From assembly GCA_026981655.1 (NCBI GenBank), contig JALSIJ010000131.1, positions 3,217 through 67,216 of the forward strand: a stretch of 64,000 bases of DNA. The letters are read 5' to 3'. The position numbers were made by a program, and so were the translations under genes. The DNA is from Rhizobiaceae bacterium. GTDB lineage: Bacteria; Pseudomonadota; Alphaproteobacteria; Rhizobiales; Rhizobiaceae. Positions 1 through 64,000 of this stretch are shown here, piece after piece (positions within the stretch are counted from its first letter, which is position 1; every line of letters begins with the position of its first letter). The notes under the pieces were generated by a model. The model saw only the letters and a program-made list of their open reading frames with translations. It did not search any database and was not told where the DNA came from.

Positions 1-2
1 TA

Positions 3-1277
3 TTATTTAAAACCATAGGCAATTGTGAGTGCCAACCCTTGCCAGAACCACAGCAAAATGGCGGTGGATAGCATCATCAAGGCAAAGGGCCACGCGCCTT
101 TGACCACTTCTTCCAGCCGTGCTTTGCCAACTGCTTGAATGATGAAAAGGTTTAGCCCCACGGGCGGGGTGATAAGGGCGGTTTCAATCAGCACTACGAA
201 GAATATGCCGAACCAAATCGGGTCAATACCAACCATTTGCAGGGCCGGGAAAAGCACCGGCACCATGATCAGCAACATGGAGAGTGATTCCAGAAAAAAC
301 CCGATGATCAGCAATACGATACCGACGGCTAACATAAACATTGTTGGGTCGGTGATGTTGCTGGTCAGCAATTCTGAAATATCCTGCGGAATTTGATAAA
401 GCGTAATCGCATAGGAAAACACTTTGGCACCGGCGATGATGAGGAAAATCATCGTTGTGGTTTTCATCGAATCATACGTGGCGTCTTTGAGCTTTTGCCA
501 ATTCATCCGCCCCATAGCAAAAGTTATGATGATGGCCAGAACAAAGCCAACACCGGCGCTTTCAGATGGGGTGGCGATACCCAGATAAATTGAACCAATT
601 ATGGCGACTGCGAGCCCGACGGTCGGCAGGGCCATAAGACTTGCTTTGCGCCTTACCTGCCAGCTGGCTTTTTCAAGATTTTGCTGTGTTCCCTTTACGC
701 GGGCATAGATGATTGAATAGATAATAAAAACACTGGCTAAAAACAAGCCGGGACCGATGCCCGCCAGAAACAGTGTCGGTATCGAGACTTCGGTTATTAT
801 GCCGTAAATAATCAGCGGGATTGAGGGTGGAATGAGAATGCCCAAGGTGCCACCGGCCGCAAGCAGGCCCAAAACAAAGGGGCGGTCATAGCCGCGCTTG
901 GTCATTTCAGGAATGGCCACAGTGCCAATGGTTGCTGCGGTTGCAACCGAGGAGCCTGAAACGGCTGAAAACATGCCGCAGGACAAGATCGTCGCAACGC
1001 CCAACCCGCCTGGCCAATGGCCGACCCAGCTTTGCACGGCTGCGAACAAATCGCGCCCGACATTGCCTTTCAATAGCACGTTTGACATCAAAAGGAACAT
1101 AGGCACAGCCAGTAGCTCGAACGAATCCATCGTGCCATAGAGACGTTGCGGCACAGCGTTTAGCGGTAGGGGAAAATACCACAGCAGGAACACGCCGAGC
1201 GCGCCCATAGCAAAGGCCACCGGCACGCGTAATATTAACAGGGCCAATAAGGCCAATATGATGATGGCTGCAGTCAT
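3..1277 (-). CDS. dctM: TRAP transporter large permease subunit (DctM family)
   Basis: 424-aa polytopic hydrophobic ORF. It lies immediately downstream of DctQ- and DctP-like genes on the same strand with a 4-nt gap. The N-terminus is typical of DctM (MTAAIIILALLALLILRVPVAFAMG). Confidence 0.9.
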   Translation of the reverse strand: MTAAIIILALLALLILRVPVAFAMGALGVFLLWYFPLPLNAVPQRLYGTMDSFELLAVPMFLLMSNVLLKGNVGRDLFAAVQSWVGHWPGGLGVATILSCGMFSAVSGSSVATAATIGTVAIPEMTKRGYDRPFVLGLLAAGGTLGILIPPSIPLIIYGIITEVSIPTLFLAGIGPGLFLASVFIIYSIIYARVKGTQQNLEKASWQVRRKASLMALPTVGLAVAIIGSIYLGIATPSESAGVGFVLAIIITFAMGRMNWQKLKDATYDSMKTTTMIFLIIAGAKVFSYAITLYQIPQDISELLTSNITDPTMFMLAVGIVLLIIGFFLESLSMLLIMVPVLFPALQMVGIDPIWFGIFFVVLIETALITPPVGLNLFIIQAVGKARLEEVVKGAWPFALMMLSTAILLWFWQGLALTIAYGFK

Positions 1278-1281
1278 CTAT

Positions 1282-1821
1282 CTAGTGCGCCCCGTCCAGA
1301 ACATCTTTATCGGGAATACCGATTGTCCATACTTTGATGATTTCTGCAATTGCCTGTAAAAGCAACAGCCCGAAGCCTACCCATATGGAGGCATGGGTGA
1401 GCCATTTTGGCGTGCCAAGATAGCTATCGGTTGTGTGGCCTTTCAGCGTTGCTTTGAGCCATAGCTCGTAGCCGTACCATGCGGCGGCTGCACAAAATAT
1501 AATGATGACCAACAGCGAAAAAGTCTCGATTATCTTGCGTAAAGTCGACTTTGTGTCTCGAAAGGCAATATCGATGACAATCATTTCGCGGTGTTTTAGC
1601 GCAAAGCCGCCGGCAAGATAAGCGGCCCAAATTTGCGCAATGCGGGCGGTCTCGTCTACCCAGATTGTCGGGGCAGTAAACACATAACGCATGAAGACTT
1701 CATAGGTGATGATCAAACCCACAGCAAAAAAAATCCAGGCGGCAAAGCGGCCTGCAATCTCTGATAGTTGGTCAATGAATTTGATCATGGGTGCGATTAA
1801 TGACACCCCGCCAATTAGCAA
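1282..1821 (-). CDS. dctQ: TRAP transporter small permease subunit (DctQ family)
   Basis: 179-aa ORF with about four hydrophobic segments. It sits between the DctP-like and DctM-like genes. Confidence 0.85.
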   Translation of the reverse strand: MLIGGVSLIAPMIKFIDQLSEIAGRFAAWIFFAVGLIITYEVFMRYVFTAPTIWVDETARIAQIWAAYLAGGFALKHREMIVIDIAFRDTKSTLRKIIETFSLLVIIIFCAAAAWYGYELWLKATLKGHTTDSYLGTPKWLTHASIWVGFGLLLLQAIAEIIKVWTIGIPDKDVLDGAH

Positions 1822-1847
1822 TGACGGGGCGCTTTCGTTTGTTTGTC

Positions 1848-2837
1848 TTACAGGCCTTTGGCGGCTTCAATGGCTTTAACAGCAACGTCACCGCGCTCTT
1901 TAGCAAATTTGTCGACCACTGATTTGGTGGCTTCAACCCATACGGCGCGCTCTTCTGCGGTCAGTTCAACCACATTGATTTTATCGGCAACTTCTTTCAC
2001 CACAGCGGCTTCACCGCCATAGACTTCATCACGCAGTTGTTTTTCAACAATTGCAGCGGCCTTGGTGATGATTTCCTGGTTTTTGGCCGAAAGTGAATTG
2101 AAGAAGTCGTTATTCATAACGGCAACAAATTCAATTGCACTGTCATAGGAAAGGGTCATGTTGTCCATAACCTCAAAAAGCTTACGGCTTTTAACTGCAG
2201 AAGCACCGGTCATGCCCACATCAACGGCACCTTGCTGATAGGCAAGGAACTGTTTTGAACCCGACATAAGCGTTGGTGCGCCACCAAGGGCTTCAACTGT
2301 CCAGCCTAGAACCTTGCCATAGGTGCGGACTTTTTTGCCCTTCAAATCTGCGGGGGTGCGAATTGGCTCACCTTTGTTGAGATAGACATTACGGCCAAAT
2401 GCCTGCCACCACAAAACCTTGGCGCCGGTTTCTTTAACCACGGCCGCATCAAGAATGTTGCGCATGGTGGAACCGTTTGCAACGGCTGCGCGCAAATGGG
2501 CTTCATCACGGAAGAAGAATGGCAGGTTTATAATTTCAACCGCTGGTACGGAACCGGCAAAGCGGCCCAAAAATGCGGAACCAGCTTCAATTGCACCGGA
2601 TCCCACAGCTTCAGGAACCTGTTTGTCCTTGTAAAGCTGGGCGGATGGGAACAATTGCAATTTCAGATCGCCACCGGATTCTTTCTCGATGATTTCTTTA
2701 AAGGCAATCCAGTTTTTGCCCAATGAATGGGTTGCTGGTAATTGCAAAGTTACCTTGATGGTGGTTTCTGCCTGGGCTGCAATTGATGCGCCCAATATCA
2801 GAGCGCCGGCCAATGCTGTTTTGATTAATGATTTCAT
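1848..2837 (-). CDS. dctP: TRAP transporter substrate-binding protein (DctP family)
   Basis: 329-aa ORF with a signal peptide (MKSLIKTALAGALILGASIAAQA). It is the first gene of the TRAP triplet. Confidence 0.9.
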   Translation of the reverse strand: MKSLIKTALAGALILGASIAAQAETTIKVTLQLPATHSLGKNWIAFKEIIEKESGGDLKLQLFPSAQLYKDKQVPEAVGSGAIEAGSAFLGRFAGSVPAVEIINLPFFFRDEAHLRAAVANGSTMRNILDAAVVKETGAKVLWWQAFGRNVYLNKGEPIRTPADLKGKKVRTYGKVLGWTVEALGGAPTLMSGSKQFLAYQQGAVDVGMTGASAVKSRKLFEVMDNMTLSYDSAIEFVAVMNNDFFNSLSAKNQEIITKAAAIVEKQLRDEVYGGEAAVVKEVADKINVVELTAEERAVWVEATKSVVDKFAKERGDVAVKAIEAAKGL

Positions 2838-3090
2838 AATGTTCTCCCGGTTTAGTTTTGTTATAGGGTTTGGTTTTCTTATTTTATGTCAATAACACTG
2901 ACATTTATTCTGACTTTCGTCAAACCAGTTTGTAAATTGCTATAATTGCCTGTCATTGTAAATTGGGAAAATTGTAGCCGCTCAGATTAAAACGATATTG
3001 ATGCATCTGCGGCCTTTTTGAATGATCTCTCGACCTTGGCCGATCTTGTGGTATATGGTTGGCAAAATTACTGAAACAGGATCCGTTATC

Positions 3091-3696
3091 ATGGAAAAAT
3101 TCAACAAGTTGACCGGCGTTGCAGCCCCCCTGCCTATCATTAATGTTGATACGGATATGATTATTCCGAAAGACTATCTGAAAACAATTAAACGCACAGG
3201 TCTTGGCGAAGGCCTGTTTGCTGAAATGCGGTTTAATGAGGATGGGTCTGAGAACCCGGATTTCGTGCTTAATAAGCCAGCCTATCGCAAGGCGGAAATT
3301 CTGGTTGCCGGTGATAATTTTGGTTGTGGCTCCAGCCGTGAACATGCGCCGTGGGCGCTGCTTGATTTTGGCATTCGCTGCGTGATTTCAACCAGTTTTG
3401 CCGACATCTTTTATAATAATTGCTTCAAGAACGGTATTTTGCCGATTGTGGTTTCTGAAGATGAGTTGGAAAAACTGCTTGATGATGCAAGCCGTGGAGC
3501 GAATGCAACCTTGTCTGTTGATCTTGAGGCACAGGAAATCAAAGGCCCGGACGGGGGAACGATTTCATTTGATATTGATGAATTTAAGAAACATTGCCTG
3601 CTGAACGGGCTTGATGACATAGGGCTTACGATGGAAAAAGTTGCCAGCATTGATGCTTTTGAGGCCGAATTGGGCGACCGCCGCCCCTGGGTGTAA
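3091..3696 (+). CDS. leuD: 3-isopropylmalate dehydratase small subunit
   Basis: Carries the LeuD motif [18 protein letters not shown] place the start at the internal ATG at 3091 ([14 protein letters not shown]) rather than at the ORF-track start 3022. Confidence 0.93.
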
Positions 3697-3716
3697 CTGA
3701 AAATCGCAGAACTTTT

Positions 3717-4118
3717 ATGAGCAATTCAAATCGAAAACTGATCTCAACCGGTTCGCCATTTGAAAAACAGGCGGGATATTCGCGCGCCGTTGCGATTGAA
3801 ACGCCGGATGTTCATTGGTGTTTTGTTGCCGGCACTACTGGATATGATTACCAGACAATGATCATGCCGGATGCGGTGAAAGATCAGGCGCGCAATTGTT
3901 TTGAAACCATCAAATCAGCCCTGAATGAGGCGGGTTTTTCGTTGAGCGATGTTGTGCGGGCAAATTATATTGTAACTAAAGCGCAATATGTTGATGATGT
4001 ATTTGCCATAATCGGTGAGTATTTTGGCGAGATCAGACCCGCTGCAACCATGATCCTTGCCGGATTGATTAAACCCGAAATGAAGATTGAAATTGAGGTC
4101 ACCGCCTATCGCGGATGA
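3717..4118 (+). CDS. RidA/YjgF/UK114 family protein
   Basis: 133-aa ORF of RidA-like length and pattern (GTTGYDY..., C-terminal KIEIEVTAY). It sits between leuD and leuB. Confidence 0.8.
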   Translation: MSNSNRKLISTGSPFEKQAGYSRAVAIETPDVHWCFVAGTTGYDYQTMIMPDAVKDQARNCFETIKSALNEAGFSLSDVVRANYIVTKAQYVDDVFAIIGEYFGEIRPAATMILAGLIKPEMKIEIEVTAYRG

Positions 4119-4155
4119 TCGACTTTAACCCTCCCAACCAACAAGGAAAAACCAG

Positions 4156-5268
4156 ATGGCAAGCCGTAAACTTTTTCTCCTGCCCGGTGATGGCATTGGC
4201 CCTGAATCTATGGCCGAAGTGCGAAAGCTCATTTCCTGGATGAATGACAACCTCTCCACCGGATTTGAAACCAGCGAAGGTCTGGTTGGTGGTGCTGCCT
4301 ATGATGACCACGGTCAGGCCATATCGGACGCGGATATGGAACAGGCAATGGCCGCCGATGCGGTGTTATTCGGTGCTGTTGGCGGGCCTAAATGGGATGA
4401 TGTTTCCTATGATGTGCGCCCGGAAGCCGGTCTTTTGCGGTTGCGCAAGGATATGGAGCTTTTTGCTAATCTGCGCCCGGCTATTTGTTACCCGGCACTG
4501 GCAAATTCATCGTCGCTGCGCCCGGAAGTGGTGGAGGGTCTTGATATTTTGATTATCCGCGAATTGACCGGCGGGGTTTATTTCGGCGAACCGAAGCAAA
4601 TCACCGATCTTGGTAATGGGCAAAAGCGAGCGGTTGATACGCAGGTATATGACACCTTTGAAATTGAGCGCATAACCCGCGTTGCCTTTGATCTGGCCAA
4701 AACTCGCAAGGGCAAGGTGACCTCAATGGAAAAACGCAATGTGATGATTTCCGGGGTGCTGTGGAACGAGGTCGTTACCAAGGTTCATGGCGAAGAATAT
4801 GCTGATCTGGAGCTGGAACACATGCTGGCCGATGCTGGCGGTATGCAGCTTGTGCGTTGGCCAAAACAGTTTGATGTGATTGTCACCGACAATCTGTTTG
4901 GCGATATGCTATCTGATGTGGCGGCAATGTTGACCGGCTCTCTTGGTATGTTGCCGTCGGCTTCACTTGGTGCGCCAGACCCAATTACCGGTGCGCGAAA
5001 AGCACTCTATGAGCCCGTGCATGGTTCTGCCCCTGATATTGCCGGCACCGGTGCGGCCAATCCGATTGCGATGATTGCTTCTTTTGCCATGTGCCTGCGC
5101 TATTCGTTCGATATGATTGATGCGGCCGACCGGTTGGAAAAAGCCATATCCAATGTGTTGGAAAAAGGCCTGCGTACCGCTGATATTATGTCAGACGGCA
5201 TGACCAAGGTCAGCACAAGCGAAATGGGCGATGCGGTGATTGCAGAATTCAGTTCGTTGTCCTTGTAA
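4156..5268 (+). CDS. leuB: 3-isopropylmalate dehydrogenase
   Basis: 370 aa. Contains [19 protein letters not shown] and the HGSAPDIAG motif. Confidence 0.95.
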
Positions 5269-5270
5269 AT

Positions 5271-5430
5271 TGGCTTACGGCTTGCGCGATTCATAATTTG
5301 ATAGAATCGCTCAAAATTGTATTCGCTCACGGCTGCTAGAGGCGTTGCCTTGGCCTACGCGGGTGCGGTGCAATGCACCGGTTGCTCTGCGCGACTTGAG
5401 TGCTTCCATGTAAACATGAAAGACTCTAAT
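5271..5430 (-). repeat. Structured intergenic repeat, copy D (minus orientation)
   Basis: Fills the leuB-DUF1801 spacer. Core TTCGCTCACGGC at 5322-5333 is the reverse complement of GCCGTGAGCGAA. Hairpin CGGTGC-aat-GCACCG lies at 5366-5380. The 16-nt block at 5353-5368 is identical (reverse complement) to 51363-51378. A CTTCCATGTAAACATGAAAG hairpin lies at 5403-5422. Confidence 0.7.
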
Positions 5431-5432
5431 TC

Positions 5433-5834
5433 ATGCATCCGTTCAAAAACAAAGATGTTGACGATAAATACCAGGCGCTGCCTAAGGCGCTTGGTGAGAA
5501 GCTTTACGCTTTACGGGAAATGATCTTTGATCTTGCCTCATCCACCAAAGGGGTGGGCGAGATCGAGGAAAGTTTGAAATGGGATACACCTTCCTATCAA
5601 ACTATTCGCCCCAAAAGCGGCACGCCCATTCGGCTGGCTGCGATGGTTGATAAAAACCAATATGGGCTATATGTCCATTGCCAGACGACGTTGATTTCGG
5701 ACTTTCGGGAAATCTATCCCGATCAGTTTTCTTTTGAGAAAAACCGCGGCATTATTTTTAATCTCGATGATGAGATTGCCGAAGAAGAATTGCGCCACTG
5801 TATCTCAATGGCCCTGACATATTACTTGAAGTGA
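5433..5834 (+). CDS. DUF1801 (YdhG-like) domain protein
   Basis: 133-aa ORF. From memory the pattern (LKWDTPSYQT...GLYVHCQTT) resembles DUF1801 proteins. The function is unknown. Confidence 0.65.
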   Translation: MHPFKNKDVDDKYQALPKALGEKLYALREMIFDLASSTKGVGEIEESLKWDTPSYQTIRPKSGTPIRLAAMVDKNQYGLYVHCQTTLISDFREIYPDQFSFEKNRGIIFNLDDEIAEEELRHCISMALTYYLK

Positions 5835-5876
5835 TGGGGTTGGTGGTGAAAATGCCATCTAAAAGAACAGCTAAAC

Positions 5877-8093
5877 TTACAAAAAGCTCTGCGGATCAAT
5901 ATCAATTTGCACCCGGATATTACCACGGGCCTTTGGGGCGCGGGCGCTCCATTGGCGCAGGAATTCTTGCAAACCTGTTTGGCGTGATGCCTGCACCAGA
6001 ATGCGAAAACGATAGCGGCTTCGAACCAGAGCCATTGGTGCTTCTGCCGGGCCTAGCACCATGATTTCAGGATGGTTGGGGGCGGCGTTTCGAAATGCGC
6101 GCGCGTGATTTTCAGCCTCGCGACGATCTGTGCCGGAAATGATAATGCCTGCTAAACGGCCAAACGGGGGAAGGCCCGCCTGCTCGCGGGCAATAATTTC
6201 GCGGGCAATAAAAGCCTCGCTATCGCCCGATGCAATGGCTTTGATCACCGGATGGTCTGGCTGATAGGTTTGCAACAGGCCAAGGCTTTTGCCCCCGGCG
6301 CGCCCGGCACGTCCGGTCACCTGCGAAAGCAATTGGAATGTGCGCTCGGCGGCGCGTGGGTCTGCACTATTGAGGCCAATATCGGCATCGACCACGCCAA
6401 CAAGGGTCATCAGCGGGAAGTTATGTCCTTTGGCCACCAGTTGGGTGCCGATGACAATATCTGCTTCACCCTTGGCGATGGTTTCAAGTTCCAGCCGCAA
6501 CCGGGTAACACCGCCCATCATGTCGGATGATAAAAGGATGATGCGGGCATCTGGAAACAGTTTGTCAGTTTCCTCTGCCAACCGTTCAATGCCCGGCCCG
6601 CAGGCAACCAGATGATCGAGCGTGCCGCAGGAGGGGCAGGATTCTGGCTGGCGCTCGCTGTGGCCACAATGGTGGCATTGCAGGGTGCCGCGAAAGCGAT
6701 GTTCGACCAGCCAGGCGGTACAGTTTTTGCATTGGAAACGATGGCCACAAACCCGGCAAAGGGTGAGCGGTGCATAGCCACGGCGGTTGAGAAATAAAAG
6801 GCTTTGTTCTCCGCGTTCCAGATTGCGGGCCATTGCCCTGGTCAAGACGGGCGAGAGAAATGACCCGCGCGGCGGCGGGTTTTTGCGCATGTCTATTGCA
6901 TGCAGCTCCGGCAATACCGCGCCGCCGTGGCGAGCGCTTAGGATAATATGTTTATAGCGACCGCGTTCGGCATTTACCCGACTTTCAATCGACGGTGTGG
7001 CGGAAGCTAAGATAATTGGGATATTATTGATGGAGGCGCGCACCACCGCCATATCGCGGGCGTTATAAAACACCCGATCTTCCTGTTTGTAGGCGCTGTC
7101 ATGTTCCTCATCGACGATGATCAACCCAAGGTCTTTGAACGGCAGGAACAAAGCAGAGCGGGCGCCGGCAACGACCTGAACATCACCGGATGCGATTTGT
7201 CGCCAGATTTTCTCGCGCCGTTTCGGGTTCATACCCGAGTGCCATTCGCCCGGTAGCGTGCCAAAGCGCTGTTCAAAGCGTTCCAGAAATGTGGTGGTGA
7301 GGGCAATTTCCGGTAGCATAATCAACACCTGCTTATTCTGTCGAATAGCATCTGCAATGGCTTCGAAATAAACCTCGGTTTTGCCGGAACCAGTTACCCC
7401 ATCCAGCAGGGCGGCGCTGAACTTGTTTTCACCCATGATCGCGTGCAGCTGGTCGGCGGCCTCTGCCTGCTCGGGGTTTAACGTGCTGCCTGAATGTTCG
7501 GGGTCAGGGGGGTCGACCGCCAGCGGGGCGGGGATCATGACCTGCTCGAAAACATCGAGTTTGATCAATCCATTGACCACGGATGTGCTTACGCCCGCCG
7601 CATGGGCAAGGCCTGGGCGGGTCCAGGCCATTGGTGGTGCATCTGCGTCCAATATTTCCGTTGCAAGTTCGATCACCCGTTTGCGGGCAGCGGTCATTCG
7701 TTCCGGTGGCGGGCCTTTATAGCGCCATGCTTCGGTTGGCTTTTCCGGGTCAAAGGCGGCCGGCACACGCAAAATCATCCGTAAAACCTGCCCCGGTGGG
7801 GAAAGAGTGTATTGGGCAATCCATTCAGTGAATTTTCGAAGTTCCGGGCGTATGGGCGGGCAGTTAAATTTGCGAGTTACATCGCGTAGTTTTTTGGCAT
7901 CAACCTGGTCGCTCTCACCATCCCACACCACGGCTGTAACCTGCCTCGGGCCAAGTGGCACCTGCACAATATCACCGGGGCGAAGTTGCATATCAACGCC
8001 CGCGCGATAGGAATAGGCGCGTTCCGCCGGGATTGGCAGTAAAATGGGAACGATGGAGGCATTCTTGGTCAAATTGATTCCTTTTGCTATCAT
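5877..8093 (-). CDS. priA: Primosomal protein N' (replication restart helicase PriA)
   Basis: 738 aa. Has Walker A GVTGSGKTEVY, a DEEH box (IIVDEEHD) and a Cys-rich zinc-binding insert (CRVCGHRFQCKNCTAWLVEH...CHHCGH...CPSCG). Confidence 0.93.
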   Translation of the reverse strand: MIAKGINLTKNASIVPILLPIPAERAYSYRAGVDMQLRPGDIVQVPLGPRQVTAVVWDGESDQVDAKKLRDVTRKFNCPPIRPELRKFTEWIAQYTLSPPGQVLRMILRVPAAFDPEKPTEAWRYKGPPPERMTAARKRVIELATEILDADAPPMAWTRPGLAHAAGVSTSVVNGLIKLDVFEQVMIPAPLAVDPPDPEHSGSTLNPEQAEAADQLHAIMGENKFSAALLDGVTGSGKTEVYFEAIADAIRQNKQVLIMLPEIALTTTFLERFEQRFGTLPGEWHSGMNPKRREKIWRQIASGDVQVVAGARSALFLPFKDLGLIIVDEEHDSAYKQEDRVFYNARDMAVVRASINNIPIILASATPSIESRVNAERGRYKHIILSARHGGAVLPELHAIDMRKNPPPRGSFLSPVLTRAMARNLERGEQSLLFLNRRGYAPLTLCRVCGHRFQCKNCTAWLVEHRFRGTLQCHHCGHSERQPESCPSCGTLDHLVACGPGIERLAEETDKLFPDARIILLSSDMMGGVTRLRLELETIAKGEADIVIGTQLVAKGHNFPLMTLVGVVDADIGLNSADPRAAERTFQLLSQVTGRAGRAGGKSLGLLQTYQPDHPVIKAIASGDSEAFIAREIIAREQAGLPPFGRLAGIIISGTDRREAENHARAFRNAAPNHPEIMVLGPAEAPMALVRSRYRFRILVQASRQTGLQEFLRQWSARAPKARGNIRVQIDIDPQSFL

Positions 8094-8167
8094 TGCCGTT
8101 CATTTATGATAAAGGAAAGCCTGATTTATTGTTAAAAAAATCCGCCCCAGTTTCCAGGAAGTAAAAA

Positions 8168-8821
8168 ATGAAGTTCTTTATTGATACCGCCGATGTGGAT
8201 GAAATCCGTGAATGGAATTCAACCGGTTTGATTGATGGCGTTACAACCAATCCCTCGCTGATTTTAAAATCCGGCCGTCAGATTGATGAGGCTTTGGCTG
8301 AAATTTGTGCGATTGTTGATGGCCCGGTTTCTGGTGAAGTAACCGCAATCGATACGATAGGCATGATTTCGCAGGGAAAAACGCTTGCCAAGATCGCCGA
8401 TAATATCTGCATCAAATTGCCCCTTACAATGGACGGGCTGAAAGCCTGCAAAGCGCTGAGTGACGAGGGTTTTAAAACCAATGTTACGCTTTGCTTTTCA
8501 GCCAATCAGGCGCTTTTGGCAGCCAAGGCGGGTGCGACCTATATTTCGCCCTTCATCGGCCGGTTGGATGACATTAATATTGATGGCATGGAGCTGATAG
8601 AAGAAATTCGCGCTATCTATGACAATTATGGATTTGAAACTCAATTGCTGGCGGCATCTTTGCGCACCGCAAATCATGTGAAGGATTGCGCCATTGCCGG
8701 GGCTGATGTGGCGACCATTCCACCTTCTACGCTTGGTAAGCTTGTGGCCCATCCATTGACCGACAAGGGCTTGGCGGCATTTTTAGCGGATTGGGAAAAA
8801 ACCGGCCAATCTATAGGATAG
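8168..8821 (+). CDS. tal: Short-type transaldolase / fructose-6-phosphate aldolase family protein
   Basis: 217 aa with [13 protein letters not shown]...GVTTNPSLI. The ICIKLPLT segment contains the expected Schiff-base Lys context. Confidence 0.9.
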
Positions 8822-8857
8822 AGTTTTTTACCCTTCCCTGTTTGATTGACCGGTTTT

Positions 8858-8916
8858 GAAATCAGGTAGTGAGTACATGGGCTACCTGATTTTGGGGCTA
8901 CCTGATTGAGATCAGG
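8858..8916. terminator. Hairpin cluster between the convergent tal and RR-PP2C genes (probable bidirectional terminator)
   Basis: AAATCAGGTAG (8859-8869) pairs with CTACCTGATTT (8882-8892). A second copy, CTACCTGATT (8898-8907), is followed by a mini-hairpin CCTGAT-tgag-ATCAGG (8901-8916) that overlaps the stop codon at 8912-8914. Confidence 0.5.
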
Positions 8917-10195
8917 CTGCCTTCTTAGTCGTATCGGGATGGTTTTCGTTTGTTGCGGCCCAGGGGTTGATCAGCACACCGGATACATCATCGGTAAATT
9001 CGCTGTTTCCATGAACATTGCTCAATTTTTCAATCAGTTGGCCGGGAAATTTTGCCAGATTTATATTTGGCTGGGCGCTAAACATTTCACTCAATCCTTG
9101 CTCATCCCACAGCGAGCCATCGGGTTTTTCACATTCGGTTACCCCGTCAGAAAATAAGAATAATTGATCATTTTTCTCTAGGGTGAATTCGATTGAATCA
9201 TATTCGGCGAATGAGAACAGACCAACCGGCGCGCCGCCTTCACCGACAAAACGGGTCTTGCCACCGGGTTGCAGAACCAGCGGATTTGGGTGACCCGCCT
9301 GACACATTTTAACCTTGCCGGTGCTTCGATCAATGATTGCATATACCATAGTGAAATATTGGTCGGTCTCTGAATCGTCCTGATGACGGCGGTTTAGTTC
9401 CGCTACCAGTTCATGCGGTTCGCGAGTACGCATGGTCCCATCCGGCATCGACTCAAATGCAAGATTGCCCTGTTTTTCAAAGGGGGCCAATGATTGGGCA
9501 AGCATAACTGTTTTCAACGCTGCCGAAACACCATGACCGGAAACATCAATTGAATAAATACCAATTTCATTGTCAGAAACAGAAAAATATCCGACAAGGT
9601 CACCACCGATATAGGTGCAGGGTTTATAGATTGTGGCAATTTCCCACTGTTGAAACCGCTGATATTCCGGTGGAATGTAAACCTGCTGAAGTTTTGCGGC
9701 GGCTTTTAAATCGTCCTCCAGCTTTCCGTGGATCATGGTCAATTGCTTATGGGTACGGTCGAGTTGCTCATTGCGCGCCATCAGGCTTTGTTGCAGTTTC
9801 AATATTCGCAGGCCGGCAACCATTCTGGCATCCAGCTCCTCTTTGTGCAGGGGCTTGGAGAGAAAGTCATCTGCACCCGCATGCAGGCCGGTGGAGACAT
9901 CTGCCTTGTCGGATTTTGAAGTGAGCAAAATCAGATAGGTATTGCCATCGGGATAGGCTTGCCTGATCTTGCGGCAAAGCTCTGGCCCGGTCATACCCGG
10001 CATTATCCAATCGCTGATGATGAAGGGCGGTGGGCCGCTCTCATTTAACAGTTCAAGTGCTTCAAAACCATCTGCTGCGGTTTGAACCTCATAGCCGGAT
10101 TTTTTGAGCAGGGCTGAAAGAGTGATGCGTTGTGATTTTGAATCATCGACCAGCAGCACTTTTTTCAAGTAACTTTGTTGTTCCCGGGTTGTCAT
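8912..10195 (-). CDS. Response regulator receiver fused to a PP2C/SpoIIE-type serine phosphatase (RsbU-like)
   Basis: 427 aa. The receiver has VLLVDDSKSQR and IISDWIMPGMTG. The C-terminal half has PP2C-like motifs GGDLVGYF, IDVSGHGVSAAL and FLFSDGVTE. Confidence 0.88.
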   Translation of the reverse strand: MTTREQQSYLKKVLLVDDSKSQRITLSALLKKSGYEVQTAADGFEALELLNESGPPPFIISDWIMPGMTGPELCRKIRQAYPDGNTYLILLTSKSDKADVSTGLHAGADDFLSKPLHKEELDARMVAGLRILKLQQSLMARNEQLDRTHKQLTMIHGKLEDDLKAAAKLQQVYIPPEYQRFQQWEIATIYKPCTYIGGDLVGYFSVSDNEIGIYSIDVSGHGVSAALKTVMLAQSLAPFEKQGNLAFESMPDGTMRTREPHELVAELNRRHQDDSETDQYFTMVYAIIDRSTGKVKMCQAGHPNPLVLQPGGKTRFVGEGGAPVGLFSFAEYDSIEFTLEKNDQLFLFSDGVTECEKPDGSLWDEQGLSEMFSAQPNINLAKFPGQLIEKLSNVHGNSEFTDDVSGVLINPWAATNENHPDTTKKAA

Positions 10196-10614
10196 TTTAA
10201 ATCCTATCGAGGTTGTGATAAATAATTAATACACGTAATAATTTAATATGGGATAATGCTATTAAAGCCAGCTTTAACCAATTCTTTGGCGAAGAGTTAA
10301 CTTAATCTCTCTTGGGTTGTTGGTATGGTTTATGCAATTGGTGGTGGATACCAAGAACAACTTGATGAGATTTTTCTTTTCGGATTTGAGGACAGAATAC
10401 CTGAGCTGACGTTACCTCATTCAGATGCGCGCGAGTTTTTCTGACAATTATTTACGGCTGAATGGTCTCATATGCATGCTCGGTTACTCAACTTATAGGG
10501 GGTCAAAGTGTAAAATTTCTGAAATCGGGAATATAGTAGCAACCATTCATGAATCGTTAAATAAATACACTCAATAGTAGTACATATTATTTTCACTACT
10601 TAAAGGAACGATTC

Positions 10615-13116
10615 ATGGCCGTTGTATCAATCAGAAAATCAGAGGTTGAGTACGATGATGGCCAGCGGCAAAGCATATTGGAGGGGATGGAGTTCTTTCT
10701 TAAATATTCTCGCCTTGTTTCGCCTGATGAGGCCAGCAAACAAGATGTAATGCAAGCGCTTGGCCACGCAATCCGCAATCGGATGATTGACCGGATGATT
10801 GAAACTGAAAAGCAAAATCTGGCTGAGGGTGGCAAACGGGTTCACTATTTGTCGATGGAGTTTCTGGTTGGCCGTTTGCTTGAAAACAACATTATCAACC
10901 TGCAGCTGGAAAATGAATGCGATAATGCGGCAACGGCTCTCGGCTATTCGCTGGAAGAATTGTTTGATGCTGAATATGACCCGGCACTTGGCAATGGCGG
11001 GCTGGGTCGGTTAGCGGCCTGCTTTGTAGATTCTATGGCAACGCTGGGCATTCCCGGCTCAGGTTACGGTATCAATTATGAGTATGGACTGTTTCGGCAG
11101 AAATTCTCAAACGGTTATCAGCGCGAAGAGCCAGACCATTGGCTGATTGACGGTACGCCCTGGAACATTGAGCGGCCGAATGATAAAATTGTGGTGCCGT
11201 TATACGGTCGGGTTGAAAATTATTCCGACCATAATGGCCATCAAGGCCCGGTATGGGTTGATTGGGATGTGGTGATCGGGGTTCCGCATGATATGCCGAT
11301 TGCCGGCTATCGCGGCGCTACGGTTAACACATTACGACTCTATTCGGCGCGCTCGTCGGATGAATTTAACATGTCGATCTTCAATGAGGGCGATTATCTT
11401 AAGGCGGTTGAGAAAAAGATCTCATCTGAACGCATCTCAAAAATTCTTTACCCGGAGGACTCGGTCAAGTCCGGTCGCGAATTGCGCCTTATTCAGGAAT
11501 ATTTCCTGGTTTCCTGTGCCGTGCAAGACATCGTTCGCGGGCACAAGAAACAACACGGTTCGGTTGACAGTTTTGCCGATAAACAAGCGTTGCAACTCAA
11601 CGATACGCATCCGGCGCTAACAGTGGTCGAATTGATGCGGGTGCTGGTCGATGAAAACGCCATTAGCTGGGACCGGTCATGGGAAATTGTCAATCAGTCC
11701 TGTGCCTATACCAATCATACATTATTGCCTGAAGCGTTGGAAACCTGGCCTGTATCCATGTTGGAAAAAGTTATTCCGCGCCATATGCAGATTATTCGCG
11801 AAATCGACCGTCGCTTTAACATGGTGCTGGAGGAAAAGTTTCCTGACGATGCGGAAAAGCGTTCTAGGCTTGCGATTATCGGGCTTAAAAATGGTCATTC
11901 CGGTGCGGCGAGCTCTGGTGCCGGGCTGGTGCGTATGGCTGGTTTGTTGATGGTTGCCTGTCATTCTATCAACGGTGTTGCGGCGCTTCATTCTGACCTG
12001 GTGAAAACCAATCTGGCGCCGGGTTATAACAGACTTTGGCCGGAAAAATTTAACAACAAAACCAATGGGGTTACCCCGCGCCGGTGGTTGCTTCAATGTA
12101 ACAAGCCGCTGGCCGGGTTGATTACCCAGAAAATTGGTTCCGACTGGATTACCGATCTGTCGAGGCTGGAGGAACTTCAATATTTTGCCGAGGACGGCGA
12201 GTTTCTGAACGCCCTGCAAAATGCCAAACAGGTCAACAAAAAGCGGCTGGCTGATTATATTCATCAAACAACCGGCATTATTGTCGATACAAATTCGATG
12301 TTTGATTGTCAGGCAAAGCGAATTCATGAATATAAACGTCAACTATTGATGGCGCTTTATATTGCCCACCTTTACCTCAAGATTAAAAATGAGGGGATGG
12401 AGCTTGATTCGCCTCGAACCTTTATTTTTGGTGGTAAGGCAGCGCCTGGATATTTTCTGGCCAAACGGGTGATCAAACTGATCAATTCGCTTGCTGAGGT
12501 TATTCAAAAAGACCCGGTCGTCTCCCAGCAAATCAAGGTGGTTTACCTGCCAGACTATAAGGTATCTGTTGCCGAGCGGCTGATGCCAGCGGCTGACTTG
12601 TCTGAACAGATTTCTACCGCGGGTTTTGAGGCATCGGGCACCGGCAATATGAAATTCTCAATGAATGGTGCCTTGACCGTTGGCACATTGGACGGTGCCA
12701 ATGTGGAAATTTCGGAAGAGGTTGGCTCTGAAAATATTTATATTTTTGGTATGACTGCTGAAGAAGTTGAACATACACGAACATCTGACCGGTATTTTGC
12801 CAGTGAGTTTTATCAAAGCGACCCTGATCTTGCTGCCGTTATAGATGCGCTTTCTTCCGGTGTTTTATGCCCGGACGAACCAGGCGTATTTGAACCGATT
12901 GCCAATTCGCTAATGGTCGAGGGCGACTATTTCCGCGTGCTTGGCGATTTCCGCGCCTATCTTGAGATCCAGGAGGTTATCGGCAAAGATTTCACCGATA
13001 AGGATTTGTGGATTTCCAAGGTCCTGCAAAATATTTCCCACATGGGTAAGTTCTCCAGCGACCGAACCATTAGCGAATATGCAGCTGATATCTGGAAACT
13101 TGAGAAGTTTATTTAG
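10615..13116 (+). CDS. glgP: Glycogen/alpha-glucan phosphorylase
   Basis: 833 aa. Contains the PLP-lysine motif EASGTGNMKF, LGNGGLGRLAACF and the IHEYKRQ block. An AAGGA Shine-Dalgarno precedes the ATG. Confidence 0.93.
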   Translation: MAVVSIRKSEVEYDDGQRQSILEGMEFFLKYSRLVSPDEASKQDVMQALGHAIRNRMIDRMIETEKQNLAEGGKRVHYLSMEFLVGRLLENNIINLQLENECDNAATALGYSLEELFDAEYDPALGNGGLGRLAACFVDSMATLGIPGSGYGINYEYGLFRQKFSNGYQREEPDHWLIDGTPWNIERPNDKIVVPLYGRVENYSDHNGHQGPVWVDWDVVIGVPHDMPIAGYRGATVNTLRLYSARSSDEFNMSIFNEGDYLKAVEKKISSERISKILYPEDSVKSGRELRLIQEYFLVSCAVQDIVRGHKKQHGSVDSFADKQALQLNDTHPALTVVELMRVLVDENAISWDRSWEIVNQSCAYTNHTLLPEALETWPVSMLEKVIPRHMQIIREIDRRFNMVLEEKFPDDAEKRSRLAIIGLKNGHSGAASSGAGLVRMAGLLMVACHSINGVAALHSDLVKTNLAPGYNRLWPEKFNNKTNGVTPRRWLLQCNKPLAGLITQKIGSDWITDLSRLEELQYFAEDGEFLNALQNAKQVNKKRLADYIHQTTGIIVDTNSMFDCQAKRIHEYKRQLLMALYIAHLYLKIKNEGMELDSPRTFIFGGKAAPGYFLAKRVIKLINSLAEVIQKDPVVSQQIKVVYLPDYKVSVAERLMPAADLSEQISTAGFEASGTGNMKFSMNGALTVGTLDGANVEISEEVGSENIYIFGMTAEEVEHTRTSDRYFASEFYQSDPDLAAVIDALSSGVLCPDEPGVFEPIANSLMVEGDYFRVLGDFRAYLEIQEVIGKDFTDKDLWISKVLQNISHMGKFSSDRTISEYAADIWKLEKFI

Positions 13117-13181
13117 GCAGCATCAGACTGCCAAGTTTAACCAATTCAAAAATTGATCAACCAACCTGAAGGATTAAAACA

Positions 13182-13514
13182 ATGATCATTAATACGACTA
13201 ATCGCGATGACCTGAGTGTTCTTGAAGTTATGAACAACCGGATTGATTCATCTTCTGCCGTTGAGTTTAAGGACCATTTGAAGGGTATTATTGATAGCGG
13301 TAATCACCAATTGGTGCTGGATCTTGGCCGGGTCGACTTTATTGACAGTAGCGGCATTGGTGCCATTGTCGGGGTGCTTAAATATCTCGGCCAAAAGGGG
13401 ACGCTTGCCATTGTTGGCATGTCGCAGACTGTCGATCGGGTGTTCCGCCTGACCCGCATGGACCGGGTATTTAGCATTTATCCAACTGTGGAAGATGCTG
13501 TTTCTGCCAGATAA
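13182..13514 (+). CDS. STAS-domain anti-sigma-factor antagonist-like protein (RsbV/SpoIIAA family)
   Basis: 110 aa. Carries the conserved phosphorylatable-serine motif FIDSSGIGAIVGV. Starts 65 nt after glgP. Confidence 0.85.
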   Translation: MIINTTNRDDLSVLEVMNNRIDSSSAVEFKDHLKGIIDSGNHQLVLDLGRVDFIDSSGIGAIVGVLKYLGQKGTLAIVGMSQTVDRVFRLTRMDRVFSIYPTVEDAVSAR

Positions 13515-13551
13515 TTTTGTCCCCTAAACATCCTCCCAAGAAGTGCGCCCC

Positions 13552-14094
13552 ATGAAAGCAATGGTTTTTTGTGCGGGGAAAGGTAGTTGGGTTCAACTGG
13601 TTACCTTTTTAACCCTGAAACCGATGATCAACATTATCAACCGACCGATTTTGAGTTTCATTCTCGAACATCTTATGAATGAAGGGGGCAATGAGGTTGT
13701 AATCAATACCAGTTATCAATCGGATCATATTGAACCCTACTTTGGTGATGGCGCCGATCAGGAAATGAAAATTTCATACTCATTTGAGGGACAACTGGTT
13801 GACGGCGCGTTGCAAGGCATCGCCGTCGGCTCTGCCGGTGGAATGAAACGTATTCGGGACTGGGCAGATATTTTGGATGATAATTTTGTCGTTTTGTGCG
13901 GCGATGCAATCATCGACCTCGATATTCGTGCATTGGTAAAATTTCATAAGGAGCGTGATGCTGTGGTAACGGTTGCCTCACTTAACGTGCCGCGCGAAGA
14001 AGCCGATAAATATGGAATAATCGCAGCAGGTGACAATGGAGCGATTACGTCGTTTCAGGTTCTCAGATCACAACATGCAATTGGAGGTGGTTGA
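13552..14094 (+). CDS. Truncated, motif-degenerate sugar-1-phosphate nucleotidyltransferase-like protein (possible pseudogene or non-catalytic domain)
   Basis: Recognisably NTP_transferase-like (MKAMVFCAGKG..., LKPMI, GSAGGMKRI, VLCGDAIIDLD, YGII). The G-x-G-T-R-L loop reads GKGSWVQL. The ORF stops right after SFQ, where E-K-P and the rest of the fold are expected. No obvious Shine-Dalgarno. The stop overlaps the next gene's start region. Confidence 0.6.
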   Translation: MKAMVFCAGKGSWVQLVTFLTLKPMINIINRPILSFILEHLMNEGGNEVVINTSYQSDHIEPYFGDGADQEMKISYSFEGQLVDGALQGIAVGSAGGMKRIRDWADILDDNFVVLCGDAIIDLDIRALVKFHKERDAVVTVASLNVPREEADKYGIIAAGDNGAITSFQVLRSQHAIGGG

Positions 14095-14609
14095 TGATGA
14101 GCGTGGCCTTATGTCAGCCTGAAAACCAAACCAGCGTTCTTGGGGAAGATGGTGTTAAATGGCATCTTTCACAAAGGATAAGCGCCCGGCTTGCCAATAT
14201 AGGGCCGGCAGCTGAATTTTTTGAGAAATTCTGTTTGTCGCGCTCCAATGCTGATTTTGCCGTACCCATGCTTGGGCCGGATATGAATTTGGTTTTAAGC
14301 GAGTTACTGACCAATATTGTCAAACATGCCTATAGCTCAGGTAGCCAGGACAAAATTGAAATTCGCGCCCGGTTTCAAGACCCGTTTCTGGAAGTGCTGA
14401 TTGTTGATCAGGGCAGTGAACTTCCAGAACGTGTTCTCAAAAAAATAGAAATTGATTTCGATGGTGATGATCTGTCTGGCCTTCCTGAGGGCGGTTTTGG
14501 CTGGGGCATCGTGCATTCGATTGTTGATGAAATTAAATATCAAAGAACGGATGGCTGTAATCGGCTACTTTTAAGAAAGAACGTATTTTTTAATTTGGGG
14601 GGTAGTTGA
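14094..14609 (+). CDS. RsbW/SpoIIAB-like serine kinase (HATPase_c, anti-sigma-factor type)
   Basis: About 171 aa. Has N-box ELLTNIVKHAY and G-boxes LIVDQGSELP and GGFGWGIVHSIV. A GGAGGTGG Shine-Dalgarno lies at 14084-14090. Candidate starts are TTG 14091, ATG 14094 and ATG 14097. Confidence 0.8.
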   Translation: MMSVALCQPENQTSVLGEDGVKWHLSQRISARLANIGPAAEFFEKFCLSRSNADFAVPMLGPDMNLVLSELLTNIVKHAYSSGSQDKIEIRARFQDPFLEVLIVDQGSELPERVLKKIEIDFDGDDLSGLPEGGFGWGIVHSIVDEIKYQRTDGCNRLLLRKNVFFNLGGS

Positions 14610-14923
14610 AATGCCCAATATTCTGTTTGTCAGTTCTGAATATTATCTACTTTAATGGGCCGAAACAGGGATGTTCGGCTGCTTTTGGAAATTTGGGGCA
14701 GTGGCGGGGCGCATATACGGCAGTTCAAAAATGCGCCGGAATATAATACGACAATGAACCATGTTGACCGGTATGTAGCTGATTTTAAAAAGGCCAATTA
14801 ATAAACATTCGAACCCTGCTGATTTGTGTCAATTTCTTGGCTTGTGGCTGACAATACTAAAGGTTTGTTAATTTAATCTCGTTTAAGTTGTGTAGTGTGT
14901 AATTATTGCCTTAGGATAGAAAA

Positions 14924-16855
14924 TTGCCTCGTTCGGATGCAAAGAAACCAATATTGGAACCATTGTCTGGTACGGGCAAGCATACACCGCGCCGTGTACT
15001 TCGGGGCGAAATATCAGATGAATTTGGCAAAGGTATTTGTGTCTTTACCAGGCAGGAAGAACGCGGCTTCACCGATCTGGTTGAATTTTCCGCACGAGAA
15101 AATGGTATTGCTGCGACCAATTTCTTTGCTGAACCGACGAATGATGAAAAAGCGCAAGCAGCGCCCATAGAACCATTACTTGAATATCGGTATTCGATCA
15201 TCCCGGAAGATGGTTGCTCGGTTGAGTATTTAAAAATTCTGGTTGAAACCACAGAATTGGATATGGCTGAATTGAGCCTTTCAATTAGCTGGCGTGGGGA
15301 AGGCGAGGCTGAAATATGCATAATTGATGCCCCGGACGCTGAGAATAAATCGCCAGTTAGATTTCGACAAAACCAACGACTCGAACTTGCCGGTCTGGAT
15401 TCAAATAAATCAGGGTTTTATCTTAAAATACCATCCTCTTCACTTTCACTGTCGCTCAATTGTAAAGGCGGTATTTCGGGCGATCAAAAAGCCTCAATTT
15501 CAATAATTGCGGATTGTATTTTTCAGGAAAAATCCAGTAATTGGAATGCCTCACCACGGGGCGCATTGTTTACCGGCAGCGGCAGAATTCAGCCTGACAA
15601 AGTTCATGATATTATTGAAATTGCTGAACAGGGATCAGGTTCTGCAAATTCCGATGGGGGCGGTTTTACAGATTATAACGGGTCCGATATTATTGCAGAT
15701 AGTGCGGTTATTGGTAATGCCGAGGCTGAATTAAGGTCTGCTGGTTCTGCCTATATTGATGTTATTGTCAGCCAGAAAGTTGAACTCTTTCATGGTGAGG
15801 ATGTTATCTTGAATACGTCGGCGCTTTTTGACGATAAGGTTGGGCATGATGCAACCTATGTGTCGGCCAGCCTGCCTGAATGGATTTTTCTGGATCACAG
15901 AAATGGTGATCTGATGGGCACGGTGCCGGCCTGCAAAGAGGATTGTCTGGAACTTGAGTTCTCCATCTATGCGGTTGATTTCGAGGGCAATTCGGCGAAG
16001 GCAATTGTTCCGGCAGAATGCGTGGCTCCCAGGCTTCCGGCGGGGGAGGATCTTCATGATTACAGCTTTAGCGAGGGAAGTGCGGTATCCATTGCGACGG
16101 TCGGAATGTTTGTAGATTTTGGCTTGAATGTCACCAATTTGGAATTTTCCGGGAGCGGCCTGCCTGAAGGGCTCAGTGTGGCCAAATCTGATGGGTTGAT
16201 AACCGGACTTCTAGAAAAAGGGGCAGCCGCAAACGCGCCCTATAATATTATTGTTACGGCGAACGAACCTGATGACGCTGGCGGTGGAATTTCAATGCAG
16301 TTTCTGCTTGATGTGGTTGAAAATGAAAACCTGACATTATCACTTTGCAATCCTGCCTCATCTGAGGCGATCAAAAATCTTTATAAGTTAAACCGCGAAA
16401 GTGAGCAGATATTTGCAGCTGGCATTATTGGTGAATTGAAGGGAAGGGCTGATGGTTATGCCTTTCAGGAAATGCCGCTGACTGCCAATAATCTGGAGAA
16501 TGAAAACGAGACTTCAGTCGTTCCCTCTGTCTGTATGTTTGCACCAGAACGGCACATATACCTGCAGATTCAAAATAGTAAAAATGGCGATGTGGCCGAT
16601 TACCTGTATGAGGTGAATTTGCTGGACCATAATAATCAATCGAATTTGATTGAATGCGCGCCTGATGGATTTATTAAAATCAAATGCAGGTCTGACCAAC
16701 GCTTTGTTGACTTCGAGCTCGTTCAAAAATCTATTAACGGGGTAGAAAACCGGTTTGATATTTGTGTCGATACATTTGAAGGACGAATGATGCCAGGTCA
16801 TCATCAATCAGATACATTTACCGAAAAGCAATTGCGCCAATTGAGTGCGGCTTAA
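14924..16855 (+). CDS. Large acidic hypothetical protein with two putative Ig/cadherin-like (He_PIG-type) repeats
   Basis: 643-aa ORF. Contains LPEWIFLDHRNGDLMGTVP and LPEGLSVAKSDGLITGLL, the LP.GL...G.I.G pattern of He_PIG/dystroglycan-type cadherin-like domains. No N-terminal signal peptide seen. The ORF-track start is a TTG and the first in-frame ATG is more than 100 codons in, so the start is uncertain. Confidence 0.6.
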   Translation: MPRSDAKKPILEPLSGTGKHTPRRVLRGEISDEFGKGICVFTRQEERGFTDLVEFSARENGIAATNFFAEPTNDEKAQAAPIEPLLEYRYSIIPEDGCSVEYLKILVETTELDMAELSLSISWRGEGEAEICIIDAPDAENKSPVRFRQNQRLELAGLDSNKSGFYLKIPSSSLSLSLNCKGGISGDQKASISIIADCIFQEKSSNWNASPRGALFTGSGRIQPDKVHDIIEIAEQGSGSANSDGGGFTDYNGSDIIADSAVIGNAEAELRSAGSAYIDVIVSQKVELFHGEDVILNTSALFDDKVGHDATYVSASLPEWIFLDHRNGDLMGTVPACKEDCLELEFSIYAVDFEGNSAKAIVPAECVAPRLPAGEDLHDYSFSEGSAVSIATVGMFVDFGLNVTNLEFSGSGLPEGLSVAKSDGLITGLLEKGAAANAPYNIIVTANEPDDAGGGISMQFLLDVVENENLTLSLCNPASSEAIKNLYKLNRESEQIFAAGIIGELKGRADGYAFQEMPLTANNLENENETSVVPSVCMFAPERHIYLQIQNSKNGDVADYLYEVNLLDHNNQSNLIECAPDGFIKIKCRSDQRFVDFELVQKSINGVENRFDICVDTFEGRMMPGHHQSDTFTEKQLRQLSAA

Positions 16856-16910
16856 TGCCGTTCAATCGGGTCGTATAATTCCTATCGTGCGCCAATGGGA
16901 GCGCCGCAAA

Positions 16911-17450
16911 TTAGTCGCTTGCGGGAAGTTCTGCGTATTTTGGAGCACAGATAAAAGCGGCCCAGAGCTGGTCGTTATTTGAATTCCAGATTGGAAAGAT
17001 ACCTCGGTACATGGTGACACTGAGTTGGTTTTTGAAGGGGGAGCGGGTTTCTGCCAGCAATATTTGTCTTGTTGCGATGCTGCCAAAAATATCTTGAAAT
17101 ATTGTGGCTGGATCGATATTGGTTTCGGCCTTTAAGAATTCTGAATAACTCCGGCCGCTTGACGAGTCCGGGTCAAAGCGACCCGGAAATTTTTCGCCAC
17201 GCAACATAATTCTGCAATCGGGTTTTCCAAAGCAAATCAACGGTGCCAGAAACATGGCATAGTCTGACAATTGCTGTTCATTCGCATTCAGAAGTTCCGA
17301 GATTGAAGGTGCCCAGTTTTTACGAATGGTTGAGCGTATGTATAAATCATAGGCAATGGCAACAGGATGGTTATCGCGAATTTCTTCACGGCTGATAATG
17401 GTTCTGTTCGGCAAAGTGTTGACGACAGGAATTTGTAATATAGCGGCCAT
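16911..17450 (-). CDS. Hypothetical protein (weakly reminiscent of small alphaproteobacterial PAS_5/DUF1457-type proteins)
   Basis: 179-aa ORF with a GGAG Shine-Dalgarno 8 nt upstream of the ATG. Convergent with the He_PIG gene. The family assignment rests only on a faint recollection. Confidence 0.55.
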   Translation of the reverse strand: MAAILQIPVVNTLPNRTIISREEIRDNHPVAIAYDLYIRSTIRKNWAPSISELLNANEQQLSDYAMFLAPLICFGKPDCRIMLRGEKFPGRFDPDSSSGRSYSEFLKAETNIDPATIFQDIFGSIATRQILLAETRSPFKNQLSVTMYRGIFPIWNSNNDQLWAAFICAPKYAELPASD

Positions 17451-17553
17451 TATGTACTCCTCGTAATAAGTGTTGGATGAAGATTAACACTTATTAGTTG
17501 AGTAATATTTAATAAAACCCACTGGTTGCTTAATCATTGTTGGTCGAGGCTTC

Positions 17554-17636
17554 GCGCTTCGTTTTACTCAACGTGCAACTTAAAATCTCTTAGCGGCTTA
17601 AGTTTTGCGCTTCGTTTTACTCAACGTGCAACTTAA
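17554..17636. repeat. Tandem direct repeat (two identical 30-nt copies, period 53 nt)
   Basis: GCGCTTCGTTTTACTCAACGTGCAACTTAA occurs at 17554-17583 and again at 17607-17636. The second copy contains the stop codon (17633-17635) of the ABC ATPase gene. GCTTCGCG flanks both ends. Confidence 0.85.
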
Positions 17637-18406
17637 GCTTCGCGCCGCCGTTGAATGCTGGCTTCCAGCAATTGCTTGGTATAAGCGTTTTCGGCTTTCA
17701 TTTTGCGCATGTCTTTTACATCCAGCACTTCAACGATGCGGCCCAAATTCATTACTGCTATTTTGCTGCACATATGGCCGACAACTGCTAAATCATGGGA
17801 AACCATGAGATAGGTGAGATTACGCTCAGCGCGCAGGTCGGTCAAAAGGTTCAAGATTTCAGCCTGAACGGAAACATCAAGGGCTGATGTTGGTTCGTCA
17901 AGCAACAAAATTGACGGTTCGATGATCAGTGCGCGGGCAATGGCAACGCGTTGGCGCTGGCCACCAGAAAGCTGGTGAGGATAGCGAAATCGAAAGATCT
18001 GGCTCAAGCCCACATCATCCAGTATTTTGACAATTCTATTATCCGGTTGGTCAAAGCCGTGCAGATAAAGTGCTTCTGAAAGCACATGATCAACCGTTTG
18101 CCGTGGATGCAGCGATGCATAAGGATCTTGAAAGACCATCTGAACAGTGCTGAAAAACTCCTTGTCGCGGGTCTTGCCAAGTTCCTTGCCAAGCACAAAT
18201 ATCTCGCCTGACCAGGTGGGGGCAAGGCCGGTAATAGCGCGCAAAATGGTGGATTTTCCGGAACCGGATTCGCCAACCAGTCCGAAGCTGCCACCCAAAG
18301 GTACACTGAATTCTGCGTCTATAACCGCATCAACCCGTTCCTCATGGTCGCCAAACCATACATCCAGGTTATTTATCCGGATTCCAGAATTATCATTACT
18401 GGTCAA
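17633..18406 (-). CDS. Dpp/Opp-type peptide ABC transporter ATP-binding protein (DppF-like)
   Basis: 257 aa. Has Walker A GESGSGKST, signature LSGGQRQR and Walker B LLLDEPTSALD. Confidence 0.9.
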   Translation of the reverse strand: MTSNDNSGIRINNLDVWFGDHEERVDAVIDAEFSVPLGGSFGLVGESGSGKSTILRAITGLAPTWSGEIFVLGKELGKTRDKEFFSTVQMVFQDPYASLHPRQTVDHVLSEALYLHGFDQPDNRIVKILDDVGLSQIFRFRYPHQLSGGQRQRVAIARALIIEPSILLLDEPTSALDVSVQAEILNLLTDLRAERNLTYLMVSHDLAVVGHMCSKIAVMNLGRIVEVLDVKDMRKMKAENAYTKQLLEASIQRRREA

Positions 18407-19272
18407 TGGTCAGCCTCCAAAGTCCCGCTAACGCTTGGTGCCGTTTGCCATGCATCATCGCGCTGCAATACGGCCAGTCGGTCGACGGGATGTTCGAGCT
18501 GAGGCAGTGAATTTAACAACCCTCGTGTGTAGGGGTGCTTTGCTTCATGCAATTTATCAGCCTGACAGGTCTCGACAATCCGCCCGGCATACATGATCAA
18601 AACCCGGTCGCAAAAGGCCGATACCACATTGAGGTCGTGGCTGATAAATATCAGGCCCATGCCGCGTTCGCGCACCAGCTTGTCCATAATCTCAAGCACT
18701 TCTTTTTGTACGGTCACATCCAGCGCAGAGGTCGGCTCATCGGCAATCAGGATTTGAGGGTCGGGGATTAACATCATGGCAATCATGATGCGCTGCCCCA
18801 TGCCGCCAGACATTTCGTGTGGGTAGGCGTTAAAAACCCGCTCCGGATCGCGAATAAGCACGGCCTCCAGCATTTTTATTGACTTCTCTCGTGCCTCAGC
18901 TTTGGAAGCCTTGGCGTGCAATCGGTAGGCCTCGCAAATCTGGTCGCCAATGCGCATAACCGGATTGAGAGAAAATTTAGGATCCTGCATCACCATCGAG
19001 ATTTTATGGCCGCGAATTTTGCGCATCTCTCTTTCTGACTTTTTCAGCAGGTCTTCGCCCTCAAGTGCTATGCGCGTGGCCTCAAGAATGCCGGGGCGGC
19101 GAATAAGACGCAAAATGGAACGGCCGGTAATAGATTTACCGGAACCGGACTCGCCCACAATACCAAGACGCTCACGCCCCAGCGAAAAACTAATGTCGCG
19201 CACCGCCTCAAACATGCCGTTACGGGTGGGGAACTTTACGGTGAGGTTTTCAACTTCAAGCAGGTTTGTCAT
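18403..19272 (-). CDS. Dpp/Opp-type peptide ABC transporter ATP-binding protein (DppD-like)
   Basis: 289 aa. Has GESGSGKS, MSGGMGQR and LIADEPTSALD. It overlaps both neighbours by 4 nt. Confidence 0.9.
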   Translation of the reverse strand: MTNLLEVENLTVKFPTRNGMFEAVRDISFSLGRERLGIVGESGSGKSITGRSILRLIRRPGILEATRIALEGEDLLKKSEREMRKIRGHKISMVMQDPKFSLNPVMRIGDQICEAYRLHAKASKAEAREKSIKMLEAVLIRDPERVFNAYPHEMSGGMGQRIMIAMMLIPDPQILIADEPTSALDVTVQKEVLEIMDKLVRERGMGLIFISHDLNVVSAFCDRVLIMYAGRIVETCQADKLHEAKHPYTRGLLNSLPQLEHPVDRLAVLQRDDAWQTAPSVSGTLEADH

Positions 19273-20198
19273 TTGCCACTCTTCTTGGGATCGAGCACAT
19301 CACGCAGCCCATCACCCAGTAGATTGAACGCCAGTGATACGGTGAAAATTGCCAGGCCGGGCATGGTGGCAACCCACCAGTGATCGAGAATAAACTGACG
19401 TCCGGCTGAAATCATCGCGCCCCATTCGGGTGAGGGAGGTTGTGCGCCAAGGCCCAAAAATCCAAGGCCGGCTGCGGTTAAAATTATGCCGGCCATATCC
19501 AGCGTTACCCGGATAACTAACGAGGATATGCAAAGCGGCCAAATATGCTTTGTTATCACCCTAAGGGCACCGGCGCCCTGTAATTTGATGGCGTGAATAT
19601 AATCAGCATTGCGAATGGTCAGGGTCTCGGCGCGGGCAATCCGCGCATAGGGCGGCCAGGCGGTCAAGACGATGGCGAGCACCGCATTTTCAATGCCGGC
19701 ACCAAGCGCCGATACAAATGCGAGTGCCAGAACCAGACGTGGAAAGGCCAGAAAAATATCGGTTATGCGCATCAGCACAACATCAACCCAGCCACCAAGA
19801 TAACCGGCGGCAGTCCCAACAAACAGCCCGACAATGGGTGCCATCAAAGCAACCAGTGCGACAATATAAAGTGTAATGCGCGACCCATAGATGAGCCGGC
19901 TTAAAATATCACGGCCAAGCGAGTCTGATCCAAGGATATAGTTGTTTTCCCCCGGAGCAGAAAGCCTCAAGGCAAGGTCCTGGGCAAAAGGGTCATGCGG
20001 AGAAATGATCGGTGCGAATGCGGCGATTGCCAGCAAAAACAGCAAGATCATCAGGCCAAACATCGCCATTGGGTTTGATCGCAAAGCCAGCCATGAACGA
20101 TACCAGGCCGAAAATTTTGCCTGACGCCGCGAGGTTGGTGCATCGCTCGTTAGCCATTCCCGCAAGCTTGGTTTTTGATGTTTCGATATGTCGCTCAT
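19269..20198 (-). CDS. Dpp/Opp-type ABC transporter permease (DppC-like)
   Basis: 309-aa polytopic ORF with overlapping stop and start on both sides, in an operon with the ATPases. Confidence 0.88.
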   Translation of the reverse strand: MSDISKHQKPSLREWLTSDAPTSRRQAKFSAWYRSWLALRSNPMAMFGLMILLFLLAIAAFAPIISPHDPFAQDLALRLSAPGENNYILGSDSLGRDILSRLIYGSRITLYIVALVALMAPIVGLFVGTAAGYLGGWVDVVLMRITDIFLAFPRLVLALAFVSALGAGIENAVLAIVLTAWPPYARIARAETLTIRNADYIHAIKLQGAGALRVITKHIWPLCISSLVIRVTLDMAGIILTAAGLGFLGLGAQPPSPEWGAMISAGRQFILDHWWVATMPGLAIFTVSLAFNLLGDGLRDVLDPKKSGK

Positions 20199-21277
20199 TT
20201 GGATCTCGGATCAAAGTACTTATACAAAAGGTCAGAGAATATGTTGAGGCAGACAAATACCAGCCCAACCACAACGGTGCCACCCAAAACGGCGTTCATA
20301 TCGGCCGATAAAAGCGCCGTGGTAATATAGAGGCCAATACCCGGCCAGGAGAATATGGTTTCTGTCAACACCGAGCCTTCCAACAACCCGGCGTAGGAAA
20401 GGGCGATCACCGTAATCAACGGCACCTTCACATTGCCGAGTGCGTGTCGCCAGACAACCGCATGTTCCGACAGGCCTTTAACCCGTGCGGTGGTGATATA
20501 TTCCTGATCCAGCTGTTCCAGCATAAATGATCGTGTCATGCGGGAAATATAGGCCAGTGAATAATAGGCAAGCAGGCCTGCGGGCAAAATAATATGGGAT
20601 ACGGCATTCCAGAATACGTCGGTGTCGCCGGCAAGCAGGCTGTCGATTAATATCATACCGGTGACGGTTGGGATAATATCGACGTAGAAAATATCAAGCC
20701 GCCCGGGGCCGCCTATCCAGCCGAGTTTTCCGTAAAATACCAAAAGGCCGATCAGGCCAATCCAGAATACCGGCATTGAATATCCGATGAGGGCAACAAC
20801 ACGGGCGATATGGTCGATCCATGTACCTTGCTTGACGGCTGCGATAACGCCCAGTGGCACGCCAAGTGTTACGCCAATGATCGTGCCGACAGTGGCCAGT
20901 TCCAATGTGGCGGGGAATACTCGAATAAGGTCGTCTAATACGGGTCTTGCAGTAAGCAGGGATTCGCCAAAATCACCGCGAACCACGTCCCAAAGGAAAT
21001 AAAGAAATTGAACAATTACAGGCTTGTCGAGGCCCAGTTGCCGGTAGGCTTCGTCATAGGTGGATTTTGAGGCACTTTCGCCAACAATAGACAAGACCGG
21101 GTCAATCGGCATAACCCTGCCGATAATGAAAGTAATGAACAACAGGCCAATCATGGTGATTGCGACAGTAAACGCAATGCGGCCAAAACCCATTATCCAA
21201 GGAGAAAAAGACGACTTTCGCCGCCTTTTCCGTTGTTCTTGATCAGTGGTTAATGCCACTTTTTTCAGCCTTGCCAA
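20195..21277 (-). CDS. Dpp/Opp-type ABC transporter permease (DppB-like)
   Basis: 360-aa polytopic ORF. The ORF-track start is a TTG abutting the binding-protein stop. An alternative ATG at 21193 would remove a basic N-terminal extension. The start is uncertain. Confidence 0.85.
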   Translation of the reverse strand: MARLKKVALTTDQEQRKRRRKSSFSPWIMGFGRIAFTVAITMIGLLFITFIIGRVMPIDPVLSIVGESASKSTYDEAYRQLGLDKPVIVQFLYFLWDVVRGDFGESLLTARPVLDDLIRVFPATLELATVGTIIGVTLGVPLGVIAAVKQGTWIDHIARVVALIGYSMPVFWIGLIGLLVFYGKLGWIGGPGRLDIFYVDIIPTVTGMILIDSLLAGDTDVFWNAVSHIILPAGLLAYYSLAYISRMTRSFMLEQLDQEYITTARVKGLSEHAVVWRHALGNVKVPLITVIALSYAGLLEGSVLTETIFSWPGIGLYITTALLSADMNAVLGGTVVVGLVFVCLNIFSDLLYKYFDPRSK

Positions 21278-22876
21278 TTATTTCGTAATTGGCCAGTAGG
21301 AAACGCCCGTGATAGCGCCGCCAGTATTAAGGCCTTTTACATTTGAGCGAATGCCGGTTTGTTCGATTTTTTGGAACATGATGGCAAACGGAGAGCGCTT
21401 TTGGTGCTCGCGCTGAATGGCTTCATACATGGCCGCACGTTTTTCGCGGTCACCTTCCTGAACAGCCGCTTTGGTGGCTTTTGACATTTCCGGTAATGCC
21501 CATGAATTACGCCAGGCCAACAGACCTGTTGCTTTTGCTTCGTCCGAATTATCCGGGTTAAAGGCAAATGTACCAGCATTGGTGTTTGGATCTGGATAAT
21601 CCGGGCCCCAGGCACCCACATAGATCTGATGTTCACGCGCACGGTAAACGCCAAGGGTTGCTTTTCCGGTTCCCACTTCCAAAGTTACTTTAATGTTGGC
21701 CTTGGCAAAGGTGTTTTGCAGTGACTGGGCAATCTCGATACGTTCTTGCGCTTCACGCACATTGATTTTCACGTCAAACCCGTCTTCTACACCGGCTTCC
21801 TTAAGGAGTGCCTTGGCTTTTTCAATATTCAGGCTGTAGGGCTTGTCATCAATTTCGCCCAAGTAGGTACGCGGCAAAAATGCCTGATGAATGGTGTACT
21901 GACCCTTAAGGAATGAATCCTGCATACCCTTATAGTCGATGAGGTATTTAAGTGCCTCAACAACTTTTGGCTTGGAAAGATTTGGGTCTTTCTGGTTCAT
22001 GGAAATATACATCAACCGACCGCGTAGATCGCTCAAGATAGAAATGCCATCTTTGCTGCCTGCACCGGCAACATCCTGCGGGTTGAGGTTACGGGCAATA
22101 TCAATGTCGCCTTTTTCCAACAACAGGCGTTGGGTGGCGGATTCTTGAATATGACGAACAATTACGCGTTCAATTTTTGGCGCGCCGCCATAATAATCAG
22201 CAAATGAAGTCAGTGAATAGGATTCATTTGGCTTCCAGTTGACCAGCTTGTAAGGGCCAGAGCCTGCGGTGTTGGTTTTAAGCCAGTCATTGCCCATGTC
22301 GCCATCTTTTTCATGGGACATAACTGTTTTAGAATCGACAATGCCACCGATTGTTGCGGTCAGGCAGTTCAATACAAATGATGTGGCGTATTTTGCATCA
22401 GTTGTGATGGAAAATGTCATATCATCAATCTGCTTGATGGTTTGGTCGGCATTCTCGGCTGAAAAACCAAACTGGGTAAGAATAAAGGCCGGTGTTTTAT
22501 TGAGCTTCACCGCACGTTGCAGCGAATATACCGCATCGGCTGCTGTAACCGGATTACCGGAATGGAATTTTACCCCTGCGCGCATTTTAAAGGTGATTGT
22601 CTTGCCATCTTCAGAAACGGTCCAGCTTTCGGCCAGATCAGGCTGATAGCCTTTTGAGAAGTCAGCAGGGTCAAAGTTAACCAGCTTGCTGTACACATTG
22701 CGGGAAAGGTCGCCGCCAGCAAATTCGAAGGATTGCGCCGGGTCCATTGTGGTAATGTCGTCAATACGGTTGGCGATAACCAGAATATTATCGGGTGTGG
22801 CTGCAAAGGTGGCTGGTGCGGTTGCAACAATTGCTACGGCTGCTACGCCGAGCATTAAGCTTTTGAATGTATTCAT
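21278..22876 (-). CDS. ABC transporter substrate-binding protein, family 5 (DppA/OppA-like)
   Basis: Start moved to the ATG at 22876 (MNTFKSLMLGVAAVAIVATAPATFA signal peptide) with a GGAGAA Shine-Dalgarno upstream. 532 aa. Confidence 0.9.
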   Translation of the reverse strand: MNTFKSLMLGVAAVAIVATAPATFAATPDNILVIANRIDDITTMDPAQSFEFAGGDLSRNVYSKLVNFDPADFSKGYQPDLAESWTVSEDGKTITFKMRAGVKFHSGNPVTAADAVYSLQRAVKLNKTPAFILTQFGFSAENADQTIKQIDDMTFSITTDAKYATSFVLNCLTATIGGIVDSKTVMSHEKDGDMGNDWLKTNTAGSGPYKLVNWKPNESYSLTSFADYYGGAPKIERVIVRHIQESATQRLLLEKGDIDIARNLNPQDVAGAGSKDGISILSDLRGRLMYISMNQKDPNLSKPKVVEALKYLIDYKGMQDSFLKGQYTIHQAFLPRTYLGEIDDKPYSLNIEKAKALLKEAGVEDGFDVKINVREAQERIEIAQSLQNTFAKANIKVTLEVGTGKATLGVYRAREHQIYVGAWGPDYPDPNTNAGTFAFNPDNSDEAKATGLLAWRNSWALPEMSKATKAAVQEGDREKRAAMYEAIQREHQKRSPFAIMFQKIEQTGIRSNVKGLNTGGAITGVSYWPITK

Positions 22877-23028
22877 AATTTTCTCCCTGATACAAAATAC
22901 AATTCCCACCGTGGTTAACATGTTTGCTTTTGTCAATGGTGGGTCACATCTGTGTGTAATCAGCTTAACCGTCCAGTCAGGTTTGACAAGTGTTTTTATC
23001 TTCAAAGTTCCTGACTGCTATATATTGG

Positions 23029-24099
23029 CTATTCGCCAAAGGTTTTTTCCATCACCCTGATCCAGTTGCCATGGCAAAGTTTGGTCATGGTTTCCTTATC
23101 ATAACCGCGCTTGCGCATGGCTTGTCGAAGTGATGTTAAGCCCGTGACGTCCTTAATTTCCTCCGGTATCATTGCGCCATCAAAGTCCGACCCAAAACCA
23201 ACGCCATCAATGCCCACATGCTCGATCAGATGGTCCATATGGCGCAACATCTCATCAATGCTGGTGTCCGAGCGCATTTTCCCATCTGGCCTGATAAAGG
23301 CGGTGGCAAAATTAACCCCAACCATACCACCGCTTTCACGAATTGCTGCCAGTTGTTTGTTGGTCAGGTTTCTTGAATGCGGACAAATTTCGTGGGCATT
23401 TGAATGGGTGGCAATCAATGGTGCATCAGAAATGCTTGCAACATCCCAAAACCCAACCTCGTTCAAATGGGACAGATCAATGACCATTTTGAAGAAATTG
23501 CACTGGCGAATGAGTTCTTTGCCGCTATCGGTCAGGCCGGGGCCGGTATCCGGCGATCCTGGATAACGAAAAGGCACGCCGTGGCCGAAGCGGGTTGTGC
23601 GGCTCCAGACCGGCCCGATGGAGCGCAAGCCAGCATTGTAAAAAATTTCCAGCGAGTTGAAATCTTCATCAATCGCTTCAGCTCCTTCGATATGCATGAT
23701 CATGGCAATTGAGCCGTAGCGGATACAGTCGCGAACATCCTGTGCACTACGGCAAATCTTTGCCGCCCCACCTGATTGCCGTTCAATGCGGGCAAGAATT
23801 GCGGCCATTGAAAAGAAATGCGGCAGGGCCTTATCCATTGGAATTTCCGGTGGCATTGCCAGATCGTATGGCGGGTTATTCATTTCCTCATATCGAAGCG
23901 CATTGTCTTGCATGGATGGCACATAAATCGCAAAAAACCCGCCGCCAAAGCCGCCTTTTTTCATTCGGGGAAGGTCCAGGTGACCGCCGCGTTCTCCATT
24001 TAAGAATTTATCCAGCGCATCTTCATCATTTGACATGTGGATGCGCAGAAGAACATCGTTATGACCATCAAAAATTAATGGAAATTGGCTTTCATCCAT
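23029..24099 (-). CDS. Membrane (renal-type) dipeptidase, peptidase family M19
   Basis: 356 aa. Has IFDGHNDVLL at the N-terminus, plus HLNEVGFWD, THSNAH and GFGSDFDG. First gene of the Dpp-type operon. Confidence 0.88.
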   Translation of the reverse strand: MDESQFPLIFDGHNDVLLRIHMSNDEDALDKFLNGERGGHLDLPRMKKGGFGGGFFAIYVPSMQDNALRYEEMNNPPYDLAMPPEIPMDKALPHFFSMAAILARIERQSGGAAKICRSAQDVRDCIRYGSIAMIMHIEGAEAIDEDFNSLEIFYNAGLRSIGPVWSRTTRFGHGVPFRYPGSPDTGPGLTDSGKELIRQCNFFKMVIDLSHLNEVGFWDVASISDAPLIATHSNAHEICPHSRNLTNKQLAAIRESGGMVGVNFATAFIRPDGKMRSDTSIDEMLRHMDHLIEHVGIDGVGFGSDFDGAMIPEEIKDVTGLTSLRQAMRKRGYDKETMTKLCHGNWIRVMEKTFGE

Positions 24100-24227
24100 A
24101 GGGTGGGCCTTTGAAAATCGCGATTGCGGGAAAATGTTTTATTGGTATCAACGATAAGGGGCTGTTGCCTTGTCTTGCAAGTGTGTAATTTCGATTTTAT
24201 AGTTTCACATTTTGGGAGATTGTTTAC

Positions 24228-24698
24228 TTGGACGGACCAGAACCTGTAATTCGAGCCGCTAAAGGTGATGACCTTTCAGCAATTATTGCGCTTTTGGCCG
24301 ATGATCTGCTTGGCAAGTCGCGCGAGGATATATCCGTTCCGCCAAACCAGAAATACCTCTGTGCATTTGCTGCCATCGAGCGGGATCAAAATCAGCTTCT
24401 AGCCGTTGTGGAAATTGAAAATACCATTGCCGGTTGCTTGCAAGTGAGTTTCATCCCGGGGCTTTCACGGCTCGGCATGTGGCGGGCGCAAATCGAAAGT
24501 GTTCGCATAGAGGCTCGTTTTCGTGATCACGGTCTGGGGCAATTAATGATCGAATGGGCTATCGGTGAAGCCGGGAAACGCGGCTGCGGTCTGGTGCAAT
24601 TAACCAGTGACAAGAAACGGCCCGAGGCAATTCATTTTTATCAAAAACTGGGGTTTATTGCGAGCCATGAAGGTATGAAACTAAGCTTGCCCGAATGA
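24228..24698 (+). CDS. GNAT family N-acetyltransferase
   Basis: 156 aa. Has an acetyl-CoA-binding-type motif (RFRDHGLGQLMIEWAIGEAGKRG) and FYQKLGF. TTG start per the ORF track. Confidence 0.8.
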   Translation: MDGPEPVIRAAKGDDLSAIIALLADDLLGKSREDISVPPNQKYLCAFAAIERDQNQLLAVVEIENTIAGCLQVSFIPGLSRLGMWRAQIESVRIEARFRDHGLGQLMIEWAIGEAGKRGCGLVQLTSDKKRPEAIHFYQKLGFIASHEGMKLSLPE

Positions 24699-24820
24699 CC
24701 TTGCCTCGTTTCGGTGCTTAGAATTGAAGTCGTAACTTCAGCCCTTGCCAAAAATACCAATCCGTGAATTACTCCGAGGTCAGGACTTAAAAACCTAAAG
24801 TTAGCTTGAGAGATTATGTA

Positions 24821-25702
24821 ATGAGTGATTTACCGGAATATACGCCCCCCAATGTATGGCAGTGGAATAAGGAAAATGGCGGCAAGTTCGCTAATATCAA
24901 TCGGCCGATTGCCGGTTCAACCCATGAAAAGGAATTGCCTATTGGCAAGCACCCTTTGCAGCTTTACTCTCTTGCTACCCCCAACGGGGTGAAGGTTACC
25001 ATAATGCTGGAAGAGCTTTTGGCGCTTGGGCACAAGGGGGCTGAATATGATGCATGGCTGATTAAAATTGGCGATGGTGATCAATTTGGTAGTGGATTCG
25101 TCGGTATAAATCCGAATTCCAAAATTCCGGCGATGATGGATCATAGTACCTCACCGCCGACAAGGGTTTTTGAATCAGGGGCGATTCTGCTTTATCTGGC
25201 TGAAAAATTTGGCGAGTTTCTACCAACGGATCATGCAAAGCGGACTGAATGTCTTTCCTGGCTGTTTTGGCTGATGGGAGCCGCCCCCTATCTGGGCGGT
25301 GGTTTTGGCCATTTTTATGCCTATGCACCGGTAAAAATTGAATATTGCATTGACCGGTTTGCGATGGAAGTTAAGCGCCAGCTGGATGTGCTTGATCGGC
25401 ATCTGGCGAAAAATGAATATATGGCGGGGGATGAATATTCAATCGCTGATATGGCCATCTGGCCCTGGTATGGATCGCTGGTTGCTAATGTCGTTTATGA
25501 GGCGGCGGAGTTTCTGGAAACTCACACATATACACATGTTAACCGCTGGAATTTACAGATTGCCGAGCGCCCTGCGGTTAAACGCGGCCGCATGGTGAAC
25601 CGTTCATTTGGCGAACCTTCTTCGCAATTGCACGAGCGCCATGAAGCCAGTGACTTTGATACGAAAACCCAGGATAAGATCGGTGAGAATAAAGCTGATT
25701 AG
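24821..25702 (+). CDS. Nu-class glutathione S-transferase (YghU-like)
   Basis: About 293 aa from the ATG at 24821. Has NRPIAGSTHEKELPIGKHPLQLYSLATPNGVKVTIMLEEL, typical of the YghU/YfcG class. Confidence 0.85.
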   Translation: MSDLPEYTPPNVWQWNKENGGKFANINRPIAGSTHEKELPIGKHPLQLYSLATPNGVKVTIMLEELLALGHKGAEYDAWLIKIGDGDQFGSGFVGINPNSKIPAMMDHSTSPPTRVFESGAILLYLAEKFGEFLPTDHAKRTECLSWLFWLMGAAPYLGGGFGHFYAYAPVKIEYCIDRFAMEVKRQLDVLDRHLAKNEYMAGDEYSIADMAIWPWYGSLVANVVYEAAEFLETHTYTHVNRWNLQIAERPAVKRGRMVNRSFGEPSSQLHERHEASDFDTKTQDKIGENKAD

Positions 25703-25772
25703 CGTCTGATTAAAAGGTGAATTTGGTAGTTGGATGATGGTGGAGGTGAGAGGAAAAACCTCGAGCCATCAT

Positions 25773-25840
25773 GGCAGCACAAGTGCTGCTGGGCGGCCAG
25801 CCCGCGCCATCGCAGGCTTGAGCAAAGCGAATGCCGTGAG
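25773..25840 (+). repeat. Structured intergenic repeat, partial copy E (plus orientation)
   Basis: Hairpin GCAGCAC-aa-GTGCTGC lies at 25774-25789, followed by GC-rich segments. The 3' block GCAAAGCGAATGCCGTGAG aligns with GCAAGGAACAGCCGTGAGCG of copy A. It ends 10 nt from the tRNA 3' end. Confidence 0.5.
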
Positions 25841-25850
25841 ATATGTGAAA

Positions 25851-25927
25851 TGGTGACCCCAAGTGGATTCGAACCACTGGCCTCAAGATTAGGAATCTTG
25901 CGCTCTATCCTGCTGAGCTATGGGGCC
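25851..25927 (-). tRNA. tRNA-Arg (anticodon CCT)
   Basis: The reverse complement is GGCCCCATAGCTCAGCAGGATAGAGCGCAAGATTCCTAATCTTGAGGCCAGTGGTTCGAATCCACTTGGGGTCACCA, which folds as a cloverleaf. It has a 7-bp acceptor stem, anticodon stem CAAGA/TCTTG with loop TTCCTAA, T-loop GGTTCGAATCC and an encoded CCA. Confidence 0.95.
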
Positions 25928-26040
25928 GGTTTTGTGCTGTAACGATTATGATGGGCCGCATGATTTGCAGCCATCAACTGGCGCTTAAATATCGGACTAT
26001 TTAATACCATTCAACAGGTGATGCGAGTTATTTGTTTGTG

Positions 26041-26160
26041 ACGCCACATTCTATAGCTTTCGTTCGCGGCTGTTTGCTGCTGCGCACCAGCCCTCCCCCT
26101 CGGTAAGTTCAGGAGGAGCGATGCATTAGACTACGTCATGTTTACATGGAAGATTCTAAA
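26041..26160 (-). repeat. Structured intergenic repeat, diverged copy C (minus orientation)
   Basis: Has a degenerate core TTCGTTCGCGGC at 26059-26070. CATGTTTACATGGAAGATTCTAAA at 26138-26160 parallels CATGTAAACATGAAAGACTCTAA of copy D. Confidence 0.55.
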
Positions 26161-26189
26161 CATCTTGGGGTTGGAGAAACTGTAAAATT

Positions 26190-26678
26190 TTAATGCCGGG
26201 AAAGGCGTTCCAACAGGTTTTTTAATTCAAGTTTCTCATCATTATTTAGCCCGCCATCAAAGTCCGGCTCGCATTTTTTCATATCCTGCTTGCACTCATC
26301 AAACAGTTCAATGCCAAAATCGGTGATGAATACCAGAACCCGGCGATTGTCGTTTTCGTCTTGCTTACGATGAACCAGCGCGCGGGAAACCATGCGGTCG
26401 ATGGTTTTCGACAGGGCGGAAAAACTCATCAAAACCTGATCGCACATGGAGCCTACCGCATGGCCCTCACCATCTGATAGCATGGACAGGATACGCCATT
26501 GCTCAACCGGTAACTTTCGGGATTTCAAGGTGTCGAGCAATCTGTTGTTTACGTGTTTATGCGCCCTTGCCAAAGCAAAGGCGAGGTCATCAGATTGGGC
26601 CAATTTGCTGCGGTCGGGCACCTGATTGTCTCCAGATATTCTAATGTGAATTTGCACGAATAGTTTGCAAATCAGCAA
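26190..26678 (-). CDS. MarR family transcriptional regulator
   Basis: About 155-162 aa. Has a winged-HTH pattern (LPVEQWRILSMLSDGEG...SALSKTIDRMVSRALVHRKQDENDNRRVLVFITDFG). There is no in-frame ATG near the 5' end, so the start is TTG 26678 or GTG 26657. Confidence 0.8.
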   Translation of the reverse strand: MLICKLFVQIHIRISGDNQVPDRSKLAQSDDLAFALARAHKHVNNRLLDTLKSRKLPVEQWRILSMLSDGEGHAVGSMCDQVLMSFSALSKTIDRMVSRALVHRKQDENDNRRVLVFITDFGIELFDECKQDMKKCEPDFDGGLNNDEKLELKNLLERLSRH

Positions 26679-26857
26679 TTTACTTTCCTGTTCAAATAAT
26701 CATGAATTTGATAATCGTCAACAGATTCCGTTGAGTGGGCCCCAATAAACACCTAAAATTTACATTGTGTAATTGCGAAATTCATCGCAGACTGATGCGG
26801 CTTGAGCATAACAAAAAACCGCCGGGCGACTATATTACGGGAGATATATGCGCATAT

Positions 26858-27943
26858 ATGAGGCGACCAACCAGCTCAATTTCTTCAAGGCGTTCAGACC
26901 TGCTTAGCGTTGGATTGTTTATTCCAACCAGTGGTGCCGCTGGTATTTGGGGGCCGTCCTGCCGGGCCTGCGCGGAAATTGCTTCGGCTGAAATTAATCA
27001 GGCCGGCGGAATTAATGGCCGTGAAGTGGTTTTAAAAATATTTGACGCAGGCGATACGCCGGCAATGGTTGCGGGCGCGGCCGAGGATTGTTTTTTCGAC
27101 GGTGAGATTGATGCAATTGTCGGCATGCATACCAGCGATGTTCGTGAGGCGTTGGCAGGGGCCATTGGTAGTAAACTGCCTTATGTTTACACGCCGCTTT
27201 ATGAGGGCGGCGAGCGCACGCCCGGGGTTTTTTGCATTGGAGAAACACCTGCCATGCAATTGCTGCCGGCGGCCAGTGGGCTTTCCGAGCGTTATAAACT
27301 CAAGCGCTGGTATCTGGTTGGAAATGATTATATCTGGCCGCGCGCCAGCAATGCGGTTTTCCGTAGAAATCTTGCTACCACCGGCGGCACGATCTGTGGT
27401 GAGAAATATCTGCCATTTGGTACGACCGATTTTGGTGATCTTTTGGATGACATTGCCGAAAGCAAGGCCGATGCGGTTTTGGTGTCGCTGGTGGGGAGCG
27501 ATACAATTCAATTCAACAAACAATTTGGCCGCTCGAAAATCGTGCAGAAAATATTGCGGCTATCCTGTGCGATCGAGGAAAATGTTCTTTTAGGCATTGG
27601 GTCTGATTATAGCGATGGGCTGTTTGCGGTTTCGGGCTATTTCAGTGACATCAACACGGCGAAAAACAATTCATTCAAGGAACGCTATCACACGCGATAT
27701 GGTGCGCCCGGGCCGCAGCTTAATTCCATCGGTCAGTCGATCTATGAAGGTATGCATTTTTTGAAGGCGCTTTCGGTTGAAAGTGAAACCACCGATTGGC
27801 GACAGGCAGATCAGAATATTGCCTATAATGGGACGCGAGATGCGGTGTTTTCCGCAAAGCAGGGCATGAACTCGACCATATTTCTAGCCGAGGCACATGG
27901 GCACAATCTGAAGGTCGTCGAAAGTTATCCGCTTAGCCGTTAG
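26858..27943 (+). CDS. AmiC-like cytoplasmic amide-binding sensor (type 1 periplasmic-binding-protein fold, no signal peptide)
   Basis: Blocks recalled from Pseudomonas AmiC are present: YTPLYEGGE against YPTPYEGFE, and VGNDYIWPRASN against IGSDYIYPRESN, with ADAVLVSLVGSD. The N-terminus (MRRPTSSISSRRSD) has no hydrophobic signal. Start chosen at the ATG at 26858. Confidence 0.75.
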   Translation: MRRPTSSISSRRSDLLSVGLFIPTSGAAGIWGPSCRACAEIASAEINQAGGINGREVVLKIFDAGDTPAMVAGAAEDCFFDGEIDAIVGMHTSDVREALAGAIGSKLPYVYTPLYEGGERTPGVFCIGETPAMQLLPAASGLSERYKLKRWYLVGNDYIWPRASNAVFRRNLATTGGTICGEKYLPFGTTDFGDLLDDIAESKADAVLVSLVGSDTIQFNKQFGRSKIVQKILRLSCAIEENVLLGIGSDYSDGLFAVSGYFSDINTAKNNSFKERYHTRYGAPGPQLNSIGQSIYEGMHFLKALSVESETTDWRQADQNIAYNGTRDAVFSAKQGMNSTIFLAEAHGHNLKVVESYPLSR

Positions 27944-28062
27944 GACCTGCTCTGATTAATTTTGGTCAGGGCATTTTTACTTTCCTAGGAAAATAAAAAT
28001 TGACTTCGAATGTTATTCGGTCAATTCTCGCGTTTGACCAAGGCTTGCTGATCAATCGTTTG

Positions 28063-28109
28063 AGGCAGGTTTTAGGTGAGTGCATAATTTCGCCTGCCTT
28101 TCGGTTTTT
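28063..28109 (+). terminator. Possible rho-independent terminator downstream of the AmiC-like gene
   Basis: AGGCAGG (28063-28069) pairs with CCTGCCT (28093-28099) and is followed by TTCGGTTTTT. The loop is long, at 23 nt. Confidence 0.4.
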
Positions 28110-28172
28110 AATTTGAGTTGCCCAATAAATGATCACGGGGAATGGCAACGGGGAACACTAACGGGATTGGTA

Positions 28173-29756
28173 ATGGATATTTTTATTTCGCTCATTGTGA
28201 TTGTCGTTGTTGTGGCAATCGGTATTGCATTCTTGCAACGGTTTTATCGCAAGGCAACACGGGAACGGGCTTTAATCCGCACCGGTGCGGGTGGTGAATG
28301 CGTGGTACTTGATGGCGGCTTTCTGGCCCTGCCGTTTTTGCACCGGGTTGAGCAGATCAACATGCGAACCATGCGTTTGCAGATTCGCCGAATGGGCGAG
28401 AAATCTCTGATGAGCGAAGACCGGTTGCGACTGGATGCGGAAGTTGAGTTTTATCTGCGCGTTGAACCAACAATGGAAGGAGTGGCAACGGCGGCTCAAT
28501 CACTTGGTGCGCGCTCGTTAAACCCGGATGAGTTGGGCAATTTGTTCAATGGCCGGTTTGTGGATGCCATGCAATCTGTTGTGGCGACCAAGACGATGGA
28601 TCAGCTGCATGAGGACCGGGGCGGTTTTGTCAAGGAAGTTCGAGCAGCCCTTGCCGATGGAATGAAATCAAACGGATTGCGGCTGGAATCCGTATCGCTC
28701 ACTCACCTTGATCAGGCGTCATTTGCCTCGCTGGATGAAAATAATGCGTTCAATGCAGTGGGTATGCGCCGCCTTGCGGAAGTGGTTTCTTCAAACAGGA
28801 AAAAGCGCGCTGAGATTGAAGCCGACGCTGATGTTTCCGTCCGTCAGGTTCAGTTAGACAGTTTGAAACGTAAATTGCTGATTGAGGAAGAGCAGAAGAA
28901 AGCAGAAATTCAACAGCTGCAAACAATAGAGTCTGCCAAGGCAAATTCGGCGGCTGCAACCGAGCTTTCCCGGCAAAATGCCCAGATGGAAGCGGATCAG
29001 GGTAAGATCGGGGCTGATCTCGAAACCCGCAGACGCGAAATTGAACGCGATAAGGAATTGCGCCAACATGAGGTGCAGGCATTACTCGCGGCTGAATCTG
29101 CCAAGATTGAAAGTCAGATTGCCCTGGCAAAAAAGCGGGCGGAAGAAAATGCTATTATTGCTGAAACAGAATTGTCGCGGGAATCGGTTATTGCGGCACA
29201 GGAAAAAATTCAGTCAGAAAAAGAACGCCTGGTTGCTGAGCGTGAGTTGAATGCAGCCCTGATTAAAACCCGCCAGCAAAGCCAGACCACCGAAGAACGC
29301 ACTAAATCTGAGGTGAAAACACTGCTTGATACGGTGCAGGCTGAGGCAAAGGCCTCTGATTTACGCGCCGCTGCCAAGCGCTCAGAACTGGCTGCGGAAG
29401 CAGAAGGCAAGGCTGCGTTGATAAAGGCAGAAAATCAACTGGCCCCGGAAATCATTGCCATGAAGCTCGATATGCATAAGATGGATAGATTGCCGGAATT
29501 GGCTGAAAAAATGATGAAGCCGCTGGAAAAAATCGACTCCATCCGTATCAATCAGATTTCGGGCCTTGGCATTGGCGAGGGCGGGCAGGCGCAGGCCGGG
29601 CCAATTGATGGCGTTGTGGATGGTGCATTAAAACTTGCACTGCAAATGCCGGCCATGAAAAAAATCGGCAAGTCTGTCGGTGTAAATTTTGATTTTGATG
29701 AAAAAGTGGAGAAGAAAAAAAGGCCAACTAAACCGAGTGGAAAATCCAAAAAATAA
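28173..29756 (+). CDS. Flotillin-like SPFH/band-7 protein (YqiK/FloT type)
   Basis: 527 aa from the ATG at 28173. Has an N-terminal transmembrane helix (MDIFISLIVIVVVVAIGIAFL), an SPFH-like region, a coiled coil of about 250 aa rich in E, A, K and Q, and a Lys-rich tail. Confidence 0.85.
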   Translation: MDIFISLIVIVVVVAIGIAFLQRFYRKATRERALIRTGAGGECVVLDGGFLALPFLHRVEQINMRTMRLQIRRMGEKSLMSEDRLRLDAEVEFYLRVEPTMEGVATAAQSLGARSLNPDELGNLFNGRFVDAMQSVVATKTMDQLHEDRGGFVKEVRAALADGMKSNGLRLESVSLTHLDQASFASLDENNAFNAVGMRRLAEVVSSNRKKRAEIEADADVSVRQVQLDSLKRKLLIEEEQKKAEIQQLQTIESAKANSAAATELSRQNAQMEADQGKIGADLETRRREIERDKELRQHEVQALLAAESAKIESQIALAKKRAEENAIIAETELSRESVIAAQEKIQSEKERLVAERELNAALIKTRQQSQTTEERTKSEVKTLLDTVQAEAKASDLRAAAKRSELAAEAEGKAALIKAENQLAPEIIAMKLDMHKMDRLPELAEKMMKPLEKIDSIRINQISGLGIGEGGQAQAGPIDGVVDGALKLALQMPAMKKIGKSVGVNFDFDEKVEKKKRPTKPSGKSKK

Positions 29757-29775
29757 AACCTCAAGGGAGAAGAAA

Positions 29776-30996
29776 ATGAAAATTGATCGCAGAAAATTTG
29801 TGGCAGGAACAGCCGCCGCCGGCACTATGGCATTCCTGCCCAAAATGGCCATCGCGGGCGAGACCATCAAGGTAGGTTCTATCCTTGATACCTCCGGTAT
29901 TTTTGACCTTTATGGCAAGCCAATGGACAAGGCCGTGACACTGGCCATTGAAGAATTAAATGCAGCCGGTGGTATTGCCGGTCGGAAACTTGAAAAAGTC
30001 GCCTATGACACTCAATCCAATATGGCGCTCTATACGCAGTTTGCTCAAAAGCTAACCCGTCAGGACAAGGTGGATGTGGTGCATGGGGGCATTCTTTCCG
30101 CTTCCCGCGAAGCTATTCGCCCAACTTTGCGCAAGTCGAAAACCCTGTATTTCTACAATGTTCAATATGAGGGTGGCGTTTGCGACCGCAATATTTTCTG
30201 CACCGGAGTAACACCTGCCCAGCAGGCGGAAGTTCTGGTGCCCTATGCGATGGAAAAATGGGGCAAGAAAATCTACATTCTGGCCGCTGATTATAATTAT
30301 GGCCAGATCACCGCCAAGTGGATTGAGCACTATGCCGGTAAAGCCGGTGGCTCCGTTGTAAAGACGGATTTCTTCCCGCTTGATGTGGCTGATTTTGGAT
30401 CAACTATTGCCAAGATTCAGGAAGCTGCACCAGATATGATCATGTCGGCGCTGGTTGGTGGTGCGCATCTTTCATTTTATCGCCAGTGGGCGGCTGCCGG
30501 AATGAACAAGAAAATTCCTATGGCTTCCACCACGCTTGGTGCTGGTAATGAGCAGGTTGTTTTGACCAAGGAAGAGGGTGACGGCATTTTGCTGGCCTAT
30601 TCCTTCTCGAAGGAACTTGATCGGCCTGAAAACAAGGTGTTTTTGGATAAGTGGCAAAAACGCTTTGGTTCGACCGACGACATTCACGAGCTTGCGGTTG
30701 CGACCTATCAGGGTATGCATTTGTGGGGTGCTGGCGCTAACAAAGCCGGCTCAGTGGAGCGTGACAAAGTGGTGGAAGCGCTGGAATCAGGTGTTAGTAT
30801 TATCGGCCCTAGCGGCAAGATTACCGTTGACCCCAAAACCCATCATGTGGTGACCGATGTGCATATTGTTGAGGTTGGCGATCAAAAAATGAACGTGGTC
30901 AAAAGCTATGATCAGCGCCAACCGGTTGATACCCAGGCAGTGTGCGATTTAAGCGCCAATCCGGGTGATACAACTCAATATGAAATCAAGATTTAG
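29776..30996 (+). CDS. Amide/urea-type ABC transporter substrate-binding protein (AmiC/UrtA/FmdD-related) with a Tat signal
   Basis: 406 aa from the ATG at 29776 with a GGGAGA Shine-Dalgarno. Has a twin-arginine signal (MKIDRRKFVAGTAAAGTMAFLP). The mature part has IKVGSILDTSG...AIEELNAAGGIAGRKL and YFYNVQYEGG. Confidence 0.85.
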   Translation: MKIDRRKFVAGTAAAGTMAFLPKMAIAGETIKVGSILDTSGIFDLYGKPMDKAVTLAIEELNAAGGIAGRKLEKVAYDTQSNMALYTQFAQKLTRQDKVDVVHGGILSASREAIRPTLRKSKTLYFYNVQYEGGVCDRNIFCTGVTPAQQAEVLVPYAMEKWGKKIYILAADYNYGQITAKWIEHYAGKAGGSVVKTDFFPLDVADFGSTIAKIQEAAPDMIMSALVGGAHLSFYRQWAAAGMNKKIPMASTTLGAGNEQVVLTKEEGDGILLAYSFSKELDRPENKVFLDKWQKRFGSTDDIHELAVATYQGMHLWGAGANKAGSVERDKVVEALESGVSIIGPSGKITVDPKTHHVVTDVHIVEVGDQKMNVVKSYDQRQPVDTQAVCDLSANPGDTTQYEIKI

Positions 30997-31074
30997 TTCG
31001 CTCATTATTGAGTTAAACCTTGAATGAGGGCCGGAACCGTGTGGAACCGGCCCCAATATCTCCGGGATTGAAAT

Positions 31075-31941
31075 ATGGATTATGCCGCGGTTGTGATCGT
31101 GGAGGTGTTTTACGGTATCTCTGTACTGGTTTTGATCAGTGCGGGGCTGGCTGTTGTATTCGGTATGATGCGGGTGATTAATCTTGCGCATGGGGAATTT
31201 ATAACGTTGGGCGGTTATGCAGCGATTACCGCCCATTCGCTGGGTGTGCCGATATTTATCTCGACCTTGATTGTTGCACCGATTGTGGTGGCGATATTCG
31301 GGCTGGTCGTAGAACGGCTGATTGTACGTTTTCTTTATGGGCGGTTGATCAATACCATGCTCGCCACATGGGGGTTGAGCCTGTTGATGATTGGTGGAAT
31401 GACCATGATTTTTGGCAATACGACAACGGGTATTCCAACCCCGATTTCAGGCTTTACGCTTGGGCGCTATCAGATGAGCGGCTATAATCTGTTTGTCATT
31501 TTCATGGCCATTGTTACGGTAATCATAATTTACGGGGTTTTAAAAACCACGCGCGCCGGGCTTATCGCGCGCGGTGCTATGCAGAACCCTGAAATGGCCA
31601 ATGCATTTGGCTATAATACCTCACGCATTTATATGCTGACCTTTACCGCAGGCGCTGCCCTTTCCGGGCTTGCCGGTGGCGTTATGGCACCATTGGTTGG
31701 GCTTAACCCTGCCTCGGGTGCCAATTATATTGCAAAGGCTTTTATTACGGTGATTTCCGGCGGCACCTCTGTGGTTTCCGGGCTTCTATCCAGCGCCACC
31801 TTGTTTGGCTCGGTTTCGCAGATTGTCACCTTTATTTCCACATCGGTGGTGGGCGAAATTGCGCTGCTGATTGCGGCGGTCATTTTGCTTCGATTGCTGC
31901 CAACTGGCATAACCGGTCGGTTCTTGAAGGGTCGGGTGTAA
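31075..31941 (+). CDS. Branched-chain amino acid/urea-type ABC permease (LivH/UrtB-like)
   Basis: 288-aa polytopic ORF with INLAHGEF near the N-terminus, typical of the LivH family. Confidence 0.88.
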   Translation: MDYAAVVIVEVFYGISVLVLISAGLAVVFGMMRVINLAHGEFITLGGYAAITAHSLGVPIFISTLIVAPIVVAIFGLVVERLIVRFLYGRLINTMLATWGLSLLMIGGMTMIFGNTTTGIPTPISGFTLGRYQMSGYNLFVIFMAIVTVIIIYGVLKTTRAGLIARGAMQNPEMANAFGYNTSRIYMLTFTAGAALSGLAGGVMAPLVGLNPASGANYIAKAFITVISGGTSVVSGLLSSATLFGSVSQIVTFISTSVVGEIALLIAAVILLRLLPTGITGRFLKGRV

Positions 31942-31942
31942 C

Positions 31943-32995
31943 GTGGGTGGTTTGAAAGAAATTGCGCTCACCATAATCGTGGGACTGTTGTTGATGGCTC
32001 TGCTGCCATTGGGTGTAGATACCTTCACCCTGACCGTGCTTTGTATTTATGCCCTGCTGGGTCTCTCCCTTGGTTTCATCTGGGGGTTTGGCGGCATATT
32101 GTGTTTTGGGCAGGCAGCCTTTTTCGGGCTTGGGGCCTATGCCTATGCGATTGCGGCGATAAATTTCGGTACGCCCTGGGCGCCGTTTTTTATTGCCATT
32201 ATATTCCCGGCGCTTATTGCAGCAGTCTTTGGCGGCATGTTGTTTTTCGGTCGGCTGAACGATGTTTATCTTGCTGTTCTGACACTGGTATTTACGCTGA
32301 TCCTGTACAAGTTCATGAATGTGACAGCGGGTGAAAACTACATTATCGGCAAGGCTCGGCTTGGTGGCTATAATGGCATACCCGGGTTTGAAACCCTGTC
32401 GCTGCCCTGGGACCCTTCTGAATATATTTATGGCGATAGCCTGTTTTATTTCTCGCTCAGCTTGCTTTTGCTGGTCTTTCTGGGGCTGCGCTGGTTGCTC
32501 AAAAGCCCGTTTGGCCGGGTGATGATCGGGGTGCGTGAAAATGAGCTGCGGGCCGAATTGATGGGTTATGATGTTCGCCTGATCAAAACTGCTGTGTTCG
32601 CCATTGGTGGCGGTGTTGCAGGTCTTGCGGGTTGCCTTTACGCAAATTGGGCAGAGATTGTTACGCCAAACCTGTTTTCGCTTGGCCAATCGGCCGAGGT
32701 GATTATTTGGGTTATCGTCGGTGGTGCCGGAACCCTGTTTGGGCCCATTTTGGGGGCGGCGATTATGGGCTATATGAAATTCCTTTTGGGCCAGCAAAGC
32801 CTGATTGATAACACGCTGGTGATGGGGGCTGTGCTGGTTCTGGCGGTGCTGCTTTTGCCGCGCGGAATATTCCCTGTTATCGCTGATCGGTTTACCCGCA
32901 AAACCGGTCGCGAGCGCACCACTAGAAGCAGATCTTCGCGAAAACGCCCGACCAGAAAGCGTCATCGCAGAAGGGAGGGTTCCAATGAGCAATAA
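31943..32995 (+). CDS. Branched-chain amino acid/urea-type ABC permease (LivM/UrtC-like) with an Arg/Lys-rich C-terminal tail
   Basis: 350 aa with a GTG start 1 nt after the previous stop. Polytopic. Ends in RFTRKTGRERTTRSRSSRKRPTRKRHRRREGSNEQ. Confidence 0.85.
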   Translation: MGGLKEIALTIIVGLLLMALLPLGVDTFTLTVLCIYALLGLSLGFIWGFGGILCFGQAAFFGLGAYAYAIAAINFGTPWAPFFIAIIFPALIAAVFGGMLFFGRLNDVYLAVLTLVFTLILYKFMNVTAGENYIIGKARLGGYNGIPGFETLSLPWDPSEYIYGDSLFYFSLSLLLLVFLGLRWLLKSPFGRVMIGVRENELRAELMGYDVRLIKTAVFAIGGGVAGLAGCLYANWAEIVTPNLFSLGQSAEVIIWVIVGGAGTLFGPILGAAIMGYMKFLLGQQSLIDNTLVMGAVLVLAVLLLPRGIFPVIADRFTRKTGRERTTRSRSSRKRPTRKRHRRREGSNEQ

Positions 32996-33704
32996 TATTG
33001 TGGTTGAAGCCCGTGATCTAACGGTTCGTTTTGACGGTGTGGTGGCGCTGGACAATGTTAATTTGAAATTACAGCGCAATGAATTGCGCTGTCTTATCGG
33101 GCCAAACGGGGCTGGCAAAAGCACCTTTTTTAAATGCCTGGCGGGCATGCAGCTGCCAACCAGCGGCGAAATGATTGTCGAGGGTGAGGCCACCACCGGT
33201 TATGATCCGTTTCGGGTTGCACGGCTTGGCATCGGCATCAAGACGCAGGTGCCTAGTGTGATGGACGGGCTTTCGGTTCATGAAAATATCTGGCTGGCTG
33301 CACGGCGTACCCAGAGCACGCGCAAGGCCAACGGAATTGTTGATGATATTCTGGGACGGCTGAAACTGGGCGATCTTGCGCGGCAGGATGTTTCCACACT
33401 TGCCCACGGACAACGCCAGATTGTTGAACTGGGTATCGTGCTTGCGGGCGACCCCTGGCTGGTTTTGCTGGATGAACCAGCGGCGGGTCTGACCGGTGAT
33501 GAGGTGGAGCGCATGGTCAATGTAATTAAGGAAATCAACGATTATGCAACGCTGATCGTGGTTGAACACGATATGCATTTTATTCGGCAAATTGCCAAAA
33601 TGGTCACCGTATTCCATCAGGGCCGGGTGCTGATCGAGGAAGATGTGGACACGGTCTTAAGCGATCCGATTGTCCGCGATGTTTATCTGGGTAAACGCCG
33701 ATGA
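32985..33704 (+). CDS. ABC transporter ATP-binding protein (LivG/UrtD-like)
   Basis: 239 aa. Has Walker A GPNGAGKST and Walker B LLDEPAAGL. A GGGAGGG Shine-Dalgarno lies upstream. Confidence 0.9.
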   Translation: MSNNIVVEARDLTVRFDGVVALDNVNLKLQRNELRCLIGPNGAGKSTFFKCLAGMQLPTSGEMIVEGEATTGYDPFRVARLGIGIKTQVPSVMDGLSVHENIWLAARRTQSTRKANGIVDDILGRLKLGDLARQDVSTLAHGQRQIVELGIVLAGDPWLVLLDEPAAGLTGDEVERMVNVIKEINDYATLIVVEHDMHFIRQIAKMVTVFHQGRVLIEEDVDTVLSDPIVRDVYLGKRR

Positions 33705-36079
33705 ATGAAATCGACAAGCAGATGATATTGGAAGTTTCGGCATTGCGCAGTGGCTATGGGGCAATACCGGTGCTTCATGGGGCAGAGCTTGCTGTAGCCG
33801 AAGGCTCAATCATTGGTATTCTTGGCCATAATGGCATGGGAAAATCCACCCTGTTAAAAACCATTATGGGCTATTTGCCGGTGACCAGCGGGCAGGTGAA
33901 GTTTGATGGTGAAAATATCACGACGCTGCCGGTGCATGAACGCGCGCGGCTTGGCATTGGGTATGTTCCGCAGGATCGGGGAATTTTTACCCAGTTGAGC
34001 GCTATTGATAATCTGCGGTTTGCCTGGAGTGAGGATACTTCAGAATATCCGCTTGATGAGGCGATCGAACAGACATTAGTTGAATTTCCACGGCTTAAAC
34101 CCCTGCTTACCCGATCCGCTGGCGCACTGAGTGGCGGAGAGCAACAAATTCTGGCCATTGCCCGTTGTTTGATTGCAGAACCCTATTTGCTTTTGCTGGA
34201 TGAGCCGACCGAGGGCATTCAGCCTTCTATCATTGACGAGATTGCAGAGACGTTGAACTCCTTGCGGGACAATCGCGGGCTGAGCGTTGTGGTGGTTGAG
34301 CAAAATCTGGATTTTCTGACCGATCTTTGCGACCGGCTGGTGATTTTTGAGCGCGGCGAAGTGAAGGTTGATCTTGCGACCAATGAAACCGATTCCGCCA
34401 GCCTGATTGATGAATTTGTCGGCCTTGGTGCAGGTCGCATGACAAAGGGCGCTCAGTCTCCAACCAGCACTGGCTCAACTGCTCAAAGCAAACATTTATC
34501 GGCGCAAGAGCGGCCACAAATTTCAACCGAAATCCCGGCTACGACTGCCGGTAAGGAGGCTTATATGACGGTAAGACGCCCAACGCTGCAACAGATGCGC
34601 GACGTATCATCGGGCCTTGGCATGACCATGTCAGATGCCGAACTTGGCGAATATATGGAATTGATGGAGGCCAATTTTCAATCTTACGATTTGATTGATT
34701 CAATGCCGGATGAATTGCCCAAGGTTAAATATCCGCGCACGCCGGGCCATCGCCCCTCAACGGCTGAAAATCCGATGAACGCCTGGTATGTGAAATCTGA
34801 AATACGCGGTGCCGTGTCCGGCCCGCTGGAAGGGCGAACAATTGTGTTGAAGGACAATGTCTGCCTTGCAGGCGTACCGATGATGAATGGCTCCTCGACG
34901 CTTGAGGGCTATACGCCGGATATTGATGCAACCATTGTTACCCGTATTCTCGATGCCGGTGGCACCATTGTCGGCAAGGCCCATTGTGAACATTTTTGCC
35001 TTTCCGGTGGTAGCCACACCAATTCAACCGGCCCGGTGCATAATCCCTACAAGGTGGGTTATTCAGCAGGCGGGTCGTCTTCCGGTTCCGGCGCGCTGGT
35101 GGGCGCTGGTGAAGTTGATATGGCAATCGGCGGTGATCAGGGCGGGTCTATCCGCATTCCAGCATCATTTTGCGGGTGTTATGGGATGAAGCCAACCCAC
35201 GGGCTGGTGCCCTATACCGGTATCATGCCGATTGAACCGACGATTGATCATACCGGACCGATTACTCAAAATGTGTCGGATAACGCCCTGTTTTTGGAAG
35301 TGCTTGCCGGTGATGACGGGCTTGATCCGCGCCAATATGCACCCAGAACCGACCGCTACACTGAAGCGCTTGGGCGCGGTGTTGGTTCGATGCGCATTGG
35401 TGTTGTGCGCGAGGGCTTTGGCTTTGAAAACAGTGAAGCAGATGTGGACCAGAAAGTGCGCGATGCGGCAGCGAGCTTTGCCAAACTGGGTGCGGTGGTT
35501 GAAGATGTATCCATCCCGATGCATTTGCAGGGGGCGGCGATCTGGACCCCGATTGCGCTTGAGGGTCTGACCGATACTATGATGCACGGCAATGGTTTCG
35601 CCACCGGCTGGAAAGGGCTTTATGTCACCAGCTTGCTGGATGCCCATTCCAATTGGCGCAACCGGGCTGATGAGTTATCAAAGTCGCTGAAAATTTCCAT
35701 GTTTGTTGGCGAATATATGCAAAAGCATTATCGGGGCCATTATTATGCCAAGGCGCAAAATTTAAGCCGTCGGCTCCGGGCAGCTTATGATGATCTGCTG
35801 GCACGCTATGATCTGCTGTTAATGCCGACCCTGCCGATGAAGGCAACGCCTATTCCGCCGGCTGATGCGTCTATTTCCTTGACGGTGCAACGGGCCTTTG
35901 AAATGGTTGGCAATACCGCCCCCTTTGATGCGACCGGCCATCCGGCGATGAGCATACCTTGCGGCATGAGCCAGGGTCTACCCGTTGGTATGATGTTGAT
36001 TGGCAAACATTTCAACGAGAGCACGATTTACCGGGCGGCCCACGCATTCGAGCAATCCGGCGACTGGAAAGATATGTAA
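33701..36079 (+). CDS. In-frame fusion of a LivF/UrtE-like ABC ATPase (about residues 1-245) and an amidase-signature amidase (about residues 289-792)
   Basis: A single 792-aa ORF. The N-terminal part has [18 protein letters not shown] and [10 protein letters not shown] linker of about 43 aa is rich in S, T, Q and A. The amidase part has [11 protein letters not shown] and [16 protein letters not shown]. An internal AAGGAGG lies at 34553-34559, 5 nt before the in-frame ATG at 34565. Confidence 0.8.
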
Positions 36080-37842
36080 TGTCCTATTCAACCATTGATG
36101 ATTTATCCAAGCCGATAACATCGCTGGATGGTTCGGCAAATAAAGCGAGTGGTGATATGGCCGATTTAAAACCACAAGATGGTTCCTATGTGCGGGGTGA
36201 TACCTCCAACCCCTTATGGCGCAAAACTATTTTTCAGGTGTTGAAAGATACGGCATCTGAATTTGGCCACCGCGATGCAGCTATATTCTGCCAGCATGAT
36301 GTGCGCTGGACATGGAACCAGCTTTTAAGCAAATGCGATGATCTGGCATCCGGACTTTTGGCGCTGGGGTTAAAACCCGGCGATCGGGTGGGCATCTGGT
36401 CGCCTAATCGACCGGAATGGCTGTTGATACAATTTGCCACCGCGCGGGTGGGGATTATTCTGGTCAATATCAACCCGGCCTACCGCACCTATGAGCTTGA
36501 ATATGCGCTGAATAAATCCGGCTGCAAGGCTTTGGTTTTAGCGGAGAATTTTAAAACCAGCGACTATGTGGCGATGTTGCGCGAACTTGCGTCGGAAATA
36601 GATAATTGCGAGCCGGGCGCGCTTAATTCTACAAAACTGCCTGCGTTAAAATCGGCCATCGTCACTGGCGATAATGCGCCAAATGGTTTTTTTGCCTTTG
36701 ATGATGTGATGAAAATGGCTGGCCCGGCGCACCGAATGCGGCTTGATGAAATGTCGGCTGGTCTTGATCCCGATGATCCGATCAACATTCAGTTCACATC
36801 CGGCACCACCGGCTCGCCCAAGGGGGCAACGCTGACCCATTATAATATCGTCAATAATGCGCGGTTTGTGGTTGGTACGATGGGTTTTTCTGAAAATGAT
36901 AAATTATGCATTCCGGTGCCGCTTTATCATTGTTTCGGCATGGTTATGGGCACGCTTGGTTGCGCCACCACCGGGGCGGCGATGGTGTTTCCGGCAGAGG
37001 CGTTTGATCCTATTTCGACATTAAAGGCCATCAGCCAAGAGCGCTGCACGGCGCTTTACGGGGTGCCGACGATGTTTGTTGCCATGTTGGAATCGCCGGA
37101 AGTTGCACAAAGTGATTTCTCCTCGTTGCGCACCGGCTGTATGGCGGGCGCGCCTTGCCCGATTGAAATTATGAAACGGGTGGTTGGCGAAATGAACATG
37201 AAAGAGGTTACCATCGCCTATGGCATGACCGAGACCAGCCCGGTTTCGTTTCAATGCCATGCGGATGATCCGCTGGACAAGCGGGTTTCCACCGTTGGCC
37301 GCATTCACCCGCATGTGGAGGTGAAGGCGATTGATGAAAACGGCAAGATCGTGCCAGTGGGCGAACCGGGCGAATTGTGCACCCGTGGCTATAGCGTTAT
37401 GCGCGGTTATTGGGATGATGATGAGCGCACGAATGAGAGCATTGATCAATCCGGCTGGATGCATACGGGCGATCTGGCGACGATTGATGAAGATGGTTAT
37501 TGCGCCATTGTTGGCCGGGTAAAGGATATGCTTATTCGGGGCGGTGAAAATATCTATCCGCGGGAAGTGGAGGAGTTTTTGTTTACTCATCCAAAGGTGG
37601 CCGAAGTGCAGGTGTTCGGGGTGCCGGATGAAAAATATGGCGAAGAGGTTTGCGCGTGGATTGTGCTTAAGCCTGATACCAGCGCCGATGAGGCGGAGAT
37701 CCGCGAGTTTTGCAAGGGTAAAATTGCTCATTATAAGGTGCCGCGCTATGTGCGATTCAAGTCAGAATTGCCAATGACAGTGACCGGCAAACCGCAGAAA
37801 TTTATTATGCAAAATGCGATGATTGAGGAATTGGCGAGTTAA
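36079..37842 (+). CDS. AMP-dependent acyl-CoA synthetase/ligase
   Basis: 587 aa from the ATG at 36079, which overlaps the amidase stop (TAATG). Has [35 protein letters not shown] and a GKPQK-type C-terminus. Confidence 0.9.
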
Positions 37843-37916
37843 AGTTTCACACTTTGGACATCTCATTGAATCTGGTTAGAGTGTAAACCTGTTAGGCAAA
37901 TTACACGGTTGGATCA

Positions 37917-39401
37917 ATGAATTATACGCTTGGAATTGACATTGGCACTTTTGAATCCAAGGGTGTGCTGGTCGATGTAAATGGCAAAATTATTGCCTCG
38001 GCATCGCAACCGCATAAAATGCTGGTGCCACAACCTGGTTGGGCCGAACACCGGGCCGATGAGGATTGGTGGCATGATTTTTGCCAAATTTCCCAAAGCC
38101 TGCTGGCGCAATCCGGTATTGATTCTACTGATATAAAATGCGTTTCCTGCAGCGCCATTGGCCCCTGCATGTTGCCGGTTGATGGTGATGGCAAACCGCT
38201 CATGAATGCGGTGCTTTATGGGGTGGATGGCCGTGCGGCGCTTGAGATTGAGGAATTGACCTCGCGAATCGGCGAAGCGCGTATTTTGGAAAAATGCGGC
38301 AATGCACTGACCTCGCAATCGGTTGGTCCGAAGATTTTATGGCTTAAGCGGAACCGGCCGGAGCTTTATCAGAAAACCGCAAAATTCCTCACCTCGTCGT
38401 CCTATCTGGTGTTCAAACTAACCGGTGAAATGGTAATTGATCATCACACGGCCGCAGGCTTCAGTCCGCTTTATGATGCGGATAAACAGGCGTGGACCGA
38501 TGAACTTTCAGACGACATTATTCCGCTCGACAAGCTGCCAAAGCTGATGTGGACGACAGAAATTTCCGGGTATATTACTGATGCTGCATCTATTGAAACC
38601 GGGCTGGCCATTGGTACGCCGGTGACGACCGGTACGATTGATGCGGCTTCCGAAGCAATCAGTGTCGGGTTGCGCGCCAAGGGCGATATGATGATGATGT
38701 ATGGATCGACCATATTCATCATTACGCTCACTGAAAACCGGGTGCGTGACGGGCGCTTGTGGTATGCGCCCTGGCTTTATCCCGGTGGCCATGCCTCGAT
38801 GGCGGGGCTTGCGACCAGCGGCACGCTGACCCATTGGTTCCGTGATCAATTTGCCCGCGAGCTTACCAAGGAGGAGGCGTTTCCGGTGCTTGCACAAGAG
38901 GCGGAGGTCTCGCCGCCCGGTGCCAAAGGCCTGTTGCTTTTGCCATATTTTTCCGGTGAGCGCACGCCCATTCACGATACCAATGCATCGGGTACATTTT
39001 TCGGGCTTAACCTCACCCATACGCGCGGAGATATGTATCGCGCTCTGTTGGAAGGCATTGCCTATGGCACCTGCCATGTGCTTCGAACCTACAAGCAGGT
39101 TGGTGAAACCCCATTGCGGCTTTTAGCCGTTGGTGGTGGTACAAAAAACCGGCTTTGGCTACAGGCGACCTCTGATATTGGCGGGTTGGATCAAATTATC
39201 TGCGAAAACACGTTTGGTGCATCTTTCGGTAATGCATTTTTGGCCGCATGTGCCATTGGCGCGGCAAAACCAGAAGACATAGACCGGTGGAACCCGGTTG
39301 CCTCCACCATTAGGGCTAAGGCAAATCCTGCCTACGAAAAGCAATATAAACTGTTCCGCAGGCTTTATGAGCAGACCAAGGATATTTCTGCGGAGTTATA
39401 A
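37917..39401 (+). CDS. FGGY-family carbohydrate kinase
   Basis: 494 aa. Has LGIDIGTFESKGVL at the N-terminus, and GGGTKNRLWLQ and FGNAFLAA near the C-terminus. Confidence 0.88.
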   Translation: MNYTLGIDIGTFESKGVLVDVNGKIIASASQPHKMLVPQPGWAEHRADEDWWHDFCQISQSLLAQSGIDSTDIKCVSCSAIGPCMLPVDGDGKPLMNAVLYGVDGRAALEIEELTSRIGEARILEKCGNALTSQSVGPKILWLKRNRPELYQKTAKFLTSSSYLVFKLTGEMVIDHHTAAGFSPLYDADKQAWTDELSDDIIPLDKLPKLMWTTEISGYITDAASIETGLAIGTPVTTGTIDAASEAISVGLRAKGDMMMMYGSTIFIITLTENRVRDGRLWYAPWLYPGGHASMAGLATSGTLTHWFRDQFARELTKEEAFPVLAQEAEVSPPGAKGLLLLPYFSGERTPIHDTNASGTFFGLNLTHTRGDMYRALLEGIAYGTCHVLRTYKQVGETPLRLLAVGGGTKNRLWLQATSDIGGLDQIICENTFGASFGNAFLAACAIGAAKPEDIDRWNPVASTIRAKANPAYEKQYKLFRRLYEQTKDISAEL

Positions 39402-39415
39402 GAATAATTTATTTA

Positions 39416-39500
39416 GGCCGCGAAGAGCGGCCCGGCGCTTATGCGCCGCGTTCGCGCAGGCCCGTGCGAAGCAAGGAACAGCCGTGAGCGAAAGAAGCGC
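39416..39500 (+). repeat. Structured intergenic repeat, copy A (plus orientation)
   Basis: Hairpins GGCCGC-gaaga-GCGGCC (39416-39432) and CGGCGC-ttat-GCGCCG (39433-39448). Core GCCGTGAGCGAA at 39481-39492. It fills the spacer between the convergent FGGY kinase and ABC permease genes. Confidence 0.7.
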
Positions 39501-39502
39501 CT

Positions 39503-40423
39503 TTATTTACCGGCACCCGATGCCATGCCCTTGATGATATAACGCTCAAGCACAATGCCGATAACGACCAGTGGAAAGATTGCAGCGCCGGAGAGGGCTG
39601 CCATCGACCACCAGTTTATACCTTGAGAACCGGTTTGGCTGGCGACCATGACGGGCAGGGTTTTTGCTTCTGTACTGGTTAAGAGGGCGGCGAAAAAATA
39701 TTCATTCCAGGTCAGCACCAGCGACAGGATAAAGGCCGCGACCAGCCCCGGCAAAGCAATCGGCAAAACGATCGTAAAGAACGAGCCCCAGACTGAAAGA
39801 CCATCCACCAGAGCTGCCTCTTCTACTTCCACTGGAATTGCGGCGAACTGATCGCGCATGATCCAGATGACAATTGGTAATACAGTCAGCGCATAAAGCA
39901 GGATTAGGCCAATGTGGGTATCGAGTAAGTCCAGTTCCTTGTATAAAACCAGAAAGGGCAGGGCCAGCACCACCGGCGGGAGGATGAGCTGGCTGAGGAA
40001 AAAGAACGAAATATCCGGATTGCGCATGAAACCGAATTTATAATTGAAACGCGAAAGGCCGTAAGCGGCGAAAGAACCCAGCACCAGCGCCAGAGAGGAT
40101 GAGCCTAACGCCGCATAGGCGGAGTTAACGATGCGTTTGACAAATTCTTCGCGAACAGTGGATTCCAGTCCGATTGTTGCAGGCGACATGCCAAGCGATT
40201 TCCAGCCCAGCCATTTGGGCGTGTAATCCCACCAGGGGATCATATTGCCACGCATCACATCGGGGGCGATTTTAAATGATGTCGTAATCGTCCAGTAAAT
40301 TGGAAACAGGCAAATAATCGTCCAGAAAATCAATATTCCATAGATCACAATGCGCTTGCTCAACCACTTTGTTTTGTGGCTAAGATCGCTCTGACTATCG
40401 TGAAATATTTGCGTTTCCGCCAT
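39503..40423 (-). CDS. Carbohydrate ABC transporter permease (MalG/UgpE-like)
   Basis: 306-aa polytopic ORF. The EAALVDG segment matches the EAA loop of binding-protein-dependent permeases. Confidence 0.88.
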   Translation of the reverse strand: MAETQIFHDSQSDLSHKTKWLSKRIVIYGILIFWTIICLFPIYWTITTSFKIAPDVMRGNMIPWWDYTPKWLGWKSLGMSPATIGLESTVREEFVKRIVNSAYAALGSSSLALVLGSFAAYGLSRFNYKFGFMRNPDISFFFLSQLILPPVVLALPFLVLYKELDLLDTHIGLILLYALTVLPIVIWIMRDQFAAIPVEVEEAALVDGLSVWGSFFTIVLPIALPGLVAAFILSLVLTWNEYFFAALLTSTEAKTLPVMVASQTGSQGINWWSMAALSGAAIFPLVVIGIVLERYIIKGMASGAGK

Positions 40424-40456
40424 TATTTAACTTTCTGCACGTGGCACCATTCGGTG

Positions 40457-41563
40457 TTAATATCTCGGGTTCATCCAGCGGTCGACCAGCTTCATAAAAA
40501 TGGTAATCGCAATGACAATCAGCACCAGATAAACCATTGCCAGCAGCGTGCCATAACCGACATTGGAGCGGTCGCGGTATTCGCGGAATATAAAGCTGGT
40601 AACGGAATCGGTGGCGCCCCCCGGCCCCCCGGATGTTACATTGATGATGATGTCGGCAAGTTTTAGTTTGAAGATGATGCGGATTAAAATTGCGGTGATC
40701 GAAATTGGCAGCATCAGCGGGAATGTAACCTGCCAAAAGGCCTGCCAGGGCGATGCGCCATCAACAATGGCAGCTTCTTTTACTTCCTTTGGAATGGCCT
40801 GAAGGCCGGCCAAAATCATGATCATCATGAAGGGAATAAAGGTCCATGCATCCATGATCATAATGGTGGACCGAGCGATTTCTGCTGAACCAAAGAAGGA
40901 CGGGTTTTCCCAACCGAGCCAGCGGGCAAGGCGGGCCAGGGGGCCAAACCGAACCTCCAGCATGGATTTGCCAACCATCCATGAAACGGCAACAGGTGAA
41001 AGCATCAGCGGCATCAGGAACGCAACGCGAAAGAACTTTTGGGCGCGGATTTCAGAATTTAGTATCAATGCCAGCCCAAACGCGATGGCATATTCGACAA
41101 TGATTGCCAGCGTATAATAGACCATGTTTTTAAGTGCGTTCCAGTAGAACGGGTCGGCCCACATTTGCCGGACATTATCCAGCCCGTTGAACTTTCGTCC
41201 ATCCAGCGAGGCAAGGTTCCAGTCTGAAAATGAAATGGACAGGCCAAACAATAGCGGGAAAACCACCATTGAGACGACGAATAAAACGGCTGGTAGCACA
41301 AACAGCGCGCGCTTGCCCTGTTCGCCGCGAATGATAACCTGTGATGCGCAAAGACAAATGGCCCATAAAATATAGGCATAGAGAACCGGCCGCCAATTGT
41401 CGAAACCAAATGAGGTTTTCTCATATTCAAATAGGGTTTGAACAAGCACAATGGCCAAAAATAATCCGGCTGAACCCCAAACCAAAAAGCGCCCGAAGGC
41501 TGCGCGACGGGGGGTAATATGGTCAGATGTGACCACATGGAGAAGATCTGCCTGGCTGTTCAT
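40457..41563 (-). CDS. Carbohydrate ABC transporter permease (MalF/UgpA-like)
   Basis: 368-aa polytopic ORF with an EAA-loop-like EAAIVDGASPWQAFWQVTFP. Confidence 0.88.
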   Translation of the reverse strand: MNSQADLLHVVTSDHITPRRAAFGRFLVWGSAGLFLAIVLVQTLFEYEKTSFGFDNWRPVLYAYILWAICLCASQVIIRGEQGKRALFVLPAVLFVVSMVVFPLLFGLSISFSDWNLASLDGRKFNGLDNVRQMWADPFYWNALKNMVYYTLAIIVEYAIAFGLALILNSEIRAQKFFRVAFLMPLMLSPVAVSWMVGKSMLEVRFGPLARLARWLGWENPSFFGSAEIARSTIMIMDAWTFIPFMMIMILAGLQAIPKEVKEAAIVDGASPWQAFWQVTFPLMLPISITAILIRIIFKLKLADIIINVTSGGPGGATDSVTSFIFREYRDRSNVGYGTLLAMVYLVLIVIAITIFMKLVDRWMNPRY

Positions 41564-41637
41564 TTACAGTGTAATTTTCTAAAATGTTGGAAAAGAACCG
41601 GCGACTGCTCGCCGGTCCTGAATTGTTTGGATATTGA

Positions 41638-43323
41638 TCACATGCCAAGTGACGATTTATAGAGTTTCGTCTGGCTTTCACGGCCAATCTGGTCGGTGAT
41701 TTTATCCCAAGCGGCTGCAATCGCATCCGCACCTTCCTGTGCCGATTTGTATTGGCCGGCATAGATTTTGGCCAATTCATCTTCCGCTACTGAATAATAT
41801 TGGAAGATGCCCGGAATGCGTGGTTCAATTGCCGCATTCGGATGGTTGTAGCTGTCAGCTTCAGATGCGAGATAATCCTTGATGAACGCCTCATCATAGC
41901 CTGCGCCAACCCATTCGGAAATATTGAAATGTGATTTCCGGTATGGCTGGAAACCGGATGGATAGGCAGATGCCCAAAGCGACAGGTCTTTTCCGCCAAG
42001 GTGAGCGGCAGCCGACCAGGCGGCCTTGTGCTTCTTGGCATCAGAATCTACCCGCGCCATCACATAAACACCCCAGCCGATATAGGCCATGTTTGGTGCA
42101 TAATTCGGGCCGGAAGATAGTGTTTCCCACTTGCTTTCCTTGTGGTTCCAAACGTCGTCAGAACCAGGCAGAATAGAGAAACCTGTCACGTCACCCACCA
42201 CGGAAGTATCCGATGTTTTAGCGCTTGAACCGATGTCGCCCCACCAGCTTAACATAGAGCCGGTGCCGGCAAGAAACTGTTGGAAGCCGGTTGTGCCAGG
42301 GTCTGCATTGATCTGGTCGGTTGGCTGTGTATCCAACACATCCAACACATCCTGAATGGCGCGAACCCATGCGGCATTGTTAACGCGCGGAGACATATCT
42401 TCCGGGTTAAACAACCATGCGGGATCATCTGGATGTTTGGCGTAAGCCGTTGCACGCGATGCCAGGAAGTAGAAGCCAAAGCCGCCCCAGCCCTTCAGAG
42501 GGTCAAGATAACCGTGGGCAGCAAGACCAGAAAGCGGGTCTTTTTTGCCCTTCAGGAATTTGGTGACCTCCTGAACTTTTTGCCAGGTTGCTGGCACTTC
42601 CCATTCGCCCTTGTGACCTTCCGCCTTCCAGGCGGCGGCAAAATCTGCATTGGAGAAATAGTCGGTGCGGTAGTTGAAATTATGGCAATCACCATCAATT
42701 GAGACCCGGTAGGTTTTGCCACCCCAGGTGCCAACCGGATCTTTCAGGTAATCAACATAGTCATCCATATCAATGACCTTTTTAACCCAGTCTGGCATCT
42801 CGGAGGCAAGGCCGCGGCCTGTTACATCGCCTTCAAATGGCGCACCCATTTCGATGATGTCGAAATCAACGGTTTTGGTGGCGATAGACTGTTGCAGGCG
42901 GGCGTTATAATCGGCCTGAGCCAGGTCAACCCAGTTGATTTTTGCCCCGGTATATTTTTCCCACGGCTTAAGGAAGCCACGGAACAAAAAGTTATGCAGG
43001 TTCTGGTTGTTGAGGCCCATAAATGTAAGCTCAACTCCGGCGAACTCGCCTTCTTTGACAATTTCTTTTGTCGGACCGAGGGTCATTTCTCCAACCTTTT
43101 GCCAATCGGCATCAGAAGGTGAACCTTTGCCAACGCCCGGAATTTTCAAAATGGCGGCGCGAAGGGCAGCACCCTCATGTGCGGCAGACCAGGCGGGACT
43201 TGTGCCCATTGCGACACTAAAACCACCGGCAGCTGCAATCGCGCCTGCACTTGCGGCACCTTTGAGCATGTTTCGGCGGCTCATTTGCGCCTGCACGATT
43301 TGATTATATAATTTAACCTTCAT
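41638..43323 (-). CDS. Extracellular solute-binding protein (family 1-like, unusually long) with a Tat-type signal
   Basis: 561 aa. A GGGAGGA Shine-Dalgarno precedes the ATG at 43323. The signal is SRRNMLKGAASAGAIAAAGGFSVAMG. Confidence 0.85.
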   Translation of the reverse strand: MKVKLYNQIVQAQMSRRNMLKGAASAGAIAAAGGFSVAMGTSPAWSAAHEGAALRAAILKIPGVGKGSPSDADWQKVGEMTLGPTKEIVKEGEFAGVELTFMGLNNQNLHNFLFRGFLKPWEKYTGAKINWVDLAQADYNARLQQSIATKTVDFDIIEMGAPFEGDVTGRGLASEMPDWVKKVIDMDDYVDYLKDPVGTWGGKTYRVSIDGDCHNFNYRTDYFSNADFAAAWKAEGHKGEWEVPATWQKVQEVTKFLKGKKDPLSGLAAHGYLDPLKGWGGFGFYFLASRATAYAKHPDDPAWLFNPEDMSPRVNNAAWVRAIQDVLDVLDTQPTDQINADPGTTGFQQFLAGTGSMLSWWGDIGSSAKTSDTSVVGDVTGFSILPGSDDVWNHKESKWETLSSGPNYAPNMAYIGWGVYVMARVDSDAKKHKAAWSAAAHLGGKDLSLWASAYPSGFQPYRKSHFNISEWVGAGYDEAFIKDYLASEADSYNHPNAAIEPRIPGIFQYYSVAEDELAKIYAGQYKSAQEGADAIAAAWDKITDQIGRESQTKLYKSSLGM

Positions 43324-43497
43324 AGATATTCCTCCCAGTTACTATTGTTACAATCTGAGGCTTCGCTTGTGTGCAAATGACTGGTGCTAAATTAGCCAAT
43401 TGGGGTGTGAAATGCGAAGTGCATCACTCTAAATTGTGGCGAGGGATGCCAGACTAATATATTAATAGTTTCAGTGTTATCCCCGCTTGTCAAGCGT

Positions 43498-43509
43498 CTA
43501 ACATGTTAG
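43498..43509. promoter_or_regulatory. Perfect 12-bp palindrome CTAACATGTTAG, candidate GntR-family operator in the divergent sugar-ABC promoter region
   Basis: An identical 12-mer recurs at 48752-48763 next to the GntR gene start. Here it is preceded by TTGTCA (43488-43493). The other site, read on the opposite strand, is preceded by TTGACA. Confidence 0.55.
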
Positions 43510-43591
43510 TAAGGTCGATGGCTCGACCACCGGTGATGGATTAGAAGTTATTGGGTATCCAGCGCCAAAATTATTATAAAACGGGGGCAAA

Positions 43592-44653
43592 ATGGCCGAA
43601 GTAACCATACGCGGTATTCGAAAAAATTATGGGGCGCTTGAGGTGCTTCATGGTTTTGATGTGGATATTGCGGATGGTGAATTTGTCGTGCTTGTGGGGC
43701 CATCAGGGTGTGGTAAATCCACACTATTACGCATGATTGCCGGGCTTGAGGCGATAACATCCGGGACAATTCAACTGGGTGACCGGGTGGTGAATAATCT
43801 GCCACCGGCTGAGCGGGATATTGCGATGGTTTTCCAAAACTATGCGCTTTATCCGCATAAAACGGTCGCCGCCAATATGGCTTTTTCCTTACGTATGCGC
43901 GGAATGGATAAAAAAGAAATTAAGGCACGTGTGGACAATGCTGCTGGAATTTTGGGGCTTGAACCCTATCTTGATCGCTATCCGCGCGCGCTTTCCGGCG
44001 GGCAAAGGCAGAGGGTTGCCATGGGTCGGGCAATTGTTCGTGACCCTCAGGTATTTTTGTTCGATGAGCCCTTGTCAAATCTCGATGCCAAATTACGTGT
44101 GCAGATGCGCAGCGAAATTCGCGCCCTGCATCAGCGGCTTCGTACAACGATGGTTTATGTGACCCATGATCAGGTTGAAGCGATGACAATGGCCGACAAA
44201 ATCGTGGTGATGCAGGATGGCTATATTGAGCAAATCGGCTCGCCGCTGGAACTCTATGATTATCCGGTCAATAAATTTGTTGCAAGTTTTATCGGCTCGC
44301 CGTCAATGAACCTTTTGGACGGTGTTGTTCGCAGGGGAGACGTGTTTGAGGTTGAAATATACGGGGTTCGTATTGCCTGTCGCGATATAGATGGACTTGA
44401 TGAAGGACAAAATGTGACCCTTGGAGTGCGGCCTGAACATCTGGAAATATCTGATAGCGGCATAGGTGCAACTGTTTCGCTGGTGGAACCCACCGGGGCC
44501 GAAACCCATGTGATCATGAAATTCGGCGACCAGGATATTGTTGCGGTATTTAAAGAGCGTCACAATTTTAAACCGGGCCAGGATATTTTCCTAACGGTAA
44601 AGCCGGAATTTGTTCATATTTTCGATGGAGAAAGTGGCAAACGCCTGTCTTAA
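43592..44653 (+). CDS. Sugar ABC transporter ATP-binding protein (UgpC/MalK-like)
   Basis: 353 aa. Has GPSGCGKST, LSGGQRQRVAMGRA and LFDEPLSNLD, plus a C-terminal regulatory/TOBE-like region. Confidence 0.92.
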   Translation: MAEVTIRGIRKNYGALEVLHGFDVDIADGEFVVLVGPSGCGKSTLLRMIAGLEAITSGTIQLGDRVVNNLPPAERDIAMVFQNYALYPHKTVAANMAFSLRMRGMDKKEIKARVDNAAGILGLEPYLDRYPRALSGGQRQRVAMGRAIVRDPQVFLFDEPLSNLDAKLRVQMRSEIRALHQRLRTTMVYVTHDQVEAMTMADKIVVMQDGYIEQIGSPLELYDYPVNKFVASFIGSPSMNLLDGVVRRGDVFEVEIYGVRIACRDIDGLDEGQNVTLGVRPEHLEISDSGIGATVSLVEPTGAETHVIMKFGDQDIVAVFKERHNFKPGQDIFLTVKPEFVHIFDGESGKRLS

Positions 44654-44695
44654 TGTTACGTCTTAGGACTGTTGAACTATTTGAGGAGAAGCAAA

Positions 44696-45154
44696 ATGCT
44701 GAAAGGAATTGATCCGAGATTGAACGCGGATGTGCTTTATGCGCTGCGATCAATGGGGCACGGGGATGTGTTGATCATTGCGGATACTAATTTCCCCTCG
44801 CACTCGGTTGCCAGTGAAACCACATTCGGTGAATTGCTGCGCATGGATAATTTGACGTCGGCCGAGGCGATAGGGGCCGTGTTATCTGTTATGCCACTGG
44901 ATACTTTTGTCGATGATTTTGCCGGTCGAATGGAAGTTGTCGATGCGCCCGATGAGGTGCCGCAAGTGCAGCAGGAAGTTCAGGAAGCAATTAATCATGC
45001 CGAAGGTGCCGAGCGAAAGATGGTCTCTATTGAGCGGTTTGCCTTTTATGACATGGCCCGGGAAGCCTACGCCGTAATCCAGACCGGAGAGCGGCGGTTT
45101 TACGGCTGCTTCATGTTGCGCAAAGGGGTCATTCCTCCTGAAGAAATGAGTTAG
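44696..45154 (+). CDS. RbsD/FucU family sugar mutarotase/pyranase
   Basis: 152 aa from the ATG at 44696 with a GAGGAG Shine-Dalgarno. Has MLKGIDPRLNADVLYALRSMGHGDVLIIADTNFP. Confidence 0.85.
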   Translation: MLKGIDPRLNADVLYALRSMGHGDVLIIADTNFPSHSVASETTFGELLRMDNLTSAEAIGAVLSVMPLDTFVDDFAGRMEVVDAPDEVPQVQQEVQEAINHAEGAERKMVSIERFAFYDMAREAYAVIQTGERRFYGCFMLRKGVIPPEEMS

Positions 45155-45158
45155 ATAT

Positions 45159-46082
45159 ATGGCTGGTGAAATTGTAATTCTCGGGGTTTTCGTTGCCGAT
45201 ACCAGCTATCGGGCGGATCGTCCGCCTGAAATGGGCGAAACCATAATGGGCAATTCTTTTGCGCTCGGGCCGGGCGGTAAGGGTTCCAATCAGGCGGTTG
45301 CTGCTGCGATGGCCGGAGGTGATGTTCATTTCCTGTCGAAACTTGGTAAAGATCCATTTGCTGATATGGCATTGGACATATGGAAAAAAGCCGGGGTTAC
45401 GCCGCAGGTCAGTCACCATTCTGACAGCTATACCGGGGCTGCATACATTTTTATTGAAGAGGCTAGTGGCAACAACGCAATCATTGTTTGTCCGGGAGTG
45501 GCCGGAACTATTTCGCCAGCTGATATAGATAAAAATGCTGATCTGATTGCCAATGCGGCGATTTTTGTAACCCAGCTTGAACAGCCGCTTGATGCGGCGT
45601 TGCACGCGTTGCAGATAGCAAAAAATGGTGGCGCAAAGACCATTCTTAATCCGGCACCGGTAACGGATTTACCGGGGGGTATGTTGGCGCTTTGCGATTA
45701 TGTGACACCCAATGAGACCGAGACCGAGGGCATTACCGGCATTGCCGTTCATTCGGTGGAGGATGCAAAAAAGGCGGCGCTTGCCCTGCTTGAAAAAGGT
45801 GTGGGGGCGGCGGTCATTACGCTAGGCGAAAATGGTGTACTTTACCGTGACCGCGAGCAGGTGGTTCATGTGCCGGCAATTATTGCCGGACCAGTGGTGG
45901 AAACAACAGGTGCGGGGGATGCCTTCAACGGTGGCTTTGCAACGGCGCTTTCCCGGGGTTTTTCGCCTATTGAAGCGGTGAAATTTGGCTGCGCGACAGC
46001 CGGAATTTCTGTTACCCGTGCAGGCACAGCCCCTTCGATGCCCGCGTTGAATGAGATTGAAGAATTACTGGCCAAAACTTAA
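45159..46082 (+). CDS. PfkB-family sugar kinase (ribokinase-like)
   Basis: 307 aa. Has GPGGKGSNQAVAAA and TTGAGDAFNGGF motifs. Confidence 0.85.
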   Translation: MAGEIVILGVFVADTSYRADRPPEMGETIMGNSFALGPGGKGSNQAVAAAMAGGDVHFLSKLGKDPFADMALDIWKKAGVTPQVSHHSDSYTGAAYIFIEEASGNNAIIVCPGVAGTISPADIDKNADLIANAAIFVTQLEQPLDAALHALQIAKNGGAKTILNPAPVTDLPGGMLALCDYVTPNETETEGITGIAVHSVEDAKKAALALLEKGVGAAVITLGENGVLYRDREQVVHVPAIIAGPVVETTGAGDAFNGGFATALSRGFSPIEAVKFGCATAGISVTRAGTAPSMPALNEIEELLAKT

Positions 46083-46097
46083 ATTGAGGAGCAGCTT

Positions 46098-47135
46098 ATG
46101 ACGCTGAAAACACGGCATTGGGACAGGCTTGAAAATGGTGGTGTTAGTTTCACCGAACTTGGCATGGGCACTGCCCCGCTTGGAAACCTTTATCGGGCGA
46201 TTAGCGATGAGGAAGCCCACAATGTACTGACCTTGGCATGGGATGCGGGCATCCGCTATTTTGATACAGCACCGCTTTATGGATTCGGGCTTTCGGAAAC
46301 CCGGGTCAATCGTTTTTTGCGCGGCAAGCCCCGCGATGAATATATTTTGTCCACCAAGGTCGGCCGGTTGTTAAAAGCCGCCACAGCTGAAACCCGTGAC
46401 GGTATTGGCAAATGGTTCGATGTTCCCAATCGTAAAGAGGTTTATGATTATGGCTATGACGGGGTCATGCGCTCGGTTGAATTTTCGCTGGAGCGGTTGG
46501 GTGTTGAGAGGATAGATATTCTCTATGCTCATGATATTGATTTGGCCAATCATGGTTCGCAAGAAGTGTTGAATGAAAAATATAACGAGCTGATGGGCGG
46601 TGGCTACAAGGCACTGGTTGAATTGCGTGATCAGGGGGTTATCAAGGCCTTTGGGGCCGGTGTGAATGAATGGCAGCCTTGCCAATATCTGGCTGAACGG
46701 GGTGACTTTGATCTGTTTTTGCTGGCTGGTCGTTATACGTTGCTTGAGCAGGAGGCGCTCGACAGCTTTTTGCCGCTTTGTGAAGAGCGCGGCATCGGGA
46801 TAGTTATTGGTGGTGCCTATAATTCCGGCATATTGGCGACCGGGCCGGTTGAAGGGGCGTGGTTTGACTATGATATTGCGCCGGCTGAAATCCTTGAGCG
46901 GGTGGGGAGAATTCAAGCCGTATGTGAGGCGCATAATGTGCGTATGGTGGATGCTGCCTTTCAGTTTCCGCTTGCTCATCCAAGTGTGGTTTCTGTCATT
47001 CCCGGCGGGCAGGGGGTTGATGAAATGGTGTCGAATATTGAGGCCGCCAGGGCTGAAATTCCACCAGCCCTTTGGGCGCAGCTAAAGTCTGAGGGCTTAA
47101 TGCGCCAGGATGCACCGGTGAATGTCGGAGATTGA
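46098..47135 (+). CDS. Aldo/keto reductase (aldose 1-dehydrogenase-like)
   Basis: 345 aa. Has LGMGTAPLGNLY, IRYFDTAPLYG and an IDILYAHD pattern. Confidence 0.8.
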   Translation: MTLKTRHWDRLENGGVSFTELGMGTAPLGNLYRAISDEEAHNVLTLAWDAGIRYFDTAPLYGFGLSETRVNRFLRGKPRDEYILSTKVGRLLKAATAETRDGIGKWFDVPNRKEVYDYGYDGVMRSVEFSLERLGVERIDILYAHDIDLANHGSQEVLNEKYNELMGGGYKALVELRDQGVIKAFGAGVNEWQPCQYLAERGDFDLFLLAGRYTLLEQEALDSFLPLCEERGIGIVIGGAYNSGILATGPVEGAWFDYDIAPAEILERVGRIQAVCEAHNVRMVDAAFQFPLAHPSVVSVIPGGQGVDEMVSNIEAARAEIPPALWAQLKSEGLMRQDAPVNVGD

Positions 47136-47147
47136 GGCAATAATATT

Positions 47148-47996
47148 ATGGTTCAAATAGATGCCCACCAACATTACTGGCAGCCAAAGCGTGGTGATTA
47201 CGATTGGATGCCGATGGATAATAAGGTGCTGGCGCGCGCCTATGGACCTGAGGATCTGGCCCCGCATCTTGCCGCTCATGGAATTGAGAAAACCGTTTTG
47301 GTGCAGGCGGCGGCAACAATTTACGAGAGCGAATATATGCTTGGCCTAGCTGATGCAACGCCAAGTGTTGCCGGGGTGGTTGGCTGGGTGGATTTCGAAA
47401 AGCCCGATCATATTGAGCACTTAGAACGGCTTGCCGCACACCCCAAATTTTTGGGCGTTCGCCCGATGATACAAGATATTGCAGATGTGAACTGGATGTT
47501 ACGCGACGATGTGCAATGGGGATTTCAGGCAATCATTGATCTTGATTTAACTCTGGATGCTTTGGGCTTTCCTATTCATCTGGAGAACTTTCTTATATTG
47601 CTGGAACGCTATCCGACCATGCGGGTGGTGGTTGATCATTGCATGAAGCCGCAGATCAGGGATCATGCATCTAACCCGCAGGTGTATCAATTCTGGGCCG
47701 ATGGCATTAGCAAATTGGCCGAGCGCACCAATGCCTGCTGCAAATTTTCCGGTCTGGTAACCGAGGCAGCAGAGGGTTGGGTAATGGAAGACATTCGCCC
47801 CTTTGCCGAGCATATTATCGGCAGCTTTGGCGCGGACCGGGTGATGTGGGGATCCGACTGGCCGGTCTGTCAATTGCAGGCAAGCTATGATCAATGGCGG
47901 ATGTTGGCGACAATTCTCTGTGAAGAGTTGAGCGATCAGGAAAAAAAGAATATCTTTGGCGGAACGGCGGTACGATTTTACCGGCTTAACGTTTAA
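47148..47996 (+). CDS. Amidohydrolase-2 family protein (COG3618-type sugar lactonase, L-fucono-1,5-lactonase-like)
   Basis: 282 aa. Has N-terminal IDAHQHYW and C-terminal DRVMWGSDWP, the pattern I recall for COG3618 lactonases. Confidence 0.75.
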   Translation: MVQIDAHQHYWQPKRGDYDWMPMDNKVLARAYGPEDLAPHLAAHGIEKTVLVQAAATIYESEYMLGLADATPSVAGVVGWVDFEKPDHIEHLERLAAHPKFLGVRPMIQDIADVNWMLRDDVQWGFQAIIDLDLTLDALGFPIHLENFLILLERYPTMRVVVDHCMKPQIRDHASNPQVYQFWADGISKLAERTNACCKFSGLVTEAAEGWVMEDIRPFAEHIIGSFGADRVMWGSDWPVCQLQASYDQWRMLATILCEELSDQEKKNIFGGTAVRFYRLNV

Positions 47997-48015
47997 CTGG
48001 CGGTTTCAACAGTGT

Positions 48016-48744
48016 TTATGACGGCTCGAACAGTTCTGGCCTTTCGATCTCCAGCGGTTCCAGGTATTTGATTAATTGGCGCAAATGGCTGCGGGTTGCC
48101 GTTCTGGCCTGCTGGTGATTCCCCGCCTTAATAGCGTCAATAATTTCCCGGTGTTCGGCGACAGTTTCCTGGATTCTGCCCGGGGAGGGCAAATTGAGTT
48201 GCCGGGCGCGATTGACTTGAACCCAGGATGATTCTGCCAGTGTCTTTAATCTCTTAAACCCGGTGAATGACATGATCAATTCGTGCATTTCTGAATCTTT
48301 GATATAGAATGCAGCAAAGTCGCCGCCACTGATCATGGCTTCCTGTTCATTGAGGTTTTGATAAAGTTGCGCAAGTTGGTTGTCAGTGATTTTATCGACA
48401 AGATATTCGACGGCGGCAAGTTCCAGTGCCTCGCGCAAAAATGCCCCTTCTTTGATTTCATCCATCGAAAATAACGAAACATAGGTTCCCGCTTTGGGAA
48501 CAACTTTCACCAGGCCTTCGCTGGCCAATATTGCGATTGCCTCTGAAACGGGGGAGCGTGATACGCCAAGTTTTTCGCAGATTTCGCGCTTTCGAATAAT
48601 TTCACCTGGATGATAAGCAAGCGATAGAATTGCCGTTCTCAATACAAGATAGACTTTGGTGGCCAGCGAGCCGTCAAAATTTGTGAGGGGCAGCAAATTA
48701 CGTGTGTTTTGGTTGTCTTTTTGCATTTGAATTACAATGTTCAT
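48016..48744 (-). CDS. GntR family (FadR/FCD-type) transcriptional regulator
   Basis: About 236-242 aa. Has a winged HTH (ICEKLGVSRSPVSEAIAILASEGLVKV) and a helical C-terminal FCD-like domain. The start is the ATG at 48744 or 48726. Confidence 0.88.
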   Translation of the reverse strand: MNIVIQMQKDNQNTRNLLPLTNFDGSLATKVYLVLRTAILSLAYHPGEIIRKREICEKLGVSRSPVSEAIAILASEGLVKVVPKAGTYVSLFSMDEIKEGAFLREALELAAVEYLVDKITDNQLAQLYQNLNEQEAMISGGDFAAFYIKDSEMHELIMSFTGFKRLKTLAESSWVQVNRARQLNLPSPGRIQETVAEHREIIDAIKAGNHQQARTATRSHLRQLIKYLEPLEIERPELFEPS

Positions 48745-48751
48745 AAATACG

Positions 48752-48763
48752 CTAACATGTTAG
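48752..48763. promoter_or_regulatory. Perfect 12-bp palindrome CTAACATGTTAG, candidate autoregulatory GntR operator
   Basis: Identical to the 12-mer at 43498-43509. It lies 8-26 nt upstream of the GntR start candidates. Confidence 0.55.
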
Positions 48764-48860
48764 ATAGAGCGCCATCCTGTCAAGGTGACCGAATGCAATA
48801 TTGGTGCCTTTTAACGTCAATTCTGTTATTTGTGCAATTCCCGTCATCCTGGAATTGGTT

Positions 48861-49688
48861 ATGTATTTGAAATCAATGCTCAATAAAGTCGCCCTTTATC
48901 TGGTTTGCGCCATTATTGTTTTGCTGCTCGCGTCAGCTATGGATAGTTCTATTGCCGCAGAAAACTACTCCTGCTCGGCGGAAGCTACCAGGATACCCAC
49001 AGCAGATTTTGAACCAAAGTCTCTGGCTTTTCGCGATGCCCGACAAATGCGATATGTTGCCGGAAATATTGTAATTGCCGGGAATGGGTATTTTTCTGCC
49101 ACAATTCGCAAGCAAATAGCTGAGGGAGTTGCTAAAACCCTAAACGACTATAGTGGATTTGCAGATCTTAGCGTTAGTCCGGTTTCAGGAAGTCCGGATC
49201 GTTATGGCCGAGAAAGAGTAAATTTGTTTGGGGAGGCAAATCAACATTGGATGCAGTTGGATTTGGTTGAAGCAGGTTTGGCACTGGTTTACCCGGAGGA
49301 TGGCGCGCCAAAGTGTCTTGAACGATTGTTTGAGGCTGAAAGAACTGCCCGAAAAAATAAGGCAGGGGTCTGGCAAGTTCCGGGTCTGATTATGCATTCT
49401 AATGATGCTGATTGGCAAAAAAGAGCGCAAAGTTTTCAAATGGTGGAGGGGACATTGTTGTCAATTGGTAAAACCAGTTCCAGATATTATCTGAATTTCG
49501 GTGATAATTGGAGTGAGGATTTTACTGTTATTGTTGCAAAACGTAATATTAAGCGGTTTAAGATGAAGTATGATGATTTGAAGCGGCTGGCTGGTAAGAA
49601 AATCAGGGTACGGGGGTGGCTGATCCAGGATCGTGGACCATTGATAGAGTTATTCCATCCCGGGCAGATTGAAATTGATATCCAATAG
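48861..49688 (+). CDS. Staphylococcal-nuclease-like (thermonuclease family) protein with an N-terminal signal/anchor
   Basis: About 275 aa from the ATG at 48861 (MYLKSMLNKVALYLVCAIIVLLLASA). Has an SNase-like block (VEAGLALVYPEDG...FEAERTARKNKAGVWQ). Confidence 0.7.
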   Translation: MYLKSMLNKVALYLVCAIIVLLLASAMDSSIAAENYSCSAEATRIPTADFEPKSLAFRDARQMRYVAGNIVIAGNGYFSATIRKQIAEGVAKTLNDYSGFADLSVSPVSGSPDRYGRERVNLFGEANQHWMQLDLVEAGLALVYPEDGAPKCLERLFEAERTARKNKAGVWQVPGLIMHSNDADWQKRAQSFQMVEGTLLSIGKTSSRYYLNFGDNWSEDFTVIVAKRNIKRFKMKYDDLKRLAGKKIRVRGWLIQDRGPLIELFHPGQIEIDIQ

Positions 49689-51222
49689 CAACTATTATTC
49701 AGACGCAGATATTCCGAAATTCGGTATAGAAGTTGAAGCCGCACAATCGGGCAGCCGTAAGCGCCGTTTTTGTGTGCGGGTGTTTGTGTTTGTATCACTT
49801 GCCTGGATGGTTTCTTCTTGCACGCTGTTTTCGGGCGATAAAAACTCCAAGCTGGAACAAGTATTAAAACCTTTGCCGCTGGCTAACAGTTCGACAAACC
49901 CGGAAGATCGCATCGGTGCAAAGGAACACCCGAAAATTGTCGCAGCAAATGGTGGAGTTTATACCGATCCAAAACTTGCGGGCATGTTGTCGGAAATAGC
50001 ACTGACACTGACCACACATTCCAGCAGCAAGATCAAGAATTACCGGATTACAATTTTAAACTCACCATCCGTCAATGCTTTTGCGTTGCCCGGTGGTTAT
50101 CTTTACGTGACCCGGGGATTGTTGGCTTTGGCCAATGACAAAGCAGAAATCGCGGCGGTTTTAGCGCATGAGATCGCCCATGTTACCGCCAATCACGGTA
50201 TCAAGAGAATTAAGCGACTTGAGGATGCGAAACTGGCGGACCGTGTGGTGCTGGATGTTTTATCCAATGACAGGGCGGGAAGAGTTGCTTTGGCTGCCAC
50301 CAAGATCAATTTGGCAAAGTTTTCTCAAAATCAGGAATTGCAGTCCGATCTTCTAGGTATCCGAATGTTAGGCGGGGCCGGTTACGACCCCTATGCGGCG
50401 GCACGGTTTTTGGGCGCAATGGGGGCCTATTCAAAATACCAGACTTCGCTTTCCAGCAGAAATCCGGATGCAGACTTTCTTTCAACCCATCCGTCAACTC
50501 CCAAACGAATAGAGTTGGCAAAACGCCATGCGCGGGCATTTGGGCGCCCGGGAGCCGGTATTTCTAATCGCGATTTGTATTTAAATGCGATTGACGGGAT
50601 GCTATATGGCGATAGTGCACAAGAAGGATATGTGCGCGGGCATCAGTTTTCGCATGTCGGTCTTGGCATAACTTTCAGTGTCCCAAAGGGCTATGATATT
50701 GATAATAACGCTAAAGCTGTGGTGATTAGTGGTCCTAATCAAATTGCTATCCGTTTTGATGGAATTAGCCAGCCTGCCAGTGTTAGCCTGGAAGAATATC
50801 TGACCAGCGGCTGGGTTAACGGTTTGAAGCGGAAGCAAACAATTACCACCATTGTTAATGGGCTGGAGACGGCTTACGGCGAGGCTGAGGCCGATGGCTG
50901 GACTTTTAATATTACGCTGATACGGGTTAATTCACAGATATACCGGTTTATTCTGGCCGCTCCAAAAAATGCAAAAAATCCAGCTCGGATTGCAAGGCAG
51001 GTATCGGATAGTTTTCGCAAACTTGATCGCGTGGAAAAATTAAATTTAAAGCCTTTGAGAATTAGGGTCGTGCGTGTTGGAGCCAGTGGATCAATTACGC
51101 AGATTGTAAGCCGTATGCAGGGCGTGCGTCGAAAGCTGGACTTGTTTCGGCTTCTCAACAGATTGAAGCGGGGGACAAGGTTGAAACCCGGCAGCCGGGT
51201 AAAAATTGTGGTGAGCAGATAG
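49669..51222 (+). CDS. M48-family zinc metalloprotease, probable lipoprotein, with a C-terminal LysM-like segment
   Basis: Has HEIAHV in AVLAHEIAHVTANH and a lipobox-like WMVSSC. The C-terminus (VVRVGASGSITQIVSRMQG...LNRLKRGTRLKPGSRVKIV) looks LysM-like. The ORF-track TTG start overlaps the previous gene, so the true start is probably further downstream. Confidence 0.8.
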   Translation: MKLISNSNYYSDADIPKFGIEVEAAQSGSRKRRFCVRVFVFVSLAWMVSSCTLFSGDKNSKLEQVLKPLPLANSSTNPEDRIGAKEHPKIVAANGGVYTDPKLAGMLSEIALTLTTHSSSKIKNYRITILNSPSVNAFALPGGYLYVTRGLLALANDKAEIAAVLAHEIAHVTANHGIKRIKRLEDAKLADRVVLDVLSNDRAGRVALAATKINLAKFSQNQELQSDLLGIRMLGGAGYDPYAAARFLGAMGAYSKYQTSLSSRNPDADFLSTHPSTPKRIELAKRHARAFGRPGAGISNRDLYLNAIDGMLYGDSAQEGYVRGHQFSHVGLGITFSVPKGYDIDNNAKAVVISGPNQIAIRFDGISQPASVSLEEYLTSGWVNGLKRKQTITTIVNGLETAYGEAEADGWTFNITLIRVNSQIYRFILAAPKNAKNPARIARQVSDSFRKLDRVEKLNLKPLRIRVVRVGASGSITQIVSRMQGVRRKLDLFRLLNRLKRGTRLKPGSRVKIVVSR

Positions 51223-51306
51223 TCTGGGTTGTCTTGCATATAAAAACGCACCAGCAAAATGCCAGTGCGTTTGAAATAATTAGAATATTTAAGCTAAAAT
51301 ATAGAC

Positions 51307-51450
51307 TGTTTCACATTTAGATGGAAACAGTCAGGCTTCGAAGAGAAGCCCGGCGCGTTGCGCCGCACCCGCGTAGGCTGGGGTTTAGCCCCAAATTGCC
51401 GTGAGCGAAAAAAACAAGAGCGATTCCATCCAATGATGAAAAGCTCTAGC
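51307..51450 (+). repeat. Structured intergenic repeat, copy B (plus orientation, longest copy)
   Basis: Hairpins CTGTTTC-acatttagatg-GAAACAG (51307-51330), GGCTTC-gaaga-GAAGCC (51334-51350), CGGCGC-gtt-GCGCCG (51351-51365) and TGGGG-tttag-CCCCA. Core GCCGTGAGCGAA at 51398-51409. The tail GAGCGATTCCATCCAATGATGAA matches the reverse complement of 5290-5312. Confidence 0.7.
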
Positions 51451-51544
51451 GCATTCAATTCTCGTCAGTCGATATGCGTTTTTCTTTTTGTCGCATGTCT
51501 TTATTCCTGAAACCGGTGCCCACTTTTAGGAGGCAAGCTTTAGA

Positions 51545-52177
51545 CTAAGCGGCAGCTACTTTTTCAGCGGTTACCGGCTCACTGGCGGGTTTGCCGGCAG
51601 TTTCACTGGTAGCCTCGCTCGCTTGTTCTTCAGTTTTCGGCCCGCGTTTTGGCCCAAGCGCAAGGTTTGCTTCAATCAGGTTTACGGCTTCCGTATCCGA
51701 GAGTTTGTTTACAACAGCAAGCTCGCGCGCCATGCGTTCAAGGGCCGCTTCATAAAGTTGGCGTTCTGAATAGGATTGTTCTGGTTGGTTTTCAGAACGA
51801 AACAAATCGCGTACCACTTCTGATACTTGAATCAGGCTGCCTGAATTGATTTTCGCATCATACTCCTGCGCGCGGCGGCTCCACATGGTCCGTTTAACCC
51901 GGGCGCGGCCTTGTACCGTTTTAAGTGCTTTTTCAACCAAAGAGGTGCTCGAAAGCTTACGCATTCCAACCGATATGATTTTGGGAACCGGAACCCGCAA
52001 TGTCATTTTGTCCTTTTCGAAGTTAATGACAAATAACTCCAGAGCAAATCCGGCAACTTCCTGTTCTTCAATATCAATAATCTGCCCAACACCGTGAGCG
52101 GGATAAACTACGTGTTCGCCTGTCTTGAAGCCCTGACGTTGTGTTGCTTTTTTTGCGGTTGCCATTATTTTGTGCAC
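51545..52177 (-). CDS. carD: CarD/CdnL family RNA-polymerase-binding transcription factor
   Basis: About 206-210 aa. Has FKTGEHVVYPAHGVGQI and then the CarD_CdnL_TRCF pattern. Confidence 0.9.
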   Translation of the reverse strand: MHKIMATAKKATQRQGFKTGEHVVYPAHGVGQIIDIEEQEVAGFALELFVINFEKDKMTLRVPVPKIISVGMRKLSSTSLVEKALKTVQGRARVKRTMWSRRAQEYDAKINSGSLIQVSEVVRDLFRSENQPEQSYSERQLYEAALERMARELAVVNKLSDTEAVNLIEANLALGPKRGPKTEEQASEATSETAGKPASEPVTAEKVAAA

Positions 52178-52684
52178 TCCTATTTATCATCGGTGATCCG
52201 ATGTGAATGATCAATTCTGCTGGTTGCAGAATGATTTGTCGTTAGCTGCGACTGATTGTTATCAAAGTTGCTTTGCTTCGACTGTCGCTTAAAATATGTA
52301 ATGGGCGCAATATGCGTTCCAACAGATTGAAAGCGTTCATGGTGAACTAATTTTTCAGCCTTGGTTCGGTGTCAAACAAACCACGCAATACGCAAATGCG
52401 CATTGTTTTTAGTGGCTGAATTAAATGTGAATCCTTAACTTTAGGGAAGTCGGTGTTGCGGTTTCTTGGTCCAATATTATTAGGGACGGAATCAAAAAGG
52501 ATGATTGATTTTACTTTCTTTTCCTATTGCCGAACCCAATTCGCCGACGATTTCAATAGTATACACTAAAAAAGCGGAAAAATCAACGGTTTGAGGCCGA
52601 GGCGGATAAATTCAACGCGAAAGAAGCAAAAATTGGTAAATTTGGTGACAGCCCCAGTTCAATTTAAATTGCTCAAAGGAGCAA

Positions 52685-53023
52685 TCAATTTCCTTCACCA
52701 GGCTCTTTGGAGAAAAATTTCTCAAACTTGTTTTCGATGCCGTCAAACTTTTCGCCATCGGCCGGTGGTTCGCCCTTGGCAATGATATTTGGCCATTTCT
52801 CGGCATATTCGGTGTTGATTTTCAACCATTTCTCCAAGCCCGGCTCAGTGTCAGGTTTGATGGCTTCTGCAGGGCATTCCGGTTCGCAAACGCCGCAATC
52901 TATGCACTCTTCTGGATGAATGACGAGCATGTTTTCGCCTTCATAAAAACAATCGACCGGACATACTTCGATGCAGTCCATATATTTGCACTTTATGCAA
53001 TTGTCGATGACGAGATAGGTCAT
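52685..53023 (-). CDS. fdxA: 7Fe-type ferredoxin
   Basis: 112 aa from the ATG at 53023 with a GGAGA Shine-Dalgarno. Has [26 protein letters not shown]...[12 protein letters not shown]. Confidence 0.92.
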
Positions 53024-53112
53024 GTCTTTCTCCAAGGAATACGGAAAATTTCGAAGGATGCTCTAACTCTTTCAATGGGTAAATACAAGAGCCTGAGGGT
53101 TGTGAATTGAAT

Positions 53113-53523
53113 CTAGAACTCTTCTCCGGCTTTTAAGCGGAATTCAGCTATTTTTCGTCGCTCGCGTTTGGTGGGTCGCCCGGCACCCTCATCTCTTACG
53201 GCCTGTTTGGCTGGCCTGTTCACAGGTGTCTGGCGTATAACGGGTGGACTTAAATCTTCAAACAGCAATTGCGCTTCGCTTGCTGGTCCCCGGCGGGTGC
53301 CGATGGAATTAATGCGGTAAACTAGAATTCTGCGCGGCAGGGTAATTGTTAATGTGTTTTCCGGCCTTACCGTGATGCTGGGCGAACTTGTTTTAACCCC
53401 GTCAATGCGGATTTTGCCTGCGAGTACCAGCTTTTTTGCGATGGTTCTGGTTTTGGCAATTCTGGCAAACCAAATCCACTTGTCCAGGCGAATTTTCTGA
53501 TCTGGTTCTGCTACAGAGGTCAT
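53113..53523 (-). CDS. RNA-binding S4-domain protein (Hsp15-like)
   Basis: 136 aa. Has IRLDKWIWFARIAKTRTIAKKLVLAGKIRIDG. Its start overlaps the helicase stop (ATGA). Confidence 0.85.
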   Translation of the reverse strand: MTSVAEPDQKIRLDKWIWFARIAKTRTIAKKLVLAGKIRIDGVKTSSPSITVRPENTLTITLPRRILVYRINSIGTRRGPASEAQLLFEDLSPPVIRQTPVNRPAKQAVRDEGAGRPTKRERRKIAEFRLKAGEEF

Positions 53524-56465
53524 TTATTTGATTCGAGGCTGGCTTTCAGGGCGGCAAGTTTGGCAAATGGCGAGTCCGGATCCATTGTCTTTTCAGGTTT
53601 TTTCTTGTGTCGAAATGCACCAGATTTTACCGAATTTCTTGGGTTCTTCCGATTGTGCCGGTTTTGGTTGTCGTTTCGCCCGGATTTGCCTTTGGCCTGA
53701 TGTTGGCCTGGTGATTTATTGTGGGAACGGGCGTTTGAATTGCTCCGGTTTTGTCTGGCAGGTCGCCAGATTGAAATTGTCTTTTCCTCTTCTTCGGCTT
53801 TGGCAGGAGTGGCTGTCTCAGCTTCCGCCTCTATCTTCTCGGCTTTCTTTTCAGAATTGGGCGATGCATCTTCGACATTTTCACCAGATGGCTCGTCTTT
53901 TCCGTTGGTTTGTATATCGACATCACCTGTTGCCTGTTTGGTCTGTTCGCGCTCCGCTTCAATTGTTGATGGATCGATCAGCGCCAGGCGGTTCTTGATA
54001 AACTCTTCGCTTTTAATGTCAGCCTGATAACCAAGGGTGGAAAGAATCTCGTTCATGTCCTCGTGGGTAGCGCCCAATATGGACATCATGGCTGGCGTTA
54101 CCATAAACCCGGTGCCTTCAAATCCACCATCCGGCCGCTCAACACCCTTGCCTTCACGCCACATGATTGCCGGTCTTATCAGATCTGCCAGGCGTTCGAG
54201 AATATCAACCCGAACGGCCTTTTTACCAAGAATGCGGAAACCGGACAGGCGGTAAAATTCGGGCAGAAAATCAGGATTAATCGCAACAGAAGTTCGGCCA
54301 GCCGCGGAAATTTGCGGAATTTCTGTCAATCCGTTGGCATCGAGCTTTTCGTGTTTCATTGCCCATAATATGGTTGCAAGTGCTGCCGGGGATGGCTTTA
54401 AAAGAGCTGGCATGAAAATATGATAGGCACCAAAGCGAACACCATGCCGCCGCAGCAGACCACGTGCTTCCTGATCGAGCGCGCGAATATCATCGGCGAT
54501 ATCGCGGCGATCAATGACACCGAGATTTTCCACCAGACGAAAGGCAACACCACGCACAAGGCCATCAAAATCTTTCGCGGCCGCAAGATCAACCAACGGT
54601 TTTAATAATGTCTCAATGTGAAAGCTGAGCCAACGCTCAAGTCGGCTTGCGACCTTGTCTCTGGCAGGCCCGGTTAGCTGTTCATCGGCCAGCAAAATTA
54701 CTTGAGGTTTTAAGAGTTCATCGCCGGTTGTAGCTTTGGCAACCGGATCACCTAGCCAACGGATGATGCCATTGGATTCCAGTGCGAAATCGGCATTTGC
54801 ACCAGCGGTCAATTTATCGGCACGGGATTCGATTTCTGTGCTCAACGCTTTTTGAGCCGCATTGCGCGCAGCTTTTGCATCTTGTCCCTCGGCAGATTTA
54901 TCAGCAGTGAACCGGAATCCACTCAATCGACCAACGTGGTGGCCTTCAACTTTAACATCACCGGTATTACTGATTTCAACGTCTAGCATTGCATTTTCTC
55001 TAAGTCTTTTCATTAACACGCTTGTCCTGCGGTCCACGAAGCGTTTCGTCAACCTTTCATGCAGGGCATCAGACAATCTGTCCTCAATATCACGGGTTTT
55101 TTCTTGCCAATGTTCTGGATCAGGCAACCACCCGACCCGGTTTGAAATAAAAGTCCAGGTTCGAATATGAGCTATTCGGTTTGAAAGTGTATCAATTTCG
55201 CCTCTGGTATCATCTGTTTGCGCAACTTGTTCGGCAAACCATGTTTCGTCAATGGAGCCGGTATCTGCTATATCCTTGAAAATACTTGCTGTCATATCAC
55301 CATGATTTGCAGGGGCAATGCGGCGATAATCTGGTATTTGGCAAGTTTCCCACAAAAGTTCGACATTCGCGGCATCACTCAAGCGCTCGAAAATTGCCTG
55401 GTCGCGTGCCAAATATTCAAGTGTGCGCTGGTCAGTTGCCGGCGGAGCCTTGACAAGAAGCGGATTATTGCTTGGAACTTCAAGCGAGTTTTGAAGGTTT
55501 TTCAAACTCGATGTATCAAGTCTTCTATTGCGCCATTGCAAGACCTTTGCCGGTGCAAACGCATGGGTTTCCAGCGCTTCGATCAAATGTTCGTCAAAAG
55601 GATCAACCTGACCGGTTACGCCAAATGTACCATTATTTGTGTGGCGTCCGGCGCGTCCGGCGATTTGGGAATATTCTGCCGGGGTCAGCTGGCGGTATTG
55701 ATGGCCGTCGAATTTCTTGTCCTGGGCAAAGGCCACGTGGTTCACATCCAGGTTTAGCCCCATGCCGATTGCATCTGTTGCCACCAGGAAATCAACATCG
55801 CCCGATTGGTACAGTTCTACCTGCGCATTGCGGGTGCGGGGTGAAAGTGAGCCTAAAACCACGGCAGCCCCGCCACGTTGACGGCGAATAAGTTCGGCAA
55901 TCGCATAAACTTCGTCGGCAGAAAAGGCCACAATGGCGGTGCGCGGGGGGAGGCGGGTGATTTTTTTCTGTCCGGCCCAGTTTAGTTGTGACATGCGCGG
56001 CCGGGTGATTACATTAACCCCCGGTAGCAGACCTTCCAGAACCGGGCGCACGGTGGCCGCGCCCAGCAACATGGTTTCATCCCTGCCGCGCAGATTTAAA
56101 ATACGGTCGGTAAAAATATGACCCCGTTCGAGGTCGATGGCCAGTTGCACTTCGTCAATTGCAACAAATGATACATCCACCTTGTGAGGCATGGCCTCCA
56201 CGGTACAAACACGAAACCGGGCTGAGGGCGGAATGATTTTTTCTTCGCCGGTTATTAATGCAACTTCACTGGCACCCAGCCGTTCAACAATACGCTGATA
56301 TACCTCGCGGGCCAAAAGGCGAAGAGGCAGGCCAATGATGCCGTCTTTGTGGGCAATCATTCTTTCGATGGCCAGGTGGGTTTTGCCGGTATTGGTTGGC
56401 CCAAGCACAGCGGTTACACCACGCCCCGACATTGGCGACAGGTTGGAGGAATTGTTACTTTGCAT
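53520..56465 (-). CDS. SUV3-like ATP-dependent helicase-related protein with an acidic then basic C-terminal extension
   Basis: 981 aa. Has Walker A GPTNTGKTHLA, an AIDEVQ (DExx) box and helicase C motifs (ATDAIGMGLNL, QIAGRAGR). Confidence 0.88.
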   Translation of the reverse strand: MQSNNSSNLSPMSGRGVTAVLGPTNTGKTHLAIERMIAHKDGIIGLPLRLLAREVYQRIVERLGASEVALITGEEKIIPPSARFRVCTVEAMPHKVDVSFVAIDEVQLAIDLERGHIFTDRILNLRGRDETMLLGAATVRPVLEGLLPGVNVITRPRMSQLNWAGQKKITRLPPRTAIVAFSADEVYAIAELIRRQRGGAAVVLGSLSPRTRNAQVELYQSGDVDFLVATDAIGMGLNLDVNHVAFAQDKKFDGHQYRQLTPAEYSQIAGRAGRHTNNGTFGVTGQVDPFDEHLIEALETHAFAPAKVLQWRNRRLDTSSLKNLQNSLEVPSNNPLLVKAPPATDQRTLEYLARDQAIFERLSDAANVELLWETCQIPDYRRIAPANHGDMTASIFKDIADTGSIDETWFAEQVAQTDDTRGEIDTLSNRIAHIRTWTFISNRVGWLPDPEHWQEKTRDIEDRLSDALHERLTKRFVDRRTSVLMKRLRENAMLDVEISNTGDVKVEGHHVGRLSGFRFTADKSAEGQDAKAARNAAQKALSTEIESRADKLTAGANADFALESNGIIRWLGDPVAKATTGDELLKPQVILLADEQLTGPARDKVASRLERWLSFHIETLLKPLVDLAAAKDFDGLVRGVAFRLVENLGVIDRRDIADDIRALDQEARGLLRRHGVRFGAYHIFMPALLKPSPAALATILWAMKHEKLDANGLTEIPQISAAGRTSVAINPDFLPEFYRLSGFRILGKKAVRVDILERLADLIRPAIMWREGKGVERPDGGFEGTGFMVTPAMMSILGATHEDMNEILSTLGYQADIKSEEFIKNRLALIDPSTIEAEREQTKQATGDVDIQTNGKDEPSGENVEDASPNSEKKAEKIEAEAETATPAKAEEEEKTISIWRPARQNRSNSNARSHNKSPGQHQAKGKSGRNDNQNRHNRKNPRNSVKSGAFRHKKKPEKTMDPDSPFAKLAALKASLESNK

Positions 56466-56971
56466 GGATATTTTATTGGGGTCCGTTTTTCGCAGGGCGC
56501 ATCTTTATCGGTGTGACTTAGCACACGGGAGTGGCAGTGCCAATTGTATGTAATATCACAGTTTTGCGCCTTTGCGTTAATAAATGGAACGTGGCAAGAA
56601 CAAAACCGGCCCGAATCGCTGACCTGTTTCAGTTTTCTATTTGTTCTCACAAGATGTGGTAACGAGAATTGAACAAATCACAATTTTCAGGCATTCTTTT
56701 TTACTGATTTAGTCACTTGCCTCTGTGGCGTTAACTAATTAGCTCATATGAGAGCAGTTGTGTTTCAGTTAAAATCAGTTTTTAGCCGTCTGAATATGTT
56801 AATAAACTATGACAGTTACTGGTATTGTTAAAGTCATGAGTTGGCCAGATGTATCCAAATCAGGAACATAGCGGGCACGAATCAGCTTTTGACCGGCGTA
56901 TTTGGTTTGTTCTTGCTCTATATGGTGGAAAATGCGGAGGCATCCCTCAATATATAGACGTGTAATTTCTT

Positions 56972-57008
56972 AAAAAGCCGAAGGCCCGGCAAAGTGTTTA
57001 CGGGCCTT
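56972..57008 (-). terminator. Rho-independent terminator of the DUF3108 gene
   Basis: On the minus strand it reads AAGGCCCG-taaacactttgc-CGGGCCTT followed by CGGCTTTTT. Confidence 0.65.
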
Positions 57009-57044
57009 AACTTAATTGTCGTATATTGGCACATATGGTCAGGT

Positions 57045-57869
57045 CTACTTTATTGTGGATACGTAATAGGAGGGTTTGCCCACAATTGTTCCGTATTTGG
57101 TTTTCACTTTGAACTGGATCAGGCCGTAGAGAGAAGAATTGCCAATTCTTGCCAGTGAGATTTCCATGTTCTTATTGGCGGTCAATCGTTTGATTTCTTT
57201 TTTGTGCGGCCGATGCCCGGCAACAGGCAGATAACGCACGCCACAAACATAAGATGTGCCTTTAAACCCTCTGGTGACGACTTTACGCTTGCCTTTGTAT
57301 CGCATTTTCAGATCAAAACGGTTTTTCCCGTCATAAACGGCCAGGGTTCTGTTGCAAATGGCTGCGCCGTTACCAACCATGCCTGGATCGACGGCAATAA
57401 GGGTTGTGCTGACCGGATCCTGAACAGATTTCAAGTGAGATGGTTTGACTATAACTGTGCCGGGTTTGATGGCTTTTATTGGAGTTACCTTTGCAAATTC
57501 AAGGCCATTTTCCCCGAATTTTAGCACAACATTACCCTTCTTTTTCTTGGTCGTGTAGTTAAGACTATGGGAAATGTTGGTCAGGCGATAATTTTCGTAA
57601 CGCCCGCCACTATTTGCAGAGCCTTTTGCTTTTGAAAACAATTTTGAGGCTCCGTAGGTTTTTGCAAAGCCGGAAATGTTGTATTTACCATCGCCAATTT
57701 TGATATCGAAGGCGAGTTTACCGACCGGGATACCGGCCATTGACAATATCAGTTTCATTTCATGGTGGATGGATTCTGCTGCCTGGGCCTGTACGGTTCC
57801 ATATAAAGCTGAAAAGGCCAGAAGGGAAAATATAATTGGTTTTCTTAGAAAAATCATTTTTGTCTCCAC
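57045..57869 (-). CDS. DUF3108-like secreted/outer-membrane protein
   Basis: 274 aa. Has a signal peptide (IFSLLAFSALYGTVQAQA) and alternating beta-strand-like sequence. From memory, a DUF3108 gene near rpmB is common in Alphaproteobacteria. Confidence 0.7.
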   Translation of the reverse strand: METKMIFLRKPIIFSLLAFSALYGTVQAQAAESIHHEMKLILSMAGIPVGKLAFDIKIGDGKYNISGFAKTYGASKLFSKAKGSANSGGRYENYRLTNISHSLNYTTKKKKGNVVLKFGENGLEFAKVTPIKAIKPGTVIVKPSHLKSVQDPVSTTLIAVDPGMVGNGAAICNRTLAVYDGKNRFDLKMRYKGKRKVVTRGFKGTSYVCGVRYLPVAGHRPHKKEIKRLTANKNMEISLARIGNSSLYGLIQFKVKTKYGTIVGKPSYYVSTIK

Positions 57870-57980
57870 TAAAATTTTGCACCCGTATCCGGTAAGGTAT
57901 GAAACCGGAATAAAGGCAGAAATTGGATATGCCGCATCAGGCTCCTGTTTGCTAAAATTGTGATAGGTGATTGTATCTGA

Positions 57981-58280
57981 ATGGATGATGAACAGTCTGT
58001 TCAGCTAGGGCCAGGACCCATTAATTTGATCCATTCTGCGCAGGGTAATTTGATTGCTGAACAGAAGGAATATCGCAGACAATATCAATATTTTCAAGAT
58101 ATTACGACGTATTCAGCGATCAAATTAACTGCGCCCAAGGGTTTGAAAGGAAGCACACGCCTGAAAGTAATAAATGCTCGAAAAGGTACCAACCTGTCCT
58201 TGCGCTTTATTTCATTCATTCAAATACTTTTTTTCAAACAGAATTGTATTAAATTAATGAGTCCTGACCCTAGATCATAG
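57981..58280 (+). CDS. Questionable hypothetical ORF in an AT-rich spacer
   Basis: 99-aa ORF with a weak AGGTGA upstream. No recognisable motif. Its 3' end runs into the left arm of the long palindrome. Confidence 0.2.
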   Translation: MDDEQSVQLGPGPINLIHSAQGNLIAEQKEYRRQYQYFQDITTYSAIKLTAPKGLKGSTRLKVINARKGTNLSLRFISFIQILFFKQNCIKLMSPDPRS

Positions 58281-58347
58281 ACCCATAAACAGGATTAAAT
58301 TGATTCATACCATTTTAATCCTGTTTATGGGTCTATGACCTGGGGTC
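58266..58347. repeat. Long inverted repeat (34-nt arms, 14-nt loop)
   Basis: The left arm GACCCTAGATCATAGACCCATAAACAGGATTAAA (58266-58299) pairs with the right arm TTTAATCCTGTTTATGGGTCTATGACCTGGGGTC (58314-58347). There are two mismatches in 34. Confidence 0.9.
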
Positions 58348-58640
58348 GGTGGTGTTCTAATTGCAAAAATTTAACCAGCATTCATTCTTGTGAACCTGAT
58401 ACAGATAAATATGGGCTGACGAAGTATTTAATTGTCAGAATTGGGTATCAGAATTGAGCTATTGAGCGAAGAACTACTTGACTGTTGTTGCTATGGTGCC
58501 TATAGACGGGCAACTTTTCCGCCTCGGTTGAAAATATGAATATGCTTGGCTTCGCTAGATCGAATTCAATGTGCTATTTGTGTTGCAATTGTTGCAAGCA
58601 CCCTCCGGCGGATTGACGATACTAAATAAAGGTTTTGATT

Positions 58641-58934
58641 ATGTCACGGCGTTGTGAGTTAACCGGTAAAGCGGTTCTATCTGGAAATAATGTGAGCCAC
58701 GCAAATAATAAATCGCGTCGCCGTTTTCTTCCTAACCTGTGCAATGTCACTTTGATGAGCGATGCGCTTAATCAGGGTGTGCGGTTGCGTGTTAGTGCAA
58801 ATGCGCTGCGTACTGTTGAGCATCGTGGTGGGCTTGACGCTTTTTTGATGAAATCAAAAGAGCGCGATCTTTCCCCAAAAGTTCAGATTTTGCGCCGTCA
58901 GGTTCAAAAGAAACTTGCGGAAGCCTCTGCTTAG
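58641..58934 (+). CDS. rpmB: 50S ribosomal protein L28
   Basis: 97 aa from the ATG at 58641. Has [33 protein letters not shown]. Confidence 0.95.
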
Positions 58935-58987
58935 TTTCTTTCTAATGCATCAAAAATCCGGGCTGTGCTGTATGGTTTAGCCCGTTG

Positions 58988-59018
58988 GCTGGTTCCATCA
59001 CCCAGGATTAAAAAAATG
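58988..59018 (+). ncRNA. preQ1-I (class I) riboswitch candidate controlling yhhQ translation
   Basis: GCUGGUUCCAUCACCCAGGAUUAAAAAAAUG aligns with the Bacillus subtilis queC aptamer AGAGGUUCUAGCUACACCCUCUAUAAAAAACUAA. P1 is CUGG/CCAG. The GGUUC and ACCC elements and the A-tract are present. The loop triplet CAU can pair with the tail AUG (the start codon), where B. subtilis has UAG pairing with CUA. Confidence 0.6.
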
Positions 59019-59666
59019 ATTACTTCTGAAAAGAATGCGTCCGTAAGGCTGCCGTTATTTATTGCCGCAATGTGTATTGTGGTGGCGCTTTCCAACTATC
59101 TTGTGCAATTTCCGTTTGAGCATTTCGGGATGGGGAATATCCTCACCTGGGGGGCTTTTACCTATCCCGTTGCCTTTTTAATTACCGATTTGGCTAATCG
59201 CCAATTTGGGGCAGTTAGAGCGCGCAATGTAGTGCTTATCGGGTTTGTTCTGGCAGTTGTGTTGTCGATATGGCTTGCCACACCACGCATTGCCATTGCA
59301 TCTGGATCGGCATTTCTTGTAGCGCAATTGCTGGATATTTCAATTTTTAATCGGCTGCGCAATGGCAATTGGTGGTCTGCGCCGTTACTATCTTCGATTA
59401 TTGGTTCTGCGGTTGATACCTTGCTGTTTTTCTCGCTGGCCTTTGCCGCGCGTTTTGCAACAATTGATACAATGTTTGGACATGAGGATGGCTCGCTTGC
59501 ATTTGCGATCGAGTTTTTCGGGCTGGGTTTCAATGTTCCCTTGTGGGTCTCACTTGCCGTCGGCGATTACGGAGTAAAACTGCTGATCGCCCTTTCGATG
59601 CTCATTCCCTATCGGATTTTGATAGGGAATTTAAAGCCGACGAGAAATGCTACTGTCGTACGATAA
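59016..59666 (+). CDS. yhhQ: Queuosine-precursor transporter (YhhQ/DUF165, VUT family)
   Basis: 216 aa from the ATG at 59016. Polytopic. Has TYPVAFLITDLANRQFG, characteristic of YhhQ. Confidence 0.85.
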   Translation: MITSEKNASVRLPLFIAAMCIVVALSNYLVQFPFEHFGMGNILTWGAFTYPVAFLITDLANRQFGAVRARNVVLIGFVLAVVLSIWLATPRIAIASGSAFLVAQLLDISIFNRLRNGNWWSAPLLSSIIGSAVDTLLFFSLAFAARFATIDTMFGHEDGSLAFAIEFFGLGFNVPLWVSLAVGDYGVKLLIALSMLIPYRILIGNLKPTRNATVVR

Positions 59667-59681
59667 GTAGCAATTCTGATT

Positions 59682-60692
59682 TTACTTCTCTTCAATCAAC
59701 CTAAATTCCAGATAGAGGTTTCGTTGCAATAGCGAATGATTGTCATCAGAGATGAGGGAGAAGAATATTTCACCCTTTTCATTGGTGGTTATCGAAAGGC
59801 CTTCCATATTATCGACCTGGTGAGAAACATCTACTTTTAGCAGTGATTTGCCTTTTAATGTCGCGCCTGGCTTGATTTTTCCTGCCTTGATCCGGCGTAG
59901 CCTTATGCCCAACCCGTCGGCAAGGTTGAAGCGACGTTCCAGCAATACAAGGTCGCCATTTGGCAGAAAATCACCATCGGTAATATCAAATTTACCCTCG
60001 CGTTTAACAGTAAACTGTCCCTTGTCAGGGCCGCTCAAAATGGCCGCTTTTATGCGATTTTTGGCGGCAAAAGATCGCTCGCTGATGATAATTATTGCGC
60101 CCTGTTGCCTGCTTGAGAGCGGCGATTTTAAAACGGTCTCCAATCCCTTGTTTGGGCGCAGCAGGCTTACATCGAGATTGAGTTTCACATTTTCAGGAGT
60201 GGACGAAAAATTTTCCAGATCGAGTTTGTATTTTGAAACCCTATTGTCACGCTCAAATGAAATCAGCGCGTAATCGCCATCAATGATGATGGATTCAGCA
60301 TCTGCATTCCATTTATGTTTGTAAGGCTTGCCGCTCTTGTCCAGCAAGGGGGCCATTTTGGTGTTCTCAAGTGCCAGGGGTTTCCCATTGGGGCCGCGTT
60401 TGACTTTTGCAGTAAACCAAAAGCCGGTATCTGTTACTGCAACAATCCTGCTTCTGTTTTCAACCAGCGCCAAGCCCGAAAGGGCGCCCACATGCTCGTT
60501 GCCAGAAGTGAATTCAAGCCCGCCGATAAATTCTAGCTTGCCAAATATTTTTTGCTCACTGCCGGGCAGGAAATTAGTGATTGGTTTTGCGGTAATTTCC
60601 ACATCAAAAGGGGCGGCAATTGAAACCAGGGTGGCGAATAACACGATCGCATTGGCAAAACTGAATTTCAGAAATGCGCTTAGGGGCCTCAT
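59682..60692 (-). CDS. Esterase-like activity of phytase family protein (secreted)
   Basis: 336 aa with an N-terminal signal/anchor. Has [20 protein letters not shown]...VTDTGFWF and a C-terminal NMEGLSI...SDDN pattern. Its start overlaps the cobT stop (ATGA). Confidence 0.7.
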
Positions 60693-62614
60693 GAACCCAC
60701 CATGCTGGATGCTCTGGCACGTCTGGCCGGGCGACTTTTCTTTGTTTTCGGTGTTTCTGCAAACAGGCTGGCCAATTGATCTGTCATCGCACCTGCAAGT
60801 TCTTCCGCGTCAACAATGGTGACCGCGCGGGCGTAATAGCGTGTCACATCGTGGCCAATGCCGATTGCCAGTAACTCCACCGGAGACCTGTTTTCGATTT
60901 CCTCGATCACATGGCGTAAATGGCGCTCAAGATAATTGCCGGGATTAACCGAAAGGGTGGAATCATCCACCGGTGCACCATCTGAAATCATCATCAGAAT
61001 GCGGCGTTGTTCCGGCCGCGCAAGCAGGCGATTATAGGCCCATTCAAGCGCCTCACCGTCGATATTTTCTTTAAGCAAACCTTCGCGCATCATAAGACCA
61101 AGATTACGCCGCGAGCGTCTCCACGGCGCATCGGCCGCCTTGTAGATAATATGGCGAAGGTCGTTCAGGCGCCCGGGATTTGCGGATTTTCCGGCCTTGG
61201 CCCAGGCTTCTCGAGCCTGTCCGCCTTTCCAGGCGCGGGTGGTAAAGCCCAGAATTTCTACCTTCACGCCGCAGCGCTCCAGGGTTCTGGCAAGAATATC
61301 GGCACAGGTGGCGGCGACCGTAATCGGGCGGCCGCGCATCGAACCTGAATTATCCAGCAGCAAAGTGACAACGGTATCGCGGAACTCCGTATCGCGCTCG
61401 CGTTTAAACGATAGCGGCGCGGTTGGGTCGATAATAATACGGGTTAATCTTGAAGGGTCGAGATAGCCTTCTTCGAGATCAAAATCCCATCCACGGTCCT
61501 GTTGGGCCATCAGGCGGCGTTGCAGGCGATTAGCCAAGCGGCCTACCACGCTTTGCAGTGAGGCCAATTGCTTGTCTAAAAACGCGCGCAGCCGGTCAAG
61601 TTCTGCTTCATCGCACAATTCTTCAGCCTTGATGATTTCGTCATGGGCGGTTGAATAGATACGGTAATCGCTTTTTTGTGGCAGATTGGAAAGCGGCTGA
61701 TCACTGCGTTGCCCTTCGGCGGGTGTATCCGCATCGGCCTGTTCTTCTAAAAACTCATCATTTCCGGCCTCAGAGGATTCAAGCTCACCAACCTGATGGT
61801 CTTCGCCAGATGCTTCCTGATCGTCTCCGGCCGCATCTTCTTCGCCTTGAGTTTGTTCTGAATTTTCGTCCTGATTTTCCTGATCTTCCGGTTGTTGGTC
61901 GTCCTCTTCGCTTTCCTCGTCCTGGGCATCGGGGTCCTGGCCCAATTCATCGGACATATCGAGGGAGGCGATCATTTGGCGAATGGATTTGGCAAATTGC
62001 TTTTGATCAGCAAGGCAAGTATTTAGATTATCAAGATCGCCGGCGGCTTTCTCCTCAATCCACTCACGCCATTGGTCGACCATCGGTGCCGCACTTTTGG
62101 GTGGTGCGCGGCCAGTCAGCTTTTCGCGTACTATCAAGGCAACCGCATCTTCAAGCGGCGCATCTTCGCGCGTGGTGACCTCGTGGTAATTGGCTTTGAA
62201 ATATTTATCCTCAAGCATTTGAGCAATATTGTCGCCGGCCCCCTGCATTGCCAGAGACCCCAGCGATTCAACCCGTGCCTGCTCGACCGCATCAAAGATT
62301 GCGCGGGCGTTTTGGCCTTCCGGCAACAGGTTTGCATGTATGGAATTATCATGCATGGCGGCCCGCATAGCCATTGAATCACTCAAACCACGGGTAATCG
62401 CAACGCTTTGTTTTGATGTGCTTTTACCCGGATCGGGCAGCCGTGCCTGCCCCGGTGTCATGCCCGGCTTGTCGCCGGAAAAAGTTACTTCCAACTCGCT
62501 GTCTTGGGCAATTGCGCGCATGCAACCGCTCACCGATTGTTTGAACGGTTCAAGGTTCAGGGCAGAACCTTTCGCTTTTGAATTATCACCTATTCTAGCC
62601 ATAATCTCAATCAA
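60689..62614 (-). CDS. cobT: Aerobic cobaltochelatase subunit CobT
   Basis: 641 aa. Has a central poly-acidic region and a C-terminal vWA/MIDAS motif ([11 protein letters not shown]). It follows cobS. Confidence 0.9.
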
Positions 62615-62649
62615 GACCCGTTAGCAACGAAACATTTTATGCCACCACA

Positions 62650-63624
62650 CTAACCAAGTGCAACATTGGCGCTTGATTCTGGAATATCCTGACCAAAGGC
62701 CCGCTGGTAAAATTCAGCCACCAGATTGCGTTCCAACTCATCGCATTTGTTTAGGAATGTCAGGCGGAATGCCAGTGCCAGATCGTCGAAGATTACAGTG
62801 TTTTCAGCCCAGGTAATCACCGTGCGCGGGCTCATCACAGTGGAGAGATCGCCGTTAATAAAGGCTGCGCGGGTTAAATCTGCCACGCGTACCATTTTGG
62901 AAATTTTCTCCCGGCCTTCGGCATTTTGCCAGGCTTTGGTTTTCGCCAAAACGATTTCAACTTCATTGTCATGGGGCAAATAGTTCAATGTTGTGACAAT
63001 CGACCAGCGGTCCATTTGGCCCTGGTTGATTTGTTGGGTGCCGTGGTAAAGGCCGGATGTGTCGCCAAGACCAATGGTGTTGGTGGTGGAAAACAGGCGA
63101 AACGAGGCGTGCGGTGTGATTACCCGGTTTTGATCGAGTAAGGTCAGGCGACCATCAACTTCGAGCACGCGCTGAATAACAAACATCACATCGGGACGGC
63201 CTGCATCATATTCATCAAATACAAGTGCGACGTTGTTTTGCAGCGCCCAGGGCAATATGCCATCGTGAAATTCTGTAATTTGCTGGCCATCGCGGACAAC
63301 GATTGCATCTTTGCCAAGCAGGTCAATACGTGAAATGTGGCTGTCGAGGTTGATGCGTACGGTTGGCCAGTTCAGCCGCGCGCCAACCTGTTCGATGTGG
63401 GTGGACTTACCTGTACCGTGGTAGCCGGAAACCATAACGCGACGATTGAAGGCGTACCCGGCAAGAATCGCCATAGTGGTTTGTTCATCAAATAAATAGT
63501 TTGGATCAATTTCCGGCACATGCTCGGTTTTCTCGCTATATGCAGGAACGGTCCAATCTGAATTGATGCCAAAGGTATCGCGTACTGATATTTCTGTATC
63601 GGGCAATTTTGTTTCGTCGTTCAT
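62650..63624 (-). CDS. cobS: Aerobic cobaltochelatase subunit CobS (AAA+ MoxR-like)
   Basis: 324 aa from the ATG at 63624 with a GGAGG Shine-Dalgarno. Has Walker [14 protein letters not shown] and Walker [10 protein letters not shown]. Confidence 0.92.
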
Positions 63625-63709
63625 AGGGCCTCCGGCATCCATCGGGAACATGGAAAATTGGTGATGTTTGGTAAGTGCCTGCGAGTACAGGCTAATTTGA
63701 GAAAAACTG

Positions 63710-64000
63710 CTAGCAAAAACCTGCTTGTCTTAAATGTTTATAGGCTTGAATAATCTGGCGCAAGCGGTCTTCTGAACTTCTATCCCCGCCATTCGCATCC
63801 GGGTGGTTTTGCTTTACCAGTAGTTTGTACTGGGTTTTAATCTGGGCGGATGATGCCATATCGTCGAGGCCAAGGTCGTGCAAAGCCTTGGCTTCAAGCC
63901 GGCGCAATTTTCGGCCGACATTATCGGTTTTGCGTTTGCCGTCCGGGCCATATTTATTTCGAACTTGTTTGTGCCAGGTTGGCGTCTCGCGCAAGACGGC
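63710..64000 (-). CDS. J-domain (DnaJ-like) protein, 5' end outside the window
   Basis: Has [31 protein letters not shown], which contains the HPD motif. The frame is open to the window edge and the ORF-track start is only an internal TTG. Confidence 0.75.

Follow-up and report, generated by a model that had tools for sequence, protein, structure and literature searches.

Why is a complete partner-switching set encoded beside a glycogen phosphorylase gene, and on what could it act if no sigma factor is encoded nearby? The question is raised by a stretch of 64,000 nt from Rhizobiaceae bacterium (GCA_026981655.1, contig JALSIJ010000131.1, positions 3,217 to 67,216), here called the window, in which a module of this kind had been predicted to switch glycogen breakdown post-translationally. 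The five open reading frames (ORFs) on which the original prediction rested are all present and carry the Pfam domains expected of them, and the phosphatase, STAS antagonist and kinase set is complete by its profile matches (PF07228, PF01740, and PF13581). The window was compared with 12 related loci, all from a small group of uncultured marine alphaproteobacteria, and on this comparison the locus is, with high confidence, a partly deleted, clade-specific glycogen operon whose enzyme genes are interspersed with those of an RbaY/RbaV/RbaW-type partner-switching module. The best overall explanation of its function, with a probability of roughly 0.45, is that an RbaY/RbaV/RbaW-like switch has been recruited to glycogen turnover, where the unphosphorylated STAS protein would be the effector and GlgP its likeliest target.

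The ancestral order, as seen in the relatives, begins with a receiver-PP2C phosphatase gene on the minus strand and continues with GT2, DUF3131, glgP, STAS, a 391-aa NDP-sugar pyrophosphorylase, the kinase, glgA, a treZ-like gene and malQ. In the window glgP and the STAS, kinase and phosphatase genes are intact and under purifying selection, while the pyrophosphorylase gene has become a pseudogene and both the glgA-malQ block and the GT2-DUF3131 block have been deleted. The impression that the module is wrapped around glgP by design is therefore mistaken: relatives possess the full operon, and the compact layout of the window is secondary, being the product of three deletions. It was right that glgP is the sole alpha-glucan enzyme gene here (tblastn gave no match to glgA, amylase or malQ anywhere in the 64-kb window), and the reason is that the other glycogen genes have been deleted.

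The phosphorylase gene (10615..13116, plus strand) encodes an intact 833-aa protein matching PF00343 with 1019.7 bits, and its full-length match to TIGR02093 (1105 bits, cut-off 553) places it in GT35. It is 48% identical to E. coli GlgP, lies below the equivalog cut-offs of E. coli GlgP and MalP (915 vs 1546 and 898 vs 1273, respectively), and carries the PLP-lysine motif EASGTGNMKF, which falls on the PLP site when the sequence is aligned with the liver and E. coli enzymes. The STAS gene (13182..13514, plus strand) begins 65 nt after the glgP stop, as originally read, and encodes a single-domain RsbV/RbaV-like protein of 110 aa (PF01740, 70.3 bits; TIGR00377, 65.7 bits, cut-off 53.45). Its phosphoserine motif D55-S56-S57-G58 lies at 13344-13355, with Ser56 (codon 13347-13349) as the predicted phospho-acceptor; D55, S56, G58, and G60 are invariant and S57 nearly so in an alignment of 10 STAS sequences. 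The intact RsbW/RbaW-type GHKL serine kinase of 171 aa (14094..14609, plus strand, alternative start 14091) belongs to the HATPase_c_2 family (PF13581, 67.6 bits, cut-off 27.4), and its N-box (E70, N74), G1 (D105, G107) and G2 (G133-G136) residues are invariant across 15 homologues. The predicted overlap of its ATG (14094) with the preceding stop TGA (14092-14094) was confirmed by reading the sequence, and a GGAGGTG Shine-Dalgarno sequence is conserved upstream of the start. The best NCBIfam matches of the kinase are RsbW and SpoIIAB, all under cut-off (NF003144, 48.3 vs 145; TIGR01924, 36.7 vs 155; TIGR01925, 28.9 vs 135), and with scores this far under the curated thresholds identity with either equivalog was rejected. 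No fusion of the STAS protein or the kinase to a glycogen enzyme was found.

The receiver-PP2C (SpoIIE-type) serine phosphatase of 427 aa (8912..10195, minus strand; PF00072, 91.5 bits; PF07228, 140 bits) retains the receiver residues D17/D18, D62, T92, and K114 and the Asp motifs of PP2C on inspection by eye, and it is predicted to be a STAS-P phosphatase of the RsbY/RbaY/HenR type. It is 69-83% identical to its orthologues in four relatives (L002-L005), with an omega of 0.04-0.06, and shows nine lineage-specific changes at otherwise invariant sites (range among relatives 2-9). Its architecture resembles that of the RssB-type receiver-PP2C equivalog NF045505 of Pseudomonas, but RssB orthology was rejected at a score of 166.8 bits against a cut-off of 700. 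There is no histidine kinase gene in the window, so that the receiver of the phosphatase is that of an orphan response regulator.

The three deletions can be followed in detail. Relatives carry a CelA-like GT2/DUF3131 pair that diverges from the phosphatase gene; of this pair the window keeps a 5' remnant of GT2 at 10362..10453 (plus strand), matching L002 1864-1956 at 74% in blastn and GT2 aa 1-33 in tblastn (E 2e-5). Similarity to L002 is picked up again at its position 5791, upstream of glgP, and about 3.8 kb, comprising the rest of GT2, DUF3131 and a small hypothetical gene, is missing. The nucleotidyltransferase-like ORF (13552..14094, plus strand, alternative start 13543) does occur where it was predicted, but as a truncated pseudogene, not an intact gene: it covers positions 1-161 of the 245 of the NTP_transferase profile (PF00483), while intact orthologues of 391 aa combine this domain with a C-terminal LbH domain. 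Residues 1-175 of the L001 pyrophosphorylase match the window at 82% and residues 372-391 at 100% in another frame (tblastn). A 605-nt internal deletion with its junction at about 14059/14060 (alignment A2 columns 942-1546) removed aa 176-371 and shifted the frame, so that the former 3' end (aa 372-391) persists at 14060-14119 in another frame. The pseudogene carries 21 unique changes in 169 aa at sites invariant in 7 intact copies, among them GKGTRVQP to GKGSWVQL with loss of the catalytic Arg of G-x-G-T-R; its omega is 0.38 vs L001, and the window branch is accelerated. A functional sugar-1-phosphate nucleotidyltransferase was rejected on account of the lost residues, the shifted frame and the change of GKGTR to GKGSW, and as a pseudogene the ORF cannot be a working partner of the switch in the window. 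Beyond the kinase the first 37 nt of glgA remain (14611..14647, plus strand), reading MPNILFVSSEYY and then diverging to a stop at 14655; the segment 14560-14647, covering the end of the kinase gene and the beginning of glgA, is 95.5% identical to L001 2471-2559 in blastn (also alignment A2 columns 2125-2170), and glgA, the treZ-like gene and malQ are deleted beyond 14647.

Whether the linkage is conserved was the natural check on the original prediction, and within the clade it is: the STAS gene directly follows glgP in 12/12 loci covering the junction, the order STAS, (pyrophosphorylase), kinase is found in 13/13 loci (the window counted in both), and the receiver-PP2C gene is present in all 8 loci that reach far enough upstream. 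With the switch genes of intact relatives interleaved with glgA, the treZ-like GH13 gene and malQ, the tie of the switch to glycogen is stronger than was seen from the window alone. Even the most divergent locus, L006 (glgP 62%, STAS 78%, and kinase 47% identical), keeps the glgP-STAS adjacency, and it is the exception in a clade whose STAS-kinase pair is otherwise split by the pyrophosphorylase gene. That gene is absent in L006 and has different internal deletions in the window (aa 176-371), in L094/L089 (aa 72-276) and in L004 (aa 46-326), from which its independent destruction at least three times is deduced. The glgA gene was lost in the window and L006, and GT2/DUF3131 has disappeared from both the window and L004, while in L094 it has decayed to fragments. 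Because the four core genes (glgP, STAS, kinase, and phosphatase) are always retained, the module is independent of the pyrophosphorylase, GlgA and GT2, and the intactness of the switch and glgP amid the loss of the operon hints that the switch controls glycogen breakdown. The family represents a natural deletion series, with operons that are complete, that lack just the pyrophosphorylase or that lack the entire synthetic branch, and this series narrows the candidate targets.

The rates of evolution differ considerably between the components. STAS identity is 93-99% across the main clade, with dN of 0.02-0.05 and omega of 0.007-0.047, rising against L006 to about 0.14-0.15 and about 0.09-0.11, respectively; dN is 0.05-0.13 for glgP (omega 0.02-0.06), 0.07-0.24 for PP2C, and 0.16-0.55 for the kinase (0.16-0.40 without L006). 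The STAS protein, evolving about 5-8 times slower than the kinase, which is the fastest-evolving gene of the locus, appears as the slowest component, as would be expected of a hub with several partners.

Several other explanations have to be weighed against recruitment to glycogen turnover. The least probable, and indeed very unlikely, is that the module of the window is a non-functional relic of a collapsing operon, as might be suspected from three deletions in 6 kb, a pseudogene between the STAS and kinase genes and the disappearance of the entire synthetic branch. However, omega against the closest relative is 0.012 for STAS and 0.029 for the glgP C-terminus, no catalytic motif is damaged, the kinase gene has kept its Shine-Dalgarno sequence and its overlapping start, and L006 came independently to the same reduced layout, as L004 and L094 did in part. 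At sites invariant in 10 other copies the kinase shows no change of its own, and its dN to L002 is similar for the window (0.244) and for L001 (0.224), so it was not accelerated on the window branch. Classical partner switches have a cognate sigma factor in the same operon, and such a gene is found neither in the window nor in the 12 related loci; the latter result is from precomputed Pfam calls, and the former, which agrees with the original prediction, from Pfam for ten unclear ORFs and from inspection by eye for the remaining ~40. These ~40 encode transporters, enzymes, PriA, CobS/T and similar proteins. It is nevertheless conceivable, though rather improbable, that the module is a classical anti-sigma one, in which the kinase sequesters a sigma factor whose gene lies beyond the window until the unphosphorylated STAS protein frees it, the glycogen operon being merely co-expressed or a member of the regulon. 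The genome is seen here as 64 kb, beyond which sigma factors and other glg genes may lie; the kinase has the fold of the RsbW/SpoIIAB family, and RsbW of Chlamydia is reported to control the primary sigma factor. In the icfG cluster of Synechocystis the kinase Slr1861, clustered with an isoamylase gene, is yet an anti-SigC factor with a distant sigma gene (PMC12329169), so that a sigma factor encoded elsewhere could also be the target here. Against this stand, besides the missing sigma genes, the low scores to RsbW (48 vs 145) and SpoIIAB (29 vs 135) and the rapid evolution of the kinase, which is unexpected for a protein fitting both a sigma factor and an antagonist; moreover, neither sigma knock-outs nor two-hybrid assays revealed a cognate sigma factor in the closest alphaproteobacterial system that has been studied (PMC3999984).

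The taxonomic range of the linkage bears on another unlikely explanation, in which a pleiotropic RbaVWY-like switch with non-sigma targets unrelated to glycogen, such as stationary-phase physiology or surface polysaccharide, was inserted once and kept by inheritance or co-expression. Every linked locus comes from a single narrow and rare clade, represented by 2 GTDB species and by 23 kinase homologues in a set of 5.8 billion proteins, for which reason the linkage counts as a single evolutionary origin and may be mere inherited synteny after one insertion event. The nearest outgroup found consists of Rhodobacterales STAS-kinase pairs with about 44% (STAS) and 36% (kinase) identity, located elsewhere in their genomes, and no glycogen genes occur within 10 kb in about 78 outgroup loci, mostly from Rhodobacterales. 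The linkage is consequently conserved within the clade, but the outgroup loci lend no support to above-chance co-occurrence across Alpha- and Gammaproteobacteria. Pleiotropy is also known for the Rba system, which influences colony morphology and survival in stationary phase as well as the production of gene transfer agent (PMC3999984). The analogy with SypA and HenR, moreover, makes the GT2/DUF3131 pair divergent from the phosphatase gene in relatives a further candidate on the polysaccharide side. Simple inheritance, however, is difficult to reconcile with glgP, STAS and kinase genes never separated despite at least five separate deletions and dS >1 (saturated) between most loci; the switch genes are interleaved, with the kinase start translationally coupled to the pyrophosphorylase gene, and not merely appended, and the switch outlasts the loss of GT2/DUF3131 in three lineages.

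For recruitment to glycogen turnover the parts of the reading differ in strength. That the output of the module concerns glycogen metabolism is judged slightly more probable than the opposite, and the odds that it is carried by the STAS protein rather than the kinase are put at about even, while direct action on GlgP is a tentative proposal with a chance well below even. In such a scheme the kinase would phosphorylate STAS Ser56 using ATP, and the phosphatase would dephosphorylate it when a histidine kinase phosphorylates receiver D62. The unphosphorylated STAS protein would be the output, as for RbaV, SypA, and HsbA, acting post-translationally on glycogen turnover, most probably via binding of GlgP, and in intact operons the pyrophosphorylase and GlgA might be under reciprocal control. 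The fully specified version, in which this STAS form binds and switches GlgP directly, the two synthetic enzymes are reciprocally controlled and STAS-P is set by an ATP-sensitive kinase and a two-component-controlled PP2C, is similarly doubtful. RsbW-type kinases, such as RsbW of B. subtilis, are sensitive to ATP supply; a drop in energy charge would therefore leave the STAS protein unphosphorylated and could trigger glycogen mobilisation. As the components are small and soluble, reconstitution in vitro from synthetic genes is feasible despite the organisms being uncultured.

Known controls of bacterial glycogen metabolism include allosteric effectors of GlgC, CsrA and transcriptional control, and binding of HPr to GlgP. 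A targeted literature search found no described case of its control by partner switching, and the accessible part of a 2024 comprehensive review of prokaryotic alpha-glucan enzymes mentions neither STAS and anti-sigma proteins nor partner switching. If the switch does act on GlgP, or reciprocally on synthesis and breakdown, a serine-phosphorylation layer would be added to storage-carbon control in bacteria, a functional analogue of the eukaryotic phosphorylase kinase/phosphatase system built from partner-switch parts. Among known switches, HsbR/HsbA of Pseudomonas aeruginosa has a sigma-independent output by the unphosphorylated STAS protein and input through a receiver domain. SypE/SypA of Vibrio fischeri works in the same manner (PMC8256260). 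In both systems, however, a single fused protein provides kinase and phosphatase, and the outputs, biofilm formation and the control of c-di-GMP or motility, are not linked to storage polysaccharide. In E. coli the small phosphoprotein HPr binds GlgP and regulates it allosterically (PMC13324651), which shows that a phosphoprotein switch can act on GlgP, although HPr is unrelated to STAS proteins and is phosphorylated on histidine by the PTS. The window enzyme, moreover, has Asp and Lys in place of the HPr acceptor His806 and of His809, respectively, of E. coli GlgP.

Two cyanobacterial systems combine partner switching with polysaccharide enzymes. The icfG cluster of Synechocystis sp. PCC 6803 (slr1856-slr1861), whose mutants have carbon and glucose metabolism phenotypes, groups the kinase Slr1861, the PP2C IcfG and STAS proteins with an alpha-glucan enzyme gene, the isoamylase slr1857 (PMC12329169). 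It differs in having two STAS paralogues, a debranching enzyme instead of a phosphorylase, and a kinase demonstrated to act as an anti-SigC factor with the STAS protein Ssr1600 encoded elsewhere (PMC12329169). In Anabaena sp. PCC 7120 direct control of a polysaccharide enzyme by STAS phosphorylation is demonstrated for HenR/All4160/Alr3423 (PMC13555669): a receiver-PP2C and an RsbW-like kinase set the phosphorylation state, and the target is a polysaccharide-synthesising enzyme, not a sigma factor. There the STAS domain and the glycosyltransferase form a single fusion protein, the polysaccharide belongs to the envelope and is not a storage glucan, and the genes are dispersed. The authors regard that module as a cyanobacterial lineage-specific strategy (PMC13555669), and control of GlgP by the present switch, if true, would extend such direct regulation beyond cyanobacteria. 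The closest likeness is to RbaV/RbaW/RbaY of R. capsulatus, for which no sigma factor was found and genetics point to unphosphorylated RbaV as the output (Mercer and Lang 2014, PMC3999984). This system, likened here by description (the 44%/36% identities refer to Rhodobacterales pairs including that of Rhodobacter maris, L072), is also alphaproteobacterial, with a single-domain STAS protein bearing Ser56/Ser57, an RsbW-like kinase, a receiver-PP2C and no sigma gene nearby, and its phenotypes concern gene transfer agent production and stationary-phase viability. Its STAS and kinase genes, like those of Rhodobacter maris, form an overlapping two-gene operon away from glycogen genes, whereas the clade of the window has placed a pyrophosphorylase gene between the two and holds the module inside a glycogen operon.

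The gene set around the glycogen phosphorylase gene agrees in all parts with the original prediction, which is borne out by the ORF list, Pfam and NCBIfam scans and direct reading of the sequence. The 427-aa protein with receiver and SpoIIE/PP2C domains (RR-PP2C; 8912-10195, minus strand) is followed on the plus strand by the 833-aa alpha-glucan phosphorylase GlgP (10615-13116; TIGR02093, 1105 bits) and, after a spacer of 65 nt, by the 110-aa STAS protein (13182-13514), which scores above the anti-sigma-antagonist superfamily cut-off and carries the legible motif D55-S56-S57-G58. Then come an ORF whose NTP_transferase match is confined to profile positions 1-161 of 245 (13552-14094, plus strand) and the 171-aa RsbW-type HATPase_c_2 kinase (14094-14609, plus strand; Pfam/NCBIfam scans), the two joined by an overlapping TGATG at 14092-14096. 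The claimed absence of a sigma-factor ORF also held: none was found in the 64-kb window when ten unclear ORFs were scanned with Pfam (DUF1801, GNAT, MarR, GntR/FCD, SNase, CarD, S4, DUF3108, phytase-like, and flotillin) and the others (TRAP and ABC transporters, Leu enzymes, PriA, amidase, acyl-CoA ligase, sugar kinase, helicase, CobS/CobT, and similar) were judged by eye. Promoter and terminator counts over 8700-15100 (15 against a shuffled expectation of 9.8 ± 3.1 and 9 against 7.4 ± 3.5, respectively) showed no clear excess, so that a single transcription unit is neither favoured nor opposed.

Elsewhere in the window, 14924-16855 encodes a protein of 643 aa that has a putative Ig domain (He_PIG); it is a conserved downstream neighbour in the reduced related loci L004 and L006 and evolves very fast, since these copies are only 31-33% identical. 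The 179-aa ORF at 16911-17450 (minus strand) has no Pfam or NCBIfam match. Two long minus-strand ORFs of odd composition (438 and 182 aa, 31880-33617) overlap the plus-strand ORFs 31943-32995 and 32985-33704. Lying amid other transporter genes, the plus-strand pair looks like the genuine genes, putatively for branched-chain amino acid transport, and the minus-strand pair is probably spurious.

The contexts of twelve distinct related loci (L001-L006 and L089-L094) were compared, several of them from assemblies of 2-5x coverage, and errors in sequencing or assembly may account for the frameshifts of L005 and L091. Two of the loci, L001 and L004, also belong to GTDB genomes ("Alphaproteobacteria bacterium Dive100_bin10.37" and "Aurantimonadaceae bacterium SZUA-100"). 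The complete layout, present in L002, L003, L091, and L092, runs from transaldolase through RR-PP2C (minus strand), a CelA-like GT2, DUF3131, a small ORF, glgP, and STAS to a 391-aa NTP_transferase, the kinase, glgA, a 588-aa treZ-like GH13 gene, and GH77 malQ, with the kinase start overlapping the preceding gene by 26-29 nt. Thus the switch is interleaved with a whole glycogen operon, which is more than adjacency to glgP. The relatives' glgA and malQ products exceed the NCBIfam cut-offs TIGR02095 and TIGR00217, respectively, while the GH13 protein is TreZ-like yet remains under the TreZ cut-off. The intact 391-aa protein, an NDP-sugar pyrophosphorylase (L001 858-2033; L002 8854-10029; also in the other intact relatives) with a left-handed beta-helix at its C-terminus, is under every NCBIfam cut-off (best mannose-1-P guanylyltransferase, 187 bits; GlgC, 124 bits) and 28% identical to E. 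coli GlgC; by its sequence it is not a canonical GlgC. It is the sole candidate donor-sugar enzyme beside the ADP-glucose-type glgA. Between the phosphatase gene and glgP (L002 1864-5745) the relatives encode the GT2 (613 aa), the DUF3131 protein (439 aa), and an ORF of 127-140 aa belonging to no family; the arrangement suggests a putative beta-glucan synthase/glucanase pair divergent from the phosphatase gene.

Against this background the window locus is a decayed copy of the full operon, with three lesions mapped by tblastn with the relatives' proteins and by four-way DNA alignment. The NTP_transferase-like ORF of the original prediction is present at 13552-14094 but is a pseudogene: 605 nt are missing (alignment columns 942-1546; junction 14059/14060), which removed residues 176-371 and shifted the frame, and the original last 20 codons persist at 14060-14119 in another frame with 100% identity. 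At positions that do not vary in seven intact copies, the 169 codons left have 21 unique substitutions (0-2 in close relatives); among them T12S, R13W, P16L, and P22L fall in the nucleotide-binding loop (G-x-G-T-R). Omega is 0.38 to the nearest relative and 0.02-0.05 between intact copies (dN 0.05-0.11), with the excess on the window branch. Of glgA only the first 37 nt are left after the kinase (14611-14647), and tblastn found no glgA, GH13, or malQ homologue in the 64-kb window. A weak 61-nt match at 14658-14718 (74%, E 9e-5) aligns with the 3' portion of an ORF of 546 aa that lies at the far end of L093, which suggests that the post-kinase deletion took about 10 kb, comprising glgA, the treZ-like gene, malQ, a porin, an acyltransferase, and a second DUF3131 gene. 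After the third lesion, 92 nt from the 5' end of GT2 survive (10362-10453), and about 3.8 kb are missing before the glgP upstream region.

The related loci form a natural deletion series. The pyrophosphorylase gene was destroyed with three breakpoint pairs (residues 176-371 in the window, 72-276 in L094/L089, and 46-326 in L004), while in L006 it is absent and STAS overlaps the kinase gene; the gene has thus been lost independently at least three times. The possibility that the window ORF is a neofunctionalised sensor domain was rejected, as the frameshift, the 21 invariant-site changes, and the three different deletions in the family indicate decay. The glgA and GH13 genes are kept in L004 and L094 and gone in the window and L006, and GT2/DUF3131 have been lost or are only partly preserved in the window, L004, and L094, the last with decaying GT2 fragments. 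The adjacency of glgP and STAS is preserved in all 12 loci covering the junction, the STAS-(NTP)-kinase order in 13 of 13 loci, and the RR-PP2C gene in 8 of the 8 loci reaching far enough. Each pyrophosphorylase deletion spares both gene ends, and with them the overlapping start of the kinase and the conserved GGAGGTG, as would fit selection for continued translation of the kinase.

Nei-Gojobori estimates, with the divergent L006 comparisons listed apart for STAS and kinase, indicate constraint on the retained genes: STAS, dN 0.02-0.05 and omega 0.007-0.047 (0.14-0.15 and 0.08-0.11 against L006); glgP, 0.05-0.13 and 0.02-0.06; PP2C, 0.07-0.24 and 0.04-0.06; kinase, dN 0.16-0.40 (0.50-0.55 against L006) and omega 0.05-0.22. 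The window kinase is not accelerated (dN to L002 is 0.244, compared with 0.224 between L001 and L002) and has 0 unique changes at sites invariant in the ten other copies; the window phosphatase and GlgP have nine such changes each, inside the relatives' range. Therefore the switch is maintained in the window while the gene between its halves decays. The slow STAS and fast kinase would fit a STAS protein acting as a multi-partner hub, with the kinase mainly as its modifier.

The glycogen-linked clade is rare. Kinase homologues number 23 among 5.8 billion proteins; the genome scan with the kinase alignment placed the linked form in two GTDB species only, and the metagenome scan with a clade-specific STAS alignment added only two short contigs and no independent origin of the linkage. 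Since all linked loci come from one narrow clade, the association counts as a single evolutionary event. An intermediate clade of STAS proteins (P0109-P0113) is 55-60% identical to the window STAS, on contigs of up to 99 kb. The search for fusions revealed no STAS or kinase homologue joined to a glycogen enzyme. An older link of the switch through homologues of the pyrophosphorylase fragment (about 290 aa, 44-50% identity) was rejected, as two of their contexts, L087 (Sulfurovum sp.) and L088 (a metagenome contig), are ordinary polysaccharide or unrelated neighbourhoods without STAS or kinase.

Beyond the observed parts list, conserved interleaving with glycogen genes, decay history, and selective maintenance of four genes, a mechanism may be proposed. 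By family knowledge, the kinase would phosphorylate STAS Ser56 and the PP2C domain would reverse this, governed by phosphorylation of the receiver through a putative histidine kinase. The unphosphorylated STAS protein would be the effector and glycogen turnover the controlled process, as synteny, evolutionary rates, and the Rba, Syp, Hsb, and HenR precedents suggest; a glycogen-related output is given a probability of about 0.55. GlgP is the leading candidate target because it alone among the enzymes has stayed with the module throughout, and direct action on it is a tentative proposal, judged less likely than not; where the operon is intact, the pyrophosphorylase and GlgA could plausibly be affected in a reciprocal way. 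Kinases of the RsbW type respond to the supply of ATP, and an energy-charge input, in which low ATP would leave STAS unphosphorylated and glycogen would be mobilised, would be physiologically sensible. The predicted glycogen switch is partly supported: its linkage to glycogen genes is real and deeper than proposed, extending to the whole operon, but its target is a candidate only; the deletion series makes the hypothesis of a glycogen-acting switch readily testable.

No paper found in literature searches connects glycogen phosphorylase or glycogen synthase with a partner switch, and the accessible portion of a large review on prokaryotic alpha-glucan enzymes from 2024 mentions neither STAS, anti-sigma, nor partner switching. 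The locus represents a partner switch, sigma-less within the loci seen, embedded in a storage-glucan operon. In E. coli the small phosphoprotein HPr regulates GlgP, acting through His806 (PMC13324651); the window GlgP C-terminus (13074-13116) has Asp and Lys at the positions of the acceptor His806 and neighbouring His809 (AADIWKLE versus ADHIWHID), so that this mechanism is unlikely there.

The remaining loci of the genome scan, about 78, mostly from Rhodobacterales (Ruegeria, Roseovarius, Rhodobacter, and others) with some unclassified Alphaproteobacteria and Pseudomonadota MAGs, have overlapping genes for the STAS-kinase pair (about 44% and 36% identity), in three cases with RR-PP2C immediately downstream, and no glgP, glgA, amylase, malQ, pyrophosphorylase, or GT2 homologue within 10 kb. 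They match the rbaV-rbaW(-rbaY) system of Rhodobacter capsulatus, for which neither sigma knock-outs nor two-hybrid assays identified a cognate sigma factor, with RbaV put forward as the output (PMC3999984; review PMC8256260). In the icfG cluster the switch genes sit beside the isoamylase gene slr1857 and affect glucose metabolism, yet the cluster's kinase, Slr1861, acts as an anti-SigC factor (PMC12329169). In Anabaena the glycosyltransferase All4160 has a STAS domain whose phosphorylation is set by the RR-PP2C HenR and the kinase Alr3423, a direct control of a polysaccharide enzyme (PMC13555669). These last two systems, both cyanobacterial, frame the alternatives for the glycogen-linked switch, a sigma-factor target or direct enzyme control.

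Follow-up and report, generated by a model that had tools for sequence, protein, structure and literature searches.

We find that a single open reading frame in the operon of a putative amide importer joins an ABC-transporter ATPase to a complete amidase, and that this arrangement is a genuine fusion kept by selection. The gene lies in a 64,000-nt stretch of DNA from a Rhizobiaceae bacterium, the whole of which was analysed here and is called the window. We put the probability at roughly 0.7 that it yields an 87-kDa ATPase–amidase and, very probably, a 55-kDa free amidase in addition, a reading that comes from comparative sequence analysis. ABC importers are normally viewed as handing their substrate to a pool of freely diffusing enzymes, whereas the fusion is a natural, ancient and widespread design in which the motor subunit physically carries the enzyme of the first catabolic step. 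Literature searches on amidase/ABC, UrtE, flotillin and transport–metabolon links returned no description of an ATPase–amidase fusion, in line with the impression given in the initial annotation of this DNA; the nearest literature concerns a different, SBP_bac_5/FmdA system in which nothing is fused.

An ATPase and an amidase in one reading frame

The initial annotation described an uninterrupted 792-codon frame in which a LivF/UrtE-type ATPase is followed by a linker of about 43 residues, rich in Ser, Thr, Gln and Ala, and by a complete amidase. This description holds: the frame (Table 1) has no internal stop, the linker has 44 residues of the composition described, the Pfam domains ABC_tran (PF00005, residues 25-170, E 2e-31) and Amidase (PF01425, residues 367-776, E 1e-95) are both present, and the motifs of the two enzymes were all found in the translation. 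In the ATPase half these are the Walker A, Q-loop, LSGGQ signature and Walker B motifs together with the VVVEQN switch region, which are invariant or nearly so in the alignment of homologues. The UrtE equivalog model TIGR03410 matches residues 10-234 with 246.7 bits, under its cut-off of 285.8, and since the partner subunits likewise fall under the Urt cut-offs, we regard this half as a UrtE/LivF-like subunit rather than a urea-transporter equivalog.

The remaining 504 residues form an additional C-terminal domain of the same type as RhAmidase from Rhodococcus sp. N-771 (PDB 3A1K/3A1I) and the NF005565/PRK07235 amidases, with which it shares the GGSS(S/G)GS signature, here GGSSSGS. NF005565 scores 823.6 bits against a cut-off of 545, residues 289-791 covering positions 1-505 of the 506 in the profile, and 3A1K is matched with E 9e-142 over its residues 13-497. 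K384, S459 and S483 are in register with the RhAmidase triad K96/S171/S195, the numbering being identical once the offset of 288 residues is removed, and all three are invariant in 30 homologues. The catalytic residues of the amidase half are thus intact, as judged from the alignment. RhAmidase is a free-standing cytosolic dimer, of 107 kDa according to PMC11732141, which cites Ohtaki et al. (2010), and its gene lies beside nitrile hydratase genes, whereas the amidase described here is joined to an ABC ATPase within a transporter operon.

An AlphaFold2 model of the full-length protein, run with a 30-sequence alignment, has a pLDDT of about 90 over the ATPase half and below 30 in the linker. 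The amidase half is poorly modelled, and the model is uninformative on contacts between the domains. RhAmidase has a peculiar N-terminal alpha-helical domain, of which the fusion may have a counterpart: the alignment to 3A1K begins at its residue 13, and helices are predicted at residues 296-334, within the low-confidence half of the model. Databases name the protein of about 790 residues simply "amidase". This label hides the ATPase half, and the operon would otherwise seem to be without a second ATPase.

Table 1. Features of the fused gene and its surroundings (positions in the window).
Feature	Position	Strand	Remarks
MarR-type regulator gene, divergent	26190..26678	-	Homologue at the same place in fused-clade loci; MarR by annotation/Pfam
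AmiC-like cytoplasmic binding protein	26735..27943	+	Start codon within the ORF uncertain
Flotillin (SPFH/Band_7 + Flot), gene 1 of the transporter operon	28173..29756	+	PF01145 + PF15975
Periplasmic substrate-binding protein, urea/amide family	29773..30996	+	Peripla_BP_5/6
UrtB/LivH-like permease	31075..31941	+	PF02653; TIGR03622/03409 below cut-offs
UrtC/LivM-like permease	31943..32995	+	PF02653; TIGR03727/03408 below cut-offs
UrtD/LivG-like ATPase	32985..33704	+	PF00005; TIGR03411 228.9 bits, below the 304.1 cut-off
Fused gene, UrtE-like ATPase–linker–amidase	33701..36079	+	792 aa, single stop-free ORF
UrtE/LivF-like nucleotide-binding domain, residues 1-244	33701..34432	+	TIGR03410, AlphaFold2
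Disordered linker, residues 245-288	34433..34564	+	Putatively from a former intergenic spacer; pLDDT <30
Internal Shine-Dalgarno AAGGAGG	34553..34559	+	Anti-SD pairing -11.1 kcal/mol
Internal in-frame ATG, Met289 (codon 289)	34565..34567	+	Start of free-standing orthologues
Amidase-signature enzyme, PRK07235/RhAmidase type, residues 289-792	34565..36079	+	NF005565, 3A1K match
Acyl-CoA ligase (AMP-binding)	36079..37842	+	PF00501 + PF13193; NF009233 875 bits vs 832 cut-off

Age and origin of the fusion

At least 120 protein clusters, of 762-866 aa and with 65-98% identity, share this architecture (PF00005 + PF01425). The same 792-aa frame occurs in one independent assembly from this genus (98% identity) and again in another (84%), and the fusion is also present, annotated "amidase", on finished plasmids of cultured Sulfitobacter; further cultured carriers are Salinarimonas rosea, Zhengella mangrovi and Denitrobaculum tricleocarpae. 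Among the 150 best matches in a library of 1.84 billion proteins clustered at 50% identity, only one full-length protein had this architecture; the other long matches in that representative search were unrelated chimeras with HsdM, Myb or OB-fold N-termini rather than ABC fusions. A metagenome scan yielded mostly ATPase-only relatives and about 9 useful loci.

On a tree of amidases, 30 out of 30 fused loci, together with one locus truncated by the end of its contig, form a single clade (SH-aLRT 99), within which the amidase domains have diverged to about 62-80% identity. The neighbouring lineages carry two adjacent, separate genes. With regard to a stop codon between the livF-like gene and the amidase gene in orthologues, which the initial annotation proposed to look for, the sister lineages thus have one and the fused clade never does. 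By this phylogeny the fusion arose once, is old, and has been retained in many Proteobacteria. On this evidence the ancestral layout was a livF/urtE-like ATPase gene and, 10-100 nt further on, an amidase gene that carried a ribosome-binding site of its own; the stop codon of the ATPase gene was then lost in one ancestor, so that the spacer came to be translated as a disordered linker.

The linkers themselves cannot be aligned among homologues. They range from 22 to 109 codons, with 45 distinct lengths among 119 fused proteins, and the frame is nevertheless always kept: over 1651 linker codons from 30 fused DNA loci, frame 0 contains no stop, versus 18 and 12 in the other two frames. In the split relatives, where the ATPase gene ends 2-4 codons past the EFVG motif, the two genes share a common frame at 9 of 20 loci only, and the spacer of two Rhizobium rhizogenes strains differs by 1 nt. 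The open frame through the linker is evidently maintained by selection. These observations leave a negligible chance of an error in assembly or sequencing, or of a stop codon lost very recently and with effectively neutral outcome in the source genome, even though the source assembly is fragmented (273 contigs). An artefact would not recur in two other assemblies of the genus, in so many clusters from many sources and on finished plasmids, and a recent event is at odds with one deep clade of diverged amidases and scrambled linkers of varying length in constant frame. Two of the three options offered in the initial annotation, a sequencing artefact and a recent stop-codon loss, are accordingly rejected.

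The internal Shine-Dalgarno sequence and start codon

The remaining option was that the locus makes both a fused protein and a free amidase. What stood out was a perfect AAGGAGG 5 nt upstream of an in-frame ATG, and both its place and its spacing are as described. The pairing energy of this Shine-Dalgarno (SD) sequence exceeds in strength that of every other in-frame position of the fused gene. AAGGAGG occurs only twice in the window versus 5.1 times expected from shuffles, so that its presence at precisely the internal-start position cannot be put down to a word that is frequent anyway. Of 31 fused loci, 28 retain an equivalent motif despite differences in the residues it encodes (KE, RE, TE, ME, SE, GG, QG, ER and others), with GGAG, GAGG, AGGA or GGGG persisting. 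The internal Met is invariant, both in the 119 motif-bearing fused proteins and in the 31 fused DNA loci, and it is at this position that free orthologues begin, with ATG, GTG or TTG, and that position 1 of the NF005565 profile aligns.

The mean SD pairing at the internal ATG of fused loci is -8.0 kcal/mol, similar to the -7.5 to -9.1 kcal/mol of the true starts of split or free orthologues (p = 0.79). Other in-frame positions give -2.7 kcal/mol, as do the other in-frame ATGs, and the remaining linker gives -1.6 (p from 1e-16 to 1e-19). These p-values overstate independence because the sequences are related; the scrambled linker serves as a control. Around the internal start the rare Arg codons are enriched 40-90-fold, AGG making up 12 of 16 Arg codons at -7 to -2 vs 3.3% elsewhere (OR 88, p 1e-14), and AGA 16 of 47 at +1 to +6 vs 1.2% elsewhere (OR 42, p 7e-17). 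The predicted mRNA fold from -20 to +20 of the ATG is weak, at -6.4 vs -10.5 kcal/mol for the gene background (p 6e-8). The fused genes thus contain, in frame, a start codon with a canonically spaced SD that is conserved in orthologues beyond background, and selection evidently acts to keep the SD and the ATG as well as the translation-initiation features around them. A scan of the + strand from 33000 to 34565 gave no sigma-70-like promoter match, which says little since such a scan is weak for Alphaproteobacteria.

From these features we infer that the internal ATG actually initiates translation. For the option of a fused ATPase–amidase plus a free amidase, then, the conservation of the frame and of the SD/ATG across the clade speaks in its favor, while the two products themselves are predictions. 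It could be, however, that de novo initiation at the internal ATG is occluded by ribosomes elongating through the linker, which would lower the yield of free amidase. It might also be argued that only the fused 87-kDa protein is made and that other needs preserve the Met and the SD-like motif, for example a ribosome pause, allowing the ATPase to fold before the amidase emerges, or a structural role of Met289. Selection generally works against SD-like motifs within genes (PMC5100845), and one that persists could thus have a role other than initiation, and a few members of the clade have a weak SD: about 3 of the 31 fused loci (-3.1 to -3.5 kcal/mol), a form ("IGNAM" type) common to roughly 12-16% of the fused clade. 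We nonetheless consider this unlikely. Met289 corresponds to the first residue of the free orthologues and of NF005565 and so lacks any known structural role, but it never varies in the fused proteins, whereas the free orthologues tolerate GTG or TTG in its place; the motif is canonically spaced and equals true starts in strength; and A-rich rare codons and weak mRNA structure after the ATG are features of initiation, not of pausing.

Two separate proteins could also arise if proteases cut the fused chain in the linker, the fusion then only enforcing synthesis in a 1:1 ratio. The linker, long, disordered and rich in Pro, Ala, Ser and Thr, is of a type that is often accessible to proteases, but it is unalignable and has no conserved cleavage motif, and the split relatives already co-express the two proteins through translational coupling. 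As cleavage would moreover leave the conserved SD, ATG and initiation-region features unexplained, we judge it very unlikely and favor synthesis of the free amidase from the retained start. With selection acting both on the frame that runs through the linker and on the internal start that was inherited, these genes would make a clean model for fused genes with two proteoforms.

The importer operon, a proposed mechanism and related systems

The gene order flotillin, substrate-binding protein, two permeases, ATPase, fusion and acyl-CoA ligase is conserved in the fused clade, as far as the compared loci indicate. The UrtD/LivG-like gene and the fused gene overlap, stop on start, in the letters ATGA, and the fused gene and the acyl-CoA ligase gene overlap in the same manner in TAATG. 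The ligase gene follows the fusion in 26 of 27 fused loci with enough downstream DNA, the exception being locus L097, where the CoA-ligase match reaches 44% only; the split relatives have no counterpart of the gene with more than 30% identity. Wherever a fused-clade locus extends far enough upstream it encodes flotillin, which all split relatives lack.

A urea transporter was considered and rejected: all components fall below the Urt equivalog cut-offs, and the operon encodes an amidase and a CoA ligase, not a urease. With none of the Urt models reaching its cut-off, the importer probably takes up an aliphatic or aromatic carboxamide of small to medium size, and not urea. The substrate-binding protein scores 355.7 bits with TIGR03669 (cut-off 494.8), and its nearest structures are 8TG1, UrtA proteins and AmiC; no paper was found for 8TG1, and hence no clue to the ligand. 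Upstream lies the gene of an AmiC-like protein, conserved at this place at many fused loci, which has no evident signal peptide, reaches 164 bits with the UrtA-like NCBIfam model, far under the cut-off, and is a likely amide sensor. In the amiEBCRS operon of Pseudomonas aeruginosa and MeAmi-type operons an amidase is likewise linked to uptake genes and a cytoplasmic AmiC-like protein. There the amidase is of the nitrilase or FmdA type, the partner is an ANTAR protein, the MeAmi transporter is an SBP_bac_5 system and nothing is fused (bioRxiv 10.1101/2024.02.22.581678), whereas the regulator beside the AmiC-like gene here is of the MarR type; no ANTAR-type gene was found in the ORF list of the upstream region or in the Pfam-typed gene calls of related loci.

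We propose that the binding protein and permeases of this Urt/Liv-type (HAAT-family) system would import an amide, with one of the importer's two ATPase subunits, the chain of about 87 kDa, bearing the amide hydrolase on a flexible tether. The tethered Ser-cisSer-Lys amidase would cleave the amide at the cytoplasmic face to ammonia and a carboxylic acid, which the translationally coupled acyl-CoA ligase would then activate, while free amidase of about 55 kDa would very probably be made from the retained SD/ATG (34553-34567). We infer that tethering helps the amidase to capture amide brought in by the importer, and the channelling of uptake into metabolism that was predicted from the sequence is plausible. 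The presence of flotillin and a coupled acyl-CoA ligase in the fused clade suggests a membrane-bound amide-to-acyl-CoA assembly. As each importer would have one UrtE-like subunit, and therefore one tethered amidase domain, while amidases of this type act as dimers, we may speculate that the free amidase supplies the second protomer, giving an asymmetric dimer docked on the transporter which, with flotillin and the CoA ligase, would form a membrane-anchored assembly turning external amide into acyl-CoA without release of intermediates. We hold this to be rather doubtful; if true, the internal start would owe its existence to the stoichiometry problem that the docked dimer solves, and the assembly as a whole would amount to vectorial metabolism carried out by an ABC importer.

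UrtABCDE and the FmdDEF or amide-linked Urt-like transporters (HAAT, LivFGHMJ type) have the same five components, drawn from the same domain families, with two different permeases and two different ATPases, and Urt-like clusters adjoining amidase genes have already been noted as probable amide importers (PMC3098086; PMC13209695). In these known systems, as in the sister lineages, ATPase and amidase are separate proteins. Accessory domains at the C-terminus of an ABC ATPase are known from MalK, MetN and the NrtC/CmpC type; in NrtC and CmpC, which belong to cyanobacterial importers of nitrate and bicarbonate, one member of a heterodimeric pair of ATPases bears a large domain of this kind on a linker (PMC13287603). 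Those domains bind ligands and regulate transport, whereas that of the fusion is a complete enzyme with an intact triad rather than a non-catalytic regulatory module, although it could have a regulatory role on the side. The fusion also differs from NrtC/CmpC-type ATPases in that its gene retains an internal start from which the accessory part would be made by itself.

ClpB, IF2 and CheA are examples of genes in which an in-frame internal translation start gives two proteoforms. In PCAT-type ABC exporters, a C39 peptidase that acts on the transported substrate is fused to the transporter; there the enzyme sits on the membrane half of an exporter, whereas here it sits on the soluble ATPase subunit of an importer. 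Genes with internal starts, of which genome-wide bacterial cases have been reported (bioRxiv 10.1101/520783), have a conserved SD and ATG inside the ORF, from which a full-length and an N-terminally shortened protein are predicted, as they are for the fusion. Since its internal start is inherited from a formerly separate gene, the short form would be a whole enzyme, not a truncated version. The fusion offers a ready-made system for asking whether proximity of transport and catabolism pays off, and the predictions made here are testable since there are cultured carriers, among them Sulfitobacter alexandrii AM1-D1, which has the fused gene on a plasmid.

The fused gene and its origin

The initial annotation had described a 792-codon frame joining an ATPase to an amidase, with a perfect AAGGAGG 5 nt before an in-frame ATG. 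This description is borne out: the frame is uninterrupted, Pfam recognizes both domains, all quoted motifs are found, and the Shine-Dalgarno sequence (SD) and its ATG are present in the sequence. The ATG of the fused gene overlaps the stop codon of the upstream UrtD-like ATPase gene (ATGA), and its stop codon overlaps the ATG of the downstream acyl-CoA ligase gene (TAATG).

Features of the fused gene and its surroundings in the window
Feature	Position	Basis or remark
AmiC-like cytoplasmic binding protein and divergent MarR-type regulator	26190-27943	
Flotillin, leading the transporter operon	28173-29756	Band_7 and Flot
Binding protein	29773-30996	
Fused gene	33701-36079 (+)	
ABC ATPase domain	residues 25-170 of fused protein	Pfam
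Amidase domain	residues 367-776 of fused protein	Pfam
GC hairpin (CCGGCTACGACTGCCGG)	34535-34551	perfect, 5 bp; ends one base 5' of internal SD
AAGGAGG (internal SD)	34553-34559	sequence
In-frame ATG, codon 289	34565	
Acyl-CoA ligase	36079-37842	NF009233, 875 bits
FGGY kinase gene	37917-39401	
Second AAGGAGG	38868-38874	within FGGY kinase gene

A sequencing artefact, one of the explanations offered at the outset, is ruled out by the recurrence of the frame. A search of 5.8 billion proteins gave at least 120 clusters with 65-98% identity and full coverage, all of 762-866 aa and all with both domains; any name given to these proteins is 'amidase'. The same frame is present in two more assemblies of the genus (98% and 84% identity), in two other genera of the family (70%), and on completely sequenced plasmids of the cultured bacteria Sulfitobacter alexandrii, Sulfitobacter sp. 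THAF37 and Pseudosulfitobacter. Its occurrence is scattered, with the frame in 5 of 61 related genomes, and the carriers include Rhizobiales, Rhodospirillales and Rhodobacterales as well as one gamma- and one beta-proteobacterial MAG, which points to horizontal spread.

Orthologous loci were retrieved as DNA and classed by the arrangement of ATPase and amidase. Thirty-two rows, one of them a duplicate of the window, were fused in frame (31 distinct loci); in 9 the two genes were adjacent in the same frame with one or more stops between, in 11 they were adjacent in different frames, and 34, plus 4 contig-truncated loci, had an amidase without an upstream ATPase, often in the order MarR, cPBP, amidase, SBP, permeases, ATPases (Burkholderiales, Bradyrhizobium). 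A stop between the genes is thus found in the nine same-frame split loci, while the frame is open in all 31 fused ones. On a maximum-likelihood tree of the amidase domain, all 30 fused loci included, together with one contig-truncated locus, form a single clade (SH-aLRT 99), and this also rules out a recent stop-codon loss. The neighbours of this clade are adjacent split operons, e.g. that of Rhizobium rhizogenes, and the full-length ABC and amidase architecture was seen once among the 150 best matches in a 50%-identity library (1.84 billion proteins). Together, these observations show that the fusion has one, old origin from two adjacent genes.

In one fused homologue (P0050) the end of the ATPase domain is replaced by a Gly/Pro-rich, unalignable stretch that looks like a double frameshift or assembly error. 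Three amidases of the same subfamily carry unrelated N-termini (P0123, P0126 and P0146, with an OB-fold, an HsdM methylase and a Myb/SANT domain, respectively); these probably reflect chimeric assemblies or gene models from eukaryotes.

Our literature search found no description of an ATPase-amidase fusion, in agreement with the first impression that it is undescribed. Each of its nearest precedents differs in one respect. NrtC/CmpC are likewise ABC ATPases with an extra C-terminal domain, but that domain is regulatory and ligand-binding (PMC13287603) rather than an enzyme; enzyme-bearing ABC exporters are known, whereas this is an importer; and where in-frame internal starts give two proteoforms, the short form is truncated (bioRxiv 10.1101/520783), whereas here it would be a whole enzyme.

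The open linker and the internal start

In split relatives, the ATPase stops 2-4 residues past a conserved EFVG motif and a spacer of 10-100 nt precedes the amidase start, whereas in the fused clade the motif continues directly into a linker of 22-109 codons; the linker is thus the former spacer, which has become longer and is now translated. It is unalignable among members, rich in Ala, Pro, Ser and Thr, and predicted to be disordered. The 119 fused proteins have 45 distinct linker lengths, so that all length changes have been multiples of three, and across 30 DNA loci the reading frame holds no stop in 1651 codons, against 18 and 12 in the +1 and +2 frames. Among split relatives neither frame relation prevails (9 same, 11 different), and two strains of R. 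rhizogenes with spacers of 78 and 77 nt, one in the same frame and one not, are a natural control for neutral drift when the genes are not fused. The linker frame is thus held open by selection, and the covalent product must matter.

The internal start is kept by selection as well. Met289 is invariant (119 of 119 motif-bearing fused proteins, 31 of 31 DNA loci), yet it is no more than the first residue of free orthologues and the first position of the NF005565 profile. The residues encoded just upstream vary (KE, RE, TE, ME, SE, QE, GG, QG, ER, NR), yet GGAG, GAGG, AGGA or GGGG is retained 5-11 nt from the ATG, the SD being weak in about three loci. Mean anti-SD pairing at the internal ATG is -8.0 kcal/mol, similar to the true starts of split and free orthologues (-7.5 to -9.1 kcal/mol; p = 0.79), compared with -2.7 elsewhere in frame within these genes, -1.6 in the remainder of the linker and -2.7 at other in-frame ATGs. 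The p-values against these three backgrounds (1e-16 to 1e-19) count related sequences as independent, although the scrambled adjoining linker shows that there was ample time for decay. Rare AGG makes up 12 of 16 Arg codons just upstream of the ATG (3.3% elsewhere) and rare AGA 16 of 47 just downstream (1.2% elsewhere), and the region from -20 to +20 folds more weakly than the background of the gene (-6.4 versus -10.5 kcal/mol). Such features are hallmarks of a working initiation region. The fusion with its internal start is well supported as a sequence feature, and the gene probably yields two products, the fused protein and a free amidase.

The 64-kb window holds only two copies of AAGGAGG, where shuffling predicts about 5. 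The hairpin preceding the internal SD is kept in the 98%-identical relative and missing from more distant ones, and therefore probably lies outside the conserved design.

Transporter, amidase and operon

The amidase part belongs to the RhAmidase-type subfamily PRK07235/NF005565 (823.6 bits; cut-off 545) and aligns with residues 13-497 of the Rhodococcus sp. N-771 amidase (E 9e-142), K384, S459 and S483 of the fused protein matching K96, S171 and S195. According to PMC11732141, citing Ohtaki et al. 2010, the Rhodococcus enzyme forms a dimer of 107 kDa and has an N-terminal helical domain that is unique to it. The ATPase part and the remaining four transporter subunits are UrtA-E-like, but all five fall below the equivalog cut-offs, for which reason we dismiss a urea transporter and favor an amide-type paralogue; a similar role was suggested for Urt-like clusters beside amidase genes by Haft and colleagues (PMC3098086). 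The structures nearest to the binding protein are an uncharacterised receptor (8TG1), UrtA proteins and AmiC. This protein carries a twin-arginine-like signal (MKIDRRKFVAG...).

We suggest that the importer would bring in an amide, that the tethered amidase would split it on the cytoplasmic side of the membrane, and that the CoA ligase would activate the resulting acid; the tethering may confer a kinetic benefit. Because Liv/Urt-type importers have two different ATPase subunits, as is established for the HAAT family, each transporter would carry one tethered amidase. Free enzyme translated from the internal start could be its dimer partner or form a cytosolic pool.

The order flotillin, SBP, permease, permease, ATPase, fusion, acyl-CoA ligase is found in nearly all fused-clade loci with enough flanking DNA. 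Flotillin heads the operon in all those with enough upstream DNA (L009-L017, L176-L188) and is missing from all split relatives compared, so that its presence tracks the fusion rather than the transporter as such. The ligase follows, with at least 51% identity, in 26 of the 27 fused loci extending far enough downstream, and the split relatives compared hold no counterpart above 30% identity. Fusion, flotillin and coupled CoA ligase are thus three changes that go together. An isochorismatase-family gene comes next after the ligase in several fused loci.

No AmiR/ANTAR-type gene was found among the upstream-region ORFs or the Pfam-typed gene calls of related loci. The AmiC-like cytoplasmic binding protein gene and divergent MarR gene often lie upstream of the fused-clade operon, and in Burkholderiales and Bradyrhizobium the pair also stands ahead of operons with a free amidase.
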